Part shown: one piece after another, positions 1 to 64,000 of the stretch | How the letters are laid out: every line of letters begins with the position of its first letter | Position numbering within the stretch: the first letter of the stretch is position 1 | IMG/VR virus record: IMGVR_UViG_3300031853_000019 | Span: 1-64,000 of that record | Length of the DNA stretch: 64,000 nt | Strand: one strand, 5' to 3' | From: a virus | Lineage: Duplodnaviria > Caudoviricetes | Notes under the pieces: generated by a model | What the model was told of the DNA's origin: nothing | Seen by the model: only the letters and a program-made list of their open reading frames with translations | Database searches by the model: none | Position numbers and translations under genes: made by a program

Positions 1-461
1 CCTTTAAGTTTGCTTTCATCAATATAATTTCTTGAATAATCAAGATTTAAATAATAACCCGCTTTATATCCAAGTTCAGTAATTCTCTTACAGAACTCAA
101 CATTCATCTGAGTAATCAAATTACGATCAGGATATACACCATTATTACGAGCATAGTTCATTGAATCATATTCCCAGTCAAAGTAAACTCCTAAATCAAT
201 CTTGTCTTTGTATTTAGAAATTACCGAATTACAGAACTCTGCTTCCTGCCTAGCTGCTGAAGTTGTATAAGCATAGCTAAACCAATAAATACCAATATGA
301 AGTCCTGCCTTAATAGCACCGGTAATATGATTTACAAATTCATTATCTACAGTAGAAGAACCAAATCCCGCACGAATAATAACTCCACTAATGCCTGAAG
401 CTTTTGCGGTATTGTAATTAATATTTTCATTCCATGTAGATACATCTATTAATTTCTGCAT
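1..461 (-). CDS. GH25 muramidase endolysin, N-terminal part (runs off window start)
   Basis: Manual translation MQKLIDVSTWNENINY...GVIIRAGFG...GIYWFSYA...GVYFDWEY has the GH25 DVS and DxE motifs; GAGGAG RBS upstream. Confidence 0.85.
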   Translation of the reverse strand, partial: MQKLIDVSTWNENINYNTAKASGISGVIIRAGFGSSTVDNEFVNHITGAIKAGLHIGIYWFSYAYTTSAARQEAEFCNSVISKYKDKIDLGVYFDWEYDSMNYARNNGVYPDRNLITQMNVEFCKRITELGYKAGYYLNLDYSRNYIDESKLK

Positions 462-491
462 ATTAATTTCTCCTCTCTTTTGATTTATATA

Positions 492-695
492 TTAAGGCTG
501 TAATATCCATTGGGATTGATGATTTAATAAATAAACTGCACCAGTCCCAATAACAGTTACTTTACTACCAGTTCCGCATATTGGTTGCACTGGTAGCTCA
601 GAAAGATATTCAGCTGAATCTATTACATATTCTGTATAATAACTTCCACTCTGTGAATTTTGGTAAACAGCAGAATAATGCTTAGTTTGCACCAT
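492..695 (-). CDS. small hypothetical protein, similar to 10973..11155
   Basis: ORF track; GGAGG RBS; shared LP-x-G(T/S)GS-x-V-x-VI pattern. Confidence 0.7.
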   Translation of the reverse strand: MVQTKHYSAVYQNSQSGSYYTEYVIDSAEYLSELPVQPICGTGSKVTVIGTGAVYLLNHQSQWILQP

Positions 696-877
696 TTTTC
701 AGCCTCCTTTTTAGTTTTCATCTATAATATATATAAAAAAATATAATATTATCTTGAACTATTTTGTCATTAAAAGCAAAACTGAAATAAAAAAGTTGAA
801 AACTGGTTTGAAATTTAGAAACCGAGAGTAACACCCGCAACCCGCCTGAGTACCTACCCATATTCCATAACGCAAAA

Positions 878-900
878 AAGTGGTGCATAAAGCACCACTT
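878..900 (-). terminator. intrinsic terminator after phosphoesterase gene
   Basis: AAGTGGTGC/GCACCACTT inverted repeat, T-run on minus strand. Confidence 0.7.
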
Positions 901-1625
901 TATTCACTAAAATATTTAGCTTCAAATGTATCTAAATCAAGTAAAGCAATCTTCTTACTTTCAATAGTACCTAAATCTATATCAATCTTATGACCTTCCG
1001 CATATATTGCTACTTTAGGATCGTCGTCATTAATATAATACTTTAAATCATATGGATGATAATATCTTAAAGTTTGTGTAGGGGTATGACCATGAACTAT
1101 ATAATCATTATCCCGCGGTGATTCCTTGTCATGGGGCCAGGTCTCATTGATATGATCTCTATCCCAAAGGTAATCTACTCCCCACCTGCAATAAAATGAG
1201 TCAGGAGTAAAACCCGCATGGCTAAGATGTATTTCTTGACCTTTTGCATTTGTATAACTTTTGTACAAAGGAAGATTCTCTACTTCCTTTACCCACTTTA
1301 AAATCTGCTCTTCTGAATAAAGTTCAAAAGTATCAAGTGTTTTCCCGCCACCATTATAAAAAAGCCATAAATCTGCGGAATTAGCACTATAATCATCACT
1401 TAATAGCAAAGGAGTCGTGCGGGAAAAGAATTTTTCATGGTTTCCTTTAATGAAGATAATCCGCGGGTCATTGAAGATTAACTCTAGCATCCTCAAACCC
1501 CCATCCCCGCGATCCATAGCATCACCGAGAAAATATAAAGTATCATCTGCGGCAAGCGAATCTATTAACTTTTTAGCAATATCATAATGTCCGTGCCAAT
1601 CTGAACTAGCATATACTTTGCCCAT
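900..1625 (-). CDS. calcineurin-like metallophosphoesterase (phage Ser/Thr phosphatase-like)
   Basis: DxH (SDWHG), GDxxDRG (LGDAMDRG), GNHE, HAG and GHT motifs. Confidence 0.9.
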   Translation of the reverse strand: MGKVYASSDWHGHYDIAKKLIDSLAADDTLYFLGDAMDRGDGGLRMLELIFNDPRIIFIKGNHEKFFSRTTPLLLSDDYSANSADLWLFYNGGGKTLDTFELYSEEQILKWVKEVENLPLYKSYTNAKGQEIHLSHAGFTPDSFYCRWGVDYLWDRDHINETWPHDKESPRDNDYIVHGHTPTQTLRYYHPYDLKYYINDDDPKVAIYAEGHKIDIDLGTIESKKIALLDLDTFEAKYFSE

Positions 1626-1670
1626 CGTGATTACTCCTTTTCTTTTGTATATTGAGTAATCAAGATGGAG

Positions 1671-3173
1671 CTAGTCCACCTTGATTACCTCGTATCTATC
1701 GGCAAGAAGCACCTTCAGCATCATGTCTGTTGCAGTCAAACCAGCCATTACTGCTTCCATCTGTGACATTGAGAAGCCAGAGATGTAATTGAAGGAATCT
1801 CCAATCGCAGGAATGTTGTTTGTTCTAGCGTCTAAGTTCCAGAAGGTAACCTTAGGAAGCTTATAGCCATGAGCATTGAACTTCTTCTCCATGCGCTCAA
1901 GCAGAGTACCTACTGTTGCAGAGGTAACACCATCAAAGCGTTCAGTTCTCCATATACCGCCGCCACCGCAAGCTGCATCAAACTCCATATCGGAAAAGAT
2001 GTAAAGTCTTGCGGGAAGGTCGGTCTGGGATGCCTTAGTCTTGAGAGCAGTGTCTAAGATCAAGTCAAAGACCTTCTCAAGGTTAGTGTTCATGCCCCAG
2101 TCTGCCTGAATACATCTTTTTACCTTATCAACAATGTTATCTCCTTCAAACTCTACGAGCTGAGGGTTCGCGCTAAAGGTAATGAAGTGTCCAGCGAAAG
2201 GACCATGTGACTTCTCGGCTACATATGCCCCCATACCGACTGCCGCCGCTACAGGAGTACCATACATAGAGCCAGATACATCAACTACCGCAATAGCATT
2301 TTCCTCACGACCGCAGTAGTAATCCTTCAGGTTATCCCAATACTTCTGCATTGTTGCTTCAAAAACATCATCAGATATATCGTACCTATTCTTATAAAGA
2401 ATCTTATCAACAATATTAACAGGGTTAAGCACTGCTGCATTAACCTTAGTTGTCTTGCTCTCCATAAATGCCTTATATCTTGCGGCAGTTACTTCCTTAA
2501 CCGCAAAAGCATTTCTGTACTTCATGCCCGCAACAGAAGGAATCTTATCGAACTGGATTTCATCCCATCTATTTTCAGACATAAGTCTTTCAAGCACATT
2601 AATCTTCTCTCTAAGACTAGAAAGAATCTTTCTATAAGTCTTAGGGGACATATTAAACTGCTTCATGAAGTATCTAGCCATCTCCTTAGTAGTTGTGCTA
2701 GATGCGTTCTCAGAAGGCATCCACTTACCAAGAAGAGAAGGAACTTCACAATGAGTATCCTCAAGAAGCTGTCTGTGTACAATATCTCCCATAGTAGATA
2801 CAAGAGGAGTATTGTAACAAATCTTAATCAAATCATCCCATCTACCGAACTCAGGAATGACATTTAAGAACTTTGCAGCGATCTCTACATCGTTCTTAAT
2901 TAACCAGCGGTAAGCAACTCTGAAGAAGCGTCTTTCGCCCTGACCGCCACGTACATCACGAAGATAGAACAAGCACTTCATAGCGAGGTTCTTATCCTGG
3001 CGGTAAGCATCTCCGAAAAGTGCTTCTACTTCCTTATCTGTTCTATTGCGGTAAGCGCCGCCTATAGAGAACATATCCAAGACATGATCCAGCGTAGAGT
3101 TATGCTTAACCGCACCATTTTCGGTATATCCAAAGTTAGTTTCGTTCTTTAATCCATTTAAAAATGCTGACAT
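1671..3173 (-). CDS. DUF2828 / TROVE-like protein with C-terminal vWA domain (Ro60-like)
   Basis: TENGA, RDVRGGQGER, GRWDDL, KWMPSE motifs; MIDAS DVSGSM and SDMEF. Confidence 0.85.
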   Translation of the reverse strand: MSAFLNGLKNETNFGYTENGAVKHNSTLDHVLDMFSIGGAYRNRTDKEVEALFGDAYRQDKNLAMKCLFYLRDVRGGQGERRFFRVAYRWLIKNDVEIAAKFLNVIPEFGRWDDLIKICYNTPLVSTMGDIVHRQLLEDTHCEVPSLLGKWMPSENASSTTTKEMARYFMKQFNMSPKTYRKILSSLREKINVLERLMSENRWDEIQFDKIPSVAGMKYRNAFAVKEVTAARYKAFMESKTTKVNAAVLNPVNIVDKILYKNRYDISDDVFEATMQKYWDNLKDYYCGREENAIAVVDVSGSMYGTPVAAAVGMGAYVAEKSHGPFAGHFITFSANPQLVEFEGDNIVDKVKRCIQADWGMNTNLEKVFDLILDTALKTKASQTDLPARLYIFSDMEFDAACGGGGIWRTERFDGVTSATVGTLLERMEKKFNAHGYKLPKVTFWNLDARTNNIPAIGDSFNYISGFSMSQMEAVMAGLTATDMMLKVLLADRYEVIKVD

Positions 3174-3232
3174 AACTTTTTCTCCTTTTCTCTCTTTTGT
3201 ATATATATTATATCAAAAATTTGCAAAAAAAT

Positions 3233-3260
3233 AAAGGCTTAACTATTAAGCTAAGCCTTT
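3233..3260 (-). terminator. terminator at end of tRNA cluster
   Basis: AAAGGCTT/AAGCCTTT inverted repeat followed by T-rich tract on minus strand. Confidence 0.6.
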
Positions 3261-3309
3261 GTAATAAAATCTACCTCATTATATAATAATGGAGGACACG
3301 GTAGATAGA

Positions 3310-4135
3310 AGTACCATGTAGGAGTTGAACCTACTTGCGCGGAGTGCATTAAAAATGCTTATAATAATTCCCATTCCTCCTTTGAATAATTATTAATATC
3401 ACTTTTCTTTCTTGGAAGGGAATAACTATCACACCATTTTCTTATTGCATTATCAGTTACTCCAAATATTTTTCCTATTTCTGTAAAAGGCTTTTCTCTT
3501 ATTAATTGTTTTAATTTTTCTCGATCTGGTCTTTCTATTACTTTTCTTCTAGTTTTATTAATACAAGATAGACATAACCCTTCTCTACTAATTATATTTC
3601 CACATTCTTTGCAAAAATATTTTTTTGTTTTGCATTGAGAAGAAATATTATATAACTCATCATCTGTCATTCTATAATAACTATTTAATATATTTTCTGC
3701 AAGATATTGAGTATCAGTAAGTTTAATTGTCTTTTGATTTGATGTTTCATCTACTGGAATTAAATAAACCTTATCTTTCCATACAGTTGCAAAATAATCT
3801 ATTTCATCAGAAGTATATTTATGCTTTGAATGATTACTACTTTTCATATTATTTTGAGTGCAACATTGAAAAGTAAAAGATGATTCATTATTTTGAATAG
3901 ATTTTTTAGTTTGAATTTTTAAAATTTCATAACCAGTATCAACAATTAAATCATATCTTGATGCATTGTAGCTAGGTATTGAAATATCAAAACCATATCT
4001 TAAAAATTCTTCTTGGACTTTTAATTCTATAATTTGCCCCTTAAATAAATTTAATCTACTTGGTTCCATTTTACATTTAGGAATTAAATAAGTTTTTTAA
4101 TGCAGTCCGCTGCATAGCCGTTCTGCCAATGATAC
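3310..4135 (-). tRNA. tRNA-Cys(GCA) split by a 755-nt insertion in the anticodon loop (5' half 4135-4101, 3' half 3345-3310)
   Basis: Halves join to GTATCAT/ATGGTAC acceptor, GCGGA-CTGCA|AC-TCCGC anticodon arm, GTAGG-TTCAACT-CCTAC T arm, U73 discriminator. Confidence 0.85.
3359..4069 (-). CDS. PD-(D/E)XK homing endonuclease (I-Ssp6803I-like) with C-terminal Zn finger and HTH, inside tRNA-Cys
   Basis: KGQIIE...SRYDLIVD...KIQTK...YTSDEIDYFA; CxxC...CxxC; IGKIFGVTDNAIRKW. Confidence 0.8.
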   Translation of the reverse strand: MEPSRLNLFKGQIIELKVQEEFLRYGFDISIPSYNASRYDLIVDTGYEILKIQTKKSIQNNESSFTFQCCTQNNMKSSNHSKHKYTSDEIDYFATVWKDKVYLIPVDETSNQKTIKLTDTQYLAENILNSYYRMTDDELYNISSQCKTKKYFCKECGNIISREGLCLSCINKTRRKVIERPDREKLKQLIREKPFTEIGKIFGVTDNAIRKWCDSYSLPRKKSDINNYSKEEWELL

Positions 4136-4140
4136 AATTA

Positions 4141-4217
4141 TTACAAAGGACAATTATAATATGATAAGATAATCAAGATAAATTCATTGTTAATATAATT
4201 TGCTGTACGTCCTTTAA
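4141..4217 (-). ncRNA. CAGCAA-stem RNA copy 3 (candidate Y-like RNA)
   Basis: AAAGGAC-GTA-CAGCAAAT...GTCCTTT-GTAA. Confidence 0.55.
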
Positions 4218-4222
4218 AGAAT

Positions 4223-4295
4223 TTACAAGACACACCTTTTCGCTCTTTACAATCCCAAATTATACGCTAAAAAGAATTTGCTGCAAGTGTCTTAA
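4223..4295 (-). ncRNA. CAGCAA-stem RNA copy 2 (candidate Y-like RNA)
   Basis: AAGACAC-TTG-CAGCAAAT...GTGTCTT-GTAA. Confidence 0.55.
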
Positions 4296-4612
4296 CAAAA
4301 AATTAAAATAGTCTAGCCTGCAACTGGGGGACAACCACCGCCCTCCTACTCCAAAGTACTCGTCAGTCTCGGCGTGAATAAGGGTCTCTATTCACTAAGT
4401 TGTATCTAGCACTTTTGTGCCCGTCGGCACAGATCTAAAAAATTAATCCGCATACTCTATCGCTGGCGGTTCGCGTAGTGATATTTAGTACATTTCACTT
4501 CTCCTTTTTTCTGTTGAAATGGAAAGCCTTTACACTAATCACAGTCTAAACTAAAAGTCACATCCTCTTGACCATTTCTGTTCTCTAGAATCCCGTACTT
4601 TGGTCTGATGAG

Positions 4613-4685
4613 TAGCGGAGACGGGACTCGAACCCGTAACCCCCTGCCTATGAAACAGGTAACCTTCCAATTGGTCTACTCCGCG
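4613..4685 (-). tRNA. tRNA-Met(CAT), initiator-like (unpaired C1)
   Basis: Cloverleaf; CCTGT-TTCATAG-GCAGG; C1:U72 mismatch. Confidence 0.85.
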
Positions 4686-4692
4686 TTATTAG

Positions 4693-4766
4693 TTGGGGTA
4701 CAGGGACTTGAACCCTGGACCTCTAGAACCCAAATCTAGCGCTCTACCAAACTGAGCCACACCCCA
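4693..4766 (-). tRNA. tRNA-Pro(TGG)
   Basis: Cloverleaf; CTAGA-TTTGGGT-TCTAG. Confidence 0.9.
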
Positions 4767-4770
4767 ATAT

Positions 4771-4913
4771 TTACAAAGCGAAGAAAGAGGATTCTTGGAG
4801 CCAGGAGTAGTTTAAGCACACCTCTTTCAATTCAGACATAACTACTCATTTAACAGCGATCATTAATAATATTTTCAAATAACTTGCAATAAATTTGCTG
4901 AAATTCGCTTTAA
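4771..4913 (-). ncRNA. CAGCAA-stem RNA copy 1 with internal H-type pseudoknot
   Basis: AAGCGAA-TTT-CAGCAAAT...TTCGCTT-TGTAA; interleaved GAGTAGTT/AACTACTC and AAAGAGG/CCTCTTT. Confidence 0.55.
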
Positions 4914-5155
4914 TATATTAAAACTAAGAATCATTCCACGGCTTCCCACTTTATAGCCGAAATTTTTGTGCACCATCAGGGTACTGTTGTATCACAAATC
5001 TCTTCGGAGCGACCGTTACGACTTAGGTGACCTCGTGCGTGAGGCAATTCTTCAGTTTTAATTTCTTCGTTTAATATATATTGAGCATATATGAACTCTA
5101 AGATGTCTTTAATTTCTTCTGTTTTTGTCATATTTACTGCTCACTTTCTATATAT

Positions 5156-5184
5156 ATTATATAATAAATTTTTATAAATTTCAA
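5156..5184 (-). promoter_or_regulatory. sigma70/SigA-type promoter, AT-rich phage class; also at 7209-7237, 7928-7956, 8855-8883, 11549-11577 and upstream of many genes to 22.5 kb
   Basis: TTGA(A/T)(A/T)-17 nt-TATAAT with recurring TTTATAAAAATTT spacer and TATATA after the -10. Confidence 0.8.
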
Positions 5185-5194
5185 ATATTTTTAT

Positions 5195-5321
5195 TTACTA
5201 GACACGGTATAATATCTCTGAGGCTTTACCAATTAAGCTATAGAGTGAGTTGACTCTAGTGGGACTCGAACCCACAAAAATCAGACTTAGCACGATATGA
5301 ATTATTGCTGGCTGTGTCTAA
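5195..5321 (-). ncRNA. YrlA-like Y RNA: circularly permuted tRNA mimic closed by a CAGCAA stem
   Basis: TAGACAC/GTGTCTA end stem; TCTGA/TCAGA; T arm GTGGG-TTCGAGT-CCCAC placed BEFORE loop-closed acceptor TAGAGT-CAACTC-ACTCTA and D arm GCTT-AATTGGTA-AAGC. Confidence 0.75.
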
Positions 5322-5322
5322 G

Positions 5323-5394
5323 CTCCCCGAGTAGGACTCGAACCTACAACAGCTCGGTTAACAGCCGAGTGCTCTACCATTGAGCTACCGGGGA
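5323..5394 (-). tRNA. tRNA-Asn(GTT)
   Basis: Cloverleaf; CTCGG-CTGTTAA-CCGAG. Confidence 0.95.
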
Positions 5395-5444
5395 TCAAGA
5401 GCGGTTAGACTATATCTCAAACCTAACCGCTTTTGTTAGTTTAA

Positions 5445-6266
5445 TTAACCTAACAATGAAAGGACGCCTTGAGTAGACTGATTTGCCTGTGCAAGCATAG
5501 ACTGAGCAGCTTGCTGAAGAATATTATTCTTAGTGTAATTAGTCATCTCAGCAGCCATATCTGTATCACGAATCTGGCTTTCTGCAGATGTTAAATTTTC
5601 ACTATAATTCTTCAAATTATTAATTGTATATTCAAGTCTATTCTGTTTTGCGCCAAGAGAAGATCTTGCAGCGGAAACAGTCTTAATAGCATTAGTTACT
5701 CTGCTCATTGTAGCGGCTGCCGCACTGTGGCTATCAACCGCGATTGCAGATGCACCCGCAAGAGAAAGTCCTGATGTATCCATCTTTGCAATATCAATCT
5801 GCATATTTTCACCTGCATTAGCACCTACTTGAAGTTGCTTGCCAGTGAAAGAACCATCAAGAAGTTTAGTTCCATTGAACTGAGCCTTATTAGCAATAGA
5901 ATCAATCTCTGCCTGAAGTTCAGTCATTTCGTCTTTGATAGCATCTCTATCTTCATCTGCATTAATATCGTTAGCTGCCTTGTTAGACAATTCACCCATG
6001 CGCTGAAGAATAGAATGAATCTCATTAAGATTACCTTCTGCTGTCTGAATGGCGGAAATGCCATCCTCAGAGTTCTTAACTGCTTGATTGATACCACGGA
6101 TCTGATTTCTCATTTTCTCACTGATGGAGAGACCAGCTGCATCGTCTGCTGCACGGTTTACTCCAAAGCCAGAAGAAAGTTTCTCTGTGCTCTTTGCTAC
6201 TGCTTTCACATTCTGTGATAACATTCTGTTTGTATTTGCTGCTTGTAAATTGTGTTGTACTACCAT
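5445..6266 (-). CDS. fliC: flagellin (D0/D1 only, 273 aa), Lachnospiraceae-type
   Basis: MVVQHNLQAANTNRML...EKLSSG...AADDAAGLSISEKMRNQIRG...; C-terminus RSSLGAKQNRLE...SQIRDTDMA...AQANQSTQGVLSLLG; GGAGG RBS before ATG at 6266. Confidence 0.97.
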   Translation of the reverse strand: MVVQHNLQAANTNRMLSQNVKAVAKSTEKLSSGFGVNRAADDAAGLSISEKMRNQIRGINQAVKNSEDGISAIQTAEGNLNEIHSILQRMGELSNKAANDINADEDRDAIKDEMTELQAEIDSIANKAQFNGTKLLDGSFTGKQLQVGANAGENMQIDIAKMDTSGLSLAGASAIAVDSHSAAAATMSRVTNAIKTVSAARSSLGAKQNRLEYTINNLKNYSENLTSAESQIRDTDMAAEMTNYTKNNILQQAAQSMLAQANQSTQGVLSLLG

Positions 6267-6288
6267 AGTAATTACCTCCTTGTAAATA

Positions 6289-6308
6289 ATACTACTTCCT
6301 TGTAGTAT
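6289..6308 (-). promoter_or_regulatory. CsrA-type site: GGA in a hexaloop hairpin in the flagellin leader
   Basis: ATACTAC-AAGGAA-GTAGTAT; second ACAAGGAGG overlaps the RBS. Confidence 0.55.
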
Positions 6309-6345
6309 GTACTTTTTCATTGTTACTAGCGCGAACGCGCTTTAT

Positions 6346-6417
6346 CACCTCTACGGGACTTGAACCCAGTATCTGGAGATTGAGAGTCTCCTATCCTAGC
6401 CACTTAGACGAAGAGGC
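6346..6417 (-). tRNA. tRNA-Glu(CTC)
   Basis: Cloverleaf; GGAGA-CTCTCAA-TCTCC. Confidence 0.9.
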
Positions 6418-6422
6418 GTTAT

Positions 6423-6493
6423 CACTCCAGCGGGACTTGAACCCAGCATCTAAGCCTTGAAAGAGCTTTATCCTAGCCTTTAGAAGATGGAGC
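6423..6493 (-). tRNA. tRNA-Glu(TTC)
   Basis: Cloverleaf; AAGCT-CTTTCAA-GGCTT. Confidence 0.9.
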
Positions 6494-6645
6494 GTAGAGG
6501 GGAGCTATCCCATCAAATATATTTATTAATAAGATAGCTCTATTATAAATTACTTGTATTTAAGTTAAACCCTGTTTAGCATCTTTAGTTTCGCTATAAG
6601 TCTTGTGAGGTAAACGGGTTAGAAAAACATCTCAGACTGACACAA

Positions 6646-6717
6646 AGCTCCCCATGGGACTCGAACCCACAGTAACCTCATTACAAGTGAGGGGCATTAC
6701 CATTATGCTAAAGGAGC
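6646..6717 (-). tRNA. tRNA-Thr(TGT)
   Basis: Cloverleaf; CCTCA-CTTGTAA-TGAGG. Confidence 0.9.
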
Positions 6718-6893
6718 AAATAACCGAGTGAGTAGTTTCAACCTCACGCATCCTTGGCGGGTTCAACGAATCGTAACTAGGGTAGCTTACGCGGATTGGT
6801 TACCGCCGCCCTTTGTGGTGTCTCCCCACTGCTTCCCGCCATACAGGCTTTATTCTCTTCACGGCTTTTAATGCTTGCCTATCGGTTATTAAT

Positions 6894-7006
6894 ATGCGGG
6901 TAAGGATTTGCACCCTACATGATAAGCATTCCTACTTGTCCATTAAACGGATCTTCGTATCTTATCTAACAATAAGCCTTAGCGTTTACCTATTCCGCCA
7001 CCGCAA
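6894..7006 (-). ncRNA. tRNA-Leu-like RNA with an expanded, non-canonical central region
   Basis: TGGCGGAATAGGTAAACGC D arm, TAGGG-TGCAAAT-CCTTA T arm, TGCGG/CCGCA acceptor; about 60 nt insert, no normal anticodon arm. Confidence 0.55.
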
Positions 7007-7245
7007 ATGGTCTTTCCTAGTTATTGTCCTTCAGTCCCAACTGGCTGACAGTATAAGATAAGGGGAAAACCTCGAAGGGATTACATTGGAATGTTTCACA
7101 TCCCTTATCTTATTGGTTAAGGAGGTGGATATTTCAGACTCTCACCATTATTGATTCGTCCACTCTTCTGTTTATTGGATTTCTGTCATCTCTTAACCTT
7201 ACATATATATTATATAATAATTTTTTATAAATTTCAAATTTAAAA

Positions 7246-7318
7246 TGTGCCCGGTGGGATTTGAACCCACGATACCTGGATTAAAAGTCCAGTGCCATAA
7301 CCTCTAGGCGACGGGCAC
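7246..7318 (-). tRNA. tRNA-Lys(TTT)
   Basis: Cloverleaf; CTGGA-CTTTTAA-TCCAG. Confidence 0.93.
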
Positions 7319-7322
7319 TTAG

Positions 7323-7403
7323 TACTCCCGGTGGGACTCGAACCCACACGCTCTAAGCCTAGGATTTTAAGTCCTATATGTCTACCCATTCCATCACGGG
7401 AGC
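7323..7403 (-). tRNA. tRNA-Leu(TAA)
   Basis: Cloverleaf with long variable arm; TAGGA-CTTAAAA-TCCTA. Confidence 0.93.
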
Positions 7404-7411
7404 CTAATTAA

Positions 7412-7483
7412 TAGGGAGATTGGGACTTGAACCCAAAAGACAACCTTATCAGAGTTACATGATAACCTTTTCATCATCTCCCT
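7412..7483 (-). tRNA. tRNA-Ile(GAT)
   Basis: AGGGAGA/TCTCCCT acceptor; TAACT-CTGATAA-GGTTG (two G-U pairs). Confidence 0.8.
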
Positions 7484-7492
7484 TTAAAATAA

Positions 7493-7563
7493 CTGGGGTG
7501 CTGGGATTTGAACCCAGTCGCCAAGAGTCAAAGTCTTGTGTGCTACCTTTACACTACACCCCA
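7493..7563 (-). tRNA. tRNA-Gln(TTG)
   Basis: Cloverleaf; CAAGA-CTTTGAC-TCTTG. Confidence 0.93.
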
Positions 7564-7572
7564 ATATTAAAA

Positions 7573-7646
7573 TGGACATTCAGGGACTTGAACCCTAGAC
7601 CGATGGTTTATGAGACCATTGCTCTAACCAACTGAGCTAAATGTCC
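7573..7646 (-). tRNA. tRNA-Met/Ile2(CAT), elongator type
   Basis: Cloverleaf; ATGGT-CTCATAA-ACCAT. Confidence 0.9.
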
Positions 7647-7650
7647 ATAA

Positions 7651-7723
7651 CAGGCACCGTAGGACTTGAACCCACACCGTACAGTTTTGGAGACTGCCGT
7701 GCTACCATTTACACCAGATACCT
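7651..7723 (-). tRNA. tRNA-Trp(CCA)
   Basis: Cloverleaf; GCAGT-CTCCAAA-ACTGT. Confidence 0.9.
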
Positions 7724-7960
7724 ATAAACCCGTAAAGGGAAGTGAGTTTGAGTTATTGGCATATAAACCCTACATTCTTCTCAAAATACGCCTTTTCTAT
7801 GTCCAAAAAGAACACTTGTGTTAAATAAGCCATAGCCAGCACCAGCACCAGATTTTAACGAGTTTACTCTCGATAATGAATAAGAAACTTTTCTTCATAA
7901 ATACTTCATTTCTCATTCACTATAATTATTATATAATAATTTTTATTACTTTTCAAATAA

Positions 7961-8040
7961 TGCGGGCGGAGGGACTTGAACCCTCACGGTTTCCCACGAG
8001 TTCCTAAGGCTCGCGTGTCTGCCAATTCCACCACACCCGC
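7961..8040 (-). tRNA. tRNA-Leu(TAG)
   Basis: Cloverleaf with variable arm; CGAGC-CTTAGGA-ACTCG. Confidence 0.92.
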
Positions 8041-8045
8041 ATAAG

Positions 8046-8131
8046 CGCCGTGTAAAGGACTCGAACCTCTACTACCGTTAAGTAGACTACGGTTTTCAAG
8101 ACCGCTGCAATACCAATTCTGCCAACACGGC
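8046..8131 (-). tRNA. tRNA-Ser(TGA)
   Basis: Long variable arm; GCGGT-CTTGAAA-ACCGT. Confidence 0.92.
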
Positions 8132-8135
8132 ATAG

Positions 8136-8219
8136 CGCCACCACCGCGACTCGAACGCAGACAGCCGTTAAGCTGGACTCCTTAGCAGGGAGCTAGGATA
8201 CCTATTACCTCATAGTGGC
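8136..8219 (-). tRNA. tRNA-Ser(GCT)
   Basis: Long variable arm; GCTCC-CTGCTAA-GGAGT. Confidence 0.88.
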
Positions 8220-8330
8220 TTTTTTATTTTGATATTTTTTAACTTTTGTATAGAGATGTTTGTTAGCATAAAATAAATCTAACATATTGAAAATATCTTG
8301 AATTGTTTTCATATATTATCTCCTTTCAAA

Positions 8331-8404
8331 TACGAGCGGTGGGGATCGAACCCACATAAAGCAGGTTTAGAAGACCTGTGCCTATCCAATTGGGCGACGC
8401 CCGT
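8331..8404 (-). tRNA. tRNA-Arg(TCT)
   Basis: Cloverleaf; CAGGT-CTTCTAA-ACCTG. Confidence 0.92.
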
Positions 8405-8410
8405 AGATAA

Positions 8411-8484
8411 TAGATCCCAAGGGACTCGAACCCTCAACCTTTTCGTTCGTAGCGAACTGCTCTATTCCATTGAGCTAAGGATCT
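8411..8484 (-). tRNA. tRNA-Arg(ACG)
   Basis: Cloverleaf; GTTCG-CTACGAA-CGAAA. Confidence 0.9.
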
Positions 8485-8488
8485 ATAG

Positions 8489-8560
8489 TACCGACAGAGG
8501 GACTTGAACCCACAACTTCTTCCTTGTAAGGGAAGCACTCTCCCATTGAGTTATGTCGGT
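8489..8560 (-). tRNA. tRNA-Val(TAC)
   Basis: Cloverleaf; CTTCC-CTTACAA-GGAAG. Confidence 0.92.
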
Positions 8561-8564
8561 ATAG

Positions 8565-8647
8565 TGGGCAGGGATGGACTCGAACCATCGGTGTTTCTAA
8601 TGTAACAGATTTACAGTCTGCCGCCTTCGCCACTAGGCTACCTACCC
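8565..8647 (-). tRNA. tRNA-Tyr(GTA)
   Basis: Variable arm; GCAGA-CTGTAAA-TCTGT. Confidence 0.93.
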
Positions 8648-8879
8648 TTATACATAGTTTCTCTGCCTGTTTAGTTTTAGGTCGTCTCTGCCTTCAGAAA
8701 CTATGAAACCCTGTTTTGACGACCACAATGCGCGAGCACAACCTCGCTAGTAGGGGTCTATCCCCTAGAGTTCCCCGCCGTAACGCCGCAGGTAGTGGGA
8801 CTTAGATCTAACTCCTCGATAAAGTTTTTATTTATTTCTTAACTTTATGTATATATTATATAAAAAATTTTTATAAAAA

Positions 8880-9506
8880 TCAATATTCCGCATTAAGAGC
8901 TTGTATTTCATCCATCATTAAACCATATAACTCTTTATTACTTGGTATATATGGATAGAATATAGTGCTATCAGCTTTGTAAGTATCTTCTAAAATAATC
9001 ATTGGTGACCATACAAGATTATTAACTGTTTGACCTTCACATATTCTTAATGTAACTTTAAAAGAAGCTGGCTGATAAAGTTCTAAAACATCTCCTAAAC
9101 CAGTGTCAAGAAATTCAGCTGATAAAGTTGATTGATAAGCCGCACAATATGTACTTGAGCTACCTCCACTAGGACATAATTTAACAAACCATTTTCCGTT
9201 AAGATCAATAGTATAATCAGTATCATATCCGCTATGCGCAGTTCCATCAGGACTTGTTAAAACAAATTCTGAATTACCGCCTGAACAAGTACCATTAGCA
9301 GTAACCGTTCCCGCCATATGATCAACGACCCATGTAATACCATTATTTGTGTAGGTGGTTACATTTAAAGGTAATGGACATTTATTAATATTACCATTAT
9401 CCATATTGTTTTTCCAAGAAATATAACTTTTAAACTTCCCACCAATCTCACCAACAATAGTTTCTGCATCTCCATAAGCTACAAAATTTTTTCTATCATT
9501 TGACAC
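8880..9506 (-). CDS. hypothetical beta-rich virion-type protein
   Basis: ORF track; N-terminus (NFVAYGDAETIVGEIG.KF) resembles that of the neighbouring ORF. Confidence 0.6.
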   Translation of the reverse strand: MSNDRKNFVAYGDAETIVGEIGGKFKSYISWKNNMDNGNINKCPLPLNVTTYTNNGITWVVDHMAGTVTANGTCSGGNSEFVLTSPDGTAHSGYDTDYTIDLNGKWFVKLCPSGGSSSTYCAAYQSTLSAEFLDTGLGDVLELYQPASFKVTLRICEGQTVNNLVWSPMIILEDTYKADSTIFYPYIPSNKELYGLMMDEIQALNAEY

Positions 9507-9542
9507 TTTTTATTCTCCTTTCTTTAAATTTTTTATATAAAA

Positions 9543-10244
9543 TTAATCAAGAAGAGCAAGAAGTGCATTAATCTGCTCTGTTGTTAAGCTCTCAGGCTCT
9601 GCTTCTGCAATAAGGTCAGCGATATTCTTCTTATCAACTTCAGTAGCATCCCAAGGATCATTTGCTGTATGAGCAGTTTTAAACTTATAAAGTTCATTAT
9701 TATAAACAACAATATCACCAATAGCATAAGCCTGTGTATCATCGAATTCATCAGCAATCATAGCTTCGATTTCTTCAGTGATTGCAGATACATCTGAGAA
9801 GCCTGCACATACATCAAACTTATAGATTGCGGTAACAACTTTCTCATAATAAGTTGTACCTTGAACAACAATAGTATCTTCAGTAAGAATATATTCTCCT
9901 GCGTGATCAGGATCTTCCACATACCAGCCTTCCTCAGAAGGATTCTCCTTTCCCGTAGGAGTTACTTCATTATAAGATGTAGTAGATACATCTGCAATAG
10001 CAATATCTGTTCCAGCGGGAAAAGTCTTAGGACTAAGTGGATCATATTCTACGAATCTATTGTCAATAGTGAATTCATTAGTAACATTATATACATTACC
10101 AACCATTGATTTGGTTAAAACTGCGGGCAGGTTTGCAAAAGTGCTAGAACCTCTAAAGACAAAAGCGCCTTCAACAGTTTCAAATTTTTCACCAATTTTA
10201 CGCATTAAAGCTTGCGCATTATTATAAGAAACAAAATTTCCCAT
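9543..10244 (-). CDS. putative virion protein with CBM5/12-like repeat
   Basis: FDDTQAYAIGDIVVYNNELYKFKTAHT...W motif. Confidence 0.6.
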   Translation of the reverse strand: MGNFVSYNNAQALMRKIGEKFETVEGAFVFRGSSTFANLPAVLTKSMVGNVYNVTNEFTIDNRFVEYDPLSPKTFPAGTDIAIADVSTTSYNEVTPTGKENPSEEGWYVEDPDHAGEYILTEDTIVVQGTTYYEKVVTAIYKFDVCAGFSDVSAITEEIEAMIADEFDDTQAYAIGDIVVYNNELYKFKTAHTANDPWDATEVDKKNIADLIAEAEPESLTTEQINALLALLD

Positions 10245-10258
10245 TGTTTAATTCCTCC

Positions 10259-10948
10259 TTATATAAGGTCTAATAATTGCGTCATCTGTTGCTCAGTTAA
10301 CGCTTCAATATTTTCTTGCGCCCCAATATTCTCCCACTCATACAAACCAGGAGTGGATGTTTCAGTACAAGTATAAAAATAGCCTTTAGTAAAGTTTTGA
10401 GTTGTATCCCCAATGTACTGAACAATTTTAGTGCTATATGTACTACTTGCCGCGGGCATAGTTGAATACTGAGCAGTATATCTTTGCGGTATCCAATTTG
10501 TACCATCCCAAAGATAGAAGAATCCATCCTCTATTGAGTAGTATAATTTTCTATCTATTGAACTAAAACCAGAAGGTAGTAAAGTTGCATTTTCAACGAT
10601 ACTATAATCGCCATCTGCGACGCCACCAATCTTATCCCATTTTGCGGGATTAAATACTGCATCGCTATTTGCGGTTTTACAAGTATAAAAGTTTAAAGCA
10701 TAAAGAGCTAAATCTCCAACTTTATAACTTTCACCTGATTCCCAAGTATATATTGGAGTTCCATCAAGAACTGTTATTTCAGTTTCTTCAGTTGTTCCGC
10801 TATATCCTTTCCATTCAAATACTATTTTAGTCCGACCATTCTCATGAACAGCAGACTTAATAGTACATGGAGATCCTTTTACCGCACCTAGCGCATCAGC
10901 AGTTTTATCAGTATATTTTTTTGCTAAAGCATAAGTAACAATATCCAA
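10259..10948 (-). CDS. putative virion protein with CBM5/12-like repeat
   Basis: WESGESYKVGDLALYALNFYTCKTAN...W motif; C-terminus similar to previous ORF (EALTEQQ/ESLTTEQ). Confidence 0.6.
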   Translation of the reverse strand: MDIVTYALAKKYTDKTADALGAVKGSPCTIKSAVHENGRTKIVFEWKGYSGTTEETEITVLDGTPIYTWESGESYKVGDLALYALNFYTCKTANSDAVFNPAKWDKIGGVADGDYSIVENATLLPSGFSSIDRKLYYSIEDGFFYLWDGTNWIPQRYTAQYSTMPAASSTYSTKIVQYIGDTTQNFTKGYFYTCTETSTPGLYEWENIGAQENIEALTEQQMTQLLDLI

Positions 10949-10972
10949 TGGAGAACCTCCCCTCTTTATTTA

Positions 10973-11155
10973 TTATATTTCATGCCAATGCTTATCATTT
11001 CCAAGCATCCATACAGAAGAATCTTCTATTACAAAAACAGTGGAGCCGCTGCCATATGTAGTAGGGATAGTCTCTACTTCATCTCTTGCATCAGCTACTA
11101 TCTCTATAATATCAGAGCTTATTTCATTACCAGTTTTACTAACTCTATATGCCAT
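10973..11155 (-). CDS. small hypothetical protein, similar to 492..695
   Basis: ORF track; AAGGAGG RBS before MAYRV. Confidence 0.7.
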   Translation of the reverse strand: MAYRVSKTGNEISSDIIEIVADARDEVETIPTTYGSGSTVFVIEDSSVWMLGNDKHWHEI

Positions 11156-11243
11156 ATTGATCATCCTCCTTTAAAGAATTTTCTTCCATATATAATATGA
11201 AAACTCTAAAAAGAAACATAACCATTTTTGTCCAAAAAAATAA

Positions 11244-11266
11244 AGCACCTCTATTATAGAGGTGCT
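11244..11266 (-). terminator. terminator after tRNA-Gly
   Basis: AGCACCTCT/AGAGGTGCT followed by T-run on minus strand. Confidence 0.7.
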
Positions 11267-11269
11267 ATA

Positions 11270-11341
11270 AGCCCGTAGTGGGAATCGAACCCACTTCTCC
11301 TCGTTGGAAGCGAGGAATTCTAGCCGGTAAACTATACGGAC
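11270..11341 (-). tRNA. tRNA-Gly(TCC)
   Basis: Cloverleaf; CCTCG-CTTCCAA-CGAGG. Confidence 0.92.
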
Positions 11342-11370
11342 ATAGCGGGCAACCTAGGTTACCCGTAACT

Positions 11371-11511
11371 TTAAGCGGCGGTAGCCGCTAATGTTTGAAT
11401 TTCTACTAGATCAAATCTACCACGAATAAAGTTGACTTCTGCCATACTGGTAACAAAAGCCATATGTTTCTTATAAAAATCATCAATATAAATTACCATA
11501 TACTTTTTCAT
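11371..11511 (-). CDS. 46-aa microprotein ending in ...LAATAA (below ORF-track cutoff)
   Basis: Manual translation MKKYMVIYIDDFYKKH...; AAGGAGG RBS; own promoter at 11549-11577. Confidence 0.65.
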   Translation of the reverse strand: MKKYMVIYIDDFYKKHMAFVTSMAEVNFIRGRFDLVEIQTLAATAA

Positions 11512-11580
11512 AAAAATCCTCCTTTATTCGTTCACATTTGTTATATATATTATATAACAAATTTTTATAAAAATCAAATT

Positions 11581-12510
11581 TTACCAATCTGTGTAAACAT
11601 CAATTAATCCTGTTCTACTACCATCAGGACTAACATGATCGTAGACTACTGCTTTGCCAAATGGTGTGTCAACTTCTGCACCATAATCCATGCCGTCAAT
11701 AGCAACACAAATTCTTCCATCACCATCACATACAAAGCCATCTTCGTTTACATGGCGGCCAGGGATAGATAAGCCTTCGCCTGGTAATGCTCTCTGGCTA
11801 TACCAAGTATAATCATATGAACCATCATTGGCTCTGCCCTGTGAGCGGAAAGGATGGTCATAACCACTTCCCGCTTCATAAGATACACTATAATCTGTGT
11901 TAGTGTAAATTACTACTGGCTCATCTACCAAGAACTCGCCCCATGCAAAATAAAGGCTGCCGCCCGCATCAATAAGATCCCATCCATTTTCAGAGATGCC
12001 TACTACTTTTACTTCTTCATTAGTTCCAAGAATAATAGTAGGTTCAACTTCCATATTTGGAGCTTCTCTTAGGTACAAGTCTGTTGATGCGTATTTAGTT
12101 TTATCAACAATAGGTGCATACCATGATACACTTCCAGACAGGTTTGATACATAATATGCGTCATTCTTCTTCTCTATTCTATAAATTGTTGCCTTGTTAT
12201 AACTGGTCTGATTAGAAACATCAAAACCATTGTCTGTTCTATCTGCAAAAATCTCATCTGCGGTTTTGTGCAGTTGAGCTGGTGTCAAAGTTACATCTGT
12301 TACTGTTGCCACTTCAATAGAAGCATTAGCATCAGTAGCTGTTGCGGCATCTGCATCTGTTGCAGTTGCATTAGTCATCGTTGCATCTGAAGGTGTTGCA
12401 ATACCCGCTTCTTTTTCGTTTGCTATCGCAAATGTTGCGCATAATACTCCAAAAAAACAAAGTGCTACTAAAATAATAGTTGCAACTAACCTACCTATAA
12501 ATTCTTTCAT
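11581..12510 (-). CDS. secreted cell-wall protein: signal peptide, ATxxDA repeats, SH3b, 3D-like C-terminal domain
   Basis: MKEFIGRLVATIILVALCFFG...; YASTDLYLREAP...GWDLI; C-terminal VYDH...IDVY. Confidence 0.65.
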   Translation of the reverse strand: MKEFIGRLVATIILVALCFFGVLCATFAIANEKEAGIATPSDATMTNATATDADAATATDANASIEVATVTDVTLTPAQLHKTADEIFADRTDNGFDVSNQTSYNKATIYRIEKKNDAYYVSNLSGSVSWYAPIVDKTKYASTDLYLREAPNMEVEPTIILGTNEEVKVVGISENGWDLIDAGGSLYFAWGEFLVDEPVVIYTNTDYSVSYEAGSGYDHPFRSQGRANDGSYDYTWYSQRALPGEGLSIPGRHVNEDGFVCDGDGRICVAIDGMDYGAEVDTPFGKAVVYDHVSPDGSRTGLIDVYTDW

Positions 12511-12602
12511 TGTTATTTTCTCCTTTTTCTTTTTAATGTTCCATAGAATAAACAAAACTTATTAAGGAACCTATATAAGAAAAATATCGAAAAACGCTGA
12601 AA

Positions 12603-12872
12603 TTATTTTCTTTTTGTGCATTTTTCCCAGTATTGTAGATATTCTTCTAAAGTTTCTTTGGGATCATCTTTTGTATGCTCCCAATCTTTTATTGCTTGAT
12701 CTTTTGTCCATATCCAACACCAATCAGATATATTCCAAGATTCAAAGCATTTTCTATATGAACCACCATTGGGAATGTCTAATATATGACGGACTTTTTT
12801 GTTTGCATACCGCTTTACATATTTATTTGCGGGTTGCTTGCAAACAGGAAATTTCTTATAACTTCTACTCAT
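12603..12872 (-). CDS. hypothetical phage protein
   Basis: ORF track, RBS. Confidence 0.7.
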   Translation of the reverse strand: MSRSYKKFPVCKQPANKYVKRYANKKVRHILDIPNGGSYRKCFESWNISDWCWIWTKDQAIKDWEHTKDDPKETLEEYLQYWEKCTKRK

Positions 12873-12928
12873 AATTAAACACTCCTTTCTGTATGGTTAT
12901 TTATTTTATTTTTTTCGCTTAATGGATT

Positions 12929-13231
12929 TTACTGAAATGCCCAATGATTGTTTCGCGCTTGCTTATTAATCCACAAAACATATCTATGGCAATCGGCATA
13001 GTTCTTCCAAGTATAAGTTAATAATGACTTACCATTATTTGCATTAGGGTAGAATACAAAATCAGTCGCATTAAACTCATTCTTGAGTTTTAAGATCCAT
13101 TCTTCAAGAGATAAACCTAATAATCGGGCGGGGATATACCATAAGTTACTATCATGGGCGAGGTCAGACTGGTCTCCCGCATGCCACATGCCAGTTGGAC
13201 TCTGCCATTCTTCAACCTTATAGATTCTCAT
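12929..13231 (-). CDS. hypothetical phage protein
   Basis: ORF track, AGGAGG RBS. Confidence 0.7.
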   Translation of the reverse strand: MRIYKVEEWQSPTGMWHAGDQSDLAHDSNLWYIPARLLGLSLEEWILKLKNEFNATDFVFYPNANNGKSLLTYTWKNYADCHRYVLWINKQARNNHWAFQ

Positions 13232-13249
13232 AGTATATCCCTCCTTTTA

Positions 13250-13543
13250 TTATAATCCTAACTTACTAAGTAAATCTGCGATATTCTGCTTCTCTTCTGC
13301 AGTAGGCTGTGAAACCTCCTCCGTTGAAAAAGCAGATGCGGGAGCTGTCACCTCATTCTGCACGGGGGCGCCGTCGCCGCCAACATTAACCTTAGCACAG
13401 GTAAGGGCAACCTTAATCTCTACTCGCTCACCATCTTCATTCATAGGTACGCGAAGCTCCTTACCATATACAAATGCTCCATCAAACATTTCAAGGATCT
13501 TGTCCATTACAATCTGTTTTGATACTGCACCTCTTGCTGCCAT
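13250..13543 (-). CDS. hypothetical phage protein
   Basis: ORF track, AAGGAG RBS. Confidence 0.7.
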   Translation of the reverse strand: MAARGAVSKQIVMDKILEMFDGAFVYGKELRVPMNEDGERVEIKVALTCAKVNVGGDGAPVQNEVTAPASAFSTEEVSQPTAEEKQNIADLLSKLGL

Positions 13544-13588
13544 TCTTATCACTCCTTTATCTTTTGTAAATATATTATATCAAAATTT

Positions 13589-14425
13589 TTATTTGTTTTC
13601 AATCTCATTAAGTTTTTGTGCAGCATTTTCAAGTTTCTTTGCAAAGTATGTCATAGTACCACATAAGGTGCATCCGCTTCCTGTAACACATCTCTTCCTA
13701 CAATCTAATCTATGCTTGCCGAAATCTCCAGGGAGTGCTTGATTATTAAACTCTTCATCAAGTCCAATAATAATCTCATTAAGATTACCAACCCATTTCT
13801 TTTCAGAATAAGTTTTAAACATAACTTCTTGTGCTTCTGCTCCGCCAAAGAACTCAATACCATTCAGATATTCACTATACAGATCCACATCCTCAGGTCT
13901 AATATAAAAGCTCCTAGCTGTATCATCATCATACCAAGGTTTCCCGCAATAGTTAGCGAATGCCCGCAACTTAGTTCCTTTTCTGTCACATATCTTCTTT
14001 ACTGCGGGGAGGTTAAAACCAAGAAACCCGCCAACATAAATCTCATTTACTCTAATGCAATTAACCATATAGTCCAATTCTTCCCACGAACTAATAATCT
14101 CACTAAAGCAATAAGTGTGACAACAATCTTTTAATGCTTTAATCTTTGTATTAATGCTATCTTTATCTTGCGATTTAATTACATCGGTGAACCTTGTAAT
14201 TAAAGTCCAATTATCGCCAGCCTTTTCTTTCAAATCCCGCAGATAATTAACTGCTTCTCTATCTGAATATAAATACACATCCGCCGCGTCAAGATAAATA
14301 TGCTTATTTGGATTTCTATTGATAAACCCAATAAGTGTATCATCAGATGGATTATATTTTACTCTAATCTGTTGCGCTTCTTCTATACAATCCATATTTG
14401 GTTTAAGATAATTAATACATAACAT
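13589..14425 (-). CDS. hypothetical, possibly U32-family-like with C-terminal 4-Cys cluster
   Basis: FYIRPEDVDLY..IEF segment; RLDCRKRC...CTLC. Confidence 0.4.
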   Translation of the reverse strand: MLCINYLKPNMDCIEEAQQIRVKYNPSDDTLIGFINRNPNKHIYLDAADVYLYSDREAVNYLRDLKEKAGDNWTLITRFTDVIKSQDKDSINTKIKALKDCCHTYCFSEIISSWEELDYMVNCIRVNEIYVGGFLGFNLPAVKKICDRKGTKLRAFANYCGKPWYDDDTARSFYIRPEDVDLYSEYLNGIEFFGGAEAQEVMFKTYSEKKWVGNLNEIIIGLDEEFNNQALPGDFGKHRLDCRKRCVTGSGCTLCGTMTYFAKKLENAAQKLNEIENK

Positions 14426-14497
14426 AATGATTCTCCTTAAATAGCAATAGAGTAGCAGAATTTTTGCATCCTGCTACTCTGATTTGCTTTTGTTTAA

Positions 14498-14914
14498 TTA
14501 CTCCTCAACAGGAGCATCCTTTGTGTAGGCTACTACCTTACGACCATCCTCGGTCTTTACATTTACCTTGTAAACACGACCTTCCTTAGCAAGCTGGGAT
14601 GCTCTGTAAGTAACCTTTGCTCTGGTGACATCCTCGATATCGCTGTTTGCTTCTACGATGGATGCAATCTCCTCTGCGGTAATGGCTCCGTCTGCATTAA
14701 AGATAGCTTCAGCTACTGCTCCGCCAAGTGCGTCGCCCTGAGCCTTCTTCTCTGCTCTCTTAGCCTTCTCCTTCTCGTTCTTAGCATCAATAGCTGCGAT
14801 CTGAGCGTCGATAAACTCAACATACTCTGCAACATCTGCTTCGTCAAAATTCTCTACAAGTGTAGCCTTGATGCCTTCAAACATCTCTCTCTTAGTAATC
14901 TTCTTCTCTGCCAT
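14498..14914 (-). CDS. winged-helix DNA-binding protein, paralog family member 1
   Basis: KKITKRE...FIDAQIAAIDAKN...ITAEEIA...VTRAKVTYRASQL. Confidence 0.65.
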   Translation of the reverse strand: MAEKKITKREMFEGIKATLVENFDEADVAEYVEFIDAQIAAIDAKNEKEKAKRAEKKAQGDALGGAVAEAIFNADGAITAEEIASIVEANSDIEDVTRAKVTYRASQLAKEGRVYKVNVKTEDGRKVVAYTKDAPVEE

Positions 14915-15006
14915 AATGACATTCTCCTTTTCTCTCTAAAAAACAATTTTTATCTTTACTGTAAGTTCATTATATCAAAAATTTTTAAGTTTTTCAAGTG
15001 GCGGAA

Positions 15007-15372
15007 CTACTCCGCCACCTTATAGGACATGATCTTGCGGGAACCCACTTTGACCTTTTCCTTAACGATTGTGCCATCCTCAATAAGAGGACGGATATGG
15101 TAAACTACCTGAGCAGAAGTAACCTCATTGCCGATACCTGCTACAAGTTCTGCAAGAGTAATTGCTCTGCCCGCATCAGTGAGCACATCTACTGCATGAA
15201 TCTGAATCATGCTAGCGATCTCGCTCTTCTTCTCTGCGCGCTTCTCCTGTGCCTTAGTATTGCGGGCATCAATAGCCGCAATCTGTGCATCAATGAACGC
15301 AACCTGTGCAGGATCAGTTACCATAGCCTTAATTTCGTTGTAAAAGTCTCTCTTTGTCTTTCTCATAGTCAT
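15007..15372 (-). CDS. winged-helix DNA-binding protein, paralog family member 2
   Basis: KTKRD...FIDAQIAAIDARN...ITLAELV...VTSAQVVYHIRPL. Confidence 0.65.
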   Translation of the reverse strand: MTMRKTKRDFYNEIKAMVTDPAQVAFIDAQIAAIDARNTKAQEKRAEKKSEIASMIQIHAVDVLTDAGRAITLAELVAGIGNEVTSAQVVYHIRPLIEDGTIVKEKVKVGSRKIMSYKVAE

Positions 15373-15449
15373 CTACCTCTTCCTTTCAAATGTGGTTTCT
15401 TTGTTTCTTTCTGTATATATTATATAAAAAATTTTGTAACTTTTCAAAT

Positions 15450-16013
15450 CTACTTTCTGTACCATGTGGTTCCAAATTCGGTTGTGCAGATAATAGCGGC
15501 TTCATCATCGAGTTCCTCTTCATCTTCATCATTGGATAAGTTATGAATAAAGTAAAACTCCATGATTGCAGACTGAAGTTCATCCCAGAAATCTGCCACC
15601 ACTTCAGGGTATTCCATCATGAACTGTGCTGCCCAGCGGGTAGCCATAAATTCATCAGGGATAGCATGGTACCAATCTGCTCTAAGCTGGTCATCTTCAA
15701 TCTCTGTAAGTGCTTCCTTCTGATACTCGAAATACTCAAGCTCCTCTTCTGTCCACTCATCATCGGTCATTATATGACCTAACTCATGGAAGAAAAGCCA
15801 TAAAAAGGGATCTGCCTCAATACCAACATAGCGGCTATAAGCATCATTTGTGAACTCAAGAAGAGAATCCTCACTAACAGCAAGAGTAAAACCAATCTCT
15901 CTTGACTCGCAACGAGCCTCAAAGTCCTCATTCCAATATGCGGTTGCATCGAACTGCTCTAAGAACTTGTTTACGATATTCAAGATCTTGTCCATACCTT
16001 CTAAAACTGCCAT
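15450..16013 (-). CDS. acidic HExxH metallopeptidase-like (ImmA/IrrE-like) protein
   Basis: FFHELGHIM...E.MATRWA. Confidence 0.55.
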   Translation of the reverse strand: MAVLEGMDKILNIVNKFLEQFDATAYWNEDFEARCESREIGFTLAVSEDSLLEFTNDAYSRYVGIEADPFLWLFFHELGHIMTDDEWTEEELEYFEYQKEALTEIEDDQLRADWYHAIPDEFMATRWAAQFMMEYPEVVADFWDELQSAIMEFYFIHNLSNDEDEEELDDEAAIICTTEFGTTWYRK

Positions 16014-16242
16014 AATTCTTCACTCCTTTTGTTCTCTCATTTACTATAATTATTATATAATAATTTTTTATAAAAATAAAGCGGAGTAATAATACTCCGC
16101 TAAAATTAAACCTCTATTTTCTTTGGGTATGTATAGCAAACATAAAAAGGTTTGCGTCTATATATCGGCACTTCCATGTCTTTAGCAAGATAATATTCAT
16201 GTCGTACACGATTATCTTCTTGTATTGTTATATGTTGCATAG

Positions 16243-16983
16243 TTATACCTCCTTAGGATAAACTTTGCCTTTGTTATCATGAAACATATCATCCATTACC
16301 ATAATATAGGTCTTATGGTCAAGAATTGTGTCGAAATAGTTTGTCATCCATATTACTATATCCATGCCGTTAAAGTAGAAATCTGCGACGTTTGGCACCT
16401 TGCGCTGCTCAGGGCTTGATTTATAGTATCTTTTAGCGACTTCCCGCATCCATTCTTTAAGTTCTGAACCCTTATATGGCTTGTTCAACTGACAGAAAGT
16501 TTGCATTTTACTCCTCCTCTAATAGAAAGATTACAAAATAAGAATTTGTTGCATCCTTATCATATACCACATCAATAGCCTGTCCTCCGTCATCATTATT
16601 AAGAGAGAGATCGAGAAGATGCCAAGGAATGTCTAGGACGCTTCCTTCATAGATCGGATCTTCTTCATCATTAATCCAAATTTTACAGTAACTAAGACAG
16701 TTAAGATACTTGATAATTTTCTTTAACTTCATATAAATCACACCTCCTAGAAATCATCACCCATAGCCTCATGAACAATAGGTCTAACATCTAAAAGAAA
16801 TTGAAGAAAATAATTCCCATCAAACTCTTCATGATCTCTTTCATAGAAATCAACTAAGCAACCAATCAAGGCTGTAAAATAAGGCATTGAAAGATCCTTT
16901 ACATCATCATAAAACTTCATACCCTTGTTTATAAGATTCTCACACTCTCTTTTATTAAGTTCATCCATAATTACACACCTCAT
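16243..16983 (-). CDS. three small hypothetical ORFs (16243-16506, 16508-16741, 16747-16983)
   Basis: ORF track; tightly packed with RBSs. Confidence 0.65.
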
Positions 16984-17041
16984 TCTTTCTTTATTATATA
17001 ATAATTATATAATATTTTTTTATAAAAATCAAAAAGAAGGC

Positions 17042-17932
17042 TTACGCCTTCTTAATGATACATCTGCTAAACTGGGTCTGAAGCACTCCCATATATTCAG
17101 TATGTTTCTTTACAGTTCCAGAGAATTCTACCTGGTCGCCGTCCTCAAGATCATTTAATCCAGACTGAGTGAACCATGTAGCGACATTCCCGCCAATCTC
17201 AAAAGTATAAAGGAAAGAGGAACCCCACTCACCATTTACTACTCTTGCACTTTTAAATACTGCGGGAACTTTGCGGATGCGCTCTCCAATTTCTCCAATA
17301 TGCTGAGATACAGATTTCTCTTTATTGCGGGAAGCTATACACTGCGCCACATCAGCCTTGAACTCATCAAGAGCACCAGACTTGATGTAAGGATATTTGG
17401 AGTTAGGAGTCCACTCAAAAATGGAATCGAACTTTGCTTCGTACAAAAATCCACCATCGGGAAGCTCAAGATCTTCAGGAAGATTTGAAGTACCAAAGTA
17501 CCAGCCAAAACCATTGTGGTATCTTGCCCCCTTCTCCTTGAGATAATCCTTAATCTCATAAGTGTTGCATCCAACGGGGAAGAAGAAAAATTCATCTTCT
17601 CCAATACCATGATCCTTTAACCAATTCTTGCGGTTAATCTCTGCCATGGCGCGTGCAGCTTCCGCCTTCTTCTCGCGTGTGGCAGCGTTTCGCGCTTCCA
17701 TCTTATCTACTTCTTCTTTTGTATATGCGCGAAAGTCCTTGTAGGTAATAGGATTATTATTACACTTAAAGCATATTCCCTGATCCACATGCCCAAAATA
17801 ATCAATTACTCCTTTTCCATTACATCTAGAACATATTTTTTTACAATGAGCATATGTTTTATTATCTTGAGTATAAGTATTTATAATTTCCCAGCCATTT
17901 GCTTTGTTAGAAGGAGCTAAATACCATTCCAT
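17042..17932 (-). CDS. Zn-finger plus C-terminal OB-fold hypothetical protein
   Basis: CSRCNGKG...CFKC; C-terminal beta-rich GEWG...TWFT...SGTVKKHTEY.G..QTQFSR. Confidence 0.55.
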   Translation of the reverse strand: MEWYLAPSNKANGWEIINTYTQDNKTYAHCKKICSRCNGKGVIDYFGHVDQGICFKCNNNPITYKDFRAYTKEEVDKMEARNAATREKKAEAARAMAEINRKNWLKDHGIGEDEFFFFPVGCNTYEIKDYLKEKGARYHNGFGWYFGTSNLPEDLELPDGGFLYEAKFDSIFEWTPNSKYPYIKSGALDEFKADVAQCIASRNKEKSVSQHIGEIGERIRKVPAVFKSARVVNGEWGSSFLYTFEIGGNVATWFTQSGLNDLEDGDQVEFSGTVKKHTEYMGVLQTQFSRCIIKKA

Positions 17933-18023
17933 AAATAACACCTCTTTCTTTTACTTTTCTCATTTACTATATATATTATATAAAAATTTTGCAAAAAAAT
18001 AAAGTGGAGCCTTAAAGCTCCAC

Positions 18024-19043
18024 TTATAACCACTTATCCTCGATCTTTCTAATATCTTTTTCAGTCAGTGTTGAGAGATTAAGACCACAATCTTCACAGA
18101 CACTCTCGAAGATATATCCAGGGACGGTTTTCCCTGCGTATCCACGACGCTTCAATTCCCGCCCAATCATATTTAGCTTTCCTTCTTTTGTCTTAACGAC
18201 TCCTGTGCCAGAAGCCTCATTCATATATAACCAATAGTCCAATCTCATTTCCGCACCTCCTTAATATGATTCATAATAAACATATCTTACATCATCAATA
18301 GAAAGGAAATCTTTGTCTGCAAGTGTTAACGCAGCTTCTATTGTCTGCGCTAATGATTTAAATATATTTCTTGCATTTTCATCTTTCCCTTTATCCGCCA
18401 AGAGATAAAGATAAGGAAGAGAAATAACATGCCAATCAATAGTTTCTTCATCTTCATAATAGCTTTCATCAACACCCATTTCATCAAGGGTTAATTCATT
18501 TTCAAGCTCGATCTTTTCTCTCATAGAAAGCACTGATTCGATGTTGCACAAAGCTTTAACATATGCAGTCCCGCCCCAAATACTTACGTGTTCATTTTTC
18601 TGATTAAAGAGCGGGAGCAGGGTATAATCTCTACTTGCCCCTTTATACTGTATGAATCCATAAATTTCACAACTCATAATACACACCTCTTTCTTTATTT
18701 CTATATATATTATATAAAAAATTTTATAAAAAATAAAGAGGAATTATTTATGTTTCATTTACTCCCCGCACCATGCAATACATTGAGGGCTTCCATATTT
18801 TTCTATATAGTCCTCATTACCAAATCGTTTTATACAAACATGTCTTACATTCTTCCATCCAATTCTATCATCATTTCCAAGTGATTTTCCAATTACAATA
18901 TCTTCTATGGAAAACCACTCTTTTCCCGGTTTATCGTTCCATATTTTATAGATATACTCTTTCATTTCATCAATCGTTGCAAATTCTCTAGCTTCTGCCA
19001 TTGAATCTGCTAATCCTCCTCTATGAGGTCTATATTTAATCAT
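18024..19043 (-). CDS. three hypothetical ORFs (18024-18248, 18261-18677, 18759-19043)
   Basis: ORF track; RBSs and promoters upstream. Confidence 0.65.
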
Positions 19044-19773
19044 ATGTTTTTATCCTCGCTTTCCTCCATCTTTACCCCGCAATTAGGACAATATTTATAT
19101 GAATAAACATCCGCCCTCATTGTGTTGGATATAATTTTTCTACATTCTGAACAATGCCAATTTCCTATATTTGGATTACTATCATATTGGGTCCATTCCC
19201 AATATCCGGTCTTTGACTCTTGTGGAATCAATTTCTCAAACACTTCTATCGGTATTCTTATCGGCACTTCTACAATAGTAGGTGCTTTCTTAATCATATC
19301 TGCAATCAGTTCTCTACTGTCAAGTCTATCTCTCCATGCGTGTTCGATTAGTTCGTCTGCATCAATTAATCTCATTCTTTTACCTCCTGCATCTTTGCAC
19401 CACAGTTAGGACAATAATTCATCCCGTTGTTCCATGGTTCGCCGTCTATGGTTGTCCAACCATCCCCGCAAATGGAACAATCATAATCTACCTCCCCATC
19501 CCATCTGTCCTTTTTTATCCACTGCCCCATCTTTGGCTGTGACGTGACGGATGGCAAGTTTTTAATGAATCCAGCAGTAATCGCATCATTGTTGGCTTTT
19601 CTTTTGTACATTTCATCAAGCACCGCTTGTCTGCTTATTGCATCCTCACAAGATTCTTGCTCTAAGGCATTAGTAACAATATCACAAGCTGTTAGATATT
19701 CTTTGTCCCATCCTTTACTATTGGCATACATCTTTAATTCACCTATATAAATCTTTACTTCTTCATTTGTCAC
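19040..19773 (-). CDS. two zinc-ribbon small proteins (19040-19375, 19372-19773)
   Basis: CSEC/CSIC...YCPNCG motifs; overlapping stop/start codons. Confidence 0.7.
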
Positions 19774-20507
19774 TCCTTATCCTCCTTATTCCTATATATA
19801 TATTCAGGTTTATCAGGAACCACATAAGGAAAAGTTATATTTATATGAGAGTCCTTACATGTATACCAAATCTCTCCATCATCAGTAAATACTTTTCCAT
19901 TAATATTGTATGCAGTACCATCTTCGTCTTTAAACACCGCAGAATATCTTTTGTTTTGTAGACGACCGCCTCCAATATCATTCCATTCATCATCTTCACC
20001 TGTTAATGGTGAAAGAGGCTTAAACATTGCAAGTCTACTGAAAGCATCAATAACATATGGTGCAGTAAATCCAGTATGACCCTGAGAAGCAAACAACTCG
20101 ATCAAATCTAAGATTGCCTTTGTTGCAAAATTATTATAAGCTTCTCCAGAATCAATCATTCCAATTCTTTTAAGTTCGTCTTTTGCATAATTAACTAAAT
20201 TACTCATTCCTCGTCCCTCGCTTCTTGTCTTTTACTTATATTTATTATGTATCATTATCTCGTCAACAATCTTTCTCAATACTTCATTTGTGTGCTGATT
20301 TTTGTCAATTCCACTTTCTGTTATTATCTCATGGATATATGATTTAACAATTTCTGCGTCCCGTTGTCTTTCTTGTTGGCACCTTTTTGCAATAGCAGAT
20401 GACCAACAATGATAACAATTGTTGTAAAACTGCTCTACTTTACAATCTTCATCATTAAAGATATTTTCAAATCCTATATCTTTAGGACAATGTATATCTC
20501 GCATCAT
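19770..20507 (-). CDS. two hypothetical ORFs (19770-20207, 20232-20507)
   Basis: ORF track; coupled start/stop. Confidence 0.65.
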
Positions 20508-20680
20508 TACACCTCATACTTTTCGCTTTTATGATTTTATCAAGACAATCCTGACATAATTCTATTTTTCCCCCATCCGCCCTCGTACCATATCCACCAA
20601 AATCGTTTTGCTTTATATTTATACTTGATTTTTGCATCAGGCTGGTTATGTTTACATATATCACAAACATGTATTTTCAT
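20482..20680 (-). pseudogene. frameshifted paralog of 21375..21554
   Basis: MKIHVCDICKHNQPDAKIKYKYKAKR... switches frame at GGGGGAAAAA to KIELCQDCLDKIIKAKS. Confidence 0.6.
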
Positions 20681-20681
20681 A

Positions 20682-20957
20682 TTATCTCTCCTTGTCTGCT
20701 TCTATGATTGTTGGTGTTGCACCAATATCTGGTGTACTTACTGTTGTGCAACATCCATCACTTTCCCAAATACAATCTTTCTCATAAACAATTTGATTCA
20801 CGTCAATCAATCTTCCATGTCCTTTTGGAAGTGGAGTGCCGTCACGAATTGCTTTTGCCATTTCACATACATCATTTACTGCTATTTCATTATCTTCTAT
20901 GTCATTGTCAAATAATCTTGTGAATACATTTTCGTCTATATCAATTACAATCTGCAT
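20682..20957 (-). CDS. hypothetical, paralog of 21556..21879
   Basis: MQIVID...PKGHGRLID...PTIIEADKER in both. Confidence 0.75.
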   Translation of the reverse strand: MQIVIDIDENVFTRLFDNDIEDNEIAVNDVCEMAKAIRDGTPLPKGHGRLIDVNQIVYEKDCIWESDGCCTTVSTPDIGATPTIIEADKER

Positions 20958-20958
20958 T

Positions 20959-21378
20959 TTATTTCACCTCTTTCTGTAGACTCATAATATCGTCAGCAAG
21001 CCCTTCTATTGTTTGGTCACATCTGACGTTGTTGTCATACAGAAGATCTATTAGTTCGCTAGAGTCAATAAGGTTTTGCTCTAATGCTTTGATTGCTTGT
21101 TGAAAATACTCATACCCCTCTTTACTGATAGACTTCACGCCCTCGCTTTCTGCCTTGTATTTATCAAGAATTCCTAATACATATGATCTACTTATGTAAA
21201 TGCCATCGTATACTACGACTTCTTCAATCTCGGCTCTTATCTTGTCGAGCACCTTATTCTTATCATGTTCACATACTCCACTAGATACACATGGCTTGTT
21301 GATGAATGGATCTTGCTCTAAAGCATCGATTCGTTTTTCTAATTCTTTTATTTTGATTTTCATTTGTTGATGTGTCAT
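20959..21378 (-). CDS. hypothetical phage protein
   Basis: ORF track. Confidence 0.65.
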   Translation of the reverse strand: MTHQQMKIKIKELEKRIDALEQDPFINKPCVSSGVCEHDKNKVLDKIRAEIEEVVVYDGIYISRSYVLGILDKYKAESEGVKSISKEGYEYFQQAIKALEQNLIDSSELIDLLYDNNVRCDQTIEGLADDIMSLQKEVK

Positions 21379-21554
21379 TCCTTATCCTCACTTTTCGCTT
21401 TTATGATTTTATCAAGACAATCCTGGCATAATTCTATTTTCTCCCAACCACGACATTCATACCAAAAGTCCCAAGCCCTTTTAGCACGATATTTATATTT
21501 GATTTTTGCATCAGGGATATTACACTTACATATATCGCAAACACGTATTTTCAT
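21375..21554 (-). CDS. small CxxC protein
   Basis: MKIRVCDIC...ELCQDC. Confidence 0.7.
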   Translation of the reverse strand: MKIRVCDICKCNIPDAKIKYKYRAKRAWDFWYECRGWEKIELCQDCLDKIIKAKSEDKE

Positions 21555-21555
21555 A

Positions 21556-21879
21556 TCATCTCTCCTTATCTGCTTCAATGATTGTCGGTGCATTTACAAT
21601 AGTTTGTTGACAACACTCAAATCCGTTTTGGTCATACATCCTACCAAACGGCAAATAGTCTTTGTCTTTCTTTTCCCATACATCCTCATGGTTATAAAAA
21701 TTAGTCCATGCCGTTGCAAGAGTTTTATCAGCATCAATCAATCTTCCGTGTCCTTTAGGAAGTAAGGTGCCCTTCAATACCGCAACAATAAGTGTATATC
21801 TATCGTATGGTCTTGCTTCGAAAGTGCCATCTTCTATATGCTTAATAATATTTTCTGATACATCAATCACAATCTGCAT
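21556..21879 (-). CDS. hypothetical, paralog of 20682..20957
   Basis: shared N- and C-terminal motifs. Confidence 0.75.
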   Translation of the reverse strand: MQIVIDVSENIIKHIEDGTFEARPYDRYTLIVAVLKGTLLPKGHGRLIDADKTLATAWTNFYNHEDVWEKKDKDYLPFGRMYDQNGFECCQQTIVNAPTIIEADKER

Positions 21880-21893
21880 TTTTACTCTCCTTT

Positions 21894-22406
21894 TTACCAA
21901 TTCTGCTTAATCACAAGATGATTGCCGCCACACTTTCTGCATCTACAAGAGCTAAGATTCTTTAAAGTCTTGCACATGCGGGAATACCCGCCAATCATCT
22001 TAATACAATCTACGCAATAAACTTCATATTTATATTTTTCTTTCTTAGTGTAACCTGCCTCAAGATCATTAACTGCACCATCATGAGTGCAGTTAATTTC
22101 TGCGCATTTCCGCTTAAACATAGCATCATGACCATGCTTTTCCCCTGTTGTTACAAAGAGATAGTAATGCGCATACTCATGCTTGATTACATTAATAATG
22201 TCGTTATCTGTTCCATTCTCAAGGAGAGCTGCGGAAAATTCAATAGCATTAACAGAAAGAACCGTTCCTCGAAGAGAAGTAAACTTAACTCTTCCAAGAG
22301 TGGTACTAAGTCTGCCATTGGCGGTGATAGGCTCCTTAATGGGGGCAATACCATCTGTTTCCGCAAGTTTATTTAATTCTGTGATAACTCTTTCTATTGT
22401 CCACAT
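21894..22406 (-). CDS. SprT-like metalloprotease with Zn ribbon
   Basis: NGRLSTTLGR; KHEYAH; GHDAMFK; CVDC...CRKC. Confidence 0.85.
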   Translation of the reverse strand: MWTIERVITELNKLAETDGIAPIKEPITANGRLSTTLGRVKFTSLRGTVLSVNAIEFSAALLENGTDNDIINVIKHEYAHYYLFVTTGEKHGHDAMFKRKCAEINCTHDGAVNDLEAGYTKKEKYKYEVYCVDCIKMIGGYSRMCKTLKNLSSCRCRKCGGNHLVIKQNW

Positions 22407-22740
22407 AATTCTGCTCTCCTTTTCATTTTTCTATAATAATTTTATTATAAATTTTTATAATTGTCAAACGCAGTATCAGGGGGCGGGTTCCCGCAGGATT
22501 TGATTTTCAATAAAAATTTTAGTATAATTATTATAGTAAAAATATGAAAGAGGTGTATATTATGATTAAAGCACGAAATTGGAACGAACAGTTATGGTAT
22601 TTACGATTTAATTGGTAGCGGGAAAGCTGGCTTCATGCCGCGCAAGGCAAAATTTCCCGCCAGTTAAGCAAAAAGGGCAAAAATAAAGTTCGGGAGTTAG
22701 TCCGAAAAATGCGAAATTACGAGTAGAGAGGTGTTAAATT

Positions 22741-23192
22741 ATGTATGAAAGTTATACAGATTGGAAGTTAAGACAGCCGCCGCATCATGTTAGAGTTATG
22801 ATTAAGTTTGAAGATGGCGGAAGATATATAGGGTATTCAGATGGTTTTGGTTATCTCCATCTTGAAACTGGGAAGATTGTTAGTGAAACGGTTTCCCGCC
22901 CGCTTGAATGGAAAAAGATTGAAAAAGATGAATGGGGGAACTATGTATGGTAAGCATGATTATCACTTGGGTAGTGTTTTTAATTGGATTTTTGCTCTTG
23001 TTTTATCTTGTAAGTAAAGTATATAAGGCGGTATTTGCAAGTGCAGCCGCAACTGATATTCTTTTTGGCAAGAACAGACAAAAAGTAGAGGAGCTAGAGA
23101 ATAGAATTAAAGAACTTGAGAAACTACTTGAAAATACAAAAGTAAGTTGTGATGACTTTTGTAAAACTATATATGATTCTTATGATGAATAA
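22741..23192 (+). CDS. two small ORFs (22741-22953; 22932-23192 with TM helix and coiled coil)
   Basis: ORF track; plus-strand promoter at about 22500-22528. Confidence 0.6.
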
Positions 23193-23346
23193 TGAGAGGG
23201 CGCGTTTTTGCGCCCTTTTTATTGCGGGGTAGCTAGATTAAGGGGTAGGTGAATCGGCTTTCGCGCATTTTTGTTTAATTTATAAGGGGGTATTTTTATA
23301 TTTTATAGGGGGTATTAAAAATCCACAAAAAGGAGGTGGAATTTAA

Positions 23347-24141
23347 TTGACATTGCAAGAATTATGTAGGGAGTATAAACTTACGGAAAATACTGTCAAA
23401 AAGAATTTTAGTAGAGTTCAAAAAAACTTTTTGGATAAACAAAATCTTGTTCTTACTAAAACTGGTAGAGGGGAAAATGTTAATTACACTGTTGAACCTA
23501 ATACTGATGATAGAAGAGCTTCCCGCATGATAGAAGAAGCTAAAACTGAAATTACTTTATCGCAAAAACAATTTACTGATTTGGTTGATTTTAATTTCAT
23601 TATATTTTTGGGTATATGTATGACTCCAATGACTACTTTTTATGGTAATTATAATCAGTTTTTAGATTATGTAGAGGTTAAGAAAAGTAGTAATAATATA
23701 GAATTGTTAAAAGAAGGTTTAAAGTTCCTTGCCGCAGAGGAATATATTAGATATGATGTAGATAAAACTAATGAAGATTATTTCTGGGCTGGTTTATATT
23801 ATAAGACAAGATCAGAGATGGCTATTGGGATTGATATGGTGCAAAGATGTCAATTAATTGCCGCAAAGAATAAGAAGAAAAGCTGGGTGCCGCTATTAAA
23901 GACTTGGTTGGGGATACAATATGTATATGATAAACAGCCTTTTACTATGGCGAGATTGAGTGAAGTTACTGGGTTGAGTGTTTATCAGATAAGGGAAAGT
24001 AAGAAGTTATTAGAGAAGGATAATTTGTTTATTACATCTAAGGCATATATAGCATATGATAAGTGTATAGGCAGTAATGTAGAGTTAAATGGAATTAATG
24101 AAAGTAATAGGAATTTTGTGGAAAATAAGCAACGGACTTAA
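23347..24141 (+). CDS. HTH-containing protein (replication/regulatory, unassigned)
   Basis: AGGAGG RBS, TTG start; N-terminal HTH-like and C-terminal FTMARLSEVTGLSVYQIRESKKLL. Confidence 0.55.
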   Translation: MTLQELCREYKLTENTVKKNFSRVQKNFLDKQNLVLTKTGRGENVNYTVEPNTDDRRASRMIEEAKTEITLSQKQFTDLVDFNFIIFLGICMTPMTTFYGNYNQFLDYVEVKKSSNNIELLKEGLKFLAAEEYIRYDVDKTNEDYFWAGLYYKTRSEMAIGIDMVQRCQLIAAKNKKKSWVPLLKTWLGIQYVYDKQPFTMARLSEVTGLSVYQIRESKKLLEKDNLFITSKAYIAYDKCIGSNVELNGINESNRNFVENKQRT

Positions 24142-25185
24142 CCAATATATAAATCTTATTATTGTTCAAGACGGTTGCTTAATTTCCACAGATTTGCTTG
24201 ATTTTGCAGAGGTGAATTCCACATTTGGGGAATTTCGACAAATTGATGCAGATATTGGAGATTAATTAGAATTGAGAGTGAATTGGGAGAAATTGGAGAT
24301 GGGTGGTGACCCGACCTACCACCCTCAACACCTTCTCAACACGGTATAACGTCCGTTATCGTCTTCCATAATTCCTCAACTTGAAATTTTAGAAAATTTT
24401 TTATATAATATATATATGATAAGTGATTAACAGTTATTGCTTATTATTTATACTCCAATTCGATGTATTACGATACATAGTTTTGTTTGTCCTTAAAACT
24501 AAAAAAAGTAAATTGACCTTTCTTTAGCCTCAGGTAATACACACCTGAGGTTTTCTTTTTATGTCCGTACCCCGTTGTCCCCTCCGAAGGAGGGGGCAAC
24601 TTTTTGATTAAAGAGGGTTTCAAGTATAAATATTATCCCATTATATTATATAATAATATATTATAAAAATCAAATAACCATTTATGGGAACCATATTATA
24701 TGCCCGTGCAGGCGGGAATCGCTTGCAAACAACTGGCGGCCAGATCCATATTCCATAGGGCGGGCGGTAGCCGCCCGTTCCAAATAACCAGTGCATATAG
24801 CCATATAGGTCGGCCTACGGCCTCCCGAGAGGTGAAGAGCGCACTTTATTGCGTTAAAGTGTAACACTTTAATGTGTGATTCGGCAAAATTACTGAAAAA
24901 ATGAAAGATTTTCATAGAATTTTTGTGAAAAATGCTGAAAATTGTTACAAAAATGTTAAAAAAGTATTAAATTTGTGCAATTTGTTGAAGTTTTGCGGAA
25001 TTTTGGGAAAAATAAAGTGTATTTTTGTATATATTTTTTGAAAAAATTTTGTGTCAAGGGGTTGACTTTTTGAAAATTCGGCGCAGTACGCTCAGGAGCG
25101 CGCCGCCAAACAGATATAGCAAAAAAGGACATGGCTTTCTACCATGTCCTATCACTGTGGGTATCTATTCAGTTTTGGGGGAGGA

Positions 25186-25560
25186 CTACTCGTCCTCACC
25201 CTCGGTCTCCGCATCTGCGGAAACCTCACCATAGAGCATCTTGCCCTTTACCTTAGCCTTAGCAACACCCATCTGCTTGAGGAGTGCGCTTGCTCTCTGG
25301 CAAGATACATCTACCGCATTACCAATCTCGGTAGCAGTTGCGGAACCCTGTGCATCAAGGAACTCCGCAATACGAACCTTGATTTCGTCATTCTCAATCT
25401 GACGCTTAGAGGGTTTATCGCTCTTAGCATACTTCTTATCAAGCTGGGCAATCATTCTCTCTGCTACCGCAATCTCGTCTGCGGTAAAAACATCTGCCAT
25501 ACCTACTACCTTAGCAAGTACATCTCTCTTAGTTACACCAGTAATTCTAGCCATAGTCAT
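25186..25560 (-). CDS. winged-helix DNA-binding protein, paralog family member 3
   Basis: VTKRD...AERMIAQLDKK...ATATEIG..VDVSCQRASALLKQM. Confidence 0.65.
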   Translation of the reverse strand: MTMARITGVTKRDVLAKVVGMADVFTADEIAVAERMIAQLDKKYAKSDKPSKRQIENDEIKVRIAEFLDAQGSATATEIGNAVDVSCQRASALLKQMGVAKAKVKGKMLYGEVSADAETEGEDE

Positions 25561-25604
25561 CTACCTCTTTCTTTCTTTTGTGATGTTTTCTGTTTACATT
25601 AGTT

Positions 25605-25633
25605 ATTATAACAAATTTTTAAGTGTTTGTCAA
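25605..25633 (-). promoter_or_regulatory. cassette promoter; one of more than 20 minus-strand TTGAC-17-TATAAT promoters between 25.6 and 38.9 kb
   Basis: TTGACA-aacacttaaaaatttgt-TATAAT; plus-strand signature attata...tgtcaa recurs upstream of almost every small ORF. Confidence 0.8.
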
Positions 25634-26069
25634 GCACTTTTTTTTATTTATATTAGAGGGCGGTTTCTAGGCGACTCGTGGTGCCGTATCTAGTCTAGGG
25701 CAAGTACACAGAAACCTTCCACGCAAGTATGTGTTTTAACTGCTCACCGCTTCCTTTAATATCTTTACCTTACATAAGTAATTATATCAGATTTTTTAGT
25801 AATTGTCAAGAAGTTTTTTTAATTCTTTTTTATTTTTTTGGCGGGTAGGATGTTTTGCATCCTTGTGTACCCTTGTTCCTGTATTCATATTATACCATAC
25901 TCTCTTGCTCTTGTCAAGAAGTTTTTTCTTATTTTTTTCAACCATTTTTGTTTTCCTTTCTTTCCCTTACCTTGTAAATACATTATAACAAAAATTTTTA
26001 TGGTTTGCAACTTGGAATATTGCACAAATTATGGGAATAAAATTTGTGCAATATTTTTCCATTTTTCTC

Positions 26070-26179
26070 TTGACAAAAATCCCAGCGTGTGTTATAATGG
26101 AATTTCACGCGGTTTGCAGCTTTAGCGTCCGCAAACCGCGCGCCCAATAAAAAAGAACGGCTCTTTTCCTGAGCCGTTC
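26070..26179 (+). promoter_or_regulatory. promoter-hairpin-terminator unit 1
   Basis: TTGACA 26070, TGnTATAAT 26093; 10-bp stem 26108-26140, 13-nt loop; terminator 26155-26179. Confidence 0.8.
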
Positions 26180-26192
26180 AGATGGTGACCGC

Positions 26193-26570
26193 CTAGGCTT
26201 TAGGCGGTCTGTGTTTGGTGAGTTTCATGGTGTACTCGCTACCCTTGTAAGTGAAGGCGACCTCGGTTTCGGTCTTAATTGCCTTGACCTCTGCGCCCTT
26301 ATTTTCAAGAAGTTCGGCAACCGCCTTGAGTAAGTAGCCTTTGATTTCATCCACCTTGCGCTCCCTTGTACTAGGTTTGCGCTTGCGGTCTGACTTCTCG
26401 TATCGTCTTTCGGACTTAATGGAGTTGACCGCCTTTTCAGTTTCCTCACTAGGCTTGATTTTACCGCTTTCCTCAAGAATCAAGTCGCAAGCCTCTGTGA
26501 TACTACACTCTAAACTTTCAACATACTTGTCAATGAGGGCATCATCAACATCAAAACCCTTATACTGCAT
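26193..26570 (-). CDS. hypothetical phage protein
   Basis: ORF track; GAGGTG RBS before MQYKG. Confidence 0.7.
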   Translation of the reverse strand: MQYKGFDVDDALIDKYVESLECSITEACDLILEESGKIKPSEETEKAVNSIKSERRYEKSDRKRKPSTRERKVDEIKGYLLKAVAELLENKGAEVKAIKTETEVAFTYKGSEYTMKLTKHRPPKA

Positions 26571-26662
26571 TTGCAACACCTCTTTCTTTATTTGATACAC
26601 TAATTATAGCATACCTTTAGGGGATTGTCAATAGGTATTTTTGATTTTTTGCACTCTACCCT

Positions 26663-27355
26663 TTAAGAGTAGAGTGCTTTCCGCATTTTCTTATGCTTTG
26701 CCATACAATATGCAAAAATTGCGGTTTCAATAATTACATCCTCAAGTCCTGTATGACTTTCAATAAAATCGGGGTTTTGTGTAATATAGCGGTAAACAGT
26801 TTCCGCTTTTACTTGCGGTCTAGGTGTCTTATGGGCGGTTACAAAACCATTCTCAAAACAAAACCGCTTGTATGTGGGAGTTTTTGCAACTACATCTTGT
26901 ACCATTTTCATAGAATCCCAAACAATAGTGCCATAAGGTAAAAACCATCTGTATTTGCTTTTGGTTTCCCATCTTTGTGTTACATTGAGTGCGGTATCGT
27001 CAAACCTTGCATTATAGGCGATAACAATATTTGTATTGTACTTTTTCATTACATCCGCTAATGTCTTGCGGATTTCATAAAGGCTTGCGACTTTTCTCTT
27101 TCCGTTTTTAATATCCTTATAATACTGCGGTAACTTATCCGCATAATATGAAGATTTCATAAGGGATTTCTCACCGAAGAAAATTCCTCTATTTACAAAG
27201 GAATATTCCTCATATATAGTGCCATGCTTATCACAAACCGCAAATCCGCAATCATATACAAACATATTATTTGCGGAAACACCCTCAAAGTCCTTGTCTA
27301 TGGGACACGTTTCGGTGTCTAACACTACATAATACTTTCTTCTCTTGTCAACCAT
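26663..27355 (-). CDS. DEDDh (DnaQ-like) 3'-5' exonuclease
   Basis: VLDTET; AYNARFD; DSM; HTGLED. Confidence 0.85.
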   Translation of the reverse strand: MVDKRRKYYVVLDTETCPIDKDFEGVSANNMFVYDCGFAVCDKHGTIYEEYSFVNRGIFFGEKSLMKSSYYADKLPQYYKDIKNGKRKVASLYEIRKTLADVMKKYNTNIVIAYNARFDDTALNVTQRWETKSKYRWFLPYGTIVWDSMKMVQDVVAKTPTYKRFCFENGFVTAHKTPRPQVKAETVYRYITQNPDFIESHTGLEDVIIETAIFAYCMAKHKKMRKALYS

Positions 27356-27590
27356 TTTCTTTTGTCCTCACTTTCTCCACCTACCTAGGTGGTTCGCTTT
27401 TTTATTTTGTAACTTAATTATACTACTTTCAGTTGAGATTGTCAAGCATTTTTTTGAATTTTTTTATTTTTGTTTTGGCTTGCTTTCTTCATCTGACATT
27501 ATTAATTATAACAGATTGGCGGGAAATTGCAATAGATAAAATGTACAAATTGCGGGAAATAAATTTGTGCAACTTTTTTTGAAAAATCAC

Positions 27591-27691
27591 TTGACAAAAC
27601 CTGCGGCAGGTGGTATAATGGAAATTCGCCCAGTTTTCGGATAAGGCACTCGAAAACTGGGCGATAAAAAAGCACCCCATTTGGGGTGCTT
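27591..27691 (+). promoter_or_regulatory. promoter-hairpin-terminator unit 2
   Basis: TTGACA 27591, TATAAT 27614; 14-bp stem 27626-27664, 11-nt loop; terminator 27670-27691. Confidence 0.8.
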
Positions 27692-27695
27692 TGTT

Positions 27696-27863
27696 TTAGA
27701 TAGCTTCTGCTCTATAAGTAGTAAACCATCCTTCATTTGCTTCTACTTGCATAGCCCATGAAAAGGCTTTATCTTCTGCTTCTCGTAAAGTTTTAGCTTT
27801 TATTGTTCTTTTATACTCTGGGTTACCAAGATCATCACAAACATAAATATTGTATAAATTCAT
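27696..27863 (-). CDS. 55-aa microprotein (below ORF-track cutoff)
   Basis: Manual translation MNLYNIYVCDDLGNPEY...; AAGGAG RBS. Confidence 0.6.
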   Translation of the reverse strand: MNLYNIYVCDDLGNPEYKRTIKAKTLREAEDKAFSWAMQVEANEGWFTTYRAEAI

Positions 27864-28081
27864 ATTAATCGCTCCTTTACTGTTCTTTATCTTCTTTGTT
27901 TTCTATCATTATTCTTGCAAGGTTAATTCCGAATAATACACCCTCTTGGAAGTCACTAAGTTCAATTTGGTTATCTTCAGTAAAAATTTTTCTTTCTTCT
28001 TCGCCTGCACGCTTTAAAAACTTTACAATCTGTTTTCTTTTTGCCATATTATTTCACTCCTTTTTTCTATGCACTTCCTGC

Positions 28082-28540
28082 CTATACGGGAAGTGCTATC
28101 TTTTCAAGTTCTGCGATTATGTCCATATTGGCATCAATCGTGTGTCCAAGTTTCCAACCCTTGCGGATTTTCTCGTTATCATCTACTAAAATCTGATAAC
28201 CGCCATTTTTTCTTGTGCAGTTTGCTTTTGTAGTTCCATACTTTACAAGGTGAATCTCGTCATACGGAAAGTCATATTTTGCAAGCCAATCAAGTTTTGC
28301 TTTTCTTATGCGGTCGTTATATTCCTTGCTACCGCTTTTTGCTAACCATGTTGTGATTGCAACTTTCCAACCTTGCGCCCTAAGGACTTTCAAAATTGCA
28401 TTGAGGATGTCCATATCATACAAAGGTTTTGCTTTCTCATAAGGTGTGGTGTCGCTTGCCTGAAGATATTCAAGCCATCCCTCTACACCATAGAAGTCTG
28501 CGATTGTGCCATCCATGTCGAATACTAAAGTTTTGTTCAT
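28082..28540 (-). CDS. HAD-family hydrolase (5'(3')-nucleotidase-like)
   Basis: FDMDGT motif I; ILVDD motif IV. Confidence 0.8.
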   Translation of the reverse strand: MNKTLVFDMDGTIADFYGVEGWLEYLQASDTTPYEKAKPLYDMDILNAILKVLRAQGWKVAITTWLAKSGSKEYNDRIRKAKLDWLAKYDFPYDEIHLVKYGTTKANCTRKNGGYQILVDDNEKIRKGWKLGHTIDANMDIIAELEKIALPV

Positions 28541-28684
28541 AGGCTTTTGCTCCTTTCCTTTTCTGTAACTTAATTATAGCAAATTTATAGCAAGTAGTCA
28601 ACCTCTAAATGCGGTTTCGTCACTTTGCACAAAAGTGATCTAGTTTTGGGATAATATTTTGTGCAAAATTTTTTAAAAAATCAC

Positions 28685-28786
28685 TTGACAAAAGTTGATA
28701 GGTATGGTATAATGAAATTTCGCCATGCAAACGGATAGTGCGCTCGTTTGCATGGCGTCAAAAAAGCACCCCATTTTGGGGTGCTT
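28685..28786 (+). promoter_or_regulatory. promoter-hairpin-terminator unit 3
   Basis: TTGACA 28685, TATAAT 28708; 13-bp stem 28721-28757, 11-nt loop; terminator 28764-28786. Confidence 0.8.
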
Positions 28787-28792
28787 GGTTAA

Positions 28793-29251
28793 TTAGTTGT
28801 CGCAATAGGCTCTAAGTTCATTTAATTCATTGATGACGTCTATTACATCATAACCCTCTGAGGTTATTGCAGTATTATGGTCAAGAGCCTGAAAGTTTCT
28901 TAATGCGTTAAGAGCATCATCTAAATATCTAAGCATACGGTCTTTCTTTTTATCCATTAAGGCTTCATTGGCTTTATTAATAAGCATTTCAAGGTCATCA
29001 TCTGTCATGTTATCAAAGTTATAAAGGTCTTTCTGCTTAGGCATTTCTGTTTCTTCACTCCTCTCTAAAATAAGTTCTAACTCATTTTCAGCAAACCAAT
29101 ATACATAATCATTTATTGTAACTTCATAGGGCAAATCTTTATCAAATTTATCCCAATCAGTAATTATGCCAATAGTACCAGCAGGTAAAGGATGGAAATA
29201 ACGATTATTTGCTATAACTGTTTTTACCTTGTCACCAACTTTAAATTTCAT
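28793..29251 (-). CDS. hypothetical with SH3-like MKFKVGDKV N-terminus
   Basis: ORF track; GAGGT RBS before ATG 29251. Confidence 0.65.
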   Translation of the reverse strand: MKFKVGDKVKTVIANNRYFHPLPAGTIGIITDWDKFDKDLPYEVTINDYVYWFAENELELILERSEETEMPKQKDLYNFDNMTDDDLEMLINKANEALMDKKKDRMLRYLDDALNALRNFQALDHNTAITSEGYDVIDVINELNELRAYCDN

Positions 29252-29493
29252 ATTATCTACCTCGCTTTCTTTTGATGTATTTATTATATCATGCAATGGG
29301 TTACTTGTCAACCTTCTATTTTATCTTTATTTGCCTCATACCAACTTTTATACATAGCAACCACACTTCCTGGATAGTATCGCTTACAAGCAGTATAAAA
29401 AACTGTCGACCAACAATGTGTATGGTTCATTAGCCAAACGATTAGCTTATTAAAAATTGTTTCTTTTATCTCGTGAAGCATTTTTTACACCCC

Positions 29494-29724
29494 CTAAATC
29501 AACTTAATAACAATCAATCCGATTGTAATTGCCGCAAAACAAGTGTTCTTAATCTTGTCTGCAATAGGTCTGCCTAACTTGAAATCTCTAATCAAATTGA
29601 TAGTGTTACCAATCAGATATGCGCCTTGACCGATAAAAAATGCCCAACCTACTGTTACCTGACCTACCAACAGTAATCCTAAAATTACATAACCCATGTT
29701 ATCCCAAAACTTTGTCTTTTCCAT
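29494..29724 (-). CDS. small membrane protein
   Basis: hydrophobic segments; ORF track. Confidence 0.65.
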   Translation of the reverse strand: MEKTKFWDNMGYVILGLLLVGQVTVGWAFFIGQGAYLIGNTINLIRDFKLGRPIADKIKNTCFAAITIGLIVIKLI

Positions 29725-29845
29725 TTTTGTTTACCTTTGCACTCGCCGTGCTCCTTTCTTTATGTTGTACTTATTATAGCATGGCGGAAAGCACTTGTCA
29801 ACACTTTTTAGGAAAATAAATAAAAAAATATTTTTAAAAAAACGC

Positions 29846-29950
29846 TTGACAAAAATCCTGGGATGTAGTATAATAGTGATTTTGGGCGGGTTGCGAAATG
29901 AAGTGGCCGCAACCCGCCCATCGAAAAGAGAAGAGCCTTTCGGCTCTTCT
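29846..29950 (+). promoter_or_regulatory. promoter-hairpin-terminator unit 4
   Basis: TTGACA 29846, TATAAT 29869; 13-bp stem 29883-29920, 12-nt loop; terminator 29929-29950. Confidence 0.8.
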
Positions 29951-29954
29951 GTAA

Positions 29955-30652
29955 CTACTCGACTTCTTCTCTAATAGACTTGAAGAAATCTTCTACAATA
30001 TCAGTGATTTTATTTGAGGTTTGTGAGTCAACCATAGCGAATTTTAAAAGAAAATCGTAGGTTCCATAAACTTGTGAAAGTTCTCTTAAAATATTATCTT
30101 TTTTTTCGTTAACATATTCTTCAAATTCAAGAACCATTTCTTCCATAACAATCATCTCTTTATCATCCATTTTCATCTACCTCTCTTTCTTAATAAGTGT
30201 CCCAACCAAGCATTTCCGCCTCTTCTTCGGTAACTGTACCAAAGCACTTAGGCTCATCAAAATACTGCTTTGCAATCTCGATTGCTTCTTCTTTAGTGTT
30301 TGCTTCTACTAAGAAATCCTCTCCTGTTACTCTGTCATTAAATTCGTAGGTCATGTTTACTACCTCTCTTTCATTTGATGTATTTATTATAACATCAATC
30401 TTCACTTTTGTCAATAGGTTTTTCCCAATTTACCCAATTTTTTAATGCGTATTCTGTAAGTTCTTTTGCATGAAATGGAAATGTCAATTTGCTTGCACAT
30501 TCCAAAAGCCACTGAAAAACTTGATACTCTTTTTCAATGAAATCAACTGTTTTAAAGTCGTTCATGTGGAAAACTGAATCGGGATGCTTAGTGCTTGCCG
30601 CCCATAATTCACATACATAATCATTCTCATCATTCTTATAAACTTTAATCAT
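29955..30652 (-). CDS. three small hypothetical ORFs (29955-30176, 30190-30354, 30395-30652)
   Basis: ORF track; GAGGT RBSs. Confidence 0.65.
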
Positions 30653-30897
30653 TTTGTTTTACCTCTCTTTCTTTTGCTACCAACCATGATGGGAGAAAGC
30701 GGAATTAGTATTACTGTTATTAGTGTAATGATATCGTACATCTGCGACAACCCCCTTTCTCTTTATCTGTTGTACTTATTATAGCAAAAAATGGCGGGAA
30801 TGTCAAGCGAAAATTGCTTCACAAAAGGGTTTAATTAGTTTGAGATTTAGTAGGTTTTAATGGGATCCGATAAGAAACACATTTCTTTAAAAAATCG

Positions 30898-31004
30898 TTG
30901 ACAAAATGTTGGAAGTGTAGTATAATGTTAAATTCGGCTCAGATGCAGCTTTAGCGCCCGCATCTGAGCCGTCCAAAAGGAAAGGCACTCCAAATGGAGT
31001 GCCT
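30898..31004 (+). promoter_or_regulatory. promoter-hairpin-terminator unit 5
   Basis: TTGACA 30898, TATAAT 30921; 12-bp stem 30935-30971, 13-nt loop; terminator 30983-31004. Confidence 0.8.
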
Positions 31005-31034
31005 AGGAAAGGAGGTTAAACATATCTGTATGAG

Positions 31035-31134
31035 TGGAGGAGGTGGGAGTCGAACCCACGAACCAGACGGTTTGCGTGTCTGCGCTATTGCCTTTCAGCT
31101 TCGGCGGCGAAGGTACCCTTTCGCTTACACCCCC
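31035..31134 (-). ncRNA. 100-nt tRNA/tmRNA-like RNA with Ala identity elements and no canonical D or anticodon arm
   Basis: GGGGGTG/CTCCTCC-A acceptor with G3:U70 and A73; GTGGG-TTCGACT-CCCAC T arm; three internal hairpins. Confidence 0.65.
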
Positions 31135-31189
31135 AAATTTTTAAGCCTGACCCCCTAGCCCCATGACTAGGGGGAGGAACTTTTTAAGA

Positions 31190-31552
31190 CTACTCTGCGT
31201 CCTCGAAAGGATTTACAGAGAACTGAGCCTTATTCTTGCCCTTTGCAGGCTTGTTGAAGATTTCGCCATTGGCTACCATCACCTTCATTCTAGCGGAAAC
31301 CTTCTGAACACTGAGGTCAGTTGCCTTTGCAATCTCGGTTGCGGTTGCAACCTTACCATCTGCAAGGAACTCTGCGATAGTATCCATCTCGGCTCTGCGC
31401 TCTGCTTCTACCTTCTCGGATACTCCACCCTTAGAGTTTCTCTTATCAAGCTGAGCAATCATCTTCTCGATAACTGCCTTCTCACCCTCGGTGAAATCCA
31501 TCTCAAGTGCCTTTGTAAGAACTTCCTTCTTAGTAATCTCTACCTTTGCCAT
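31190..31552 (-). CDS. winged-helix DNA-binding protein, paralog family member 4
   Basis: ITKKE...IEKMIAQLDKRN...ATATEIA..TDLSVQKVSARMKVM. Confidence 0.65.
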   Translation of the reverse strand: MAKVEITKKEVLTKALEMDFTEGEKAVIEKMIAQLDKRNSKGGVSEKVEAERRAEMDTIAEFLADGKVATATEIAKATDLSVQKVSARMKVMVANGEIFNKPAKGKNKAQFSVNPFEDAE

Positions 31553-32029
31553 AATTATCTACCTCTTTCTTTCTTTATTTTGTAAGTTTATTATATCAGA
31601 TTTTTTCTTGTTTGTCAAGAAGTTTTTTTATTTTTTTGATGTCCTAGTGGGAACTTGGCTAGACATCCCGTGGTCGATTTCATTGGCGCCCCATGTGGTT
31701 CCCGACCTATTAGCGCCCCTCACACGAGGTATTCCTATCGGGTTTATTTAGTTTGGCGGTGCTCTCATGCGTGTCACATCCTTTCCTTATCTTATGTACT
31801 TATTATAGCACATCTTTTTAAGTTTGTCAACAAGTTTTTTTAATTTTTTTAAGATTGTCTGCCTAGTGTTTTCTCATTTCGCGCGACAGTAGGAGTTTGC
31901 ACTTAGTCTTTTAAGACGCTCTTTCCTTACCTTGTAAACTAATTATAGCAAAATTTTTTGTATTTTGCAAGTAGTAATGTTGCACAAAATATTGGGATCA
32001 AAATTGTACAGTTTTTTAACAGAAAATGC

Positions 32030-32133
32030 TTGACAAAAAACCTGGAGCTGTGGTATAATGGAATTTCGACGCTCGCACGGGTAAGGCATCCGTGCTCGCG
32101 GCGTCAAAAAAGAAGGTGCTCCCGCACCTTCTT
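32030..32133 (+). promoter_or_regulatory. promoter-hairpin-terminator unit 6
   Basis: TTGACA 32030, TATAAT 32054; interrupted stem 32068-32105; terminator 32110-32133. Confidence 0.75.
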
Positions 32134-32298
32134 GCTTATTTTTCAAGTATTAGTCCTCTACTATTTCTTTCTCTGTAATTTTAACAGGTCTGCACCCATC
32201 AAAATCTTCATCGCTCATAAACTTCTGAAGTGCTTCTTTTATGTCGTTAGCCGTAAATCCTACGGTGCCTACAAAATCAATCTCATAAATCGTCATTT

Positions 32299-32703
32299 TT
32301 AATCCTCACTTTCTTCTTTATCTGCCTTTATAAGTTTAGGATAGATGCCGTGAACACCTGACCAAAAAATCGTCCATAATTGTTTATTTCTTTTTTTCCT
32401 AATTTTAAGGTCTAGACAATCATCTTCTTTCAGAAGTTCGATTGCTCTTTCTTTTGCTTGTTTATAAGTTTTGTAAACTTCTTCGTATTCCATTCTCTTG
32501 CTCCTTTCCTTTACTGTAACTACATTATAACAAATTTGATTTTATCTGTCAAGCATTTTTTCACATCTTTCAAAATTTTTACAGTGTTGACATGAATGAA
32601 CCTTGTGCTTTCTTTTAAGACATATGCTTTCGCCTACATCATTCATGGGTTTGTAGTTATTATAACCAAAGTATTTACAATTTGAGCAAATCTTCTTCTC
32701 CAT
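32299..32703 (-). CDS. two small ORFs (32299-32493; 32542-32703, Cys-rich)
   Basis: ORF track; identical AAGGAGCAAGAGAATGGA leaders. Confidence 0.6.
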
Positions 32704-32806
32704 TCTCTTGCTCCCTTCCTTTACTGTAAATAAATTATAGCACAAGTATGATTAAAAGTCAAGCATTTTAGGAAAAATAATTTAAAAAATTTTTTCAATT
32801 TTTCTC

Positions 32807-32908
32807 TTGACAAAAGTTGACGAAGGTGGTATAATGGTTAATTCGGCCGGCTTGCAGACTTGGCGCCCGCAAGCCGGCCGAGAAAAAGAGAGAGTGCAAA
32901 GCACTCCC
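32807..32908 (+). promoter_or_regulatory. promoter-hairpin-terminator unit 7
   Basis: TTGACA 32807, TATAAT 32830; 13-bp stem 32843-32881, 13-nt loop; terminator about 32890-32908. Confidence 0.8.
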
Positions 32909-33637
32909 TGTCAATTGCTACTTAAATTACAAGGGTTACATTTAATGGAAATACTACATCGAAGGAATTGAAATAGTATCTTTTTCCATTCTCTAAACTG
33001 ATTGTATTTGCATCATCACAATTCTCTGTTTCCTCAAGTTTTATAAAAATTCTATCAGTCGTCATATCTCTCTTTCTGACTTATCTGAAAAAACTGCCCC
33101 AGGTTTAAGATCTGCAAAATAATACTGCTTGTTATAATTGCCAATATCAATTTTCATTTTATCTACCTCTTTTTTTAGGGTGCGTGCTTATGCACGCTCC
33201 CTCAACTTCTCTCTCAACTTTGCTACCCTTTCCGCATTATAGCGGGCATGGTCGCTAGAACTTTCAATCAACTTTGCAACCGCATTAGCAGGTGCTTCCG
33301 CCTTTGTCTTGTAAGTTACTCCATTTGCTTCGTAAACTAAATCTCTCATAGTGTTTACCTCTCTTTCTTTTTACTATAATCATTATAGCATTTTCTTTTC
33401 CTTTTGTCAACACTTTTTTATCTTTTGTTAGACCCCTACTCAAAGGGGTCTAACTTCGCCCAATACAGGGCTTCGGCGGGGGATAAACCCTCTCGCCTAT
33501 ACACGCGGAACCAATCGTAAAGTGTCATCATAGTGTTGTCCTCCTTTATCCTTTCGATGTACTTATTATAACATCCATCTGGTTGTTTGTCAAGCAATTT
33601 TGGGAAATTTATTAAAAAAATTTTTTAAAATTTTTCC

Positions 33638-33743
33638 TTGACAAAATAGACCGTGATGTGGTATAATAGTGAATTCGCTGCGGTTGCGAAATAAGTGCAC
33701 GCAACCGCAGCGTCAAAAAAAGAAGGTGCTCCTGCACCTTCTT
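33638..33743 (+). promoter_or_regulatory. promoter-hairpin-terminator unit 8
   Basis: TTGACA 33638, TATAAT 33662; 13-bp stem 33676-33712, 11-nt loop; terminator 33720-33743. Confidence 0.8.
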
Positions 33744-33745
33744 AA

Positions 33746-34472
33746 TTAGTATTCAAAGATAACTTCATCATTTTCAGAATGAACTGCGTAAACCTCTTCA
33801 ACTTCACCCGCTCCCGCTTTTAGAATATCTCGAACATTATCTTCTAACTCATCAGCAAGTTCTTCGGTGAAAGTTTCCCAAGGGATTAAAGCCTTATACT
33901 TATCATCTACTTCAATTTCTTTTGTGGCTCCATAATACACTTTTACTTTCATTTTTAGTCCTCACTTTCATGAATCGCTTTGTATCGGCTTCCAATCTCT
34001 CCATCTAATGCGGTTAAGATATCTGAAAGACTGAAGCAAAAACAGTCGCCTGCAAAAGATGAATACATTTCTACATTAATAGTATCTCTTTCTTCTGGAG
34101 TAGTAGTACACTCTAAGTTATCGCAAATCCCTTCAAGAATTTTAATCTCTCTTCTTTTCTCTCTGTTATCAAGAGCCTTTTGAATTTCTTTAAGGGCTTT
34201 CTTTAAATCCTCTGTTGAATAATCATCGTATGACATTTTAATTCTCCTTTCTACTCTCCAAAAATCTTTTCTTGACAAGAGGGGCAGAACCCAGTAATCA
34301 AGAATTCTCTAGTTACTATGGGTACATTAGGCATAGCCTTTTGAATAAGGGCGCCCTCATCTGCCCACTTGGTAAACCCCTCGGTATCAACAGAAACCTG
34401 ATTGTATTGTCCACAAAGTGGGCATCTTTCTTTTACTACCGTACTAAGTTCATCTTGATAAATTATTACCAT
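33746..34472 (-). CDS. three small ORFs (33746-33952, 33955-34236, 34251-34472 Zn ribbon)
   Basis: ORF track; 33746 ORF paralogous to 34855 ORF (MK.KVY....E.EVDDK). Confidence 0.65.
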
Positions 34473-34776
34473 AATGTTTACCGCCTTTCTTTATCTTGAT
34501 ACTATTGTATCATAGGGTATGCTTTTTGTCAAGCATTATTCTCGTTTTCTCTAGGGAAGTTGCCGTTCGGCAGTTGGCTATTTTCTAATTCCCGCCTGTC
34601 CTCTAAACAAGAACTGTACTTTTCACCATCTGTTGCGAACTATCTCTTTGAAGGGGCTTCACTTCCCGTATCTCCCTTCTGTGATTATAATATATCACAT
34701 TCTAAAGCGGGTTGCAATAGACAAGTTGCACAAAATTACGGGAATGGGTTTGTACAAAATTTATATTAAAAAGTGC

Positions 34777-34849
34777 TTGACAAATGTTGCGGCTCATGGT
34801 ATAATGGATTTTTGGCGCGGCTCGATGACCTGCGGCCGGAGCCGCGCCA
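34777..34849 (+). promoter_or_regulatory. promoter-hairpin unit 9 (no separate terminator seen)
   Basis: TTGACA 34777, TATAAT 34800; 11-bp stem 34813-34849. Confidence 0.75.
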
Positions 34850-34854
34850 CCGAC

Positions 34855-35064
34855 CTAATCTTCATAAAGAGGATATTCGGTTGCCATGTCCTCTACGTAG
34901 ACAATGTTTGAGTAGGCCGTGTTCAGTTCGTTTGCAATAGTATCCATTAGCTCCTTTGAGAGAGGTATGTAGGTGTTAATGTCTGTATCTGGCTTTGTTA
35001 AGTCGGTAAACTTGTCGTCTACTTCCATTTCTGTGATGATGTTGTGATAGACTTTGATTTTCAT
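34855..35064 (-). CDS. small acidic hypothetical protein
   Basis: ORF track; paralog of 33746-33952. Confidence 0.65.
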   Translation of the reverse strand: MKIKVYHNIITEMEVDDKFTDLTKPDTDINTYIPLSKELMDTIANELNTAYSNIVYVEDMATEYPLYED

Positions 35065-35384
35065 GGCAGCCACCTCTACTTCCTTTTATCTCTTGTTTCT
35101 ACATAGTCGCAAATCAATGCGGCAAGTCCAAAGAATAAACAGATAATTCCCATGTTTACAAAATATGCGCTCATTTAGTTTACCTCTCTTTCATTTACTA
35201 TAATTATTATAACAAATTTGTTTTTATTTGTCAATAAGTTTTTTTATTTCTTGTTCAAGGATCTGCGGGAAAGCGCCCTCATTCTTTCGTGGGGTTGTCG
35301 GTCTAGGTGAAGTTGACCAGCTTTCCCGCTTGTCCTTATATATAGGAAAGGCTTTTGTAATTCTATAAATCTTTTGCATGTAAC

Positions 35385-35576
35385 CTACTCCTCATCTTCT
35401 TCGAAGTAGGCTACTAATGCAACACCAGGGACTTTATATACTTCCCACCAACCGCCATATGCCTCAACTGAAGCTATATGGTCATCGGTGATGGGGCATA
35501 TATCACTTGCCTCAACCTCAACAACATCTGCGGTTACCATTGTTCCATCCTCTAAAAACCAAGTAAGTGTTCTCAT
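35385..35576 (-). CDS. small acidic hypothetical protein
   Basis: ORF track; GAGGT RBS; own promoter. Confidence 0.65.
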   Translation of the reverse strand: MRTLTWFLEDGTMVTADVVEVEASDICPITDDHIASVEAYGGWWEVYKVPGVALVAYFEEDEE

Positions 35577-35839
35577 ATGTATTACCTCTCTTCCTCTTTT
35601 GATATACTTATTATATCATGGAGGGTTGATTTTGTCAACCCTCAATTTCAATTTTTTTCAAGTTTCCGTATCTTTTCTGAAAATTGATAACCTCAACTCC
35701 ATTAAGTTTTCCGTTTGTCCAAACGATGTTTCTTTCAAATGTGTACTTATACATAACCTTTTACCTTTCAACCTTGCGGTTGTCCTTTCCTTACCTTGTA
35801 AACCAATTATAACATCATCAATTCTGTTTGTCAATAGAG

Positions 35840-35881
35840 TTATCAACAAGTTTTCCACAAAATTCAAAAAAGTTATCAACA
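35840..35881 (+). promoter_or_regulatory. DnaA-box-like cluster 1 (others at 36443-36474 and 37584-37625)
   Basis: TTATCAACA, TTTTCCACA, TTATCAACA in the same order and orientation in all three clusters. Confidence 0.6.
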
Positions 35882-35947
35882 TTTTCTTTTGTGCAAAGTG
35901 ATGAATTTTCAGGATCAAATTTGTGCAAAATAACAACGAAAAACTGC

Positions 35948-36060
35948 TTGACAAATGTCGCTGGCTATGATATAATGGAATGGCGTCGCGCCAACAATTT
36001 CATAGGCCGTTGGCGCGACGCCAAACAAAAAACAAAAAAGGAAGTGCTCACCGCACTCCC
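35948..36060 (+). promoter_or_regulatory. promoter-hairpin-terminator unit 10
   Basis: TTGACA 35948, TATAAT 35971; 15-bp stem 35981-36023, 13-nt loop; terminator about 36040-36060. Confidence 0.8.
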
Positions 36061-36540
36061 TTAATCTCAACTGTGAAGCCTGCTTTTTCAAGTTCCTTTA
36101 CATTAACCTCATCGAGTCTTACTTCGCCTACTATGATTCCATTTACTCTTACTAATGCCATTTTGTTTACCTTCCTTTTCCTTTTGATATGGTTATTATA
36201 TCATGTTTAATTAGGTTTGTCAACTGTTTTTTATTTGGTGGCTACTAGCAGTAGTAGCCACCAATCATAGCAACAAGGTACTGTGCTTCTTCCTCTGTGC
36301 TACACTCTGTTACAGGGATCCCCTGCTCATTGAATACTGTCCAAAGTCCTTCTACCATAATCTTTTACCTTTCACCGATCCGGTGTCCTTTCCTTTACTG
36401 TAACTAAAGTATATCACACACCGCCCACCTTGTCAACAGAAGTTATCAACAAGTTTTCCACAAAGTTATCAACAAGATCCTTTGGTAGAATTGCACAAAA
36501 TTCGGGATCTAGGTTTGTGCAAAATTTTTGAAAAAAACAC

Positions 36541-36665
36541 TTGACAAATTTCGCCCACTATGTTATAATGGAATCCCGACGCGCAAACGATTTCATAGGC
36601 CGTTTGCGCGTCGCCAATTCGCATATGCAATAAAAATAATAGGGTAGGCGTTCCCGCCTACCCTT
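36541..36665 (+). promoter_or_regulatory. promoter-hairpin-terminator unit 11
   Basis: TTGACA 36541, TATAAT 36564; 13-bp stem 36577-36613, 11-nt loop; terminator 36640-36665. Confidence 0.8.
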
Positions 36666-36672
36666 ATATGCT

Positions 36673-36995
36673 CTATGCAAGTGATACAGCCGAGAGCTTT
36701 TCATTGATGGCTCCCCAATCCTCGCTTCTCGCTGTGACCTCTACCTTATAGCAGTTCATTTCGATGATTTCCTTGCTAACGAAGGCGGGAAACTCATTGA
36801 TAACCGCACTCAGCACTCCGCTATTTACTGCGCTATTGCTCATATAGTATGTCTTACTCTTCATAACATTCACCTTTCCTTTCTCTATGTGTACTACTAC
36901 TCCATCATGGAGTAGTAGTAAGCCTGCTCTGCAAGCGCCTCTTCTGCATATGCCTCAAGTTCCTCGTCTGTCATTTCCTCGAACCAATTTTCCAT
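36673..36995 (-). CDS. two small ORFs (36673-36864; 36897-36995, a 32-aa very acidic peptide MENWFEEMTDEELEAY...)
   Basis: ORF track plus manual translation; GAAAGGTG RBSs. Confidence 0.55.
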
Positions 36996-37069
36996 GTTTT
37001 TCACCTTTCAAGCCTTTGGCTTGCCTTTCCTTTACTGTATCTTTATTATAGCATGGGTTGACTATTTTG

Positions 37070-37498
37070 TCAACCCCATTTTTCAATTTCTTCTTTTGCG
37101 GTTTTAATTGCTTTGTTACATTTAGCAATTTCATCATTCAGTTCATTGATCTTTGCTTGTCTTGTTTCTTCCTTCTTATATTTTCTTACTTTGATTTTTT
37201 CAATCTCTTCTTTACAAGCCTTGATTTCATTGTTAAGTCTTTCAATGAAATTCATGTTAAAATCATAGTCACCTTTTGTGTAGACTCTTTCCTTTTCTCC
37301 TTCTCCAATGATAACGCGGTTATCTTCATCTACATAGTAGATATTCTCACAAATCTCGCTATCACGAGCGCCCTGGTCTAAAAGAAACTTCTTTGCGCTT
37401 TCCTTAGTAGCAAAAGTCTTTGTTGTGTATCCACCATGGTCGCAAGTTACAAATCTGTCATAATATGTTGCATCAAATACTCTCATCATTTCTTTCAT
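37070..37498 (-). CDS. hypothetical protein with C-terminal coiled coil
   Basis: ORF track. Confidence 0.7.
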   Translation of the reverse strand: MKEMMRVFDATYYDRFVTCDHGGYTTKTFATKESAKKFLLDQGARDSEICENIYYVDEDNRVIIGEGEKERVYTKGDYDFNMNFIERLNNEIKACKEEIEKIKVRKYKKEETRQAKINELNDEIAKCNKAIKTAKEEIEKWG

Positions 37499-37689
37499 GT
37501 TCGTTTACCTTTAGTCCTTGTGGACTTCCTTTCCTTTACTGTAACTAAAGTATATCATACTCCATCCGGTCTGTCAATAAAAGTTATCAACAAAATAAAA
37601 AAAGTTTTCCACAAAGTTATCAACATCTTGATCCGTCAAATTGCACAAAATTAGGAAAAAATTTTGTGCAATTTTTTTTAAAAAAACAC

Positions 37690-37800
37690 TTGACAAAATC
37701 TGTTGACTATGATATAATGGTTGTTCGATGCGCTTGCGATTCGCACAGCCGCAAGCGCATCGCCAATAAAAAAAATAGCCATCCGCTTGCGCAGATGGCT
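37690..37800 (+). promoter_or_regulatory. promoter-hairpin-terminator unit 12
   Basis: TTGACA 37690, TATAAT 37713; 13-bp stem 37726-37762, 11-nt loop; terminator 37777-37800. Confidence 0.8.
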
Positions 37801-38054
37801 CGATTCTATGCTTCCTTGATGAGTCGAATAAGTGTTCGACATTTCTCTTCATCTCCAATGAAGTCACATTCTGTATAAATCTTTGCTTTGTAGTACATTT
37901 CTGAACATTCTCCATAAACTGCTTTTACACTTCTCATTAAAGATTCAATCATTGTTTTTTACCTTTCAACACTTTTTTGTGTTGTCCTTTCCTTTATCTT
38001 GAATTCATTATAACAAAAAAATGCTTGTTTGTCAAGCATTTTTTTAAAAGTTTT

Positions 38055-38363
38055 TTAGCAATATGATAAACTCATGTTTGACCATTTCAAAACTGAAATC
38101 TGATTACATTCTCTTCCGATTCTCATGGCTTCTCTTTTGGTGTCTACTCTCTTGCTTTTGTCAATGTACCAGATGCCGCCGCTAAACCAGATTCCGCAAG
38201 ATCCATTATAGTCTTTGATCATCTTCATTGCTTCTCTAATATCTGTTGTTTCTTTTCCTTCTGTTGCTACTTGCCATCCGCTTTTGTATGTGATGATTTT
38301 TCCATTCTTTAAAGTTAAACCATCATTGTCTTTGAGTTTTTTGAGTGTTCTAATGTTTATCAT
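38055..38363 (-). CDS. hypothetical phage protein
   Basis: ORF track; AAGGAAGG RBS. Confidence 0.7.
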   Translation of the reverse strand: MINIRTLKKLKDNDGLTLKNGKIITYKSGWQVATEGKETTDIREAMKMIKDYNGSCGIWFSGGIWYIDKSKRVDTKREAMRIGRECNQISVLKWSNMSLSYC

Positions 38364-39224
38364 TTTCTTTTCCTTCCTTTCCTTTTGAGTTAAGAATTGA
38401 TTGATTCAATTCTTAACTCTTTGTAAATCTCAAAACATTCAAGTGTTTCTTTCATTGTTTCAAGCGTTCCTAATTCTACACTTTTCATAACTACTGTTGT
38501 TTCTGTTGAGATTCCTACTAACTGATATTTCATGTTTGGGTTTCCTTTCCTCTTTTGATAAATCAATTATACACCCAAAGATTTTATTTGTCAATACTCT
38601 TTTTGAAAATTCTTGAGGAGAATTTTTTAATTCTCCTCAATCTCTTTTCCGTCCTCGGAGAATGCTTTTCTCGTTCTCTCTCTTTCAAGCATCCGATTCA
38701 TGTATGTGTCCATGATGCTTCCTTCTCTCCAATTCTTGTTAAGATGTTTTAACTGTCTGACCTCACCTTTGAAGTAGTAGTATGTATTCGTCATGGCTTT
38801 TTACCTTTCAAACTTTTTAAGTTTGTCCTTTCCTTTTTCTTGAGTTAATTATATCAAATTGAATCTTGCTTGTCAAGCGAAAAATAAAATTTTTTTAAAA
38901 GAATTTTTTGGATTAATTTAATTGTTTTCTCCCGAGGCTGTCGCACCAGCAGGGAGAGAAATCAAAGGCAGCAGGTCCGGAAGGTAGATAAAAAAATTTT
39001 GGCCCCCGGGTGTATTGCGGGATTGGTAGTTTTTGAAAGTGAAAATGAAATGCTCCCACCCCCACACTCCCAGAAAATGAACCCCAAAATCGAATTCACG
39101 AAAATCCCCACCACCATGATTTTTCGGACAAAACAAAAGGGAAAAAGACTTTCATCTTTCTCCCAAAATCATGCGCATGTATATCCATTTCCAAAACCGG
39201 CTGAAGCGCTAAACGCGCATCAGT

Positions 39225-39758
39225 TTAAAAGTATTTTTTACCTAGCAACGGGTCTTTATTCTTTTTATAATTAATCTTTTCCATGTCCGCGTCAGCGAGA
39301 ACCAGCACCCGATCAGTTTTCATGTAAGTTACAACCATTTTAAGTGCATCCCCGCCGAACACATCAAATATCGCATCATGAACCTCTTGCCATTTAACTC
39401 CAACAAGATGCGGGAGCTGCATAACAATTTTATCAACTCCATCCTTTTGTATTCTTTCTCTTAAATACAAGAGGGCAACCTTAATTGCGGCAATATTATC
39501 AGGTTCATAAAACTCTTTCCTCACTACAAGAGCATAGAAACTTTCAGTTTCTAAACAAGTTCCTGTTCCTTGCCAATTAAATTGCGGGAAAGCGGCCTTG
39601 AGGATGCGTGAGAAGTCTATCTGCGAAGACAATAGGCGAAGATCCCCGCAACAATTAAAATCCGCAGGAACAAAAATTACTGGTTTATATTCAGGCGCAT
39701 AATCATAGATTGTACCTTCTTTTTCATTATAATTAAAATATGGTAAACTCATTATCAT
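39225..39758 (-). CDS. Macro-domain-like protein (Poa1p-like, degenerate)
   Basis: VPADF..C; GTC; ALVVRKEFY..P..I..AL..LRE; KIVM...GVKW.EV...I..VF. Confidence 0.55.
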   Translation of the reverse strand: MIMSLPYFNYNEKEGTIYDYAPEYKPVIFVPADFNCCGDLRLLSSQIDFSRILKAAFPQFNWQGTGTCLETESFYALVVRKEFYEPDNIAAIKVALLYLRERIQKDGVDKIVMQLPHLVGVKWQEVHDAIFDVFGGDALKMVVTYMKTDRVLVLADADMEKINYKKNKDPLLGKKYF

Positions 39759-39880
39759 ACCTCTTTATTTTTCTTTTATTATATCAAATTTTTTCTTTCT
39801 TGTCAAATTAATTAAATCTTCTTGACTTCTCGAAAAATTTTTAGTATAATAATACTATAATATAAGAGAGGAGAAGAGTC

Positions 39881-40978
39881 TTGGAAGAAGAACTAAAACT
39901 AGACAATACTTTAACGACTGCGGAAGAGCGCGTCGAACTAGTTAAAAAAATTATTGAAACTTCACCTCCCGAGAAATTAAATTCTAAATATTTAAATATA
40001 TTAGCCGACTACATAGTGTTGCCGCTTAGCGATCAAGAGAAAAAGGAAAAGAAAATTCTTACCCCTAATCGAATGACTCATATCAAAGAGCGGGAAACCA
40101 GCTTAGAGGGTATGGCGGTTAAATTTGAAACAAGTGATGGAGCACATAATATTGAAACACACTTAGAAGATGCAATTTATAATTTAGCGATTAATGATAA
40201 ACATGTATATTTAACAACAAGAAAATCACCTGTTACTCAAGAAGAATTAGAAAATATACCGGGATTGAAGAAAATTCGAGACCAAATTGATAGTCTTGAA
40301 GAACAGTTCAAGGTCGCGCGGGGACGCACTAAGTATTCTATTAAAAGTAATATAATTGAATTATGGAAAGACTTCCATGAACTTCGCAAAAACTACAAAA
40401 AACCTATTGGATATGCTAAATTAACAAAATCATTAAAAAAATTAGATTTATACGAAACAGTAAAAATAGAAAATCAAGAAATTATCATAGAAGATTCAAA
40501 TATTTCATTATTAATTCCACAGCATATTTCATTCCTATTATGTAATTATTCCAAAATCAAAGAAGATAATCATGGCAATTTTGAAGCGGATATCCTTTAT
40601 ACAATGATGGCGCTTGATGAATTGGCGGAGACCGCTTTGCAAAATAATCCAATGTATAGAGATGTATTAATCTATAAAATTGATGGATTAAAAAATAATG
40701 ATATTCAGCGGGAACTTGAGCAAAAATATGGTTATAGATATTCATGTGAATATATTTCTTCTTTATGGCGTCAAAAGATACCTAAAATGATTGCGGAGCA
40801 AGCTAAAAAAGAATATCTTGTTTGGTATTATACAGAAAAAGAAGTAGGTACATGGAAGCGTTGTAGTAGATGTGGGCAAATTAAATTAGCACATCCTTAT
40901 TTCTTTTCAAAAAATAAAAGCAGCAAAGATGGCTTTTATAGTATCTGCAAGTGTTGCAGAAATAAGAAAAAGGAGTGA
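39881..40978 (+). CDS. hypothetical DNA-binding protein (HTH and C-terminal Zn finger)
   Basis: KNNDIQRELEQKYG...YISSLW; CSRC...ICKCC. Confidence 0.6.
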   Translation: MEEELKLDNTLTTAEERVELVKKIIETSPPEKLNSKYLNILADYIVLPLSDQEKKEKKILTPNRMTHIKERETSLEGMAVKFETSDGAHNIETHLEDAIYNLAINDKHVYLTTRKSPVTQEELENIPGLKKIRDQIDSLEEQFKVARGRTKYSIKSNIIELWKDFHELRKNYKKPIGYAKLTKSLKKLDLYETVKIENQEIIIEDSNISLLIPQHISFLLCNYSKIKEDNHGNFEADILYTMMALDELAETALQNNPMYRDVLIYKIDGLKNNDIQRELEQKYGYRYSCEYISSLWRQKIPKMIAEQAKKEYLVWYYTEKEVGTWKRCSRCGQIKLAHPYFFSKNKSSKDGFYSICKCCRNKKKE

Positions 40979-40982
40979 TTAG

Positions 40983-42281
40983 ATGCCAGCAGTTAAAGAT
41001 ACTAATAAATATTTTTGTGAGCGATGTAAAAAAACATTAGCGGCAGTTAAATTTTATACTTATAAAGATGGTACAAAAGTTGAGTTATGTAAAGATTGCT
41101 TATGCGCACATGTAGATAATTTTGATCCTAGTACATTTTTATGGATTCTAGAAAAGATGGATGTTCCTTATATTAGACAAGAGTGGAACATTTTGCGCGA
41201 TAAGGCTTTCCAAGCAGATCCTAAGAAAGTCGGCGGGGCAGCAGTTCTTGGTCGATATTTAGGCAAAATGAAACTTAAGCAATATATCAATCCTGAAACT
41301 GGTAAAACCTATGGATGGGCGGATTCAGAAATGCTCCAAGCAAAAGCTGATGCAAATTCTACCCCTGAGATAGAAATGACAGAAGAAGAGATTGAAGAGC
41401 TAAAGAAAAGAAATGAAGATTTAAAGATTGCTTATGAAAAGGGTGAAATTTCAGAAGCAGAATATAGAACTTTAGTTCCTACAGAAACTCAGCGGGAAGA
41501 GGCGGAAGCGGGTGCTATAAGCTTTCCTGGGGCACAACCTGCGCCATCACAAAGTGGATTTATTGAAGATAATTTTATTTCAGAAGATGAATTACCTAAC
41601 CCCGCAGCTGAATTAACTGAAGAAGATAAAATTTATCTTGCTATGAAGTGGGGTAGATTATATAAGCCTAATGAGTGGGTTGAACTTGAAAAGAAATATA
41701 CTGAAATGATGGATTCATTTGATATTCAAGATGCGGATTCCCGCAACACTCTAATCTTGATGTGCAAAACAGATTTGAAGATGAATCAATGTCTTGATTT
41801 AGGTGATATTGATGGATACCAAAAATTAGCAAGAGTAAGTGATAGTTTAAGAAAGTCAGGACACTTTACTGCAGCGCAGAACAAAGATAAAGATAATGAC
41901 CAAATTTCTTGTGTTGGTCAAATCGTTGCTTTCTGTGAGCGGGAAGGTGGTTTTATCCCTAGGTTTGTAACGGATGCTCCGCAGGATATTGTTGATAAGA
42001 TTATCGAAGATAGTAATAAATATACTTATAACTTAGTTACTAAAGACCTTGGTTTTGGTCAGCAAATTGAAAATTATTTAAAGAAGATTGCTCTTGAGCA
42101 AGAAGCTAGAGATAATGTTTCAGATGATGCTGAGCCAGAAGAAGTTTTAGATGATGATATTAGAGAATTCTATGAGCGGCAAGCAGAAGACAAAGAGCTA
42201 GATGATAAGAAACTAGATGACAAGGTAACCGCATATAATATGAAAGAGTTAGAGGAAGGTGAAGAAGATGGCGTTAGCTGA
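40983..42281 (+). CDS. Zn-finger protein upstream of terminase (possible small subunit)
   Basis: CERC...CKDC; position immediately before terL. Confidence 0.5.
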   Translation: MPAVKDTNKYFCERCKKTLAAVKFYTYKDGTKVELCKDCLCAHVDNFDPSTFLWILEKMDVPYIRQEWNILRDKAFQADPKKVGGAAVLGRYLGKMKLKQYINPETGKTYGWADSEMLQAKADANSTPEIEMTEEEIEELKKRNEDLKIAYEKGEISEAEYRTLVPTETQREEAEAGAISFPGAQPAPSQSGFIEDNFISEDELPNPAAELTEEDKIYLAMKWGRLYKPNEWVELEKKYTEMMDSFDIQDADSRNTLILMCKTDLKMNQCLDLGDIDGYQKLARVSDSLRKSGHFTAAQNKDKDNDQISCVGQIVAFCEREGGFIPRFVTDAPQDIVDKIIEDSNKYTYNLVTKDLGFGQQIENYLKKIALEQEARDNVSDDAEPEEVLDDDIREFYERQAEDKELDDKKLDDKVTAYNMKELEEGEEDGVS

Positions 42282-44016
42282 TTTAATGGAACTTTCCGCT
42301 AATAAAACTAATCAAAAGATTGGTATTTCAGAAGAGCGTTTGCATGGTTGTTTAGATGAACTTCGTAAAGCGATTGCTTTTTATAGAGAATATCCTGATA
42401 TTTATATAGATACTTGTGTAGAATGCGCGCAAGGAAATGAAAAGAAAGTATTAAAACTATATACTTACCAGAGAGTATTTTTGCGGCAAGCAATGAGATA
42501 TAGACATGTATATGCAGTATATCCTCGTGCTTATTCAAAATCTTTCTTGTCAGTATTAGTTTTAATGCTTAGATGTATTTTCTATCCCGGCTGTCATTTA
42601 TTTGTTACAACAGGTGGTAAAGAGCAGGCTACTGGTATTGTGCGCGAAAAGGCGGAAGAACTTTGTAAACTTGTTCCAGGTCTTGCAAATGAAGTAAACT
42701 TTGATCGTGGTAAATCTAAATCTTCGAAAGAAGAATTTACTTACTTGTTTAAAAATGGTAGTATTCTTGACGTTATGGCAGCAACACAACGATCCAGAGG
42801 TCGAAGAGCTACTGGCGGGTTAATAGAGGAGGTTATTCTAGTTGATGGTACGCTATTGAACGAAGTAATAATCCCTACCATGAACGTAGATAGACTACTT
42901 CCTGATGGTACTCGACATGAAGAGGAGATTATTAACAAGAGTCAAATATACGTGACAACAGCAGGCTGGAAGAATACATTCCCCTATGAAAAGCTGATGA
43001 TGACACTACTTGAACAAGTAACTAAGAAAGAGCAGTCTATTGTAATGGGCGGTACTTGGAGAATACCTGTTGCAGAAGGTCTTTTATCACACAACTTCGT
43101 TCAGCAGTTAAAACTTGATGGTACTTATAATGACAGTTCATTTGGTCGTGAATATGAATCAGAGTGGAGCGGCGATGCGGAAAATGCTTATTTCTCGTCA
43201 GAGATTTTTGATAAATATCGTATCCTTCTTCAGCCTGAATATGAATACAGCGGAAGAAGTAGCAAATCCGCTTATTATGTGCTTGGAATAGATGTTGGTA
43301 GAAAAGGATGCACCACAGAAGTTTGTGTTCTTAAAGTAACTCCTCAGCCTCAAGGTAATTCTATTAAGTCTCTTGTAAACTTACAGTCTTGGGAAGAAGA
43401 GCATTTTGAACAGCAAGCTATTAATATCAAGAAACTCTTTTATAAGTATAAGGCGCGAACTTGCGCTATAGATGCTAATGGTCTTGGTATTGGTCTTATT
43501 GATTACATGGTTAAAAGTCAAATTGATCCAGAGACAGGAGATACACTCCCGCCATTCGGTGTTGACAATCTTGATGAATATCCAGAGTATAAGAAGTTTA
43601 AAACTCCTGATACTGAAAAGGATGCTATGTATTTAATTAAGGCAAACGCGCCAATTAACACTGAAGCACATACTTATGTGCAAACGCAATTATCTAGCGG
43701 AAAGATTAAATTCTTAATAGATGAAACTACTGCTAAGATTAAATTAATGGAAACTAAATTAGGTCAGTCGATGACACCTGAAAAGCGAGCTGAATATTTA
43801 ATGCCTTTTACATTGACTACTAGTTTGCGTGAACAAATGCTTAATTTAGTTGAAGATAATGAAGGTGTTAATATCATTCTTAAACAATCTACTAGAGCAG
43901 TATTAAAAGATAAATTCTCTGCTTTTGAGTATGGACTATTATTCATTAAGCGGGAAGAAGATAGAAGAAAGAAAAAGAAAAAACTTGACATTTCAAATTT
44001 AATGTTATTTAATTAA
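42268..44016 (+). CDS. terL: terminase large subunit
   Basis: PRAYSKSF Walker A-like; GLIEEV Walker B; TTAG motif III; VLGIDVG nuclease; KDKFSA. Confidence 0.92.
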   Translation: MALADLMELSANKTNQKIGISEERLHGCLDELRKAIAFYREYPDIYIDTCVECAQGNEKKVLKLYTYQRVFLRQAMRYRHVYAVYPRAYSKSFLSVLVLMLRCIFYPGCHLFVTTGGKEQATGIVREKAEELCKLVPGLANEVNFDRGKSKSSKEEFTYLFKNGSILDVMAATQRSRGRRATGGLIEEVILVDGTLLNEVIIPTMNVDRLLPDGTRHEEEIINKSQIYVTTAGWKNTFPYEKLMMTLLEQVTKKEQSIVMGGTWRIPVAEGLLSHNFVQQLKLDGTYNDSSFGREYESEWSGDAENAYFSSEIFDKYRILLQPEYEYSGRSSKSAYYVLGIDVGRKGCTTEVCVLKVTPQPQGNSIKSLVNLQSWEEEHFEQQAINIKKLFYKYKARTCAIDANGLGIGLIDYMVKSQIDPETGDTLPPFGVDNLDEYPEYKKFKTPDTEKDAMYLIKANAPINTEAHTYVQTQLSSGKIKFLIDETTAKIKLMETKLGQSMTPEKRAEYLMPFTLTTSLREQMLNLVEDNEGVNIILKQSTRAVLKDKFSAFEYGLLFIKREEDRRKKKKKLDISNLMLFN

Positions 44017-44099
44017 AATTTTTTGGACATTTTAGACAAAATGTTTTTAAGTTTTTTTCATATACTATATAGGTAGTGGAAAGAGGTGAAAGAAAACTA

Positions 44100-44456
44100 A
44101 TGCGTGCAAGTAGAGGCGAAATAAAAATTGAAGAAATATTAGATGCAGCAGGTTTAATATATAAAGAAGAATATAGTTTTCCGGATCTCGTGTCTAGTAA
44201 TGGTCGGCCACTAAGATTTGATTTTGCGGTTTTTGATGATGATGGAGACCTTGATTTTCTTATTGAATACCAGGGTATCCAGCATTATGAACCAAAAGAG
44301 AAATTTGGTGGTTGGTCAGGTTTTCATAAACAACAATTTAATGATATGATGAAAAGAGAATATTGTAGAAAACATAATATCAAATTAATTGCAATTCCAT
44401 ATACCGATGAACATATAATTAATTATGATTATATAATGAGATTAGCTGGTTATTAA
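44100..44456 (+). CDS. PD-(D/E)XK/Vsr-like endonuclease between terminase and portal
   Basis: LRFDFAV...LIEYQGIQHY...D..KREYCRKHNIKLIAIPY. Confidence 0.75.
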   Translation: MRASRGEIKIEEILDAAGLIYKEEYSFPDLVSSNGRPLRFDFAVFDDDGDLDFLIEYQGIQHYEPKEKFGGWSGFHKQQFNDMMKREYCRKHNIKLIAIPYTDEHIINYDYIMRLAGY

Positions 44457-44470
44457 ATTGGAGGATTGTA

Positions 44471-46084
44471 ATGAGAGATATAAGAAAAGAAGCGATAGCT
44501 CAATTAATAACCGGTAACTCTAATACAAAAAACGGATTAATGGATTTCTCAAAGATTAAAGTTGATACTGGCATTTTACATGATGCGGTAGTTACATCTC
44601 CTTTGAAGAAAATTAACTCCATGTATGCTGATAAGAATTATGTTCTTCAAGCTATTAATAGCGGAAATATAGAGAACATGAGAAAAATATCTGATTTCTT
44701 TTATAAAACTAGTGGTATTTATTCAAGATTATGCAGATATTTAGCTTATTTATATAGATATGATTGGTATGTTGTTCCTTACATTGATGGCGGAGATACT
44801 TATCCGCCTAACAGTGATAATGGAGATATATCTTCAAAGAATGTAAATAAAATCTTGGATAGCTTTTTTGGAGTTCTTAAATATTTAGATTCATTTAATG
44901 TTAAGAAGTTCTTAGGAGATACGGCTTTAAAAATTGTAAAGAATGGTTGCTATTATGGATATATAGTCCATTCTACAGATTTTCCTTCCGTACAAGAGTT
45001 ACCCATTGAATATTGTCGATCTCGATATTCTGTTCAGAATCGTCCAGTGGTAGAATTTAATATGAAATATTTTAATGACTATTATCCAGATGAAGAATAC
45101 AGAAATCGAGTATTAAAGTTATTCCCAGAAGAATTTTCAAAAGGATATAAACTTTATCGTCAAGGTAAATTAAAAGGTGATTTTCAGGGTGATACATCAG
45201 GTTGGTTTTTACTTGATCCTGATTGCGCTTTTAAATTTAATATAAACGGGGAAGATATTCCTCTAATGATGGCGGTTATTCCCGCAATTATTGACTTAGA
45301 TGATGCGCAAGAGTTAGACAAGAAAAGAATGGCTCAAAAGTTGCTTAAAGTTATTGTTCAGCAAATGCCGCTTGATAAGAATGGTGATCCAGTCTTTGAT
45401 AGTGATGAAATGCAGTTAATGCATAGTAATGCGGTTAAGATGATTTCTAGTGCTTTTGGTGTAGATGTCTTAACTACTTTAGCGGATATCCAAGTTGCGG
45501 ATATGGCTGATAAAAATACCACTACTACAGTAGATGACTTAGCAAAAGTCGAGAGAGCAGTTTATAATGAAGCTGGTGTTTCACAAATGTTGTTTAATAC
45601 TGATGGTAATATTGCTCTTGAGAAATCTTATGCTAATGATGCAGCCATGATGAGTAACTTAGTTGCTCAATTTGAAGATTTCTTAAATCTTATCATTAAG
45701 AAGTTTAATAAGAGTCCTAAAAAGGTTTATTATCAAGTTCAAATCCTCGGTACTACACAAGATAATTATAAAGAATTATCTAAGATGTATAAAGAGCAGA
45801 CTCAGTTAGGTTACAGTAAGATGTTGCCGCAAATTGCACTTGGTCAGTTACAGAGTACAATTCTTGCTAATGCGTTCTTCGAGAATGATTTACTTAACCT
45901 TGTTACTGTATTTGTTCCTCCTCTTATGTCTAGTACAATGAATGCGGATTCCCTTGCGCAGCAGCAGACAGGCCGTATGAGATCGGGTTTGGGCGACGGT
46001 GAAGAGAAAACTGCCGGCCGCCCTGAGAAGGAAGAAGGAGAAAAATCAACCAAAACTCTTCAAAACTTAGAGAGTAAAAGTTAA
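44471..46084 (+). CDS. portal protein
   Basis: 537 aa after terL; helical; C-terminal GRPEK motif. Confidence 0.8.
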   Translation: MRDIRKEAIAQLITGNSNTKNGLMDFSKIKVDTGILHDAVVTSPLKKINSMYADKNYVLQAINSGNIENMRKISDFFYKTSGIYSRLCRYLAYLYRYDWYVVPYIDGGDTYPPNSDNGDISSKNVNKILDSFFGVLKYLDSFNVKKFLGDTALKIVKNGCYYGYIVHSTDFPSVQELPIEYCRSRYSVQNRPVVEFNMKYFNDYYPDEEYRNRVLKLFPEEFSKGYKLYRQGKLKGDFQGDTSGWFLLDPDCAFKFNINGEDIPLMMAVIPAIIDLDDAQELDKKRMAQKLLKVIVQQMPLDKNGDPVFDSDEMQLMHSNAVKMISSAFGVDVLTTLADIQVADMADKNTTTTVDDLAKVERAVYNEAGVSQMLFNTDGNIALEKSYANDAAMMSNLVAQFEDFLNLIIKKFNKSPKKVYYQVQILGTTQDNYKELSKMYKEQTQLGYSKMLPQIALGQLQSTILANAFFENDLLNLVTVFVPPLMSSTMNADSLAQQQTGRMRSGLGDGEEKTAGRPEKEEGEKSTKTLQNLESKS

Positions 46085-46105
46085 ATATATTAGGAGGCAA
46101 AAGAA

Positions 46106-47515
46106 ATGAATAATTATATGTCTATTTCAACTATAAGCTCTCCAGAGTTTATAAACCTTGAACCTCTTGATGTTAGTCCTTTTATTTCTAAATGTGACAT
46201 TAAAGTTTTGTATTTAGGTAAAAATAGAAATAATACTTCTATTGATAAGGAAACTGCCATGGAAATGGCAAAAACTTTAAGAGGTAATCCTATTGTAGGT
46301 TACTATAAAAAAGAAGATGAAGACTTTCAAGATCATGGTAAGAAGATTACTATTGATGGAAAGGGTGTTCATTTTGATTGCTTAACGCAACCTTATGGTT
46401 TTGTTGCTCCAGATGCAGATGTCTGGTTCCAAGACTTTGAAGTTCAAAAAGATGATGGTACGAGTATTGTTAAGACTTTCTTAATGACTACTGGTTATCT
46501 TTGGACTGGTCAGTATGAAGAAGCACAACAGATTCTTGATGATGGCGGAAAAGGTCAATCAATGGAACTTGATGATGAAACCATGCAGGGGCATTGGGCA
46601 AATGACTTTAATTCTAATAGAGAATTTTTTATTATTAGTGACGCAATGTTTACTAAACTTTGTGTGCTAGGCGATGATGTAGAACCTTGTTTTGAAGGTG
46701 CTAGTGTAACCGCCCCAGAAGTAAGTACAAATTTTACTTTAGATAAGAATTTTGCGACTACTTTGTACACAATGATGAAAGAACTAAAAGAAACTCTACA
46801 AGGAGGTATAAATAAAGTGGAAGAGCAGAATAAAGAAGTTCTTGAGAACGAAGTTCAAGAGACTGCGGAAGCTCAGACTGAGGAACTCGTAGCCGAGGAT
46901 CCAGCAGTTGAAACTCCAGTTGTAGAAGAAACTGCAGCAGAGGACGCAGGAATCGTAGAAGAGGCTCCTGCCGCAGACTTTGAGCAAAATGAGGACAACT
47001 CTGTTGAATCTATTGCTTCTGAAAATGAAGTAAATATAGAGGAACCTTCTGTTGAATTTGAAAAGAAAGAAGACGACGAGAAGGAAGAGTCTAAAGACGA
47101 CAGCGAAGATGAAGAGAATACTGAAGACGAAGATAAGAAAAAGAAAGAAGAAGACTATGCTTTATTAAAGACTGAATATGATAATCTTAAAGCAGAGTAT
47201 GAAACTTTAAAAGAGGAAGTTGAATCTCTTCGCGAGTATAAGTTAGGCAAAGAAAATGAAGCAAAAGATGCTTTAATTTCTGAGTTTTATATGCTTTCTG
47301 ACGAGGATAAGAAGGATGTTATTGATAACAAGACCTCTTATACTCTTGACGAAATTAAATCTAAATTAGCTGTTATTTGCTATGACAAAAAAATTAATTA
47401 TTCCAATAGTAAAGATTCTGATGACAAATTGGCTGATGCAACAGTAAATATGGCTCAGGTTGATTCTTCAACTCCTGAATGGTTGCAAGCAGTAGACGCA
47501 CACAGCAATCGATAA
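46106..47515 (+). CDS. prohead protease / scaffold
   Basis: PIVG; QSMEL; LCVLG..VEPCF; long acidic scaffold-like C-terminal half. Confidence 0.8.
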   Translation: MNNYMSISTISSPEFINLEPLDVSPFISKCDIKVLYLGKNRNNTSIDKETAMEMAKTLRGNPIVGYYKKEDEDFQDHGKKITIDGKGVHFDCLTQPYGFVAPDADVWFQDFEVQKDDGTSIVKTFLMTTGYLWTGQYEEAQQILDDGGKGQSMELDDETMQGHWANDFNSNREFFIISDAMFTKLCVLGDDVEPCFEGASVTAPEVSTNFTLDKNFATTLYTMMKELKETLQGGINKVEEQNKEVLENEVQETAEAQTEELVAEDPAVETPVVEETAAEDAGIVEEAPAADFEQNEDNSVESIASENEVNIEEPSVEFEKKEDDEKEESKDDSEDEENTEDEDKKKKEEDYALLKTEYDNLKAEYETLKEEVESLREYKLGKENEAKDALISEFYMLSDEDKKDVIDNKTSYTLDEIKSKLAVICYDKKINYSNSKDSDDKLADATVNMAQVDSSTPEWLQAVDAHSNR

Positions 47516-47538
47516 TAATACAAGGAGGAAATATAAAG

Positions 47539-48072
47539 ATGGCAAGTATTACAAGAAAAGGCTTTGGTCAAGTAGAGCCTAATCATCTTTCTGCACAGAG
47601 AACTGGACAGATTTATGCTCAGCTTATCGCAGATAAGAATATAAACATCATCGAGAATGGTCAGTTTATGAAGTATGACTATTCAAATAGAAAAGCTAGC
47701 CTTGATGGCACCGTTGAAGGTGAATGGCTGCTTGTTTACAATGAAGAGAAGCTTTATGATCCTAGAAAGCAGGAGCATAAGTATTTTGCACAGGTTAAGA
47801 CTGATTTTGTAGACGGTGAGATTGTACCTCGTCTTTTCAAGACAAACATTGGTGATATCTTCACTACAAATACACTTGGCGCAAATACATCTGATACTGC
47901 AACCACTAAGGCTTTCACAGTAAAGAAAGATGATCTTATGCAGGTTGGCACAAATGGTTACCTTGAGGTAGTTGGTCAGGGTGTAACTCCTACCGCTCCT
48001 GTATTTAAGGTAGTTGACATTACTACACTTGCTGATAAGCAGGATGCAGTTAAGCTTCAAAGAGTACAGTAA
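47539..48072 (+). CDS. capsid-associated (decoration) protein
   Basis: AGGAGG RBS; between protease and major capsid gene. Confidence 0.65.
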   Translation: MASITRKGFGQVEPNHLSAQRTGQIYAQLIADKNINIIENGQFMKYDYSNRKASLDGTVEGEWLLVYNEEKLYDPRKQEHKYFAQVKTDFVDGEIVPRLFKTNIGDIFTTNTLGANTSDTATTKAFTVKKDDLMQVGTNGYLEVVGQGVTPTAPVFKVVDITTLADKQDAVKLQRVQ

Positions 48073-48086
48073 GGAGGAAAAAAGAA

Positions 48087-49172
48087 ATGGCTTTAGATAA
48101 GAAAAATTTAATTGAATTAGCTAGAGTTGTAGCAAAAGCTGATTCTAATTCTCCTACTGCATATAGCTTTGGAGAGAAGAAGTATAGCTATGACGAGCTT
48201 GATAGCACACTTCGTGCTGAACTGAAAGAACTTGTTGGCACTCCTCAACTTTACAGAGAGAATAAGGGTACTCTTTTCACTCTGATTGAAGAGACTATTA
48301 CAGAAGTTCTTCCTAAAAGAGTTCTTGAGCAGTATGGTATGTTCGCAGATATCCGTACATTTGACGATGGTGAGAAGGCAATCTTCTCTATTAAAACTTC
48401 TAACTATGCTAAGCAGAGAGGTAAGAAGTTCGTAACTAAGGTTGGTCTTGCAGGTGTTTACGAGGTATTCAAACTTGATGGATACACATTAGAAGTACCT
48501 GTTGAGGCATGGGGCGGTGCTGCTCAGATCGGTTTCGAGGAGTATCTTGCAGATCGTATTGATATGGCTGATGTAATCGGTATTATCAATGATGGTCTTA
48601 ACGAAGCTGTATATCGTGAGATTGCTAAGGCTCTTAAGAGTGCAATCAATAGCATCCAGCCTACAAACATTGATTCTCAGACTGGTTTCGTAGAGTCTTC
48701 TATGGATAATCTTCTTCAGATTGCAGACTCTTATGGTAAGGCTACAATTTATTGTACTTATGAGTTTGCTGCGCTGATGGTTCCTCAGTCTGGTTGGATT
48801 TCTGACGAGCAGAGAAACGCTAAGTGGAATACTGGTTACCTTGCTAACTACAAGGGACATAATGTTGTAATTCTTCCTCAGTCTTATGAGGATGCTTCTA
48901 ATACTAAGAAGGTAATTGATCCTTCCTATGCTTACATCATCCCTACTGGAGCAGATAAGCCTATTAAGGTTGCTTTCGAGGGTGGCGTACATACTAAGGA
49001 AGTTGAGAATCAGGATTGGTCTACTGAAATCCGCGCTTACCAGAAGTTCGGTGTAGGTATGGTTGGTATTAACTCTGGTATCTGTGTATATCAGAATTCA
49101 AACCTTGCACCTGCAGCTAAGACACTTGTTCTTAATGCAGCACCTGGACTTGATGCGGTTTATACACCATAG
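48087..49172 (+). CDS. major capsid protein
   Basis: 361 aa; highly biased codons; position in head module. Confidence 0.85.
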   Translation: MALDKKNLIELARVVAKADSNSPTAYSFGEKKYSYDELDSTLRAELKELVGTPQLYRENKGTLFTLIEETITEVLPKRVLEQYGMFADIRTFDDGEKAIFSIKTSNYAKQRGKKFVTKVGLAGVYEVFKLDGYTLEVPVEAWGGAAQIGFEEYLADRIDMADVIGIINDGLNEAVYREIAKALKSAINSIQPTNIDSQTGFVESSMDNLLQIADSYGKATIYCTYEFAALMVPQSGWISDEQRNAKWNTGYLANYKGHNVVILPQSYEDASNTKKVIDPSYAYIIPTGADKPIKVAFEGGVHTKEVENQDWSTEIRAYQKFGVGMVGINSGICVYQNSNLAPAAKTLVLNAAPGLDAVYTP

Positions 49173-49255
49173 TCTGAATAAATTAATATCTTTTCTAGGG
49201 GAGATTTATATCTCCCCTAGATTAAATATTTATAGAGATAAAAGGAGATATTGTT

Positions 49256-49798
49256 ATGGAAATGAATAATAAGGTAAAGGTTACCAATAGACATAGAGGA
49301 AAGACAGGATATACTATTCCTGATTTAAATAATCTTCATAGAGATTTTGAGCCTGGTGAAGTTAAGATTGTAGACAAGGAAGAAATTTTTAAGTTGTCAC
49401 AGTTCCCAGGTGGAAGATATATTCTTGCTAATTATCTTGTTATTGAAGATAGCGAGTTAGTTTCAGAAGTATTTAATGAAGTTGAGCCTGAGTATTTTTA
49501 TACTAAAGATGATATTAAGCGTATTATGAAAGATGGCTCGCTTGATGAATTTGAAGATATGCTTAATTTCTCTCCTCTTGGCGGAATTGAAATTATTAAA
49601 CAAGTTGCAGTTGAGTTACCTCTTAACGATATTGCTAAGAGAGATTTGATTCTTCAGAAGACTGGTTTTAATGTTGCTAATGCTATCGAAATCGCAAAGG
49701 ATGAAGAGAAAATAGTTGAAGTAAAGCCTGAGAGAAAGGCGACTACACCTGCATCTAAGCCGGTTAGAAAGGTAGTTACACCAACTGCAAAGAAGTAA
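49256..49798 (+). CDS. head-module hypothetical protein
   Basis: ORF track; synteny. Confidence 0.65.
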   Translation: MEMNNKVKVTNRHRGKTGYTIPDLNNLHRDFEPGEVKIVDKEEIFKLSQFPGGRYILANYLVIEDSELVSEVFNEVEPEYFYTKDDIKRIMKDGSLDEFEDMLNFSPLGGIEIIKQVAVELPLNDIAKRDLILQKTGFNVANAIEIAKDEEKIVEVKPERKATTPASKPVRKVVTPTAKK

Positions 49799-49820
49799 TT
49801 TAATTGAGAGGAGTGATTAA

Positions 49821-50369
49821 ATGACACCGTTTTCAAAGGTTTATGATTTATTCCTCAGAAAAATTACAGATGATATGTATATGGAATTTACTCCAGAGGA
49901 CACTATGAAAATGCTTAATGAATTGCTTGAATCTGCAATTCCTTGGTTTGAGTTTCCTAGAAAGTCGCTGGAAACACAAGAGCCAGACGATCCATCAGAT
50001 GAAGAAGATGGTTATTTTATTAGTGATTTAACTAAAGAAGAAATGAACATCTTAGCTATCTATATGGTGCGGGAATGGCTTGGTCAACAGCTTGCGAGTA
50101 TCGAGAATGTCCGTATGAAATATAGCGGCAGCGATTTTAAATTCACTTCACAAGCAAATCATATGGCTAAAGTACAGTCTATGATGAAAGAATATGAAAG
50201 ACAAGGATTCCATTTACAAAGGTTGTATAAAAGACGAAAGTTAGATAGTAATGGAGTTTATAGGTCTACTTTACATACAATAATGGATACTCCAGTTTAT
50301 CCTTTTAGTAGAGGAAATGAAGATCCAGCGACCTCCAATCAAAAGGAGGAATATTATTATGAAGACTAA
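49821..50369 (+). CDS. putative head-tail adaptor
   Basis: ORF track; synteny; helical. Confidence 0.55.
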   Translation: MTPFSKVYDLFLRKITDDMYMEFTPEDTMKMLNELLESAIPWFEFPRKSLETQEPDDPSDEEDGYFISDLTKEEMNILAIYMVREWLGQQLASIENVRMKYSGSDFKFTSQANHMAKVQSMMKEYERQGFHLQRLYKRRKLDSNGVYRSTLHTIMDTPVYPFSRGNEDPATSNQKEEYYYED

Positions 50370-50679
50370 GTATGATCTTGAGGTAACTCCTGAAACACTA
50401 TATAAAAATATAAAAAAGATAATTAACTTAACATATAAGTTATTACCTATGCGCGAAGAGGGTTCCGATTGGTCTAAGTTATTAGAGACCTTATTAGAAG
50501 AGCTGGTTGGAATGAATAGGTTGCTTATCGACTTACAACCTAGACTGTTTCCGATTATCTGTAAGATGGAAGGTTTATTTAGTCTAACTAAAGATTCAGA
50601 TATGTCCCTTTATAGGAGAGTTATATTTGAGTGTCTAGGTTTACTAAGTAAAGTGTATGAAGATGGAAGCTTTAAATAA
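50359..50679 (+). CDS. hypothetical structural-module protein
   Basis: AGGAGG RBS before MKTKY. Confidence 0.65.
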   Translation: MKTKYDLEVTPETLYKNIKKIINLTYKLLPMREEGSDWSKLLETLLEELVGMNRLLIDLQPRLFPIICKMEGLFSLTKDSDMSLYRRVIFECLGLLSKVYEDGSFK

Positions 50680-51688
50680 TATGCGCAAACGCCTACAATA
50701 TAATGGCGGAGAATTTCAGCAAAGTCGAATGATAGAGGGTAAATTGCAAAGTCTGAAAAAGGCTTTGCTTTATTCTTATCAGGCTGGAACGATGGTTATT
50801 GATAATCCTAAGTATGATGAAAAAGCAAAAGAGGGTATTGAAAGTTTACCTGTATTAGAATTTAGATGTCTAATGAATCCGGATAAACTTACCTTTAATG
50901 AAGATAAAAAAATGTTATCTGTTCCATTTAAAGATATTTGTTTAAATGCGGAGCGGGTTGGCAAGATGTCCGAGGGGATAATCGACATTCCTGTAGAATG
51001 TGGAACTACCTTTATGTGGAAGGAGACCAATTCCCGCTGGTTAGTTACTTTAAGATATCTTGAAGAATTAGCTTACTTTAGAGCAGATGTTAGAAAATGT
51101 TTTCCTTATTCTCTTGATATAAATGGAAAATCATATTGGTTTTCTTCTGTTGGTGAAGATCAAGAGACTATTGAGTGGAATAAGAAAAGATATGAAGAAT
51201 GGAATCAACTTAATTATACTAGATTATTATATATTAAAAGAGATGAAAATACTTTAGATTACTTTAAACGATTTAAAGTGATTAAAGTTCCTAATATTGA
51301 TGGGAAGTTAGAATCTTGGGAGATTCAAACAGTTGCTCCCAATAGTATTGATAATGTTATTAAAGTCTATATCAAAGAGTATTTTGAAAATCCTTATGAG
51401 GAAATTAGTGAAATCGCGCAACAACAAATTGCGGAAATGCATGAATTAAATGAAGATTTAGAAATGTATGTTTATGGTTCACTAAATGTTTCTACTTCTT
51501 TTGTAGAAAATGCTTATTGGGAAATTAAAAATGCTACTTCTGGTATGAAGTTTGAATTAGATGCAATAAAGAAAGATGACAATGCTATTGTAACTATTGA
51601 ATCTTTATCAGGTAAATCTGGAAGTTTTGATTTATACTATAATGATAAATTAGTTAATCATGTTGTAGTTAAATCAATAAAGAGATAA
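50657..51688 (+). CDS. putative head-closure/neck protein
   Basis: ORF track; synteny; beta-rich. Confidence 0.55.
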   Translation: MKMEALNNMRKRLQYNGGEFQQSRMIEGKLQSLKKALLYSYQAGTMVIDNPKYDEKAKEGIESLPVLEFRCLMNPDKLTFNEDKKMLSVPFKDICLNAERVGKMSEGIIDIPVECGTTFMWKETNSRWLVTLRYLEELAYFRADVRKCFPYSLDINGKSYWFSSVGEDQETIEWNKKRYEEWNQLNYTRLLYIKRDENTLDYFKRFKVIKVPNIDGKLESWEIQTVAPNSIDNVIKVYIKEYFENPYEEISEIAQQQIAEMHELNEDLEMYVYGSLNVSTSFVENAYWEIKNATSGMKFELDAIKKDDNAIVTIESLSGKSGSFDLYYNDKLVNHVVVKSIKR

Positions 51689-51702
51689 AAGGAGAATGAT
51701 AT

Positions 51703-52293
51703 ATGCAGAGAAACGCACTATTACCGCCAATACAATCTTCGTTTCTCTCTTGCGAAAAGGATACTGAAATAATTTTGAATAAATTATTTGTAGAAAGTAA
51801 GCCTTATAGTAATTGGTTAAAAAGATTGTTGGTTATTAATACACCTGACTGTTTAGATAAACAAATTATTAAATATGATAAGATTGTTGATGAAATTACA
51901 ATCAAAGATTTAATTGATCAGCAGTATTTGCGTACTACTCCTAGACTCGAACTTTCAGAGCATGAGGATGTACAAAGTTATATTTTATTGACTTTTGATA
52001 ATTTTACAACAAATGCTGTCAATCCTAGATTTAGAGATTGTACAGTTAATTTTGATATTATTTGTAATACTAAACAGTGGGAATTAGAAGATTTTAGAAC
52101 AAGACCATTAATGATTGCGGGATATATAGATGGCATTTTAAATTTTAATAAACTGTCTGGTGTTGGAGAGTTTTTATTTTTAGGATGCCAAGAATTAATA
52201 TTAGATGAAAACTTAGCGGGTTATACTCTAATGTATGAAGCAGTTCATTTTACAGAAGATGATGCTAAGTTGGAAGAGTTATCTAGTAAATGA
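51703..52293 (+). CDS. putative tail terminator/completion protein
   Basis: FDIIC...W...RPL.IA..ID..LN pattern; synteny. Confidence 0.55.
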   Translation: MQRNALLPPIQSSFLSCEKDTEIILNKLFVESKPYSNWLKRLLVINTPDCLDKQIIKYDKIVDEITIKDLIDQQYLRTTPRLELSEHEDVQSYILLTFDNFTTNAVNPRFRDCTVNFDIICNTKQWELEDFRTRPLMIAGYIDGILNFNKLSGVGEFLFLGCQELILDENLAGYTLMYEAVHFTEDDAKLEELSSK

Positions 52294-53084
52294 GAAAAAA
52301 ATCTGTAGTGGCTAGATTAATTCTAGACACTGGAGTTCCAGTACCTTTCCCCGCAGCTCAAGTGGTTATATCTCAACCTACTATTGAAGAAATAGGTATG
52401 ATTGGTGGAGATAATATATTTTTGATGGGTGTTGAAGCTTTGACCAGAAATTATTTAGCAATTCAGGACAAAGTTGATTTAGGTGACCTGTCAAATTTTG
52501 AAATATTTATGAGGGTAATTAGTGAAAAGAATGAAAAAAATTATCAAATCGCTCATGCGGTTGAAGAAGTTTTATTTTTAATATTTCCTAACTACCGAGT
52601 AGGTTTTACTCCAGCATCTATAATGCTACAAGAGGAAAGTGATGAAAATAAAGCAATTCATATTATAGATAAGAATAACTTTGATGATTTTACTTTAATT
52701 CTAAATGATATATTTTGCTTAGATGAAATTAAAGGAGTAAATAATGATGACTATAATCCAATGGGTGACCGTGCAGCGGCGTTGGTTGACAAATTCCGCA
52801 AGAAGCGTGAATTGTTGGCTCAGTTAAGAGCAGAGCGCGGTGAGGATGATAATCAATCTATTTATGGTAGATATATTAGTATTCTTGCGGTTGGATTACA
52901 AAAAAATAAAAAGTCATTAGCTAAATACTCTGTATATCAACTAATTGAAGAGTTTAAACGCTTCCAATTAAAAGAAGCTTTTGACTATACAATTCAAGCA
53001 AAACTAGCTGGAGCAACAAAAATTAAAGATGCCAAAGATTGGATGACTGATATCCGCTTTGGTGAAGTTGATAATGATGAATAA
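52290..53084 (+). CDS. hypothetical tail-module protein
   Basis: ORF track. Confidence 0.65.
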   Translation: MRKKSVVARLILDTGVPVPFPAAQVVISQPTIEEIGMIGGDNIFLMGVEALTRNYLAIQDKVDLGDLSNFEIFMRVISEKNEKNYQIAHAVEEVLFLIFPNYRVGFTPASIMLQEESDENKAIHIIDKNNFDDFTLILNDIFCLDEIKGVNNDDYNPMGDRAAALVDKFRKKRELLAQLRAERGEDDNQSIYGRYISILAVGLQKNKKSLAKYSVYQLIEEFKRFQLKEAFDYTIQAKLAGATKIKDAKDWMTDIRFGEVDNDE

Positions 53085-53110
53085 TAAAATTAATTAAGGA
53101 GGAAAACGAT

Positions 53111-54397
53111 ATGAAATTTGGTGTTCGCGAATGCGCTAACATAGTGTTCAGAGCTAAGACTCCTACTAATATTGGTAAGTATAAGTTTAAGCCTGGACAA
53201 CCTGTTCTTTATATCGATACAGCTACTACATCTTCTGTTGAGCAGGCTACAACAACTGTATATGCTCAGGGTGGTAGAGGTAATGTTCGTCTTGTATCTT
53301 GGGAAGGTGAGAAAACTCTTACTTTCACAGTAGAGGATGCTCTTCTTTCACCTATTTCTCTTGCAATGCTTTCTGGTGCAGATCTGTTCCAGGGTAGTGC
53401 AGATGTTCAGAAGGTTCACTTCCACACTACTAGCACTGCAACAATGGAAGTAGATGCTCAGCATAAAGCTACTATTGATCTTTCTAATGCACTTGGTGCA
53501 GCTGAGGATATCTGTGATTCAAACGATTCTCCCGTATATATTATTATCACTGAAGGTGATGGTAGTTTAAAGGGTGAAATGATTGAAGGTGCTGTTTCTG
53601 TAGTTGCAAAATCTGGTGCTACTGTACATCAGGTTATTGAAATTGCAGGTGCAAAATTAACTGGTCTGCAAGATTGGGCACAGAGCGAGGCAAGTATTCC
53701 TACAACTGATGGATATGTTGATGCAGGTCAGTACACTGTTTTCGTAGATTATTATCTTGATAAGAATGCGACTGCTGTTGATGAACTTCAGATTGCAGCT
53801 GATAATTTTGCTGGCAACTACTATGTTGAAGCAGATACTCTTTTCCGTAGAAAGTCTGACGGTGTAGATATGCCTGCTAACTTAACATTCCCTAATGTTA
53901 AGATTCAGTCTAACCTTACATTCCAGCTTTCTGGAACTGGTGATCCTTCAACTTTCACATTTACTATGGACGCACTTCCTGGCTATACTTATTTCGATAA
54001 GAGTCGTGAGGTTATGTGTGTAATCCAGGTAATTGAGGATCAGTCTAATGCTGATAAGGTTATTAAACCTGTAATGCCTCACAACAAGACTCTTGAGCAT
54101 AAAGCAGATGAGATTGATGACTCTACATACATTGGTTATGGTGTAGAACCTGCAACTCATGATAATAAGAAACTCTTCATTTACGGACCTAAGACTGTTG
54201 CAGAAAAAGGAGCAATCACTCTGACTGGAACCTCTGTTCCTAGTGGAGCGACTGTTACTTGGGCATCAAGTGATACAGAGGTTGCATCAGTAGCTGATGG
54301 TGTTGTAACTGGTGTCGCTGCGGGTGAAGCAACAATTACTGCAAGCGCAGAAGGATATCCTGATGCTACTTACAAGGTAACTGTTACCAAAGCATAA
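53111..54397 (+). CDS. major tail (tube) protein with C-terminal Ig-like (Big_2) domain
   Basis: AQGGRGN..LVSW; C-terminal VTWASSDTEVASVADGVVTGVAAGEATITAS. Confidence 0.8.
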   Translation: MKFGVRECANIVFRAKTPTNIGKYKFKPGQPVLYIDTATTSSVEQATTTVYAQGGRGNVRLVSWEGEKTLTFTVEDALLSPISLAMLSGADLFQGSADVQKVHFHTTSTATMEVDAQHKATIDLSNALGAAEDICDSNDSPVYIIITEGDGSLKGEMIEGAVSVVAKSGATVHQVIEIAGAKLTGLQDWAQSEASIPTTDGYVDAGQYTVFVDYYLDKNATAVDELQIAADNFAGNYYVEADTLFRRKSDGVDMPANLTFPNVKIQSNLTFQLSGTGDPSTFTFTMDALPGYTYFDKSREVMCVIQVIEDQSNADKVIKPVMPHNKTLEHKADEIDDSTYIGYGVEPATHDNKKLFIYGPKTVAEKGAITLTGTSVPSGATVTWASSDTEVASVADGVVTGVAAGEATITASAEGYPDATYKVTVTKA

Positions 54398-54430
54398 TAA
54401 TTTAAAAACAATTTAATATTGATATATATA

Positions 54431-54460
54431 ATGGCGGATGGTGGAAACACTGTCCGCCAT
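54431..54460 (+). terminator. intrinsic terminator after tail tube gene
   Basis: ATGGCGGA/TCCGCCAT followed by T-run. Confidence 0.8.
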
Positions 54461-54494
54461 TTTTTTTATTATATATAAAAGTAGGTGATTATGG

Positions 54495-55559
54495 ATGGCA
54501 GATAGATTTACAAATTTTAAGATTTATAAGGATCTAAGTAAAGTATTAACAGACCCAACAAAGAAACTTATTATAAAAGACATAAGTGAATGTAAAAGAG
54601 TTATAGAAAATGCAATAGATAAAACTAAAAGATATACAGATGCACAATTAGTTAGTTATGGGTTAAAAAAGAGATATGGATCTAATCTTCGTAAGGGGCA
54701 AAGGGTAAAACTAAAAGAAGTAACAAATTTATATATGGATGTATATAATGCTATAATGTTAACAAGAGAATTTTTCACCGGAGCAAACATTGAATATACT
54801 GGAGCAATACTTGAAGATAATACCCAAAAAGTAACCGGTACTTTTACGGTAAGTAGAGAAGAATTTTTTAACAGTATGAGTTTTTCCAAAGGAAAAGGAA
54901 AAGAAGCTAAAGATATTATATTAAAAACGACAAAGCCTTTGGCTGATTTTAAAGGAAAAATAAAACAAGTTGTAAATAGTGAAACTATTGATACAAGAAT
55001 AGAAGCATTTAGTGGAAATAAACAAAAAGTATATGACACTTTTGATAAAATAGTAAGGGAAAGAGTTGGAAATTATGAAGGTATTGGAGGATGGATTTTT
55101 GAAGGATTCCAAAGAATGTATTTTACTTCAAAAATTAAAAATGATATACAACAAACCAAATTTCTTCTTAATATAGAAAGCGGGAGAATTAAAGATGAAA
55201 AATATAATTATGAAAATTATAAAGATTATATTACAAACCTCATAAGGTCAATACAATCTGCACCCGTAAAAGGTTTTCAAGCTGGTGATGTCAATAATCA
55301 ACAGTTAAAGAAAGGTAAAGCAAGCTTAGTTTCATCAACTTATTTAATTGCAACATTAGATAAATTATTAAATATTTTTAATAATTTAGAGCAAGGATTA
55401 GGAACTGAAGCAGAAAAAGGCTTACAAGAAATTTTTACTGCAAATATTCAGGCTGGTGAATTTATTGATCAAGCAGAAGTTGTAAGAGATCAAGCATCAA
55501 AAAGACATATAAAAGAGGTTATAAAATCTATTGATGGAGTGACTTTTAAAGAGTCTTGA
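54495..55559 (+). CDS. A-rich, Lys-rich hypothetical protein
   Basis: ORF track. Confidence 0.65.
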   Translation: MADRFTNFKIYKDLSKVLTDPTKKLIIKDISECKRVIENAIDKTKRYTDAQLVSYGLKKRYGSNLRKGQRVKLKEVTNLYMDVYNAIMLTREFFTGANIEYTGAILEDNTQKVTGTFTVSREEFFNSMSFSKGKGKEAKDIILKTTKPLADFKGKIKQVVNSETIDTRIEAFSGNKQKVYDTFDKIVRERVGNYEGIGGWIFEGFQRMYFTSKIKNDIQQTKFLLNIESGRIKDEKYNYENYKDYITNLIRSIQSAPVKGFQAGDVNNQQLKKGKASLVSSTYLIATLDKLLNIFNNLEQGLGTEAEKGLQEIFTANIQAGEFIDQAEVVRDQASKRHIKEVIKSIDGVTFKES

Positions 55560-55617
55560 CATTATATAAAAAATTTTGTATAATATAAATATATAGAGTT
55601 AAAAGGAGAAAAATACT

Positions 55618-56118
55618 ATGGAAATTTTTGGTAAAGAAGTTACAATTAAATCATATCTTCCCGTGGAAGATAAGATCGAGTTGATTCAGCTTGTCCTTCA
55701 AGAGTCGAGAAATCTGAATAATACTTTTAATGAAATTAAGTTATCTACTTTATTTCCTTTATTTTTAATGTATTATTATACAGATTATGATTTTACAGAT
55801 GAAGAGAAAGCGGAGCCATTCAAGTTATTTGATAGACTTTACGAAGATGGTGTAGTTACTAAATTTTTAGTAGAAATGCCTGCAACAGAATATGACTATT
55901 TAAGAGAGAGCTTAGATACTCAAACTGCGCGGGAAGAGGAATATTTAAACTCAACGAATTTTATTATTTCAAATCTCTTAGCGCAGTTACCCGCACAGAT
56001 GGAGCAAGTTGGTCAAATTATTAATAATTTTGATCCAGCAAAGTATCAGAATGTTATTGATTTTGCAACTGCCGCAAATGGTGGTAGAAACATTAATACC
56101 AACAAACCCGCCGAATAA
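55618..56118 (+). CDS. putative tail assembly chaperone
   Basis: acidic, helical, immediately upstream of tape measure; own promoter at about 55557-55585. Confidence 0.5.
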   Translation: MEIFGKEVTIKSYLPVEDKIELIQLVLQESRNLNNTFNEIKLSTLFPLFLMYYYTDYDFTDEEKAEPFKLFDRLYEDGVVTKFLVEMPATEYDYLRESLDTQTAREEEYLNSTNFIISNLLAQLPAQMEQVGQIINNFDPAKYQNVIDFATAANGGRNINTNKPAE

Positions 56119-56232
56119 GAATGGTCATTTTTAATTAAAATTATCACTCCTATAATTATAATATTATAGGAGTGATTTTTTTATTTATAAAAAATCCAAA
56201 ATGATTCGTGATTATAAAAGGAGGTAAAAGGA

Positions 56233-59200
56233 ATGGCTCAAGGTGGAAGAATAGATTATACCATTGGGTTTAATGTTGATAAATCTGGGTTACAGAATAT
56301 TCAAAAAGAGCTGGCAAAGATTAATCAAATGTCAGCTAAAGATATACAAAAAGTAAATCCTGCTTTAAATGTAAATGAAGCTAAAAGCGTATTAATGAAA
56401 GCTAAAATTGCAGCTAATGAAGTTCAAAAAGCGATGCAGGAAGCTTTTAATCCAACTATTGGTGTTACTAATATAGATAAATTACAATCTTCTTTAAAAA
56501 GGTTAAACTTAGCTGAAATTCAAAAAAGATTTTCGGCTATTGGACCTACTGGGCAAAAAGCTTTTTTAGATATATCTAAATCTGCTTTAACTACTAATGT
56601 TCAGTTAAAACAAACTAGTAAATTAATGGATAAAGTTGGAGAAACTCTTACCAACACTATTAAATGGCAGTTTTCTTCAAGTATTGTTAATAGATTTATA
56701 GGGACGGTTCAACAAGCAGTTGGATATGTTCAACATTTAGATAGTTCATTAAATGATATTCGTATTGTAACTGGTAAATCTGCTGATGAGATGGAAGTAT
56801 TTGCTCAAAGGGCAAATAAAGCAGCACAATCACTTGGTAAATCTACGACAGATTATACTGAAGCTTCTTTAATTTACTATCAACAGGGTCTAGCTGATGA
56901 CGAAGTTGCAGCAAGAGCCGAAACTACTTTAAAGGCAGCTAATGTAACTGGACAGTCTACAGCTGCAGTTTCTGAAGAGTTGACTGCTGTATGGAATGGT
57001 TATAAAGTAGCCACAGAAGATACTGAGGCAGCTGTTGATAAACTTGCAGCAGTTGCTGCAACAACTGCATCCGATCTTGAAGAATTATCAACTGGTATGT
57101 CTAAAGTTGCATCTGCAGCAAATAGCATGGGTGTTGATATGGATCAACTCAATGCTCAGATTGCTACTATTATATCTGTTACTCGTCAAGCACCTGAATC
57201 TGTTGGTACAGCATTAAAAACTATTTATGCTCGTATGTCAGACTTAAAACTTGGTGATTCAGATGAAGATGGATTAAAATTGGGTGATGTATCCAGCTCT
57301 CTTGAAAAAGTTGGAATTAATATTCTTGATGCAAATGGTAATTTGCGGGAAATGGGAGATGTTATTGAAGAGGTAGCTGGAAAATGGGATACCTGGAATA
57401 AGGCAGAACAGGCAGCAATTGCGCAATCCTTAGCTGGTAAAAGACAATATAATAATCTTGTTGCATTATTTGATAACTGGGATATGTATTCCAAAGCATT
57501 GGATACATCCCGTAATTCTCTTGGTACTTTACAAAGTCAACAAGACATTTATATGGAGTCTACTGAGGCTCATATTCAGATGTTAAAAACTGAATTGGAA
57601 GATTTATATGACTCTATTATAGATGAGGATGCAATTAAAGGTGTTTCTGATGGTTTAAGAAATATATTAAATATTATAACCAATATTGTTGATGCTATTG
57701 GAGGCGGAAAAACTTTAATTACTGGAATTATTGCTTTTGTTGGTAGTAAACTAGGAAAGCAATTAGCTAATACTTTAGCTCCTTTTATTAATAATATACA
57801 AAATGCGAAGACAAACGCAGAAGCATTAGCTCAAGTATATAAAAATTTACAAACTTATGCAACAGCAAATAGTTTTGGAGATAAAGCTACTGAAGCTATG
57901 CGCGAAGTACAAGAAGAAACTTCTCAGTATTGGCATCTAATGTCTGAAGAAGAAATTAATGCTAGTATGGAAGCGACTCGCGAACTTGGTACATGGGTTC
58001 AAAAGCAAGAAGAAGTAAAGAAAACAACTGAAGCTTTAGAGAATTATATAGCAGTTGCGGGAACTGCAACTCAAAAAAATGCTCTTAAGCAAGGTGGTCA
58101 AATTTTTAATCAAGGTGGAGGAGAAGCATCCTCTCTTAGTGTTGGAGAAGTAAGTAAAACTGTATTAGAAGAAAAAAATAAAATTGATACTTTAAAGAAA
58201 GCATATACAGATCTTGAAAAAGAAATCGAAAAGGTTAATAATAGCAAAGGATTTATAGGGAATAATGAAGAAGAGTTAAAAGAAGTAAGTAAAAATGTTG
58301 ATAATTTAAAGAAAAAGCTTACTAGTTTATCAACCGCTCTTAATACTGTTAAACAAAATAATGAAGGTCTACTTCCCCCAGGTACATTTGAAGACCTTGA
58401 AAGAGGTATTGAACAGTTACAGTCTAGACTTGAATCTTTACGTTCTGGAAATAGACTAATGATACTTTCTGATAATGACCGTGAAGAGATGAAAAGAATT
58501 GAAGAAGTATTAAATGAATTAATTGCAAAATATCAAGAATATACTAAGGTAGTAAAAGAAGCGGCGGAAGCAGAGGATCATGTTAATAGTCTTAGAGGCA
58601 AGTTTCAAAATAACAATGAAGAACTTGCTCTTCAAGATAAAATTAATGGATATAGTCAATTAGTTGGAGCAATATCAAGTTATGCATTTGCTTTACAAAG
58701 TTTAACTAATATAGGCTCTATTTTTAATAATGATGATTTAACTGATGGAGAAAAAATTTTGCAAATAGTGTCAGCTTTAGCTATTGCTATACCAATGCTT
58801 GGAGGGGCGTATAAAAATCTTACTTTAGGTTTAAATGCTCTTCTTAAAGCTAAACAGGCAAATGCAGCTGCATCTGCTGCAAATGCGGTTGCAGATAACG
58901 CAGCAAAGAAAGCGTCTAATGGGTGGATTCAAGCAATATTGGGACAGACTTCTGCAGCAAAAGGTTTATCTACCGCTTTAAAAGCAGTTTCTATAACTAT
59001 GATTGCTGTTACCGCTGCGATAACCGCAATCTCTTTTATCTCTAGTCAATATAAAAAACATCTTGAAGAAGTTGCCGAAAAAACTGAGCAAACAGCTCAA
59101 GCTCAACAAGAAATTGTTGACAAGGCAAAAGAAGAATCAGAGTCAATAAATAATCTTCGTAAAAATTATGAAGAATTAAATAGATTGCGTGATGAGAATG

Positions 59201-62200
59201 GAACTTTTACAGATGAACAGAAGCAAAAGATTAATGATCTTTTAAAATCATATGACGATGAACATTTAAAAGTTTTAGCTTTAGTTGAGGATTATGATGA
59301 ACTCCAAAGGGCTATTAGAGAAGCGAATGCTGAAAAATTAAAAACTTTAGGAGAAGGACAAGAAGAATTACTAGAAGATGAGTTTTTAGTTTTACAAGCT
59401 AAGATAGATGAAAATAAAGGTGGAATTGGTGACATAATTAAAGCAGACATGGCAGGTTCTGCATATAACCTAGCATTAAAGTATAACAAAGATTTAGAAG
59501 TTAATACAAAATTAGGACAAAATTATTTTAAAGATTTACAATCTCAATTAAATCCTGAAGATTTTAAAGCGTTAATTCAAGATTTAAAACAAACATATCC
59601 TGAGTATGTAGAGATTTTAAACGATATTTACACTGCTGCAGAAGGTGCTCAAAAAACTTCTAAAGATTTTGCTATACAAGAATTTTTATCTGATAAAGAT
59701 ATAAAAAACGTACAAGAGTATGATAATGCAGTAGAAGATGTTGCCAAAATAAAAGTTGATGGGCAGGAAATTGGTAAAGAGTATGCTAGATCTTTCTTAG
59801 CGGGAGAATATGAAGAATTTTCTGTCGGCTCCAAGCAAAAAGAAGAGATTGCTGATATACTTGGAGAAGATTTATTTAACCAAATTCAAAATAAATATGA
59901 TTCATATACAGAAGACCAAAAGAATTTCTTATATAGTAATGCACAGTTAGCAGCAGATATAGGAAATGTCGATAAATTTTGGGATTTATATTCTGCAAGG
60001 AAAGAAAATCAAGAGAGTATTTCTTTAGTTGAAGGCTATTTAGATAAAACAGAGTTAAAAGATGATGATATTAATGCTCTTTTCAGTAATGCAAGCTTCG
60101 CAGATAGTTTTGGTTATACTCAAGAAGAATTTACAGATATGTCTCATAGAGAGCGAATGAATGCACTTGATGAATATTATACCGAAAGTTTTAAGAAAGA
60201 ACAAGCATATCAACAATTAGTGCAAGATGGCATCAATAAAACTGGAGAAGAAGTTCAACAAAAGCTTAATGAAGAGAGACAAGCCTTTGATAAAAACATT
60301 GAGGACTTTCAAGCATATCTAAGTGAAGAATTTGGAGAGAAATTTGCAACAAAAATTTATAATGATCTTTTTAATAATGAAGAAGTTTTTAATGCTTTTA
60401 ATAAAAAGGTTAATCATGAAAAATTAACAGACGAAGAAAAACAAGTTTTAAAAGATGCTGATTTAGATAGCATTTTAAATCCAATTCGGTATAAAAAAGC
60501 TCAAAAGGCACTCGAAAAATATAAAGAGACTACTGGTCAAACCGGAAAAACTATTAAATCTGTTACAAAAATTACAGATAATTTTGCAGCGAGCCAAGAA
60601 GAATTAGAAGGAATTTTAAAGAATAATACATCTGCAGCATTTAAAATGAATGCAATGATGAAAAATCAAAAGAATAAGATTAAAGAATTAAATGCTGAAA
60701 TAGATGATATTCAATCTAATTATCAATCTTTACAGTCTATTGTTGAGGACTATAATGAAGATGGTTATATTTCTTTAGATAATGTTCAAAAATTAATGGA
60801 GATGGACACCAAATATGTAGCCACTCTTAAATTTGAAGGAGACCAATTATCTATTAATGATGAGGCTTATCAAAATTTAACTCAAGCAGAAGCTCAAAAT
60901 CTTAGAATTGAAGCAACTGAACTATTTTTAAAAGAACTTCTTGCGATTCAAAATGGAGAGACTGCTGCTAGTGCGACGGTATTAACTGCTTCTACTTACG
61001 AAACGGCAGAAGCTATGGGAGTGTTAGAGTCTGCAGCAGATAGAACGACTAGTTCTTTAGTTAGATTACAACAAGTTCAAGCGGCAATGAAAGTTGATCC
61101 AACAGCAACTAAAAATGCTATGCAAGGCTATTTAAATAGACTTGCTATGATAGATAATTTTGCTAATCAACCAGTGGCTAGGGCAATTGGCAGTGGAGGC
61201 TCAGGTTCTGGAGGCGGTGGAGGTTCCGAGAAGGATCCTGAGCATGAAGAGTACCTCGAGCGCGAAGCAGATATTTACCGCACGATTAATGAAGAACTTG
61301 AGCAAATTGAATCTACATTAGAGCGTATCCAAAACATTAATGACCATGAATGGGGCATTGATGCTCAAAAGACTTTAGAGCAAGAAAACAAGTTGTTAGA
61401 TCAGCAGTTAGAGAAGTTGCAGGAGAAAAAGAAACTGCAAGAGCGTGATCTCTCTACCCGCAGAAAACAACTTGAAGATGTAGGTGTTAACTTCTCAGCA
61501 GATGGCTCCGCAATGACTAATGCGGAAAGCACCTTGGATGCAATGTATGCGCATTATAACTCTATGGTAGATATGTATAATGCTATGTCCGCCGCAGAAC
61601 AAGAAACCTACAAAGCTAATTTAGAGGCTGAAAAAGATAGAATTGATAAAGTTGAACAGAAAATTGATGATTATGAATCAACCTTCTCAGATTATCAATC
61701 TACTCTTGATTCTTTAATAGATGTTCATTATCAGCAAATTGAAAATACTGTTAAACAGTTCAATAATATGGTGGACGTACATCTTGAACTTGATGAAGCT
61801 AAAGAGGAATGGAATGACTTCTGGTTTGATGTAGTTCAAGATATTGAAGATACAGACTTTACAAAGCAAATTGAAAAGAGTGTTAAAAAGCTAGAAGTTT
61901 TAATTGGTACTACTTTAAGTAATACTGATAGCGAAGTAAGTATTTTAACAAATCATTTGCTTGAAACTGTATCTGAAGTACAAGATCAAATTGCATCCGC
62001 AAATCGTGGCGGAGAAGCAAGTATCTTCGGTGATGATAGTGCTTTATCTAAGGAGACTCTTGAGAATTACAGAGATCAATTAATGGAAGCGCTTACTTCC
62101 GCAAAAGAGGAGTTAGATAATATATCTGATAGTTATTTAGATATGTTAGATAGCGCGCAAGATAAGATAGATAAACAGGTCAAAGCTTGGGAGTCTATTG

Positions 62201-64000
62201 GAGAGCACCTTGAACATAATGTGTCACTGATTAAGTTGATTAGTGGAGATAAGAGTTATGAAGCTCTTGATAAAATATACCAGCAACAGTATCAAAATAA
62301 TTTACAATTATTAACTACTCAGCGTACTAGTATGGAATACTGGCAGAATATGATTGATAAATATGCTAACTTACTTCAGACCACTGAGGAAGGTAGTAAA
62401 GAATGGAAAACATATTCTGAAGCATATGAAAAAGCTAGTATGAATTACAAAGAAGCAGTTAGTAACTTAGATAAGACTATTGAAGACGCTCTTAATAAAC
62501 TTGAAGAGTGGAAGAAGAATCAGTTAGATGCTATCAATGAGACTTTTGATAGAACTTTATCTAGTAATTTAGGTTTAGACCAGCTTGAAAAAGAATGGAA
62601 TGTAATTAATGATAGCGCAAGTAGATATTTTGATAATGTTGAACGAGCACTTGAGATGGAAGGTCTTGCGGATGCTTTTGACAAGGTTATTGAAAATACT
62701 AAAGAAGCATCTAGAGCACAGCAAGAACTTAACCAGATGCGGGATGAAGAAATCGCTAGATTAAATCAAAAGACTAAGTTAAGTCAGTTTGATATAGATG
62801 AAGTTAAAGCGAGACTTGAAATTAGAAAACAAGAACTTGCTTTAGAAGATGCTCAAAAGAACAAGACTAATTTAAGATTAAGAAGAGATAGTCAAGGTAA
62901 CTATAATTATCAGTACACTGGTGATGATAGTCAGATTGAAGAAGCATCAGAAGGATTACTTTCTGCAAAGAAAGAATGGTATGAATTAGTTAAGAATAGA
63001 AATATTGATTTAGCTAAGGCAGTACTTGAGAACAGAAAGAATCTACAATCTGAGCTTGCTGCTCTTGATGATATGTACTTCGAGAATGATGATGCACGAA
63101 GAGCTAAGCAGATTGAGATTATTAATAAGTATGCAGAGCGTGAAAAGGACATCATGGGGGATGCGGAAAGCGCGAAGCAAATATTCTTTGATGGAACTGC
63201 AAAATTCTTTGCAGATGTTGAAAATAATACAGTATTACCACAGTGGAATACTACCATTGAAGGAATGATTGATGCTTGGTCTGGTGGCGGTGAAGATAGT
63301 TTCACCAATGCAGTTAAACGCGGTATTGAAGAAATTGAGAAGGTTCAAGATGAATTTAATATTAGAACCGAAGAAATTCTTACCAAAGCTGGTGTTAATT
63401 ATATTAAGTTAAAGGAAACTGGTATTGATCCTACTATTGATTCTTTAAATGAGTTAACTGAATCTAACGAAGAGTTAGAAAGTGCTCTTGAAGAAGTCAA
63501 TGACCAGTTAATTGAGCAAGAAAGTTATTTAAGAGACTGTGAAGAAGCTTATAATAACTTGAAAGATGCTGCAGTCAATGCGATTGCACAAGCTAATAGT
63601 GCTTTAAATACATTAGCACAAACTGCTATTAATACTAGTCAGCAAGTGCAAGCTGCTATAAGTGCAGCACAGTCTGCAGCCGCTATTATGAGTGAAATAG
63701 CTGCTACTGCAAGTGCACTTGGTGGTGGAGGACTGGGAGGATCCAGTCCTGGTTCTGGTAGAACATTCTCTGAAATATTAAGAGGTGGAGCAAATCAAGC
63801 TGGTAGATATGGAGGTTCCTCAGGATATGAAAGACCTGGAATTAGTCCTTCAAGTACAACTGGATTAGATAGTCTTAGAAATGCAGGTAAAAATAATGCT
63901 AAAAATCAAAACCTTATAATACAGTCTTTAAAAAATAGTATCCGAAGTATTGCAAGGAATTTTGCACCAACAATGTCAGAACAAACTATAGAACAATATG
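56233..64000 (+). CDS. tail tape measure protein (TP901-type core), more than 2580 aa, runs off window end
   Basis: GGAGG RBS, MAQGGRIDYTIGFNVD...; LDSSLNDIRIVTGKSADEM...KAANV...LKLG core; absent from ORF track, consistent with no stop in window. Confidence 0.9.
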   Translation, partial: MAQGGRIDYTIGFNVDKSGLQNIQKELAKINQMSAKDIQKVNPALNVNEAKSVLMKAKIAANEVQKAMQEAFNPTIGVTNIDKLQSSLKRLNLAEIQKRFSAIGPTGQKAFLDISKSALTTNVQLKQTSKLMDKVGETLTNTIKWQFSSSIVNRFIGTVQQAVGYVQHLDSSLNDIRIVTGKSADEMEVFAQRANKAAQSLGKSTTDYTEASLIYYQQGLADDEVAARAETTLKAANVTGQSTAAVSEELTAVWNGYKVATEDTEAAVDKLAAVAATTASDLEELSTGMSKVASAANSMGVDMDQLNAQIATIISVTRQAPESVGTALKTIYARMSDLKLGDSDEDGLKLGDVSSSLEKVGINILDANGNLREMGDVIEEVAGKWDTWNKAEQAAIAQSLAGKRQYNNLVALFDNWDMYSKALDTSRNSLGTLQSQQDIYMESTEAHIQMLKTELEDLYDSIIDEDAIKGVSDGLRNILNIITNIVDAIGGGKTLITGIIAFVGSKLGKQLANTLAPFINNIQNAKTNAEALAQVYKNLQTYATANSFGDKATEAMREVQEETSQYWHLMSEEEINASMEATRELGTWVQKQEEVKKTTEALENYIAVAGTATQKNALKQGGQIFNQGGGEASSLSVGEVSKTVLEEKNKIDTLKKAYTDLEKEIEKVNNSKGFIGNNEEELKEVSKNVDNLKKKLTSLSTALNTVKQNNEGLLPPGTFEDLERGIEQLQSRLESLRSGNRLMILSDNDREEMKRIEEVLNELIAKYQEYTKVVKEAAEAEDHVNSLRGKFQNNNEELALQDKINGYSQLVGAISSYAFALQSLTNIGSIFNNDDLTDGEKILQIVSALAIAIPMLGGAYKNLTLGLNALLKAKQANAAASAANAVADNAAKKASNGWIQAILGQTSAAKGLSTALKAVSITMIAVTAAITAISFISSQYKKHLEEVAEKTEQTAQAQQEIVDKAKEESESINNLRKNYEELNRLRDENGTFTDEQKQKINDLLKSYDDEHLKVLALVEDYDELQRAIREANAEKLKTLGEGQEELLEDEFLVLQAKIDENKGGIGDIIKADMAGSAYNLALKYNKDLEVNTKLGQNYFKDLQSQLNPEDFKALIQDLKQTYPEYVEILNDIYTAAEGAQKTSKDFAIQEFLSDKDIKNVQEYDNAVEDVAKIKVDGQEIGKEYARSFLAGEYEEFSVGSKQKEEIADILGEDLFNQIQNKYDSYTEDQKNFLYSNAQLAADIGNVDKFWDLYSARKENQESISLVEGYLDKTELKDDDINALFSNASFADSFGYTQEEFTDMSHRERMNALDEYYTESFKKEQAYQQLVQDGINKTGEEVQQKLNEERQAFDKNIEDFQAYLSEEFGEKFATKIYNDLFNNEEVFNAFNKKVNHEKLTDEEKQVLKDADLDSILNPIRYKKAQKALEKYKETTGQTGKTIKSVTKITDNFAASQEELEGILKNNTSAAFKMNAMMKNQKNKIKELNAEIDDIQSNYQSLQSIVEDYNEDGYISLDNVQKLMEMDTKYVATLKFEGDQLSINDEAYQNLTQAEAQNLRIEATELFLKELLAIQNGETAASATVLTASTYETAEAMGVLESAADRTTSSLVRLQQVQAAMKVDPTATKNAMQGYLNRLAMIDNFANQPVARAIGSGGSGSGGGGGSEKDPEHEEYLEREADIYRTINEELEQIESTLERIQNINDHEWGIDAQKTLEQENKLLDQQLEKLQEKKKLQERDLSTRRKQLEDVGVNFSADGSAMTNAESTLDAMYAHYNSMVDMYNAMSAAEQETYKANLEAEKDRIDKVEQKIDDYESTFSDYQSTLDSLIDVHYQQIENTVKQFNNMVDVHLELDEAKEEWNDFWFDVVQDIEDTDFTKQIEKSVKKLEVLIGTTLSNTDSEVSILTNHLLETVSEVQDQIASANRGGEASIFGDDSALSKETLENYRDQLMEALTSAKEELDNISDSYLDMLDSAQDKIDKQVKAWESIGEHLEHNVSLIKLISGDKSYEALDKIYQQQYQNNLQLLTTQRTSMEYWQNMIDKYANLLQTTEEGSKEWKTYSEAYEKASMNYKEAVSNLDKTIEDALNKLEEWKKNQLDAINETFDRTLSSNLGLDQLEKEWNVINDSASRYFDNVERALEMEGLADAFDKVIENTKEASRAQQELNQMRDEEIARLNQKTKLSQFDIDEVKARLEIRKQELALEDAQKNKTNLRLRRDSQGNYNYQYTGDDSQIEEASEGLLSAKKEWYELVKNRNIDLAKAVLENRKNLQSELAALDDMYFENDDARRAKQIEIINKYAEREKDIMGDAESAKQIFFDGTAKFFADVENNTVLPQWNTTIEGMIDAWSGGGEDSFTNAVKRGIEEIEKVQDEFNIRTEEILTKAGVNYIKLKETGIDPTIDSLNELTESNEELESALEEVNDQLIEQESYLRDCEEAYNNLKDAAVNAIAQANSALNTLAQTAINTSQQVQAAISAAQSAAAIMSEIAATASALGGGGLGGSSPGSGRTFSEILRGGANQAGRYGGSSGYERPGISPSSTTGLDSLRNAGKNNAKNQNLIIQSLKNSIRSIARNFAPTMSEQTIEQY

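Follow-up and report, generated by a model that had tools for sequence, protein, structure and literature searches.

Results

A Ro-like gene and a phosphoesterase gene beside a tRNA array

The window analysed here is the first 64,000 nucleotides of the 82.7-kb record IMGVR_UViG_3300031853_000019, a tailed phage (Caudoviricetes), and the two genes, the tRNAs, the small RNAs and the transcription signals described below all lie on its minus strand. The first gene (1671–3173) encodes a protein of 500 amino acids with a DUF2828 helical-repeat part (PF11443, E 5.5e-27) and a DUF7788 vWA domain (PF25043, E 6e-45) with a complete MIDAS motif, and it matches phrog_850, named ‘RNA-binding protein’ in PHROG (E 4e-123). 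Both the DUF2828-vWA assignment and the DVSGSM motif of the initial annotation were found again, and the MIDAS residues (D298, S300, S302, T363, D395) are invariant across 36 homologues. Neither Pfam TROVE nor HMMER comparison with the sequences of Ro60 structures gave a match to this protein. At the level of structure, the suggested toroidal HEAT-plus-vWA fold was borne out by the AF2 model (pLDDT 81, pTM 0.71): all 12 Foldseek matches at E ≤ 0.001 are Ro60/TROVE structures, the top ones being 9kop, 9l5y, 1yvr and 2nvo (E 8e-8 to 7e-7), and only Ro60 proteins match over the full length. VIA alignment gave Z 16.1 against the Ro60 of Thermus phage phiLo (409 of 500 residues aligned), 14.1 against Deinococcus Rsr and 13.9 against Xenopus Ro60, whereas vWA-only structures reached at most 10.3. 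The modelled protein is a divergent, DUF2828-type Ro60-fold ring protein, and the label ‘Ro-like’ is already used for DUF2828 proteins in phage annotation (SEA-PHAGES, PHROGs).

Directly downstream, as initially annotated, is a metallophosphoesterase gene (900–1625; 241 amino acids) of the dinuclear lambda-phosphatase type, a candidate RNA 3'-end-healing enzyme. It matches PF00149 (Metallophos, E 1.3e-14), and its catalytic motifs (DxHG, GDxxDRG, GNHE, H, GH) are complete and invariant. Lambda PPase (1g5b) is found by single-sequence search (E 1.7e-7) and by profile (E 3e-20), and the profile also matches ApaH (E 3e-11) and 4j6o (E 6.5e-11), a structure of the Clostridium thermocellum Pnkp phosphatase domain. 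Sequence comparison places the enzyme in the lambda-phosphatase/ApaH/4J6O clade.

The stop of the Ro-like gene is separated from the phosphoesterase gene by 45 nt that hold an AAGGAG ribosome-binding site, and no terminator was found between the two genes. A terminator-like hairpin with a T-run (877–901; 10-bp stem, five GC pairs) closes the pair, and a second one (3233–3260; 12-bp stem and T-run) would end the tRNA/RNA array transcript upstream. Before the Ro-like gene, an extended -10-like promoter element, TGATATAAT (3207–3215), can be read at the level of consensus. The two genes, with the phosphoesterase second, thus appear to form one transcription unit flanked by two terminators.

Upstream of the Ro-like gene are 20 tRNAs, the number initially given: ARAGORN finds 19 in the window, 18 of them in an array at 4612–8647, and Rfam alone finds one further in the array (6422–6494). 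Handle RNAs (see below) and a flagellin-like ORF are interspersed in the array. A split tRNA, also claimed before, was recovered by ARAGORN with introns allowed (4135 to 3310). Its anticodon loop is interrupted by an insert of 755 nt, which gave no Rfam group I intron match and holds an ORF (3359–4069) for a PD-(D/E)XK plus HNH endonuclease (PDDEXK_5, HNH PHROG). The split gene is most likely tRNA-Cys(GCA), and an intact tRNA-Cys(GCA) is found at the equivalent position in a close relative (L164).

Four handle RNAs and their family

The CAGCAA RNAs reported earlier for this region correspond to four elements, which we call handle RNAs and which are the four best matches to the handle model within the first 13 kb. 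Each consists of a closing stem of 7–9 bp that starts W-A-G and ends C-U-W-G, the motif CAGCAA next on the 5' side, and a variable module. Handle RNA 1 (5197–5321; stem TTAGACAC / GTGTCTAG) abuts tRNA-Asn and encloses a permuted tRNA-like module in the YrlA-like order T-arm, hairpin, D-arm. It matches Rfam YrlA over the full family length with 38.9 bits (E 1e-5; gathering score 69), has a fold z-score of -3.05, and is found by our covariance model R1 with 20.3 bits (E 0.028) as a sequence from outside the training set. Of the four, handle RNA 2 (4773–4912; 140 nt; TAAAGCGAA / TTCGCTTTG), separated by 6 nt from the following tRNA-Pro, is the weakest (R1 17.7 bits, E 0.094 in 13 kb, also outside the training set). 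Handle RNA 3 (4225–4294; TAAGACAC / GTGTCTTG) is followed by handle RNA 4 (4143–4216; TAAAGGACG / TGTCCTTTG), which ends 8 nt before the split tRNA and has a homologue preceding tRNA-Cys in L164. Folded as single sequences, the three shorter handle RNAs did no better than shuffles. The handle has no GNCGAA/CGAA motif, which is found in the known Y RNAs of bacteria and phages.

Across 80 related viral loci, stem-plus-CAGCAA elements number 136 on the strand of the Ro-like gene vs. 9 on the opposite strand, with about 10 per strand in shuffles. The handle helix is 87.5% paired and has a covariation score of 0.539, compared to 0.177 in shuffles (0 of 500 reach 0.539) and at most 0.196 for slid partners; the covariation count is partly circular, as its sequences came from a detector with a pairing requirement, while the strand and control-locus statistics are not circular. 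Over 963 kb of these Ro-like loci, R1 found 121 matches (E ≤ 1), every one of them on the strand of the gene. A second set, 961 kb of loci centred on the phosphoesterase, yielded 10; these fall in 7 of the 12 loci where a Ro-like gene is present too, and the 69 control phage loci without one had none. The elements are mostly upstream of the Ro-like gene (129 vs. 5 downstream), and 73 of the 80 loci have tRNAs on the same strand. A tRNA-arm-like hairpin occurs in 53 of 110 unique elements (5.6 in shuffles), and the variable module can be a T-arm, a mimic of the tRNA-Lys(UUU) or tRNA-Tyr(GUA) anticodon arm, or a whole tRNA body. Mycobacteriophage LeBron, which is distant, also encodes a protein of this type together with three ACAGCAA RNAs, one of them YrlA-like. 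The CAGCAA RNAs are therefore a real, covarying family, strand-locked and tied to the Ro-like gene. Neither Rfam nor the papers searched hold a family or description covering this pairing of protein and handle RNA; only the handle and the module as a whole appear to be undescribed there.

RNA-repair genes in related phages

Among 49 related phage records, the phosphoesterase family is present in 39, a PF09414 RNA ligase in 42 (same strand throughout), and an AAA_33 (P-loop) kinase in 44, often immediately after the phosphoesterase or the ligase. Where phosphoesterase and Rnl2-type ligase occur together, they are within 8 kb of each other in 35 of 37 records (median 2.5 kb), and this proximity, with the kinase often adjacent, supports a role in RNA end healing. 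In 32 related records the PF09414 ligase follows the Ro-like gene at a distance of 1.6–15 kb, an RlaP-like nucleotidyltransferase is downstream of that gene in 15 loci, and one locus (L162) has the order Ro-like, phosphoesterase, MVP-like, PTH2, OB-fused RNA ligase, kinase. As related phages share ancestry, these conserved gene blocks are not independent observations. Direct adjacency of Ro-like and phosphoesterase genes was seen in about 7 of about 150 loci examined: it is retained in the closest relatives, L164 and L173 (Ro-like 73–74% identity, phosphoesterase 48–60%), is also present in L001, L016, L021 and L040, and is limited to the subclade of this record. The initial annotation had seen no ligase gene in the window, and this extends to the whole 82.7-kb record, in which a search for RtcB, Rnl1, Rnl2, AAA_33 kinase, CCA enzyme, RlaP and MVP found none; beyond the phosphoesterase, the contig continues for 0.9 kb.

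Discussion

We consider the module to be a phage RNP of the Ro60/Y-RNA kind with a co-transcribed RNA 3'-end-healing phosphoesterase and a predicted role in tRNA surveillance or repair, and give this reading a probability of roughly 60%. The Ro60-like, Y-RNA and phosphoesterase parts of the initial proposal are supported by a fold, an RNA family and a repair-gene block in relatives; its protection, repair or triage of tRNA continues as an inference. The four handle RNAs would be co-transcribed with the tRNAs and, because they abut tRNA genes, would probably be released by tRNA-processing enzymes. By analogy with the Y-RNA stem on Ro60, the handle may bind the ring protein, and the variable module may recruit tRNA-handling enzymes or damaged tRNAs, or serve as a tRNA decoy. 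The phosphoesterase would most likely remove 2',3'-cyclic or 3'-phosphate ends of cleaved RNA and so do the healing in a heal-and-seal pathway of the split Pnkp type, whose kinase and Rnl2-type ligase would be those of the same gene block in related phages; in this phage, the two may be encoded past the contig end or supplied otherwise. Overall, the locus is best read as a probable tRNA-centred module of RNA surveillance and repair. It could act while the phage is infecting a cell, host anticodon nucleases being one possible threat.

On the other hand, the RNP could be real and the phosphoesterase an unrelated NinI/lambda-type Ser/Thr protein phosphatase, acting on host phosphoproteins and merely co-transcribed among accessory genes. 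Its nearest characterised relatives are indeed protein phosphatases (lambda PPase, E. coli PrpA/PrpB), phrog_246, which it matches, is named ‘NinI-like serine-threonine phosphatase’, the two genes are direct neighbours in just 5 of 81 viral loci, and for only 12 of its 81 close relatives is a Ro-like gene within 6 kb. We nevertheless regard this as less likely: the neighbouring ligase and kinase give the composition of a split Pnkp, the profile also finds 4j6o, a segment matching the phosphoesterase lies inside the 737-position profile phrog_8238 (‘RNA ligase’), and the Ro-like gene, where nearby, is always upstream on the same strand.

It is improbable that the stem-plus-CAGCAA elements are punctuation, processing or stability elements of tRNA operons that co-occur with DUF2828 through a common tRNA region, even though they sit between tRNAs, end a few nucleotides before the next one, and tRNA arrays are found in nearly all related loci. 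Twelve of 81 phosphoesterase-centred loci have tRNAs, yet handle matches are confined to loci with a Ro-like gene; in LeBron the three RNAs lie directly downstream of the gene in a stretch without annotated tRNA features; and the elements are built like Y RNAs, with a closing stem, an unpaired conserved motif and a variable, often tRNA-like module, handle RNA 1 matching YrlA from end to end. Very unlikely is a DUF2828 protein that serves protein interaction rather than RNA binding, for instance as a cofactor of assembly or of chaperones, or as a component inside the lumen of a vault-like MVP shell. The lack of sequence similarity to TROVE, the vWA-only structures matching the C-terminal domain (Z ~10) and the MVP-like genes downstream in 9 of 80 loci would fit it; however, only Ro60 proteins give a full-length match that includes the helical ring, the linkage between the gene and structured RNAs is tight, and an MVP gene is missing from most loci, as it is from this record. 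As the vault protein TEP1 (TROVE plus vWA) is itself regarded in eukaryotes as the RNA-binding subunit (10.1101/872010), the two readings are not exclusive.

Comparison with known systems

Among the closest known systems are bacterial Ro60 (Rsr) with YrlA/YrlB and Yrn1, and the RYPER complex with PNPase (Chen et al. 2014, PMC4201824; RF02553). Shared with them are the helical-repeat ring with a vWA/MIDAS domain, ties to RNA-repair genes, and same-strand genes for partner RNAs a few kb away. These RNAs likewise combine a closing stem, next to it a conserved unpaired motif, and a variable module, with a permuted tRNA-like domain in one or more RNAs of each locus. In contrast, the phage protein has no Pfam TROVE match or HMMER-detectable similarity, the motif is CAGCAA with stem ends W-A-G...C-U-W-G rather than GNCGAA, handle RNA 1 scores below the YrlA gathering score, the RNAs sit inside a tRNA array, and RtcB is missing from this record. 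The best structural match, Ro60 of Thermus phage phiLo with Yrl1/Yrl2 (PMC12135203; PDB 9KOP, 9L5Y), is likewise phage-encoded with Y-like RNAs upstream, and it binds these two RNAs and host PNPase. It differs in being a canonical TROVE protein, in RNAs that carry CGAA, and in having no reported tRNA array or phosphoesterase.

A further RNA likeness is with dictyostelid Class I RNAs. According to Kjellin et al. 2021 (PMC7919456), these are ~60 nt, with a short covarying stem joining the 5' and 3' ends, directly followed on the 5' strand by a conserved unpaired 11-nt motif in which T3, C6, C9, A10 and A11 are near-invariant. These positions fit the handle ..U..CAGCAA, a match resting on position data, and a variable interior and a conserved short 3' tail past the stem are also shared. 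Class I RNAs differ in being eukaryotic, with their own promoters and reported RRM-protein binding, and in having no published link to DUF2828.

The eukaryotic vault RNP combines an MVP shell, TEP1 and vault RNA. In the nine related loci mentioned above (out of 80), one of the three genes following the Ro-like TROVE-fold/vWA gene and its stem-closed small RNAs is a full-length MVP-like gene (MVP_shoulder plus Vault_3). Unlike the vault, this record has no MVP gene, PARP or NACHT/WD40 parts are lacking, and no sign of a shell was seen.

Heal-and-seal RNA repair is carried out by T4 Pnkp with Rnl1/Rnl2 and by bacterial Pnkp-Hen1; an overview of phage RNA-repair repertoires is given in PMC7824862. 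Like these systems, the locus has a lambda-phosphatase-type dinuclear phosphoesterase, and in relatives a single co-directional block beside tRNA genes also encodes an Rnl2-family ligase and a P-loop kinase. Unlike Pnkp, the enzymes of related phages are separate genes and not a single polypeptide, no Hen1 methyltransferase was seen, and this record has the phosphoesterase only. A further difference from both the T4 and the bacterial sets is the coupling of the repair genes with a Ro-like RNP.

Organization of the locus

The arrangement noticed in the initial annotation was confirmed: on the minus strand, the window encodes a DUF2828-type protein with a predicted Ro60 fold (the Ro-like protein, ORF 1671-3173), four small RNAs built on a closing stem and a CAGCAA motif (handle RNAs 1 to 4, at 5197-5321, 4773-4912, 4225-4294, and 4143-4216), and an adjoining phosphoesterase (ORF 900-1625). 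The record is 82.7 kb long, with a completeness of 61% (CheckV) and with the window as its first 64 kb. In the order of transcription, a tRNA array (8647..4612; 18 tRNAs called by ARAGORN and one by Rfam only, with an additional tRNA-Gly at 11270-11341) is followed by a split tRNA, a terminator, the Ro-like gene (3173..1671), the phosphoesterase gene (1625..900), and a second terminator, and the handle RNAs lie among the last tRNAs. A 12-bp terminator (3260-3233) and an extended -10-like element, TGATATAAT (3215-3207), stand ahead of the Ro-like gene, a 10-bp terminator (901-877) follows the phosphoesterase, and the 45-nt gap between the two genes includes a ribosome-binding site and no terminator-like site. 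The pair looks like a two-gene unit, with the phosphoesterase second. The contig ends 0.9 kb past the phosphoesterase, within a GH25 lysin gene. Megablast of 900-5460 against cultured phages returned a tRNA-level match only.

The split tRNA (3310-4135, minus strand) carries, within the anticodon loop, an insert of 755 nt, which is almost filled by an ORF (3359-4069) for a PD-(D/E)XK (PDDEXK_5) and HNH endonuclease and has a 10-bp inverted repeat (GCATTAAAAA / TTTTTAATGC) on both sides; Rfam found no group I intron in it. ARAGORN calls this tRNA Gly(GCC), and a relative has an intact tRNA-Cys(GCA) at the same position (L164:5493-5563; L numbers denote fetched related loci).

Other features of the same strand are recorded here as observations. 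Three near-identical promoter-like sites (7928-7956, 7209-7237, and 5156-5184; TTGAAA-17-TATAAT, 11/12 matches) subdivide the tRNA/RNA array, the last of them preceding a 51-aa ORF (4976-5131) and handle RNAs 2-4. A complete flagellin-like ORF (5445-6320; Flagellin_N E 1e-41, Flagellin_C E 2e-28, NCBIfam "flagellin Hag" 277 bits, phrog_16088) lies inside the array, and tblastn found homologues of it in 2 of 81 phosphoesterase-centred phage loci. Between tRNA-Met and handle RNA 3, a non-coding stretch of 317 nt (4295-4611) with G+C above its surroundings may be another structured RNA; Rfam gave no match to it at E <= 10, and none of the fetched loci contains anything similar. After the phosphoesterase comes a 67-aa ORF (492-695) with no family match, whose homologue in L173 (58% identity) holds the same relative position and whose homologue in L165 stands directly after the Ro-like gene.

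Predicted fold and family of the Ro-like protein

By sequence, the 500-aa Ro-like protein belongs to DUF2828 (PF11443; 95.1 bits, cut-off 29) and DUF7788 (PF25043; 153.6 bits, cut-off 27.1), and matches phrog_850, "RNA-binding protein", at E 4e-123 over residues 1-495. The Pfam scan found no TROVE domain (PF05731) in this ORF, nor was there one at E <= 10 in the 82.7-kb record. Neither phmmer with the single sequence nor a 36-sequence profile retrieved Ro60 from the PDB, and HMMER similarity to any solved structure was absent even with the profile. Only the fold search revealed the relation to Ro60, the sequence searches against solved structures having given nothing useful. An AlphaFold2 model built on an alignment of 36 homologues (pLDDT 81, pTM 0.71) was searched in two independent ways, with Foldseek against the PDB and with an exhaustive VIA search. 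The top twelve Foldseek matches were all Ro60/TROVE entries (E 7.6e-8 to 7.7e-5, best probability 1.00), from Thermus phage phiLo, Xenopus, Deinococcus, and human, with vWA-only proteins ranking after them from E 5e-3. VIA aligned the model to phiLo Ro60 with Z 16.1 and rmsd 4.5 over 409 residues, with Deinococcus Rsr (Z 14.1) and Xenopus Ro60 (Z 13.9) next; the remaining matches (Z <= 10.3) covered the C-terminal vWA domain alone. In addition, the MIDAS residues (DxSxS...T...D: D298, S300, S302, T363, D395) are invariant in the 36 homologues. Taken together, the two fold searches and the MIDAS invariance argue for a predicted Ro60 architecture, a ring of HEAT-like repeats followed by a vWA domain, and the toroidal HEAT+vWA fold proposed earlier for 1671-3173 held up, the modelled match to Ro60 extending over residues 29-498. 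Ro60 binds Y RNA on its outside and takes the ends of misfolded RNA into its central hole, and the Ro-like protein would by analogy be expected to bind RNA.

The family is very large, with at least 7954 homologues. DUF2828 proteins occur in 710 cultured-phage records, among them Felix O1-like, Listeria, Staphylococcus, Enterococcus, Campylobacter, Vibrio, and cluster L mycobacterium phages, and also in plants; the nearest homologues of the window's protein, P0001 and P0002, are 97% and 74% identical to it. Some records, mainly from mycobacteriophages, already bear the name "Ro-like RNA binding protein", so the idea is not new at the level of the protein. The papers found to mention DUF2828 make no statement on its function.

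A family of handle RNAs linked to the Ro-like gene

The four RNAs share a plan in which a 5' strand starting W-A-G is followed by CAGCAA 2-3 nt past the helix, a variable interior, and a complementary 3' strand ending C-U-W-G. We defined the handle family accordingly, as a helix W-A-G-R-N.. / ..N-Y-C-U-W-G with CAGCAA 0-3 nt after its 5' strand, encoded in the same direction as a DUF2828 gene close by, and all four window elements fall within this definition. Across 80 fetched viral loci encoding Ro-like relatives of 45-57% identity, a simple detector counted 136 elements in the orientation of the gene vs 9 in the opposite one, with about 10 per strand in shuffles; elements were present in 64 of the 80 loci and stood upstream of the Ro-like gene in 129 cases vs 5 downstream. 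Same-strand tRNAs accompany the gene in 73 of the 80 loci, and opposite-strand tRNAs in none. When 44 short elements were aligned, they gave a helix of 7-9 bp with 87.5% paired cells and a covariation score of 0.539, compared with 0.177 in shuffles (0/500 reaching 0.539) and at most 0.196 with slid partners; compensatory changes were seen at 8/9 pairs, a count that is partly circular because the sequences had been selected by a pairing-based detector.

A covariance model of the handle, meaning the closing stem with CAGCAA, supplies independent evidence on the family. It gave 121 matches at E <= 1 in the 80 loci, all on the gene strand and many outside the training set. In a control of 81 phosphoesterase-centred loci (961 kb of similar phage DNA) there were 10 matches, all within 7 of the 12 loci that also hold a Ro-like gene, and none in the other 69, which lack one. 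Within the window's first 13 kb the best four matches are the four handle RNAs, of which two outside the training set score 20.3 and 17.7 bits, and the next match reaches 10.7 bits. Rfam has no family for the short stem-and-CAGCAA elements. The evidence for these RNAs is comparative, since the single-sequence folding energies of the three AU-rich shorter ones are not significant. CAGCAA could also be read as part of a -35 box, as in TTGCAG-16-TATAAT in RNA 3; this reading was rejected because a -10 box is missing from most family members, and a 3' strand that covaries with the 5' one is present in all.

RNA 1, which lies 2.0 kb upstream of the Ro-like gene on the same strand (within the 4 kb taken as criterion), resembles the Y RNA-like YrlA. 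It matches Rfam YrlA (RF02553) over the full length of the model (1-114) with 38.9 bits and E 1e-5, below the gathering score of 69, and inside its terminal stem a T-arm, a middle acceptor-like hairpin, and a D-arm follow one another in the permuted YrlA order. YrlA carries a Ro-binding motif, GNCGAA(N)G, near its 5' end (PMC4201824); this motif is absent from RNA 1, whose 5' strand reads ..GACACAGCCAGCAAUAAUUC.. and contains no CGAA.

Parts of tRNAs recur in the interiors of the family. A tRNA-arm-like hairpin is present in 53 of 110 unique elements of relatives vs 5.6 in shuffles, and 29 of the arm-like interiors are T-arms. Eight interiors carry the exact tRNA-Lys(UUU) loop CUUUUAA on a 5-bp hairpin with covarying stems, in short handle RNAs at L003:3911-3970, L004:5749-5825, L052:621-685, L058:4049-4110, L062:5190-5254, L064:5494-5572, L070:1613-1688, and L051:5765-5829. 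Another eight hold Tyr(GUA)-type arms within complete tRNA-Tyr(GUA)-like bodies, circularly permuted and with the ..CCA end (the type of L013). The "CGA" and "CAA" loops of the hairpin census were rejected as anticodons, being T-loops.

The phosphoesterase and the RNA-repair neighbourhood

The phosphoesterase (241 aa) has all catalytic motifs of the lambda-phosphatase/PPP branch (DxHG, GDxxDRG, GNHE, H, GH), with D9/H11/G12, G34-D35..D38-R39-G40, G61-N62-H63-E64, H136, and G179-H180 invariant. Its best characterised relative is lambda phosphatase (1g5b; full length, E 1.7e-7 with the single sequence and 3e-20 with the profile), and the next profile matches are ApaH (E 3e-11) and 4j6o (E 6.5e-11), which we take to be the phosphatase domain of Clostridium thermocellum Pnkp. 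Lambda phosphatase has 2',3'-cyclic phosphodiesterase activity in vitro. The enzyme of the window is fused to neither kinase nor ligase.

Direct adjacency of the two genes is not general. The Ro-like gene directly adjoins a phosphoesterase in 4 of the 80 viral loci, with a phosphoesterase downstream within about 6 kb in 6 more; conversely, 12 of the 81 closest phosphoesterase relatives, gathered with an alignment query (a single-sequence query gave one locus), have a Ro-like gene no more than 6 kb away, in every case upstream and in the same orientation. Adjacency is kept in L164 and L173, the two nearest metagenomic relatives with contigs long enough to show it (Ro-like identity 73-74%, phosphoesterase 48-60%), and the other closest-relative contigs are short.

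A wider linkage emerges from 49 related phage records, in which the counts are not independent of one another because the phages share ancestry. A PF09414 RNA ligase is present in 42, always on the strand of the Ro-like gene and in 32 of them 1.6-15 kb downstream of it; the phosphoesterase family is present in 39, and lies less than 8 kb from the ligase in 35 of the 37 records holding both (median 2.5 kb); and an AAA_33 P-loop kinase is present in 44, frequently as the next gene after phosphoesterase or ligase. Genes found after the Ro-like gene in the fetched loci include those for an RlaP-like nucleotidyltransferase (15 loci), DUF5662 (12), and DUF7192 (10). The closest IMG/VR relative (L162, 57% Ro-like identity) has the order Ro-like, phosphoesterase, 85-aa ORF, MVP-like (831 aa), PTH2 peptidyl-tRNA hydrolase, HNH ORF, 91-aa ORF, OB-fused RNA ligase, two small ORFs, and kinase. 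Heal-and-seal RNA repair combines a kinase, a phosphoesterase, and a ligase, and the presence of all three in this block is the main support for an RNA end-healing enzyme over a protein phosphatase. The phosphoesterase is predicted to be co-transcribed with the Ro-like gene, its family is part of an RNA-repair gene block in related phages, and we infer that its substrate is RNA ends.

The initial annotation had seen no ligase gene in the window, and searches with Pfam RNA_ligase and RNA_lig_T4_1 were indeed empty over the whole 82.7-kb record, as were those with AAA_33, RtcB, PolyA_pol (CCA-adding), RlaP, and MVP_shoulder. With only 0.9 kb of contig left beyond the phosphoesterase, this record is missing the very stretch that carries the ligase and kinase genes in relatives.

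In 9 of the 80 loci, a full-length MVP-like gene (806-836 aa; MVP_shoulder and Vault_3) stands downstream of the Ro-like gene, at a distance of three genes or fewer (L162:1320-3815, L054, L057, L058, L062, L065, L066, L067, and L016). A vault-shell homologue is thus found beside a TROVE-fold/vWA protein and stem-closed small RNAs.

Interpretation and comparison with known systems

The computational evidence, namely the fold, the linkage of RNAs and gene, and the ligase and kinase neighbourhood of the relatives, supports the earlier reading of the locus as a phage Ro60-like/Y-RNA/phosphoesterase module. Its likely role during infection is to survey, repair, or mimic tRNAs, possibly as a counter to anticodon nucleases. 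We also consider a broader proposal, to which we would give about a one in four chance: DUF2828 rings and CAGCAA-handle RNAs would be a very widespread Ro/vault-type RNP branch, whose RNAs, with swappable tRNA parts (T-arms, Lys-UUU and Tyr-GUA arms, whole permuted tRNAs), would be decoys for, or sensors of, the tRNA-cleaving defences of the host and would pass broken tRNAs to a split Pnkp-like set of phosphoesterase, AAA_33 kinase, and Rnl2-type ligase, in some phages maybe inside an MVP shell. On this proposal the module would be the viral counterpart of the Ro, vault, and dictyostelid Class I RNA systems of eukaryotes, or their forerunner. Should the model of the locus hold, it would reveal a way in which large phages protect or imitate tRNAs while infecting, and Ro60/Y-RNA biology would reach past the proteins with a TROVE sequence; the origin of the vault RNP and the Class I RNAs of dictyostelids might then be accounted for as well. 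With the CAGCAA handle as its defined RNA partner and a defined set of neighbouring enzymes (phosphoesterase, kinase, RNA ligase, RlaP-like transferase, in some cases MVP), the very large DUF2828 family would become a testable system, for which cultured phages with genetics exist.

In the Class I RNAs of dictyostelids, a short closing stem with covariation leads into an unpaired motif of 11 nt, near-invariant at T3, C6, C9, A10, and A11 (Kjellin et al. 2021, PMC7919456). These positions fit the ..U..CAGCAA of the handle RNAs, a likeness that we treat as resemblance because the motif is not printed in the text of that paper. In the mycobacteriophage LeBron, gp53, annotated "RNA-binding protein", is DUF2828+DUF7788 and not Pfam TROVE. 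Three ACAGCAA-handle RNAs lie directly downstream of gp53, within 300 nt (L236:5459-5711, that is, NC_014461.1 at about 40201-40453), and the middle one is YrlA-like with 39.8 bits. The pairing of DUF2828 and handle RNAs thus holds at large phylogenetic distance as well, and LeBron offers a cultured, genetically tractable phage in which to test it. The published analogue of the Ro-like protein and its handle RNAs is found in phage phiLo, whose Ro60 binds host PNPase and also two Y-like RNAs that are encoded upstream and carry a CGAA motif (PMC12135203). Relative to this literature, we regard the system described here as a DUF2828-type form of the Ro60/Y-RNA kind.

Follow-up and report, generated by a model that had tools for sequence, protein, structure and literature searches.

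A mobile, ribozyme-less homing-endonuclease insert in the anticodon loop of phage tRNA genes: a candidate substrate for protein-dependent tRNA splicing

The DNA analysed in this study, in the following called the window, is a stretch of 64,000 nucleotides (IMGVR_UViG_3300031853_000019:1-64000) from an 82.7-kb IMG/VR phage record with a G+C content of 35% and an estimated completeness of 61%. With a GH25 lysin, a bacterial flagellin and Shine-Dalgarno-led genes, the record indicates a bacterial host, probably from the Bacillota. The minus strand harbors an array of about 20 tRNA genes, at the end of which lies a tRNA-Cys(GCA) of 71 nt (4135..3310) that is broken between nucleotides 36 and 37 by 755 nt. 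The insert is composed of 31 nt, an ORF of 711 nt and a further 13 nt, which leaves a total of 44 nt non-coding. Both ARAGORN with default settings and the Rfam tRNA model skip this gene, while ARAGORN with introns allowed detects it as a span of 826 nt with a 755-nt intron, matching the hand reading. The dimensions given in the first-pass annotation of the window are thereby confirmed, as is its statement that this is the only Cys tRNA of the cluster, since ARAGORN finds no second tRNA-Cys in the 82.7-kb record. About 50 nt past the tRNA 3′ end a terminator-like hairpin is present (one found, 0.5 expected); if it is real, the split tRNA would be the final gene of the tRNA-array transcript. 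All features are compiled in Table 1.

Table 1. Features of the split tRNA-Cys locus, in coordinates of the window.
Feature	Position	Strand	Description
tRNA-Cys(GCA) 5′ exon, nt 1-36	4101..4135	-	acceptor GTATCAT, D arm, anticodon stem GCGGA, loop CTGCA; A36 = 4101
Intervening sequence, 755 nt, in anticodon loop at nt 36/37	3346..4100	-	sequence read and ARAGORN; family boundaries from empty site; no Rfam match
Putative homing endonuclease ORF, 236 aa	3359..4069	-	711 nt including stop; PF11645 domain and Zn ribbon/HTH
tRNA-Cys 3′ exon, nt 37-73	3310..3345	-	AC, TCCGC, 4-nt variable loop, T arm GTAGG/CCTAC, acceptor ATGGTAC, U73; CCA not encoded
Rod, 5′ strand	4076..4110	-	anticodon stem 27-31, U33, anticodon 34-36, intron nt 1-7, unpaired A (i8), CTTA, TAATTCC
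Rod, 3′ strand	3339..3372	-	ORF end GGAATTA, stop codon within TAAG, CA bulge (conserved), TTTTTAA, TGC, A37, stem 39-43
Terminator-like hairpin	3233..3260	-	12-bp stem and T run

Spliced in silico, the two exons are called by ARAGORN as a 71-nt tRNA-Cys(gca). The boundaries require some care, as the terminal intron bases complement the anticodon and several splice registers therefore yield a 7-nt loop. In the interrupted gene ARAGORN places the intron one base earlier and reads the tRNA as Gly(GCC); this identity is excluded by the discriminator U73, the identity elements and the empty site described below, and a further ARAGORN call, Arg(CCG), is excluded by the identity elements and the empty site. 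The acceptor stem contains no G3:U70, no C2:G71 and no G3:C70, and the anticodon arm is the same as that of an uninterrupted phage tRNA-Cys adjoining the insert in a related locus (L006). U73 together with the acceptor pairs, the match to this anticodon arm and the exact empty site in a relative define the gene as Cys(GCA) with the break after nucleotide 36, so that the 3′ exon opens with ACTCCGC. The repeat TGCA...TGCA at the junctions, which is palindromic in the window, is not a target-site duplication, as relatives inserted in tRNA-Trp carry TCCA...TGGA, an inverted and not a direct repeat.

The 236-residue protein encoded within the insert is composed of a PD-(D/E)XK domain (residues ~1-120) and a C-terminal part (residues ~150-236) consisting of a CxxC...CxxC zinc ribbon and a helix-turn-helix. 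Pfam PF11645 (PDDEXK_5) matches residues 10-117 with an E-value of 3.5e-16 and 59.9 bits (cut-off 26.1). A profile built from 12 homologues matches I-Ssp6803I (PDB code 2OST) and aligns the motif YDL..D...LK(I/V)Q.K; Asp40, Asp44, Gln53, Lys55 and the four cysteines are invariant in these 12 sequences, and the active-site residues are of the metal-dependent DNase type. In an AlphaFold (AF2) model with a pLDDT of 81 the best Foldseek match is again I-Ssp6803I (2OST, E = 2.9e-6), with the SPARDA nuclease and Hjc resolvases ranking next; the structural matches of this model do not include EndA. Sequence and predicted structure thus both place the protein in the I-Ssp6803I family (PF11645) with its catalytic motif kept, in agreement with the resemblance noted in the first-pass annotation. 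The C-terminal 90 residues are also found at the termini of HNH and GIY-YIG homing endonucleases from Bacillus, Enterococcus and Staphylococcus phages, which argues for a modular DNA homing endonuclease. No Shine-Dalgarno sequence is found upstream of its ATG.

Relatives of the endonuclease are abundant: 433 are found at E<=1e-5 in a metagenome protein set, most of them 229 aa long and about 65% identical. From IMG/VR, JGI metagenomes, ENA/Logan assemblies and one Clostridia MAG, 37 insert loci with 33 distinct junction sequences were gathered. The interrupted tRNAs are Trp(CCA) in 24 cases, amber suppressors (CUA) in seven, Cys(GCA) in four, and Gln(UUG) and a Trp-like tRNA with the anticodon UUA in one case each. 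Despite this variety of hosts, the insertion is at 36/37 in all 37 loci, the ORF is always co-oriented with the tRNA, and all 37 homologous ORFs are intact, with leaders of 11-45 nt and trailers of 9-19 nt. About 35-36 of the 37 products spliced in silico are called tRNA by ARAGORN; L053 is not called and was placed by hand, and L032 showed a 4-base anticodon until its 3′ boundary was corrected by hand. The exons are those of normal tRNAs also in other respects, as the identity marks match the anticodon (U73 in Cys; A1:U72 and G73 in Trp) and all 132 cells of the anticodon-stem positions 28:42 to 31:39 form pairs, compensatory changes included. In one locus (L051), with the anticodon UUA, there are two acceptor mismatches, which looks like decay.

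The endonuclease tree contains about five changes of host tRNA, the Cys clade having a support of 97/96 and one suppressor clade of 98/99. Near-identical endonucleases occupy diverged tRNA-Trp genes whose stems differ, a pattern that active homing would produce. The most direct view of the insertion is provided by two phages whose flanking sequences are 97% identical. L012 (IMGVR_UViG_3300045988_163304) carries a homologous insert of 738 nt, while the complete 197.7-kb genome L021 (..._140174), which has terminal repeats, is empty exactly at the insert point of L012 and reads ...GCGGTCTCCA directly followed by AAACCGC... in an intact tRNA-Trp(CCA). This is the only tRNA-Trp of L021, and L012 has none besides the interrupted copy. 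The search for empty sites among related phages suggested by the first-pass annotation thus yielded an exact one, in a tRNA-Trp, and it fixes the family boundaries at 36/37; an intron-less allele of the window's own tRNA-Cys was not found in IMG/VR. A distant homologue (L033, 41% identity) is free-standing beside a tRNA 3′ half, and an insert of the same class is present in the cultured Enterococcus phage EFP01, which is the only one of about 30 cultured Schiekvirus relatives to have it. In EFP01 (KY549443) the insert measures 463 nt, shows the same architecture and interrupts a tRNA-Asn(GUU) at about 105,242-105,777 of the record; EFDG1 is one of the relatives that lack the intron. Taken at the level of sequence, the inserts are mobile into intron-less alleles, and the family can be described as a widespread mobile intervening sequence, a ribozyme-less homing-endonuclease gene within phage tRNA genes at position 36/37.

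At the RNA level the two insert ends meet in a long helix. The junction sequences TGCATTAAAAA and TTTTTAATGCA pair perfectly over 11 bp beginning with U33:A37, and past a 1x2 internal loop the pairing is resumed by CTTA/TAAG; both elements had been proposed in the first-pass annotation and are borne out by the sequence and the precursor fold. The last three intron nucleotides in the window, TGC, are the complement of the anticodon, and with n denoting the last intron nucleotide the pairs follow in the order 27-31:39-43, the mismatch 32 x 38, U33:A37, 34:n, 35:n-1, 36:n-2 and i1-i7:n-3..n-9. In the distal part a conserved internal loop of A (i8) versus CA is followed by CUU(A)/(U)AAG, which includes the stop codon. 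Minimum free energy and centroid folds of the whole precursor both retain the cloverleaf and a rod of about 30 bp extending the anticodon stem (z = -3.4). The two junctions lie on opposite strands of this rod, 3 bp apart, and are related by a pseudo-dyad at nucleotide 35 with 7 bp on each side (27-33 and i1-i7).

The pairing is kept throughout the family. Over the 33 distinct junctions, 95% of the positions form standard pairs, compared to 77.7 +/- 0.9% in column shuffles (maximum 80.4%), and controls with slid partners pair at 26-52%. Compensatory changes are found in 17 of the 19 rod pairs in the first 12 loci, and the anticodon covaries with the last three intron bases in the combinations GCA/UGC, CCA/UGG, CUA/UAG and UUG/CGA. 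Since the last three intron bases track the anticodon over about five host switches, the helix is kept right through both junctions. These patterns indicate that selection maintains the rod and acts on the sense strand, the one transcribed. G.U pairs are frequent on that strand and would correspond to A.C on the opposite one; a DNA cruciform or hairpin is therefore disfavored and the pairing presumably acts as RNA. Mimicry of a tRNA by the intron ends, which would allow trimming by RNase P and RNase Z, was considered as well and seems unlikely, as the bulge that comes after the intron helix of 7 bp lies on the strand opposite to the one required and a T-arm-like element is absent.

No ribozyme is recognizable in the insert. 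A group I core is not matched by Rfam in 3250-4200 at E<=10 with lax filters nor in 1-13000 at E<=1; a search of the whole record with RF00028 returns weak matches elsewhere only and none inside the insert, and the tRNA array of one relative lacks a core too. The covariance-model search by which the first-pass annotation had proposed to look for a core folded within the ORF hence gave none. The base at -1 to the 5′ junction is A in 32 of the 33 junctions and G in one, so that there is no U at -1, and the last intron base (C in the window; G, C or A in relatives) does not represent a conserved omega-G. In a codon alignment of 34 distinct homologues, sequence pairs that agree in an amino acid use the identical codon at an even rate along the whole ORF (0.51-0.76, mean 0.64). 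No region of raised synonymous conservation is found in these 34 sequences, and there is thus no hint of an RNA element concealed in the coding sequence.

A bulge-helix-bulge (BHB) motif is absent as well. A register tried by hand breaks A31:U39 and gives mismatches, and no register yields bulges; in the precursor fold and in the 33 junctions the helix is unbroken from 33:37 across both junctions, which upholds the earlier remark that there is no canonical motif of this kind. The likeness to archaeal introns drawn in the first-pass annotation is not supported beyond the ORF looped out of a helix, as the bulges are missing and the insertion site is 36/37 instead of 37/38.

The insert combines properties of several known systems. 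The tRNA-fMet gene of Synechocystis PCC 6803 is interrupted by a 655-nt group I intron, whose ORF of 150 aa encodes I-Ssp6803I (PMC1995217). The phage insert shares with this intron the endonuclease family (PF11645; 2OST), the location immediately 3′ to the anticodon within the anticodon loop of a tRNA, the co-orientation of the ORF and, presumably, the homing lifestyle. In contrast to the Synechocystis intron, a self-splicing element with a group I catalytic core of about 200 nt, the phage insert is coreless with its 44 non-coding nucleotides, and its termini pair with each other and with the anticodon where the Synechocystis intron forms P1/P10. Furthermore, the phage endonuclease has an additional C-terminal Zn-ribbon/HTH domain.

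Archaeal and eukaryal BHB introns resemble the phage insert in that a helix between intron ends and exon bases leaves the ORF as a loop, the anticodon pairs with the intron and the junctions are related by a pseudo-dyad; removal of the phage insert, if it occurs, would likewise require a protein nuclease and a ligase. Some archaeal rRNA introns carry ORFs for LAGLIDADG endonucleases. Unlike the BHB introns, the phage insert has neither 3-nt bulges nor a 4-bp central helix but a continuous helix with the junctions 3 bp apart, the archaeal and eukaryal site is 37/38, and the phage has a bacterial host and a record without an EndA homologue. Free-standing phage homing endonuclease genes (T4 seg/mob, intron-less homing) are also ribozyme-less mobile nuclease genes with a patchy distribution among close relatives, and modular DNA-binding domains common to HNH and GIY-YIG enzymes are found in both; however, those genes are intergenic, whereas the phage insert occupies one fixed nucleotide position within a tRNA and has termini that evolved complementarity to the anticodon. 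Bacterial 23S rRNA intervening sequences, finally, likewise lack a ribozyme, interrupt the gene of a stable RNA and build a long basal helix from their ends. They are excised by RNase III at this helix with a stagger of 2, compared to 3 in the phage insert, and are not religated, the rRNA working in pieces. A tRNA cut in the anticodon loop would not decode, and for the tRNA insert religation would therefore be required.

The two alternatives offered by the first-pass annotation, a minimal intron spliced by proteins or a mobile endonuclease that inactivates the tRNA, are still the live readings. We assign a probability of about one half to removal of the insert from the pre-tRNA by proteins and not by itself, a value that includes a small share for cutting by the insert's own enzyme. 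The odds tilt towards removal at the RNA level because the family is mobile and has an empty site, the helix covaries with four anticodons, the tRNAs are intact and suppressor tRNAs of TAG-recoded phages are among the hosts; in addition, the insert is placed like an intron and unlike a free-standing endonuclease gene. The stronger proposition, that bacteria or phages possess a protein-dependent tRNA splicing that acts on a continuous, pseudo-symmetric helix of 17 bp masking the anticodon, with cuts 3 bp apart and religation, is put forward tentatively and has, in our view, slightly less than an even chance of being correct.

Splicing, and with it the enzymes and the end chemistry it would need, we infer as follows. 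At the DNA level the endonuclease would cut the anticodon region of intron-less alleles, and repair would copy the insert in, as suggested by the family. At the RNA level the precursor would form a normal cloverleaf whose anticodon stem continues into the long rod, a structure seen in the folds and the covariation; its function would be recognition by a rod-reading nuclease that cuts both junctions, after which the anticodon loop would be closed by an RNA ligase and a functional tRNA-Cys would result. The nuclease might come from the host or, with lower probability, be the dimeric or tetrameric enzyme of the insert itself, and candidates for the ligase are a host RtcB or an Rnl-type enzyme.

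Several observations count against removal. Neither RtcB, an EndA-type endonuclease (PF01974) nor an Rnl1- or Rnl2-type ligase is encoded in the 82.7-kb record, which represents the phage only and is 61% complete. We know of no bacterial enzyme able to cut a continuous RNA helix precisely at two sites separated by 3 bp, and RNase III leaves a 2-nt stagger that would not restore the 7-nt loop. The lack of both a ribozyme and splicing enzymes in the record fits a selfish homing-endonuclease gene that is not spliced at all and sacrifices a dispensable phage tRNA, the main rival reading, which we consider possible but less likely. The cloverleaf and the rod would then serve the endonuclease gene: the tRNA body would let RNase P and RNase Z free the unit from the array transcript, and the extended anticodon stem would act as a stable tRNA scaffold for the mRNA and limit its translation. 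In accordance with this, the ORF is not preceded by a Shine-Dalgarno sequence and the rod encloses both its 5′ leader and its stop codon, as would suit a toxic nuclease kept under tight control. Since an allele entered by homing is always a working one, the intact exons are explicable without splicing, and phage tRNAs are accessory, so that their loss may be cheap for the phage. The presence of the insert varies between phages that are 97% identical, the decayed appearance of L051 points in the same direction, and the occurrence of the insert class in one of about 30 cultured Schiekvirus relatives is as expected for a costly or recent parasite.

What this reading explains less well is the exact course of the helix. 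A scaffold requires neither a helix running precisely through the junctions nor re-matching to the anticodon after host switches, although extension of the stem could weakly select for such re-matching. Moreover, homing endonuclease genes located within other genes otherwise ride introns or inteins, while free-standing ones are intergenic. The suppressor tRNAs provide a further argument. Around one interrupted tRNA(CUA) (L063), none of the 31 ORFs in 19.6 kb ends in TAG and no second tRNA(CUA) is found in these 19.6 kb; in related TAG-recoded phages there is one tRNA(CUA) each. Loss of suppressor function should come at a cost to a TAG-recoded phage. Inserts in an apparently single suppressor tRNA should be severely counter-selected if they were not removed, and yet they form an old and diverse clade.

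Protein-dependent removal could also be brought about by the intron's own PD-(D/E)XK enzyme acting as the splicing endonuclease, which would cut the rod as an RNA copy of the left half and center of its DNA target at the equivalent phosphates. Rod positions 27-36 and their partners have the sequence of the DNA target duplex, except for position 32. I-Ssp6803I reportedly cuts its DNA target around the anticodon with 3-nt 3′ overhangs, and the junctions flank the anticodon triplet with the same 3-nt 3′ stagger. The tRNA-splicing endonucleases are members of the PD-(D/E)XK superfamily as well (PMC3424549). In-frame TAG is absent from all seven endonuclease ORFs inside suppressor tRNAs, compared to 0-3 such codons in the ORFs in tRNA-Trp of recoded phages; statistically this count is weak. 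Cutting by the own enzyme is nevertheless unlikely, since its predicted fold is nearest to DNA enzymes (I-Ssp6803I, the SPARDA nuclease and Hjc) and not to EndA, its active site is of the DNase type described above, A-form RNA is a substrate very unlike B-form DNA, and the rod mimics only half of the target.

Self-splicing by a cryptic, highly reduced or novel ribozyme, whether as a group I core concealed within the ORF or through catalytic activity of the rod, is very improbable: the closest known relative of the enzyme does reside in a self-splicing intron (PMC1995217) and the junctions, 3 bp apart over the groove, are close in space, but neither RF00028 nor any other ribozyme model matches at E<=10 with lax filters, both the U at -1 and a conserved omega-G are missing, 44 nt is little non-coding sequence, synonymous conservation is nowhere raised in the ORF, and its C-terminal half encodes a genuine protein domain common to other endonucleases.

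Splicing of tRNA introns by proteins is characteristic of archaea and eukaryotes, and to our knowledge all known bacterial and phage tRNA introns are self-splicing group I introns. We found no paper on ribozyme-less tRNA inserts, bacterial and phage tRNA introns being described in the papers searched solely as group I. The widest survey (Williams 2020, 10.1101/2020.01.27.920355) requires a match to a group I model and would therefore omit inserts without a ribozyme. The subfamily represented in the window brings the fused DNA-binding domain, hosts among Cys, Trp, suppressor and Gln tRNAs, an exact empty site, covariation through host switches, the test at synonymous sites and the suppressor argument. 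As gene callers miss the split tRNAs, phage tRNA repertoires, including the suppressors used to predict recoding, are under-counted.

If the insert is spliced, an RNA cutting-and-joining activity of unknown nature operates in bacteria, which would bear on the role of the bacterial RtcB-type ligases and on the origin of protein-dependent introns from mobile endonuclease genes. This would constitute a third route of tRNA splicing beside group I self-splicing and the BHB/EndA pathway, and inserts in the tRNA(CUA) of TAG-recoded phages could then time the switch of the genetic code. If it is not spliced, the family would clearly exemplify how a selfish gene can destroy phage tRNAs and at the same time exploit the tRNA fold as an expression scaffold. 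With the cultured phage EFP01, which carries an insert of the same class, the question of splicing becomes directly testable.

The anticodon-masking geometry of the insert family found in the window recurs in the cultured Enterococcus phage EFP01, whose unannotated tRNA-Asn(GUU) gene is split after nucleotide 36 by 463 nt coding for a short PD-(D/E)XK protein, EFP01_109. The tRNA-Asn gene is uninterrupted in about 28 related Schiekviruses, and in vB_OCPT_Bop the same insert locus is occupied by an HNH gene (hegA).

In phage IMGVR_UViG_3300045988_163304, which carries a tRNA-Trp insert, a different tRNA (Met, Ile or Arg, the exact break point being ambiguous) holds another ORF-only insert, 906 nt long. 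Its product is a GIY-YIG nuclease with a C-terminal Zn-ribbon/HTH domain as in the PD-(D/E)XK inserts. The reading frame contains in-frame TAG codons, the two ends of the insert form a 7-bp helix and Rfam yields no group I match within it. Within the tRNA array of this phage, a sequence resembling the twister-P1 ribozyme scores 41.2 bits (E 5e-6), short of the gathering score of 67. Elsewhere, the window's own record contains, beyond the window, a stretch that weakly matches the group I intron model RF00028 over the full length of the model (21.4 bits, E 1e-4).

An insert without an ORF is found in a tRNA-Glu(UUC) gene, where 121 nt follow nucleotide 36. The same gene in L025 (G004) shares this insert, which thus occurs both in the phage that has the tRNA-Trp insert and in the one that lacks it. 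No Rfam family was matched by these 121 nt, and the stability of their fold is not above that of shuffled sequences. They could represent a second type of small tRNA intron outside group I.

Features in the window and in other phage loci (L022, L023, L062), with one in the window's full record (C1)
Feature	Location	Strand	Remark
DUF2828/DUF7788 protein (vWA-type, 500 aa) and calcineurin-like phosphoesterase	window 900-3173	-	directly downstream of split tRNA
YrlA-like (Y RNA) match	window 5188-5305	-	in tRNA array; 38.9 bits, below gathering score 69
Bacterial-type flagellin gene	window 5445-6320	-	full-length
Rfam-called tRNA	window 6422-6494	-	39.6 bits; missing from ARAGORN list
Group I intron match	C1:78751-78917	-	
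Twister-P1 ribozyme-like match	L022:9024-9076		
tRNA with 906-nt insert	L022:9977-10960		
YrlA-like match	L023:192-297		
tRNA-Glu(UUC) with 121-nt insert	L023:3436-3632		
EFP01 split tRNA-Asn(GUU)	L062:1414-1949		KY549443.1, about 105,242-105,777

TAG-recoded phages are common among the relatives (loci L003, L006-L009, L012-L015 and L056, as well as L063, in which TAG terminates none of the ORFs). A tRNA(CUA) is present in the recoded relatives, and their endonuclease ORFs contain one to three in-frame TAG codons at positions of Gln in the window protein; endonuclease ORFs located within tRNA(CUA) genes have zero TAG codons. At L051 (ODAJ012158948.1, a 158-kb contig), a Trp-type insert with the intron end UGG resides in a loop reading UUUUA; the anticodon, UUA, is paired to UGG via G.U pairs. 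This tRNA, which has two U x U mismatches in its acceptor stem, is either decaying or an ochre-suppressor derivative.

The tRNA array of the window further harbors a gene for flagellin, an unusual cargo for a phage; its product matches Flagellin_N at E 1e-41 and Flagellin_C at E 2e-28. The DUF2828 gene beside the split tRNA is again found next to an insert-bearing tRNA at two other loci (L005 and L030), and the YrlA-like match in the array has a counterpart in a related phage. The DUF2828 and phosphoesterase genes and the YrlA-like match may together constitute a Ro60/Y-RNA-like module of RNA quality control or repair.

What the first reader, a model, noticed from the sequence alone, without database searches (positions are those of the whole stretch)
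5195..5321. YrlA-like Y RNA: circularly permuted tRNA mimic in a phage tRNA operon
Seen: on the minus strand the order is end-stem (TAGACAC), CAGCAA, anticodon-stem strand TCTGA, a perfect T arm (GTGGG-TTCGAGT-CCCAC), an acceptor stem closed by a 6-nt loop (TAGAGT-CAACTC-ACTCTA), a D arm (GCTT-AATTGGTA-AAGC), TCAGA, then GTGTCTA. Established: this T-arm, loop-closed acceptor, D-arm order attached to a terminal protein-binding stem is the architecture of bacterial YrlA Y RNAs that bind Ro60/Rsr. Inference: it is the ligand of the Ro60-like DUF2828 protein 2 kb downstream. Its 5' strand carries CAGCAA rather than the GNCGAA-type motif of described bacterial Y RNAs.
Basis: partly seen in the sequence, partly recalled or inferred. 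Interest (0 to 1): 0.9.

Follow-up and report, generated by a model that had tools for sequence, protein, structure and literature searches.

The report
tRNA-mimic partner RNA of Ro60-like protein
A gut phage encodes a 125-base RNA that copies the top half of a tRNA and carries a conserved "handle"; that handle travels with a Ro60-shaped protein gene (DUF2828) in hundreds of phages and bacteria, pointing to an undescribed branch of the Ro60/Y-RNA particle.

Summary
On the minus strand, 5321-5195 holds a 7-bp terminal stem, CAGCAA, a 5-bp connecting stem, a T arm, a loop-closed acceptor stem and a D arm, in the order of bacterial YrlA Y RNAs.

It is a conserved RNA gene, not chance. A relative with a 74% identical protein keeps the same handle. 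Its T, acceptor and D stems are rewritten by compensatory changes. In 54 homologs 98% of pair cells are paired, against 63% when shuffled.

The gene 2 kb downstream (1671-3173) matches DUF2828 and DUF7788, not TROVE, yet its model aligns over its full length with Ro60 (Z 20.8).

The handle (stem, nUA, CAGCAA ... stem, G) recurs beside this gene:
- 74 copies on the gene strand versus 14 opposite in 26 phage loci;
- 242 versus 42 in 80 bacterial and archaeal-MAG loci;
- 22 of 31 viral records found through the RNA alone carry DUF2828, and none carries TROVE.

The canonical TROVE phage Bxz1 instead has GNCGA-type motifs (GCCGAA, GCCGAG). E1 is therefore best read as the YrlA-like member of a parallel Ro60-like/Y-like system. 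Binding and function remain untested.

I found it in neither Rfam nor the papers searched. Earlier notes of this scan describe the same system on other DNA.

The parts
5195..5321 (-). E1: the whole CAGCAA-handle RNA with a tRNA-like (YrlA-order) module, about 125 nt. The ends are inferred from the conserved stem and flanks, not mapped.
5199..5320 (-). Terminal 7-bp helix: UAGACAC at 5320-5314 pairs with GUGUCUA at 5205-5199, followed by the conserved G at 5198. This is the 'handle' stem.
   Evidence: In the family logo the stem consensus is AAGRCAC/GUGYCUU and the 3' G occurs in 63 of 74 copies. All 7 pairs covary.
5305..5313 (-). Spacer AGC plus the single-stranded CAGCAA motif, the presumed protein-recognition element.
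   Evidence: CAGCAA with a 7-bp stem occurs 74 times; other permutations of the same bases have a median of 11.5.
5217..5285 (-). tRNA-like module: connecting ('anticodon') stem UCUGA/UCAGA, U5 linker, T arm, loop-closed acceptor stem and D arm. There is no anticodon loop.
   Evidence: The equivalents of U8, A14 and G18 are invariant in 54 of 54 homologs. The T, acceptor and D stems covary.
5259..5275 (-). T arm GUGGG-UUCGAGU-CCCAC.
5241..5258 (-). Acceptor-like stem closed by a 6-nt loop (UAGAGU-CAACUC-ACUCUA).
   Evidence: All six pairs differ, and still pair, in the ortholog L159 (CGUACC-AGUU-GGUAUG).
5223..5238 (-). D arm GCUU-AAUUGGUA-AAGC.
1671..3173 (-). Gene for the DUF2828 + DUF7788 (vWA with MIDAS DxSxS) protein of 500 aa. 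Predicted Ro60 fold; the presumed protein partner.
4771..4913 (-). E2: a second handle RNA (AAGCGAA-UUU-CAGCAA ... UUCGCUU-UG), 143 nt, with a different cargo.
4223..4295 (-). E3: a short handle RNA (AAGACAC-UUG-CAGCAA ... GUGUCUU-G).
4141..4217 (-). E4: a short handle RNA (AAAGGAC-GUA-CAGCAA ... GUCCUUU-G).
5322..5394 (-). tRNA-Asn(GUU), ending 1-2 nt before E1. Its 3' processing would create the 5' end of E1 (inferred).
5156..5184 (-). Promoter-like site (TTGAAA-17-TATAAT, 11 of 12) starting 11 nt after E1. No terminator lies between, so the 3' end of E1 must come from processing (inferred).
900..1625 (-). Lambda-phosphatase-like metallophosphoesterase directly downstream of the DUF2828 gene. 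A recurrent neighbour and a candidate RNA end-healing enzyme or effector (inferred).
   Evidence: The same neighbour appears in L158, L163 and L164, LeBron and PBC2.

Best explanation
E1 is a stable, non-decoding small RNA. It is probably cut out of the minus-strand tRNA-operon transcript: it starts 1-2 nt after tRNA-Asn and has no terminator.

It has two functional parts:
- A 'handle': a 7-bp terminal helix of conserved sequence, a 3-nt spacer, single-stranded CAGCAA, and a G after the 3' strand. The Ro60-shaped DUF2828/vWA ring protein encoded 2 kb downstream recognises it, as Ro60 recognises the conserved stem of Y RNAs.
- A 'cargo': a tRNA elbow plus acceptor arm, made of a T arm, a loop-closed acceptor and a D arm with the tertiary-contact bases intact, but without an anticodon.

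As with YrlA and Rsr, the RNA would act as an adaptor. It would bring the ring protein to proteins that recognise the tRNA elbow and acceptor (RNase P, CCA-adding, modification, decay or repair enzymes). This would serve tRNA or structured-RNA quality control or repair during infection.

Shown here: the structure, its conservation and covariation, the Ro60 fold of the protein model, and the tight genomic linkage of handle and gene.

Inferred: binding, processing, and the tethering or quality-control role.
For: Anatomy.

Shared tRNA-like module with YrlA: Rfam YrlA scores E1 at 38.9 bits, E 1.5e-8, while tRNA dimers reach at most 22 bits.

Covariation:
- The ortholog L159:1382-1502 keeps the handle stem UAGACAC/GUGUCUA and CAGCAA (the spacer differs: AAU for AGC).
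- It changes 4 of 5 T-stem pairs, 6 of 6 acceptor pairs and 1 D pair compensatorily, and folds into the proposed shape as its MFE.
- In 54 homologs 98.3% of cells are paired against 62.9% shuffled (0 of 500 shuffles reach it).
- 412 cells change on both sides against 117 shuffled; slid structures pair at 37-44%.
- The equivalents of U8, A14 and G18 are invariant, 54 of 54.

Protein:
- Pfam DUF2828 + DUF7788.
- AlphaFold2 model with pLDDT 83.7.
- The top 13 Foldseek hits are all Ro60.
- VIA-align: 1yvp_A Z 20.8 over 404 residues, phage phiLo Ro60 Z 14.5, Rsr Z 13.6; chains that match only the vWA domain score about Z 10.
- The MIDAS residues D298, S300 and S302 are invariant.

Linkage:
- The handle occurs 74 times on the gene strand against 14 opposite in 26 protein-seeded phage loci; shuffles give 10.9.
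- Handles abut the gene in mycobacteriophage LeBron, Listeria LP-064 and CKA15, Staphylococcus SEP9, Campylobacter F365, the Felix O1-like BPS17W1 and Bacillus PBC2.
- The count is 242 against 42 in 80 bacterial and archaeal-MAG loci, and 70 of the 80 have at least one.
- Of RNA-seeded viral records, 22 of 31 have DUF2828 (9 of 10 complete ones) and 0 of 31 have TROVE; controls give 4 of 29, Fisher p 8e-6.

Contrast: the TROVE phage Bxz1 has GGCCGAGAG and GGCCGAAGG handles and no CAGCAA.

Expression in a relative: CKA15 (PMC12282133) reports very abundant non-coding RNAs within 2 kb upstream of its DUF2828 homolog and suggests that they are Y RNAs. Its three handle RNAs lie between a TTGACA-17-TATCAT promoter and the gene.
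Against: - No transcript, end-mapping, binding or genetic data exist for this phage.
- The CKA15 paper gives coordinates only for its most abundant region, and that region holds no handle.
- Sequence profiles do not link DUF2828 to Ro60; the link rests on a predicted structure.
- The tRNA-like fold of E1 is 3.5-7 kcal/mol above its computed MFE.
- E1 lies 2 kb from the gene, with tRNAs, other handle RNAs and an endonuclease ORF between, so linkage in this window alone is loose.
- Most sequences in the covariation set were selected with pairing criteria and aligned to the model, which inflates the pairing percentages.
- No RtcB is present in the held 61% of the genome, so the repair context here is thin.
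Confidence: 0.7

Rival explanations
1. The handle elements, E1 included, are cis-acting processing or regulatory signals. They would be RNase sites or punctuation in tRNA operons, or leader or trailer elements that control DUF2828 mRNA. They would not be free RNAs bound by the protein.
For: - E1 sits inside a tRNA operon with no promoter or terminator of its own.
- In bacterial loci the arrays lie directly upstream of the gene, on the same strand, like a long leader.
Against: - Arrays also lie downstream of the gene (LeBron, SEP9, BPS17W1) or kilobases away.
- Each copy is a closed unit with its own covarying terminal stem and variable cargo. That fits excised stable RNAs better than cleavage sites.
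- Phages with one or no nearby tRNA still have them (SEP9, F365).
Confidence: 0.1
2. E1 is a free tRNA decoy or sponge. Its tRNA elbow and acceptor would soak up a host tRNA-targeting defence nuclease or a tRNA-binding enzyme, independently of the DUF2828 protein.
For: - The tertiary-contact nucleotides of tRNA are perfectly kept while the anticodon is missing.
- The phage invests heavily in tRNAs.
- RNA-repair genes accompany the locus in Listeria phages.
Against: - This does not explain why the tRNA-like cargo is always mounted on the same handle as non-tRNA cargos.
- It does not explain why the handle tracks DUF2828.
- Anticodon nucleases mostly need the anticodon loop, which E1 lacks (established knowledge).
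Confidence: 0.12
3. E1 is a circularly permuted tRNA gene whose halves are processed and joined into a chargeable tRNA, as in the red alga Cyanidioschyzon.
For: - The 3' half (T arm, acceptor 3' strand) precedes the 5' half (acceptor 5' strand, D arm).
- 9 of 54 homologs carry CCA right after the acceptor 3' strand.
Against: - E1 has no anticodon loop. The 5-bp 'anticodon stem' opens into an asymmetric internal loop and the conserved handle.
- E1 has no CCA in its acceptor loop.
- The handle is shared with RNAs that have no tRNA features.
Confidence: 0.02
4. E1 is a chance resemblance or a decayed tandem-tRNA junction.
For: Tandem tRNAs give weak YrlA-model hits. E1's own fold z-score is modest at -2.4.
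Against: - In a tRNA junction the two acceptor strands belong to different tRNAs and need not pair. Here they pair perfectly and covary in 54 homologs.
- E1 scores 79 bits against at most 45 bits for true dimers.
Confidence: 0.01

Closest known systems
YrlA Y RNAs of bacteria and mycobacteriophages, bound by Ro60/Rsr (Rfam RF02553; Chen et al. 2014, PMC4201824)
   Same: - A terminal protein-binding stem with a single-stranded motif on the 5' side.
- The tRNA-like domain in the same permuted order (T arm, loop-closed acceptor, D arm), with no anticodon loop.
- Encoded on the same strand within a few kb of a ring-plus-vWA protein gene.
- Several sibling RNAs share the protein-binding part, as YrlA and YrlB do.
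   Different: - The motif is CAGCAA, in a sequence-conserved AGRC.../...GYCU helix, instead of GNCGAAN0-1G.
- The partner is Pfam DUF2828/DUF7788, not TROVE: 0 of 31 RNA-bearing viral records have TROVE.
- The models cross-detect only the tRNA-like module. Rfam YrlA gives 38-43 bits on this class; my model gives 35 bits on Bxz1 YrlA with the handle deleted.
- Cargo is more varied, including a second tRNA permutation and whole tRNA bodies.
Thermus phage phiLo Ro60 with Yrl1/Yrl2 (PMC12135203; PDB 9KOP, 9L5Y)
   Same: A phage-encoded Ro60-fold protein with partner RNA genes next to it. Its structure is the second-best structural match to the DUF2828 model (Z 14.5).
   Different: phiLo Ro60 is a recognisable Ro60 homolog, and its RNAs carry the CGAA motif. 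Here the protein is a different Pfam family and the motif is CAGCAA.
Abundant non-coding RNAs upstream of CKA15_055 in the P100-like Listeria phage CKA15 (PMC12282133)
   Same: - CKA15_055 is a DUF2828 homolog.
- The authors saw very abundant non-coding transcripts within 2 kb upstream and suggested Y RNAs.
- Three CAGCAA-handle RNAs lie between a sigma-A-type promoter and that gene.
   Different: - The paper defines no motif, structure or family.
- Its one region with coordinates (26,236-26,727) has no handle.
- No tRNA-like member of E1's type scored in that locus.
Class I RNAs of dictyostelid social amoebae (PMC7919456; pattern in PMC5054030)
   Same: - A short terminal stem joins the 5' and 3' ends.
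- An adjacent unpaired motif follows: GTTGRC-CTTA-CAGCAA ... GTCAAC-TG.
- The phage logo is AAGRCAC-nTA-CAGCAA ... GTGYCTT-G.
- Both are about 60 nt long with a variable interior.
   Different: - These are eukaryotic, Pol-transcribed genes with their own promoter element.
- They are reported to bind an RRM protein (Rnp1A).
- No tRNA-like cargo is described.
- I did not test whether dictyostelids encode DUF2828, and the resemblance may be convergent.

Membership tests
YrlA (bacterial Y RNA-like, Rfam RF02553; Chen et al. 2014) | tRNA-like domain in the order T arm, loop-closed acceptor stem, D arm, joined to the rest through the anticodon-stem position. | tested here: met
   sequence; alignment to the YrlA model across these arms; covariation.
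YrlA (bacterial Y RNA-like, Rfam RF02553; Chen et al. 2014) | GNCGAAN0-1G motif near the 5' end, the presumed Rsr contact. | tested here: not met
   E1 has AGC-CAGCAA at that place. The family logo is nUA-CAGCAA. The canonical TROVE phage Bxz1 has GGCCGAGAG and GGCCGAAGG.
YrlA (bacterial Y RNA-like, Rfam RF02553; Chen et al. 2014) | Encoded within about 4 kb of, and on the same strand as, a TROVE-domain Ro60 ortholog. | tested here: not met
   Distance (2 kb) and strand fit. The protein, however, matches DUF2828/DUF7788 and not TROVE. TROVE is absent from 31 of 31 RNA-bearing viral records.
YrlA (bacterial Y RNA-like, Rfam RF02553; Chen et al. 2014) | Score at or above the Rfam gathering threshold of 69 bits. 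| tested here: not met
   38.9 bits. This is a weak criterion: the YrlA of the canonical TROVE phage Bxz1 reaches only 32.5 bits.
YrlA (bacterial Y RNA-like, Rfam RF02553; Chen et al. 2014) | Bound by Ro60/Rsr in vivo, carries tRNA modifications, and is an RNase P substrate. | not testable with these tools
   This needs immunoprecipitation or EMSA, modification mapping and RNase P assays.
Ro60/Rsr protein family (TROVE + vWA), for the partner protein | A ring of HEAT-like repeats followed by a vWA domain with a MIDAS motif. | tested here: met
   Predicted model only. 1yvp_A gives Z 20.8 over residues 11-480; all top 13 Foldseek hits are Ro60. D298, S300 and S302 are invariant.
Ro60/Rsr protein family (TROVE + vWA), for the partner protein | Sequence membership in Pfam TROVE (PF05731), or detectable sequence similarity to Ro60. 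| tested here: not met
   - Pfam gives only DUF2828 and DUF7788.
- phmmer and a 33-sequence profile find no Ro60 chain in the PDB.
- HHpred similarity to Rsr is reported for the CKA15 homolog (PMC12282133).
CAGCAA-handle RNAs linked to DUF2828 (unnamed family, defined in this scan) | A 7-bp terminal helix (consensus AAGRCAC/GUGYCUU), a 2-4-nt spacer, CAGCAA, variable cargo and a G after the 3' strand, on the same strand as a DUF2828 gene. | tested here: met
   E1 reads UAGACAC-AGC-CAGCAA ... GUGUCUA-G, on the minus strand like the gene. See the logo and counts, the model score of 79.3 bits and three sibling RNAs in the window. The spacer AGC is atypical: A at spacer position 3 occurs in 59 of 74 copies.
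Permuted tRNA genes (Cyanidioschyzon type) | A complete anticodon arm and maturation to a chargeable tRNA. | tested here: not met
   There is no anticodon loop; the stem opens into the handle. ARAGORN is silent. Maturation itself is not testable here.

The most novel reading that the evidence does not exclude
DUF2828 proteins and CAGCAA-handle RNAs form a second, ancient Ro60/Y-RNA-type particle that parallels TROVE Ro60 with GNCGAA Y RNAs.

- It would be present in hundreds of cultured phages: Felix O1-like, P100/A511-like, mycobacteriophage cluster L, Campylobacter, Staphylococcus and Bacillus phages.
- It would also be present in many bacteria, in some archaeal MAGs and perhaps in eukaryotes. 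The so far unexplained Class I RNAs of Dictyostelium carry the same stem-TTA-CAGCAA handle.
- One protein ring would read a universal handle and be re-targeted by interchangeable cargos.
- E1 would be the cargo that mimics the tRNA elbow and acceptor.
Probability: 0.5. Interest if true: 0.85.

Novelty: new variant of a known kind. Interest (0 to 1): 0.75.

Why it matters
Ro60 and its Y RNAs are a classic RNA-surveillance particle and a major human autoantigen. In bacteria and phages they were known only for TROVE-domain proteins with GNCGAA-type RNAs.

This finding matters for four reasons:

- It gives a very large family of unknown function a concrete, testable RNA partner with a defined recognition element. 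DUF2828 has more than 7,900 metagenomic relatives, occurs in 710 cultured phage records, and matched at least 558 stretches in bacterial and archaeal species genomes.
- It shows that tRNA mimicry by Y-like RNAs arose, or was kept, in both branches.
- The system occurs in easily handled phages (Felix O1-like, P100/A511-like, LeBron, SEP9). Binding, structure and knockout experiments are therefore immediately possible.
- It may explain the very abundant non-coding RNAs seen in Listeria phage CKA15, and perhaps the Dictyostelium Class I RNAs.

Tried and rejected
- **Rfam.** Rfam at gathering thresholds finds only tRNAs in the window. At E up to 10 nothing but YrlA hits E1, and nothing hits the short handle RNAs at 4100-4960.
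- **Near-identical DNA.** A megablast of 4500-6500 against cultured phages matched only a tRNA-Asn.
- **Sequence link to Ro60.** Searches of the protein and of a 33-sequence profile against PDB sequences found no Ro60. The fold search was needed.
- **Literature.**
  - 'DUF2828' returns only incidental plant and tardigrade papers.
  - 'CAGCAA' with Y RNA or phage returns nothing relevant except CKA15.
  - The supplementary tables of Chen 2014 are not held, so I could not see its phage list.
  - The CKA15 supplement held as text has no coordinates for the other two abundant regions.
- **RtcB.** None is present in the held part of this genome.
- **Protein atlas.** It gave only DUF2828 clusters of viruses and said nothing about eukaryotes.
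- **Rfam threshold as a membership test.** I rejected it as decisive after the canonical Bxz1 YrlA also failed it.
- **Closer relatives.** With 64-68% protein identity, L162, L163, L165, L166 and L168 showed no high-scoring E1-type RNA within 6-7 kb either side of the gene. L163 and L164 have a short handle RNA; the best match in L168 is a 47.9-bit hit without CAGCAA. E1-type cargo is therefore not universal even among near kin.
- **Rival readings.** I considered and rejected the permuted-tRNA, tRNA-dimer and chance readings (see the rivals).
Full report
**1. Observation**

| Element | Sequence | Coordinates |
|---|---|---|
| Terminal stem, 5' strand | UAGACAC | 5320-5314 |
| Spacer | AGC | 5313-5311 |
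| Motif | CAGCAA | 5310-5305 |
| Connecting stem, 5' strand | UCUGA | 5285-5281 |
| Linker | U5 | 5280-5276 |
| T arm | GUGGG-UUCGAGU-CCCAC | 5275-5259 |
| Closed acceptor | UAGAGU-CAACUC-ACUCUA | 5258-5241 |
| Junction | UA | 5240-5239 |
| D arm | GCUU-AAUUGGUA-AAGC | 5238-5223 |
| Connecting stem, 3' strand | UCAGA | 5221-5217 |
| Terminal stem, 3' strand | GUGUCUA, then G | 5205-5199, 5198 |

- The element starts 1-2 nt after tRNA-Asn (5322-5394). It lies in a minus-strand array of 19-20 tRNAs.
- ARAGORN does not call it.
- The window is part of an IMG/VR virus record of 82.7 kb, estimated 61% complete.

**2. Is it more than chance?**

- Rfam's YrlA model aligns to 5188-5305(-) at 38.9 bits (E 4e-7 locally, 1.5e-8 for the genome). 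The T, acceptor and D arms are in register. Tandem tRNAs of the same genome reach at most 22.4 bits.
- RNAfold on E1 alone is unimpressive. The MFE is -31.9 kcal/mol with z -2.4, and the tRNA-like fold lies at -24.9, or -28.4 with extra pairs. The case therefore rests on comparison.

The ortholog in a relative whose DUF2828 protein is 74% identical is L159:1382-1502.
- It keeps the same handle stem (UAGACAC ... GUGUCUA-G) and CAGCAA; only the 3-nt spacer differs (AAU for AGC).
- Its T stem is UCAAG/CUUGA, its acceptor is CGUACC-AGUU-GGUAUG and its D stem is GCUC/GAGC. Nearly every pair is replaced compensatorily.
- Its MFE is the proposed architecture.

A covariance model (R1) was built from 38 elements found by a strict structural parse.
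- It scores E1 at 79.3 bits and true tRNA dimers at no more than 45 bits.
- It finds members outside its training set in Bacillus phage PBC2 (two), the Felix O1-like Salmonella phage BPS17W1, L014/L015, L021 and L159. In mycobacteriophage LeBron it re-finds a training sequence, which the structural parse had first found in that protein-seeded locus.

On 54 aligned members:
- 98.3% of pair cells are standard pairs, against 62.9% in shuffles (0 of 500 reach it).
- 412 cells change on both sides, against 117 in shuffles.
- 19 of 20 pairs show compensatory change.
- Slid structures pair at 37-44%.
- The equivalents of U8, A14 and G18, which no search step selected, are invariant in 54 of 54.

Caveat: most rows were selected for pairing and aligned to the model, so the percentages are upper bounds.

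**3. The protein**

- The 500-aa product of 1671-3173(-) matches Pfam DUF2828 (95 bits) and DUF7788 (154 bits), not TROVE. It also matches PHROG 850, 'RNA-binding protein'.
- Sequence searches of the PDB find no Ro60, even with a 33-sequence profile.
- An AlphaFold2 model from that alignment has pLDDT 83.7 and pTM 0.80. Its 13 best Foldseek hits are all Ro60: Xenopus, human, Deinococcus Rsr and Thermus phage phiLo.
- An independent aligner gives 1yvp_A Z 20.8 (404 residues, rmsd 4.0, model residues 11-480), phiLo Ro60 Z 14.5 and Rsr Z 13.6. Chains that match only the vWA domain follow at about Z 10.
- The MIDAS residues D298, S300 and S302 are invariant.

Annotators already call relatives 'Ro-like RNA binding protein'.

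**4. E1 is one member of a handle family**

I confirmed them at 4141-4217, 4223-4295 and 4771-4913.

The signature tested was a perfect 7-bp stem, a 3-nt spacer, CAGCAA and the complementary strand within 200 nt. In 26 loci found through the protein alone (IMG/VR relatives and seven cultured phages):
- It occurs 74 times on the gene's strand and 14 times on the other.
- Shuffles give 10.9 (maximum 19).
- The other 59 permutations of the motif's bases have a median of 11.5.

The logo is WA-AGRCAC-nUA-CAGCAA ... GUGYCUU-G, so the helix is conserved in sequence as well as in pairing.

In cultured phages the RNAs abut the gene:

| Phage | Handle RNAs |
|---|---|
| Mycobacteriophage LeBron | Three directly downstream of gp53 |
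| Listeria LP-064 and CKA15 | Three directly upstream, behind a TTGACA-17-TATCAT promoter |
| Staphylococcus SEP9 | Three downstream |
| Campylobacter F365 | Two upstream |
| Salmonella BPS17W1 (Felix O1-like) | Four downstream |
| Bacillus PBC2 | Eight upstream |

In 80 DUF2828 loci from bacterial and archaeal species genomes:
- The count is 242 on the gene strand against 42 opposite; shuffles give 24.6.
- 70 loci have at least one, mostly in arrays just upstream of the gene.
- Ten E1-type members occur, all on the gene strand.

**5. The reverse test**

- I scanned IMG/VR for CAGCAA followed by a T loop, using no protein information. I kept the records with the complete E1-type architecture. 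Of these, 22 of 31 encode DUF2828, including 9 of the 10 that are at least 90% complete.
- None of the 31 encodes a TROVE protein.
- Records that matched the loose pattern but lacked the full element encode DUF2828 in 4 of 29 cases, and in 0 of 5 complete ones. Fisher's p is 8e-6.

**6. Contrast with the canonical system**

- Chen et al. 2014 searched only genomes annotated with TROVE and defined the motif GNCGAAN0-1G. The phiLo study used a CGAA motif.
- Mycobacteriophage Bxz1 has a TROVE gene at 130313-131344. Two RNAs lie directly upstream, and their 5' strands read GGCCGAGAG and GGCCGAAGG. The first carries the T arm, closed acceptor and D arm. Neither has CAGCAA.
- Rfam YrlA scores that canonical RNA at only 32.5 bits, so the 69-bit threshold does not discriminate.
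- Rfam YrlA gives 38-43 bits on four DUF2828-linked RNAs. My model gives 35.4 bits on the Bxz1 RNA with the handle deleted from the alignment.
- The two classes thus share the tRNA-like module and the overall plan, but not the protein-binding element.

**7. Expression**

- Nothing is known for this phage. There is no terminator in 4000-6500.
- The only strong promoter-like site on the minus strand (11 of 12) begins 11 nt after E1.
- E1 is therefore probably co-transcribed with tRNA-Asn and released by processing.
- For the P100-like phage CKA15, PMC12282133 reports three non-coding regions with the highest read depth of the genome within 2 kb upstream of CKA15_055. That gene is a DUF2828 homolog, its best HHpred match is Rsr, and its product was detected in virions. 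The authors suggest that these RNAs may be Y RNAs.
- The only region with published coordinates (26,236-26,727) contains no handle. The three handle RNAs lie at about 25,290-25,555 behind a promoter.
- This is consistent with the hypothesis but does not show expression of the handle RNAs.

**8. Mechanism**

I commit to the Y-RNA analogy.
- The ring protein binds the handle.
- The cargo decides what the particle meets.
- E1's cargo is a tRNA elbow plus acceptor arm without an anticodon. It should attract proteins that read that shape: RNase P, CCA-adding, T-loop and D-loop modification enzymes, exonucleases or repair enzymes.

Context hints at RNA end-healing or repair.
- A lambda-phosphatase-like metallophosphoesterase follows the gene here and in close relatives. 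One also lies nearby in LeBron and PBC2.
- Listeria phages add RtcB, an RNA ligase and phosphoesterases within a few kb.
- No RtcB is present in the held part of this genome.

These functional steps are inference.

**9. Novelty**

- Ro60/Y RNA systems, YrlA tRNA mimicry and phage-encoded examples are known.
- The Ro-like nature of DUF2828 is known to annotators.
- The CAGCAA handle, its pairing with DUF2828 and the tRNA-like members mounted on it appear in no Rfam family and in no paper that I could find.
- Earlier notes of this scan describe the same system on other DNA: 242 notes in at least 180 genomes. This window adds a clean YrlA-order member with a compensatory ortholog.
- Those notes also link the handle to Dictyostelium Class I RNAs. 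I checked the published pattern, GTTGRC-CTTA-CAGCAA ... GTCAAC-TG. The conserved positions in PMC7919456 agree. The pattern does match the phage logo.
- I could not test whether dictyostelids have the protein.

Noticed in passing
L014:4372-4491, L015:3960-4079, L016:2826-2942, L021:8505-8623: Some handle RNAs carry a different tRNA permutation: closed acceptor hairpin, D arm, a complete anticodon arm, then T arm. The handle joins at the T/acceptor junction. The anticodon-like loops read CUGAAAA (GAA), AUGUAAA (GUA) and CGUGAAA, and they differ between close relatives.
   Followed up: partly
L153:6305-6427 (Bacillus phage PBC2): A handle RNA whose cargo is almost a whole tRNA body: Rfam tRNA scores 55.5 bits over model positions 6-65 at 6351-6413. 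The record annotates a tRNA-Ile at this place.
   Followed up: no
54-sequence alignment A4 (e.g. L095:9803-9936, L124:3980-4114, L105:826-958): In 9 of 54 E1-type RNAs the acceptor loop begins with CCA right after a 7-8-bp stem. This looks like an encoded tRNA 3' end buried in the loop. It hints at descent from tRNA genes, or at nicking by RNase P as shown for M. smegmatis YrlA. E1 itself has no CCA.
   Followed up: partly
L157:1091-1582 (Listeria phage CKA15, record 26,236-26,727): The most abundant phage transcript reported in PMC12282133 is a non-coding region of about 490 nt behind a TTGACA-type promoter. It has no CAGCAA handle. It seems to be a separate, unexplained abundant RNA next to the handle RNAs and the DUF2828 gene.
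   Followed up: no
window 900-1625 (-): A lambda-phosphatase-like metallophosphoesterase sits directly downstream of the DUF2828 gene. The same pairing occurs in L158, L163 and L164, and a phosphoesterase lies nearby in LeBron (gp46), PBC2 and Listeria phages. It is a possible end-healing enzyme or effector of the particle.
   Followed up: partly
window 5156-5184 (-) and 4976-5131 (-): A near-consensus promoter (TTGAAA-17-TATAAT) lies immediately after E1 and faces a 51-aa ORF that has no Pfam or PHROG match. E2 and two tRNAs follow.
   Followed up: no
window 6422-6494 (-): Rfam calls a twentieth tRNA here (39.6 bits) that ARAGORN does not report.
   Followed up: no
window 5445-6320 (-) and 3359-4069 (-): A complete flagellin gene and a PD-(D/E)XK endonuclease ORF sit inside the tRNA/handle-RNA region. 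Both are the subject of earlier notes of this scan.
   Followed up: no
L156 (Vibrio phage phi-ST2), L022, L029: These DUF2828 loci show no clear handle RNA with the strict signature. Only phi-ST2 has anything near the gene start, a GACAUUU-UA-CAGCAA with a 2-nt spacer; L022 has none on the gene strand within its ~6-kb flanks, and L029 is cut at the gene's start. The handle may vary in some lineages, or may lie further away.
   Followed up: no
L192, L198, L237 (Promethearchaeota and Woesearchaeota MAG contigs): DUF2828 genes with handle RNAs on the gene strand also occur on contigs binned to archaeal MAGs. I did not check whether these are viral or mis-binned contigs.
   Followed up: no

Follow-up and report, generated by a model that had tools for sequence, protein, structure and literature searches.

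A host-derived flagellin gene that retains a host-type leader in the tRNA array of a tailed phage

The DNA analysed here, referred to as the window, comprises positions 1 to 64,000 of the IMG/VR virus record IMGVR_UViG_3300031853_000019, which has a length of 82,748 bp and a completeness of 61% according to CheckV. The terminase, portal, and virion PHROGs at 42–55 kb identify the window as phage DNA. The record stops within the gene for DNA polymerase III alpha (PolIII-alpha). A flagellin gene is located on the minus strand, inside an array of 19 tRNAs identified by ARAGORN and one extra tRNA identified by Rfam (Table 1). The flagellin is flanked by tRNA-Glu and tRNA-Asn, as stated in the preliminary description of this DNA, which was made from the sequence alone. 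The tRNA region is a mosaic hot-spot, in which homing-endonuclease genes come and go. A megablast search with 20 kb of the window gave no match among the records of cultured phages, and a tblastn search of cultured-phage records with the flagellin found short or unannotated records only, the best at 49%.

Table 1 Features of the flagellin locus, numbered from the first nucleotide of the window
Feature	Position	Strand	Remarks
Promoter-like site TTGAAA-17-TATAAT, sigma-70-type	7209..7237	(-)	11/12 consensus matches; putative promoter of the flagellin
tRNA-Thr(tgt)	6646..6717	(-)	First tRNA of the predicted transcription unit
Additional tRNA	6422..6494	(-)	Rfam tRNA 39.6 bits, gathering score 29; missed by ARAGORN
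tRNA-Glu(ctc)	6345..6418	(-)	3′ end 3 nt before the first hairpin of the flagellin leader
5′ leader hairpin GCGCG/CGCGC	6328..6341	(-)	From folding; occupies the place of the covarying host 5′ hairpin
7-bp hairpin ATACTAC/GTAGTAT, loop AAGGAA	6289..6308	(-)	CsrA BS1-type site (by layout)
ACAAGGAGG, ribosome-binding site with embedded GGA	6275..6283	(-)	CsrA BS2-type site (by layout)
Flagellin coding sequence	5445..6266	(-)	273 aa, D0–D1 only; stop codon included
3′ hairpin	5396..5435	(-)	-16.1 kcal/mol, z -4.55; directly before tRNA-Asn
tRNA-Asn(gtt)	5322..5394	(-)	Immediately downstream of the flagellin; ARAGORN and Rfam

The open reading frame from 6266 to 5445 is free of internal stop codons and encodes a protein of 273 amino acids. 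Residues 3–141 match the full Flagellin_N profile (PF00669, profile positions 1–139, E 8.9e-42), and residues 188–272 match Flagellin_C (PF00700, E 1.6e-28). The sequence AAGGAGG is positioned 8 nt upstream of the ATG. The initial report of an intact flagellin with both conserved termini and a strong ribosome-binding site is thus confirmed. A longer open reading frame of 291 amino acids, starting from an ATG at 6320, was rejected. This start lies inside the leader and is not accompanied by a ribosome-binding site, and the host homologues all begin with MVVQHN; therefore, the length of 273 amino acids is correct.

The phage flagellin can be aligned end to end with flagellins whose structures were solved in filaments: 9hpz (residues 1–272, E 7.5e-90), 6t17, and Hag of Bacillus subtilis (5wjt). 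Residues 1–93 and 196–273 are nearly identical to those of host flagellins. The differences from the nearest hosts are concentrated in residues 94–195, which form the exposed part of a D0–D1 filament. The near-identity of the termini suggests that the protein can be exported by the flagellar type III system of the host and can polymerise. Loss of glycosylation sites from the exposed region was considered and rejected, because its content of ten Ser/Thr residues is not unusual (median 13, range 8–17).

The nearest promoter-like site upstream of the flagellin on its strand is the sigma-70-type site at 7237–7209. Identical hexamers are present at 7956–7928 and 5184–5156, so that the tRNA array contains three identical sites. 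No terminator-like sites were found on the minus strand between the 7237–7209 site and the flagellin. The first hairpin of the leader starts so close to the 3′ end of tRNA-Glu that there is no room for a promoter between them. A sigma-28 −10 box was not found near the gene, in line with the preliminary description; the sole CCGATA sequence, 620 nt upstream at 6885, is without a convincing −35 element. This arrangement suggests that the flagellin is co-transcribed with tRNA-Thr, the additional tRNA, and tRNA-Glu. Processing of the tRNAs would then release a flagellin mRNA that is bounded by the 5′ and 3′ hairpins. The 3′ hairpin has no clear U-tract and is not homologous to host terminators. 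The 15-nt sequence of the 5′ hairpin occurs a single time in the window, and its interpretation as a repeated phage motif was rejected.

The leader of the phage gene has the organization of flagellin leaders of the host clade. The host leaders share the order of a GC-rich 5′ hairpin, TAGTACAT, a 7-bp hairpin with an AAGGA loop, TTCAAGGAGG, and the ATG, and all of these elements are retained in the phage. An RNAalifold alignment of 29 host leaders contains compensatory changes in four of the five base pairs of the first hairpin and in three of the seven pairs of the second. When 35 host and phage leaders are combined, 99.2% of the cells of the AAGGA-loop helix are paired, five of the seven pairs covary, and none of 500 shuffled alignments reaches the observed score. 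The stem of the phage differs from the host consensus by four double compensatory changes, and folds of single sequences agree with the leader hairpins. The sequence CAAGGAGG, in which a GGA overlaps the ribosome-binding site, is invariant in the 35 leaders. The AAGGA-loop hairpin is also kept by many other phage-borne flagellins.

In B. subtilis, a flagellin mRNA repressed by CsrA carries two GGA sites, one in the loop of a hairpin and one in the ribosome-binding site. The layout of the phage leader is that expected of a flagellin mRNA controlled by CsrA and FliW. CsrA of B. subtilis occludes the ribosome-binding site of hag, and FliW, which is freed when Hag is exported, relieves the block; the stoichiometry of Hag, FliW, and CsrA is approximately 1:1:1 (PMC6529632). 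The phage locus resembles the Hag–FliW–CsrA modules of B. subtilis (PMC6529632) and Clostridioides difficile (PMC8523840) in the GGA motifs of the leader, one of them at the ribosome-binding site, and in the conserved C-terminus of flagellin, the partner of FliW. It differs from them in that the phage brings only the leader and the flagellin target, and not fliW or csrA, and in that the binding of CsrA is predicted. Both fliW and csrA are absent from the phage record and are encoded in the nearest host loci, which may not be those of the phage’s own host. The retained CsrA-type leader suggests that translation of the phage flagellin is still coupled to export. The retention of the host flagellin leader by the phage is the main new result of this analysis.

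The gene with identical tRNA junctions is present in at least eight other independent assemblies from different studies. The exact protein is on record in 14 contigs, and the listed places correspond to eight samples. Among these contigs are two of 52.8 kb and 94.6 kb, the latter from ERZ27256883, that come from phages and have the same neighbours: phage ORFs, CBM-bearing ones included, on one side of the gene, and a DUF2828/DUF7788 protein, a metallophosphoesterase, and a GH25 lysin on the opposite side. A 99.6%-identical protein is encoded between the same tRNAs on the Logan contigs L007 and L008, which stem from other sequencing runs and have a DNA identity of 94–97%.

All nine copies with readable DNA share the same leader and 3′ junction. 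From the AAGGAA-loop hairpin to the ATG, the sole difference among the nine is a 2-nt insertion in two copies, and the 50-nt 3′ region that includes the hairpin is invariant. Within the coding sequence, 56 of the 58 segregating sites are at third codon positions, of which 20% are variable, and there is a single variable residue, D/N163; this apparent amino-acid conservation is inflated, because six of the nine copies were fetched by exact protein identity. The bias affects neither the conservation of the non-coding sequences nor the comparison with L007 and L008. Pairwise comparisons of the window, L007, and L008 gave 28, 18, and 26 synonymous codon differences and one, one, and zero non-synonymous differences, which corresponds to NG86 dN/dS values of 0–0.015 at dS of 0.11–0.17. 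The dN/dS is close to zero at both termini and in the surface region alike. In residues 94–195, the ratio of synonymous to non-synonymous differences is 8:1 in the phage versus 15:27 between host species (Fisher p 0.007), and dN/dS of the exposed region between host species is approximately 0.3. Strong purifying selection thus acts on the entire phage flagellin.

The best of 8,000 scored candidate homologues are 80–91% identical to the phage flagellin, and the named ones among them are flagellins from metagenome-assembled genomes (MAGs) of Lachnospiraceae. The closest homologues come from uncultured ruminant Lachnospiraceae, where they are part of complete late flagellar loci with the order FlgN, FlgK, FlgL, FliW, CsrA, FlaG, FliD, FliS, FlgN, one or two flagellins, and a Maf/NeuB-type glycosylation island. 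Four further candidates for phage copies (P0003, P0007, P0017, and P0124) were rejected, as all of them are host loci. Comparison with Lachnospiraceae flagellins had been proposed as a check in the preliminary description, and a tree of 123 sequences places the phage copies within a well-supported clade that also contains the flagellins of these hosts. The samples and MAG names indicate that the relatives come from the ruminant gut and not from the human gut.

The nearest host copy, which belongs to a sampled relative and may not represent the actual host of the phage, is 91% identical in amino acids and 81% in nucleotides, with dS of approximately 1.4. GC3 of the phage flagellin is 0.29, whereas that of the nearest hosts is 0.53–0.57 and that of the phage structural genes is 0.19–0.31. 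The flagellin is host-derived, and its composition has shifted to that of the phage. These identities, the dS, and the phage-like GC3 indicate that the transfer was not recent or that the donor is unsampled. The second copies of the chromosomal tandem flagellins in the host loci L004 and L197 have the same length and leader architecture as the phage gene, at 91% amino-acid identity and with about 20 substitutions in the exposed region. In contrast to the phage gene, which is part of a tRNA operon, they sit in a complete late flagellar locus with a glycosylation island, have GC3 of 0.53 versus 0.29, and are unrelated to the phage both at the 3′ end and upstream of the leader.

These results bear on the idea that the gene arose by chimeric assembly or is a recently acquired neutral passenger that serves no function. 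It would account for the sporadic occurrence of flagellin in the phage family and for its position in a mosaic region with transient homing-endonuclease genes. It is already contradicted by the identical junctions in the other assemblies, the dN/dS near zero, the phage-like GC3 and the dS to hosts, and the invariant non-coding leader and 3′ hairpin of the phage copies, and is hardly credible.

A second alternative is that the phage subunit alters the filament surface so that flagellum-binding phages, possibly including its own progeny, fail to adsorb to cells that are infected or lysing. The concentration of differences in the exposed residues, the diversification of this region between hosts while it is frozen in the phage, and the glycosylation islands in host loci, flagellin glycosylation being a common determinant of phage receptors, are in favour of such re-surfacing. 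However, the difference in surface is relative to sampled flagellins and may not apply to that of the true host; in addition, this region has an unremarkable number of Ser/Thr residues, and the old filament would persist through a short lytic cycle. In the single system that has been studied, that of a temperate-phage flagellin named FliC_P, none of more than 1,100 screened phages was flagellotropic, and exclusion was judged unlikely (PMC13418256). Re-surfacing for exclusion is thus a quite unlikely main function.

Flagellin genes are present in other viruses. A search of IMG/VR with the single protein found three distant loci, and a search with an alignment found 36 viral loci; flagellin is also matched by PHROG 16088. 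Together with the published prophage FliC_P, these loci show that the initial view of flagellin as an unusual phage cargo was overstated. Orthologs in the same position, for which a search had been suggested earlier, are present in L007, L008, and further contigs with the same tRNA junctions.

Relatives that carry flagellin, FliD, or both share PolIII-alpha and NrdD with the phage at 78–88% amino-acid identity. L010 matches the end of the record in PolIII-alpha, guanylate kinase, and NrdD at 78–85% amino-acid identity; between an SF1 helicase and PolIII-alpha, it carries a flagellin that is 84% identical and a gene for the filament cap FliD. Among the 36 IMG/VR loci, L001, L003, L131, L134, and L133 belong to the same phage family. 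Flagellin occupies the corresponding site beside PolIII-alpha in L001, L003, and L131, the last lying in a complete genome of 141,935 bp with terminal repeats, and is accompanied by FliD at this site in L134. In L133, which also encodes flagellin and FliD, the stretch compared gave no match to the adjacent replication genes. The closest relative of the record, L176 (79% nucleotide and 88% amino-acid identity), has FliD upstream of PolIII-alpha and no flagellin there. FliD is thus present beside PolIII-alpha in three relatives, in two of them with flagellin alongside.

FliD, FliS, FliW, and CsrA were not found in the 82.7-kb record (61% complete), so that the earlier statement that other flagellar genes are lacking is correct for the record. 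Nevertheless, the record stops inside PolIII-alpha and its closest relative has fliD just beyond this point; the absence covers only 61% of the genome. Flagellin was not found in five other relatives of approximately 130–140 kb (CheckV 67–100%) or at 16 PolIII-alpha loci; these relatives were reached through a Ro60-like gene or PolIII-alpha. As most relatives are without flagellin, the gene is dispensable cargo. The order of tRNAs is shuffled, and there is therefore no conserved empty site for comparison. Tyrosine integrases were found neither in the record nor in four complete or near-complete relatives, in a search confined to tyrosine recombinases, and the family therefore looks virulent.

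The phage flagellins do not form a single lineage. When host representatives are included in the tree, the window and L010 cluster with hosts of the L004/L009 type, and L001, L131, L133, and L134 belong to a Butyrivibrio-like clade. Monophyly of the phage flagellins is rejected by 335 log-likelihood units (AU p 8e-60), for a group that was defined after the tree had been seen. This association of the phage copies with more than one host lineage means that flagellin was captured repeatedly, or was replaced, from the current host.

The csrA gene is paired with flagellin on two other viral contigs (L154 and L150), which fits a third alternative, in which the flagellin acts as a sink for FliW, the leader RNA acts as a sink for CsrA, or both, and incorporation into the filament is irrelevant. 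Such a decoy would upset the 1:1:1 balance of Hag, FliW, and CsrA and thereby shut off or deregulate the host flagellin or other targets of CsrA. Both GGA sites are kept in the leader, the C-terminal region is nearly identical to that of the host, and the gene lies behind a consensus promoter in the tRNA operon. Furthermore, the system of B. subtilis is hypersensitive to stoichiometry, and an excess of Hag disturbs cell architecture (PMC6529632). However, the C-terminus or the leader alone would suffice for a sink, whereas dN/dS is close to zero in all parts of the protein. In relatives, the extracellular cap FliD occurs both together with flagellin and on its own, which is sensible only for filament assembly. 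The flagellin and the leader would also titrate opposite arms of the regulatory loop, and the net effect is unclear. A decoy function is considered unlikely.

The interpretation that we favour, with a probability of roughly 0.6, is that the gene encodes a functional structural flagellin of the Hag/FliC type that uses the export, assembly, and CsrA–FliW control of the host. Its carriers would be apparently virulent tailed phages of approximately 135–140 kb that infect Lachnospiraceae of the ruminant gut, and that captured the gene from the host and kept it. The selection on the whole protein, its match to host lineages, and the presence of FliD in relatives fit a subunit that would work with the export apparatus, chaperone, cap, and filament of the host. 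The preliminary description had suggested effects on the host filament and on FliW; a connection with the filament and with FliW–CsrA is plausible in view of the host-like termini, the CsrA-type leader, and FliD in the relatives.

According to the mechanism that we propose for a structural flagellin, the gene would be transcribed from the phage sigma-70-type promoter at 7237–7209 as part of the tRNA polycistron, which would uncouple its expression from the flagellar sigma factor of the host. Processing of tRNA-Glu and tRNA-Asn would produce an mRNA capped by the 5′ hairpin and terminated by the 3′ hairpin. CsrA of the host may bind to the AAGGA loop and the ribosome-binding site of the phage leader, and FliW of the host may lift this block during flagellin export, so that translation of the phage flagellin would be coupled to export in the same way as that of the host gene. 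After chaperoning and export through the flagellar type III apparatus of the host, the protein would polymerise into the host filament. The benefit to the phage is the least certain part of this scheme: in the infected cell, the filament may keep growing or may be re-surfaced. A maintained filament could sustain motility and dispersal while the gene expression of the host is taken over; alternatively, the benefit could be a changed filament surface. What a phage would gain from new filament in the course of a lytic cycle is not evident.

FliC_P is the only documented phage flagellin in the literature searched. It is encoded by temperate phages that carry TldR, such as FR-phi of Enterobacter sp. 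BIDMC93, and replaces the host subunit in the filament after infection (PMC13418256; bioRxiv 10.1101/2023.11.30.569447). The two systems have in common a phage-borne flagellin that relies on the flagellar apparatus of the host; incorporation was shown for FliC_P and is probable here. The carrier of FliC_P is a lambda-like prophage of Enterobacteriaceae, whereas no tyrosine integrase was found in the record described here (61% complete) or in the four relatives, and the phage is apparently a virulent phage of Lachnospiraceae. FliC_P is paired with a TnpB-derived RNA-guided repressor of host fliC, whereas no match to a TnpB-type gene (PF07282) was found in the 82.7-kb record (61% complete); the control element retained here is the CsrA-type leader and not TldR. 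FliC_P has enlarged outer domains, unlike the D0–D1 protein of 273 residues.

FliC_P lowers TLR5 signalling and improves gut engraftment of Enterobacter (PMC13418256), and by analogy the phage flagellin might alter the recognition of the infected bacterium by TLR5 and so modulate the innate immunity of the animal. The segment LQRMGELSNK, to which attention had been drawn for this reason, is present at residues 87–96. Nevertheless, it is simply the host sequence, LQRMGELANK, with one A-to-S change, and does not support the idea. A study of Lachnospiraceae flagellins indicates that their TLR5 activity is not readable from the motif alone (bioRxiv 10.1101/2022.04.12.488020). Moreover, the effect of FliC_P needed large outer domains (PMC13418256), which the phage protein does not have, and in a phage family that looks virulent there is no long-lived lysogen to benefit. 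A role in TLR5 recognition is very improbable.

The flagellin has features of other genes acquired by phages. Host-derived auxiliary genes of lytic phages, such as psbA of cyanophages, are adapted in composition, are under purifying selection, and are repeatedly exchanged with hosts. The resemblance to psbA is that a host protein in heavy use is also encoded by a lytic phage. The differences are that the protein serves a motility filament rather than metabolism, and that its gene lies within a tRNA operon.

Flagellin is more abundant than any other flagellar protein, and it is both a receptor for phages and a major target of immunity. The locus described here extends the idea of FliC_P to large and apparently virulent phages that infect ruminant-gut Lachnospiraceae. 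The retained CsrA-type leader and the tRNA-operon promoter would take the place of sigma-28 and TldR in the control of the gene, the relatives also carry the filament cap FliD, and the gene has been captured repeatedly from matching hosts. As a tentative proposal, somewhat short of even odds, virulent phages of motile gut Clostridia may rebuild the filament of the dying cell with their own flagellin and, in the relatives, their own FliD. They would do so from an mRNA punctuated by tRNAs and connected through its leader to the CsrA–FliW checkpoint, and would re-capture the flagellin in each host lineage for compatibility. If the phage flagellin is indeed incorporated into the filament, the motility of infected cells would be a trait controlled by the phage, and the phage leaders would provide natural, compact test cases for CsrA–FliW control in Clostridia.

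In two other IMG/VR viral contigs, a csrA gene lies directly upstream of a large flagellin gene, and the Pfam matches of the CsrA proteins have E-values of 5e-19 (L154) and 2e-17 (L150). The complete genome containing the first pair, G009, also encodes an integrase, and is therefore probably that of a temperate phage carrying a CsrA-flagellin pair. In two phages related to that of the window (L176 and L010), fliD follows a conserved leader that contains two GGA motifs. FliD may be controlled in the same manner as the flagellin. Putative sigma-28-type promoters precede flagellin in some phage-like contigs; the -10 boxes of L145 and L140/L141 resemble that of L147. Unlike in these contigs, no sigma-28-type promoter was found at the flagellin gene of the window.

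The tRNA array of the window is split into parts by three promoter-like sites whose hexamers are identical. Phage variants that are otherwise near-identical differ in where their tRNA region carries genes for PD-(D/E)XK/HNH-type endonucleases. They look like mobile homing endonucleases that turn the tRNA array into a mosaic hot-spot. Adjoining tRNA-Asn is a match to the Y RNA-like family YrlA of Rfam (window 5188-5305, minus strand), with a score of 38.9 bits, below the gathering score of 69. A gene for a Ro60-like protein is positioned downstream of the array, and homologues of this protein mark an entire set of ~135-kb phages with large tRNA arrays. Two giant open reading frames, one in the window and one in contig L175, are placed downstream of the structural module.

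Among the tRNAs of related phages are one with the anticodon CTA, an amber suppressor that ARAGORN labels 'Pyl', and an unusual one whose anticodon, TAAA, has four bases. In viral genome G010 (C1 38814-39227), the flagellin reading frame holds a single in-frame TAG. Together, the tRNAs and the TAG hint at stop-codon recoding in some of the related phages.

Coordinates of features in the window and in other viral or phage-like contigs (L-numbers)
Feature	Location	Strand	Remarks
csrA, then large flagellin	L154 5761-5931 and 5944-7965		in G009, a complete viral genome of 124.7 kb
csrA, then large flagellin	L150 5611-5874 and 6001-7452		IMG/VR viral contig
Conserved leader before fliD	L176 6140-6187; L010 10860-10902		AAAGGATTAG ... 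ATCAAGGAGG
Putative sigma-28-type promoter	L147 (=L002) about 1990-2071		TAAAGTTT-N11-GCCGATAA
Promoter-like sites	window 7956-7928, 7237-7209, 5184-5156	-	TTGAAA-17-TATAAT
Endonuclease gene	window 3359-4069	-	PD-(D/E)XK/HNH-type
Endonuclease gene	L007 706-1323		PD-(D/E)XK/HNH-type
Endonuclease gene	L199 7129-7725		PD-(D/E)XK/HNH-type
Endonuclease genes (two)	L201 277-1035 and 3107-3727		PD-(D/E)XK/HNH-type
DUF2828/DUF7788 protein	window 1671-3173	-	500 aa; PHROG 850 'RNA-binding protein', Ro60-like
CTA- and TAAA-anticodon tRNAs	L014/L016 3456-3530; L018 6139-6237; L019 6604-6702		
Giant open reading frame	window 56233-63999	+	>2,589 aa, continues past window end
Giant open reading frame	L175 593-6754		2,053 aa
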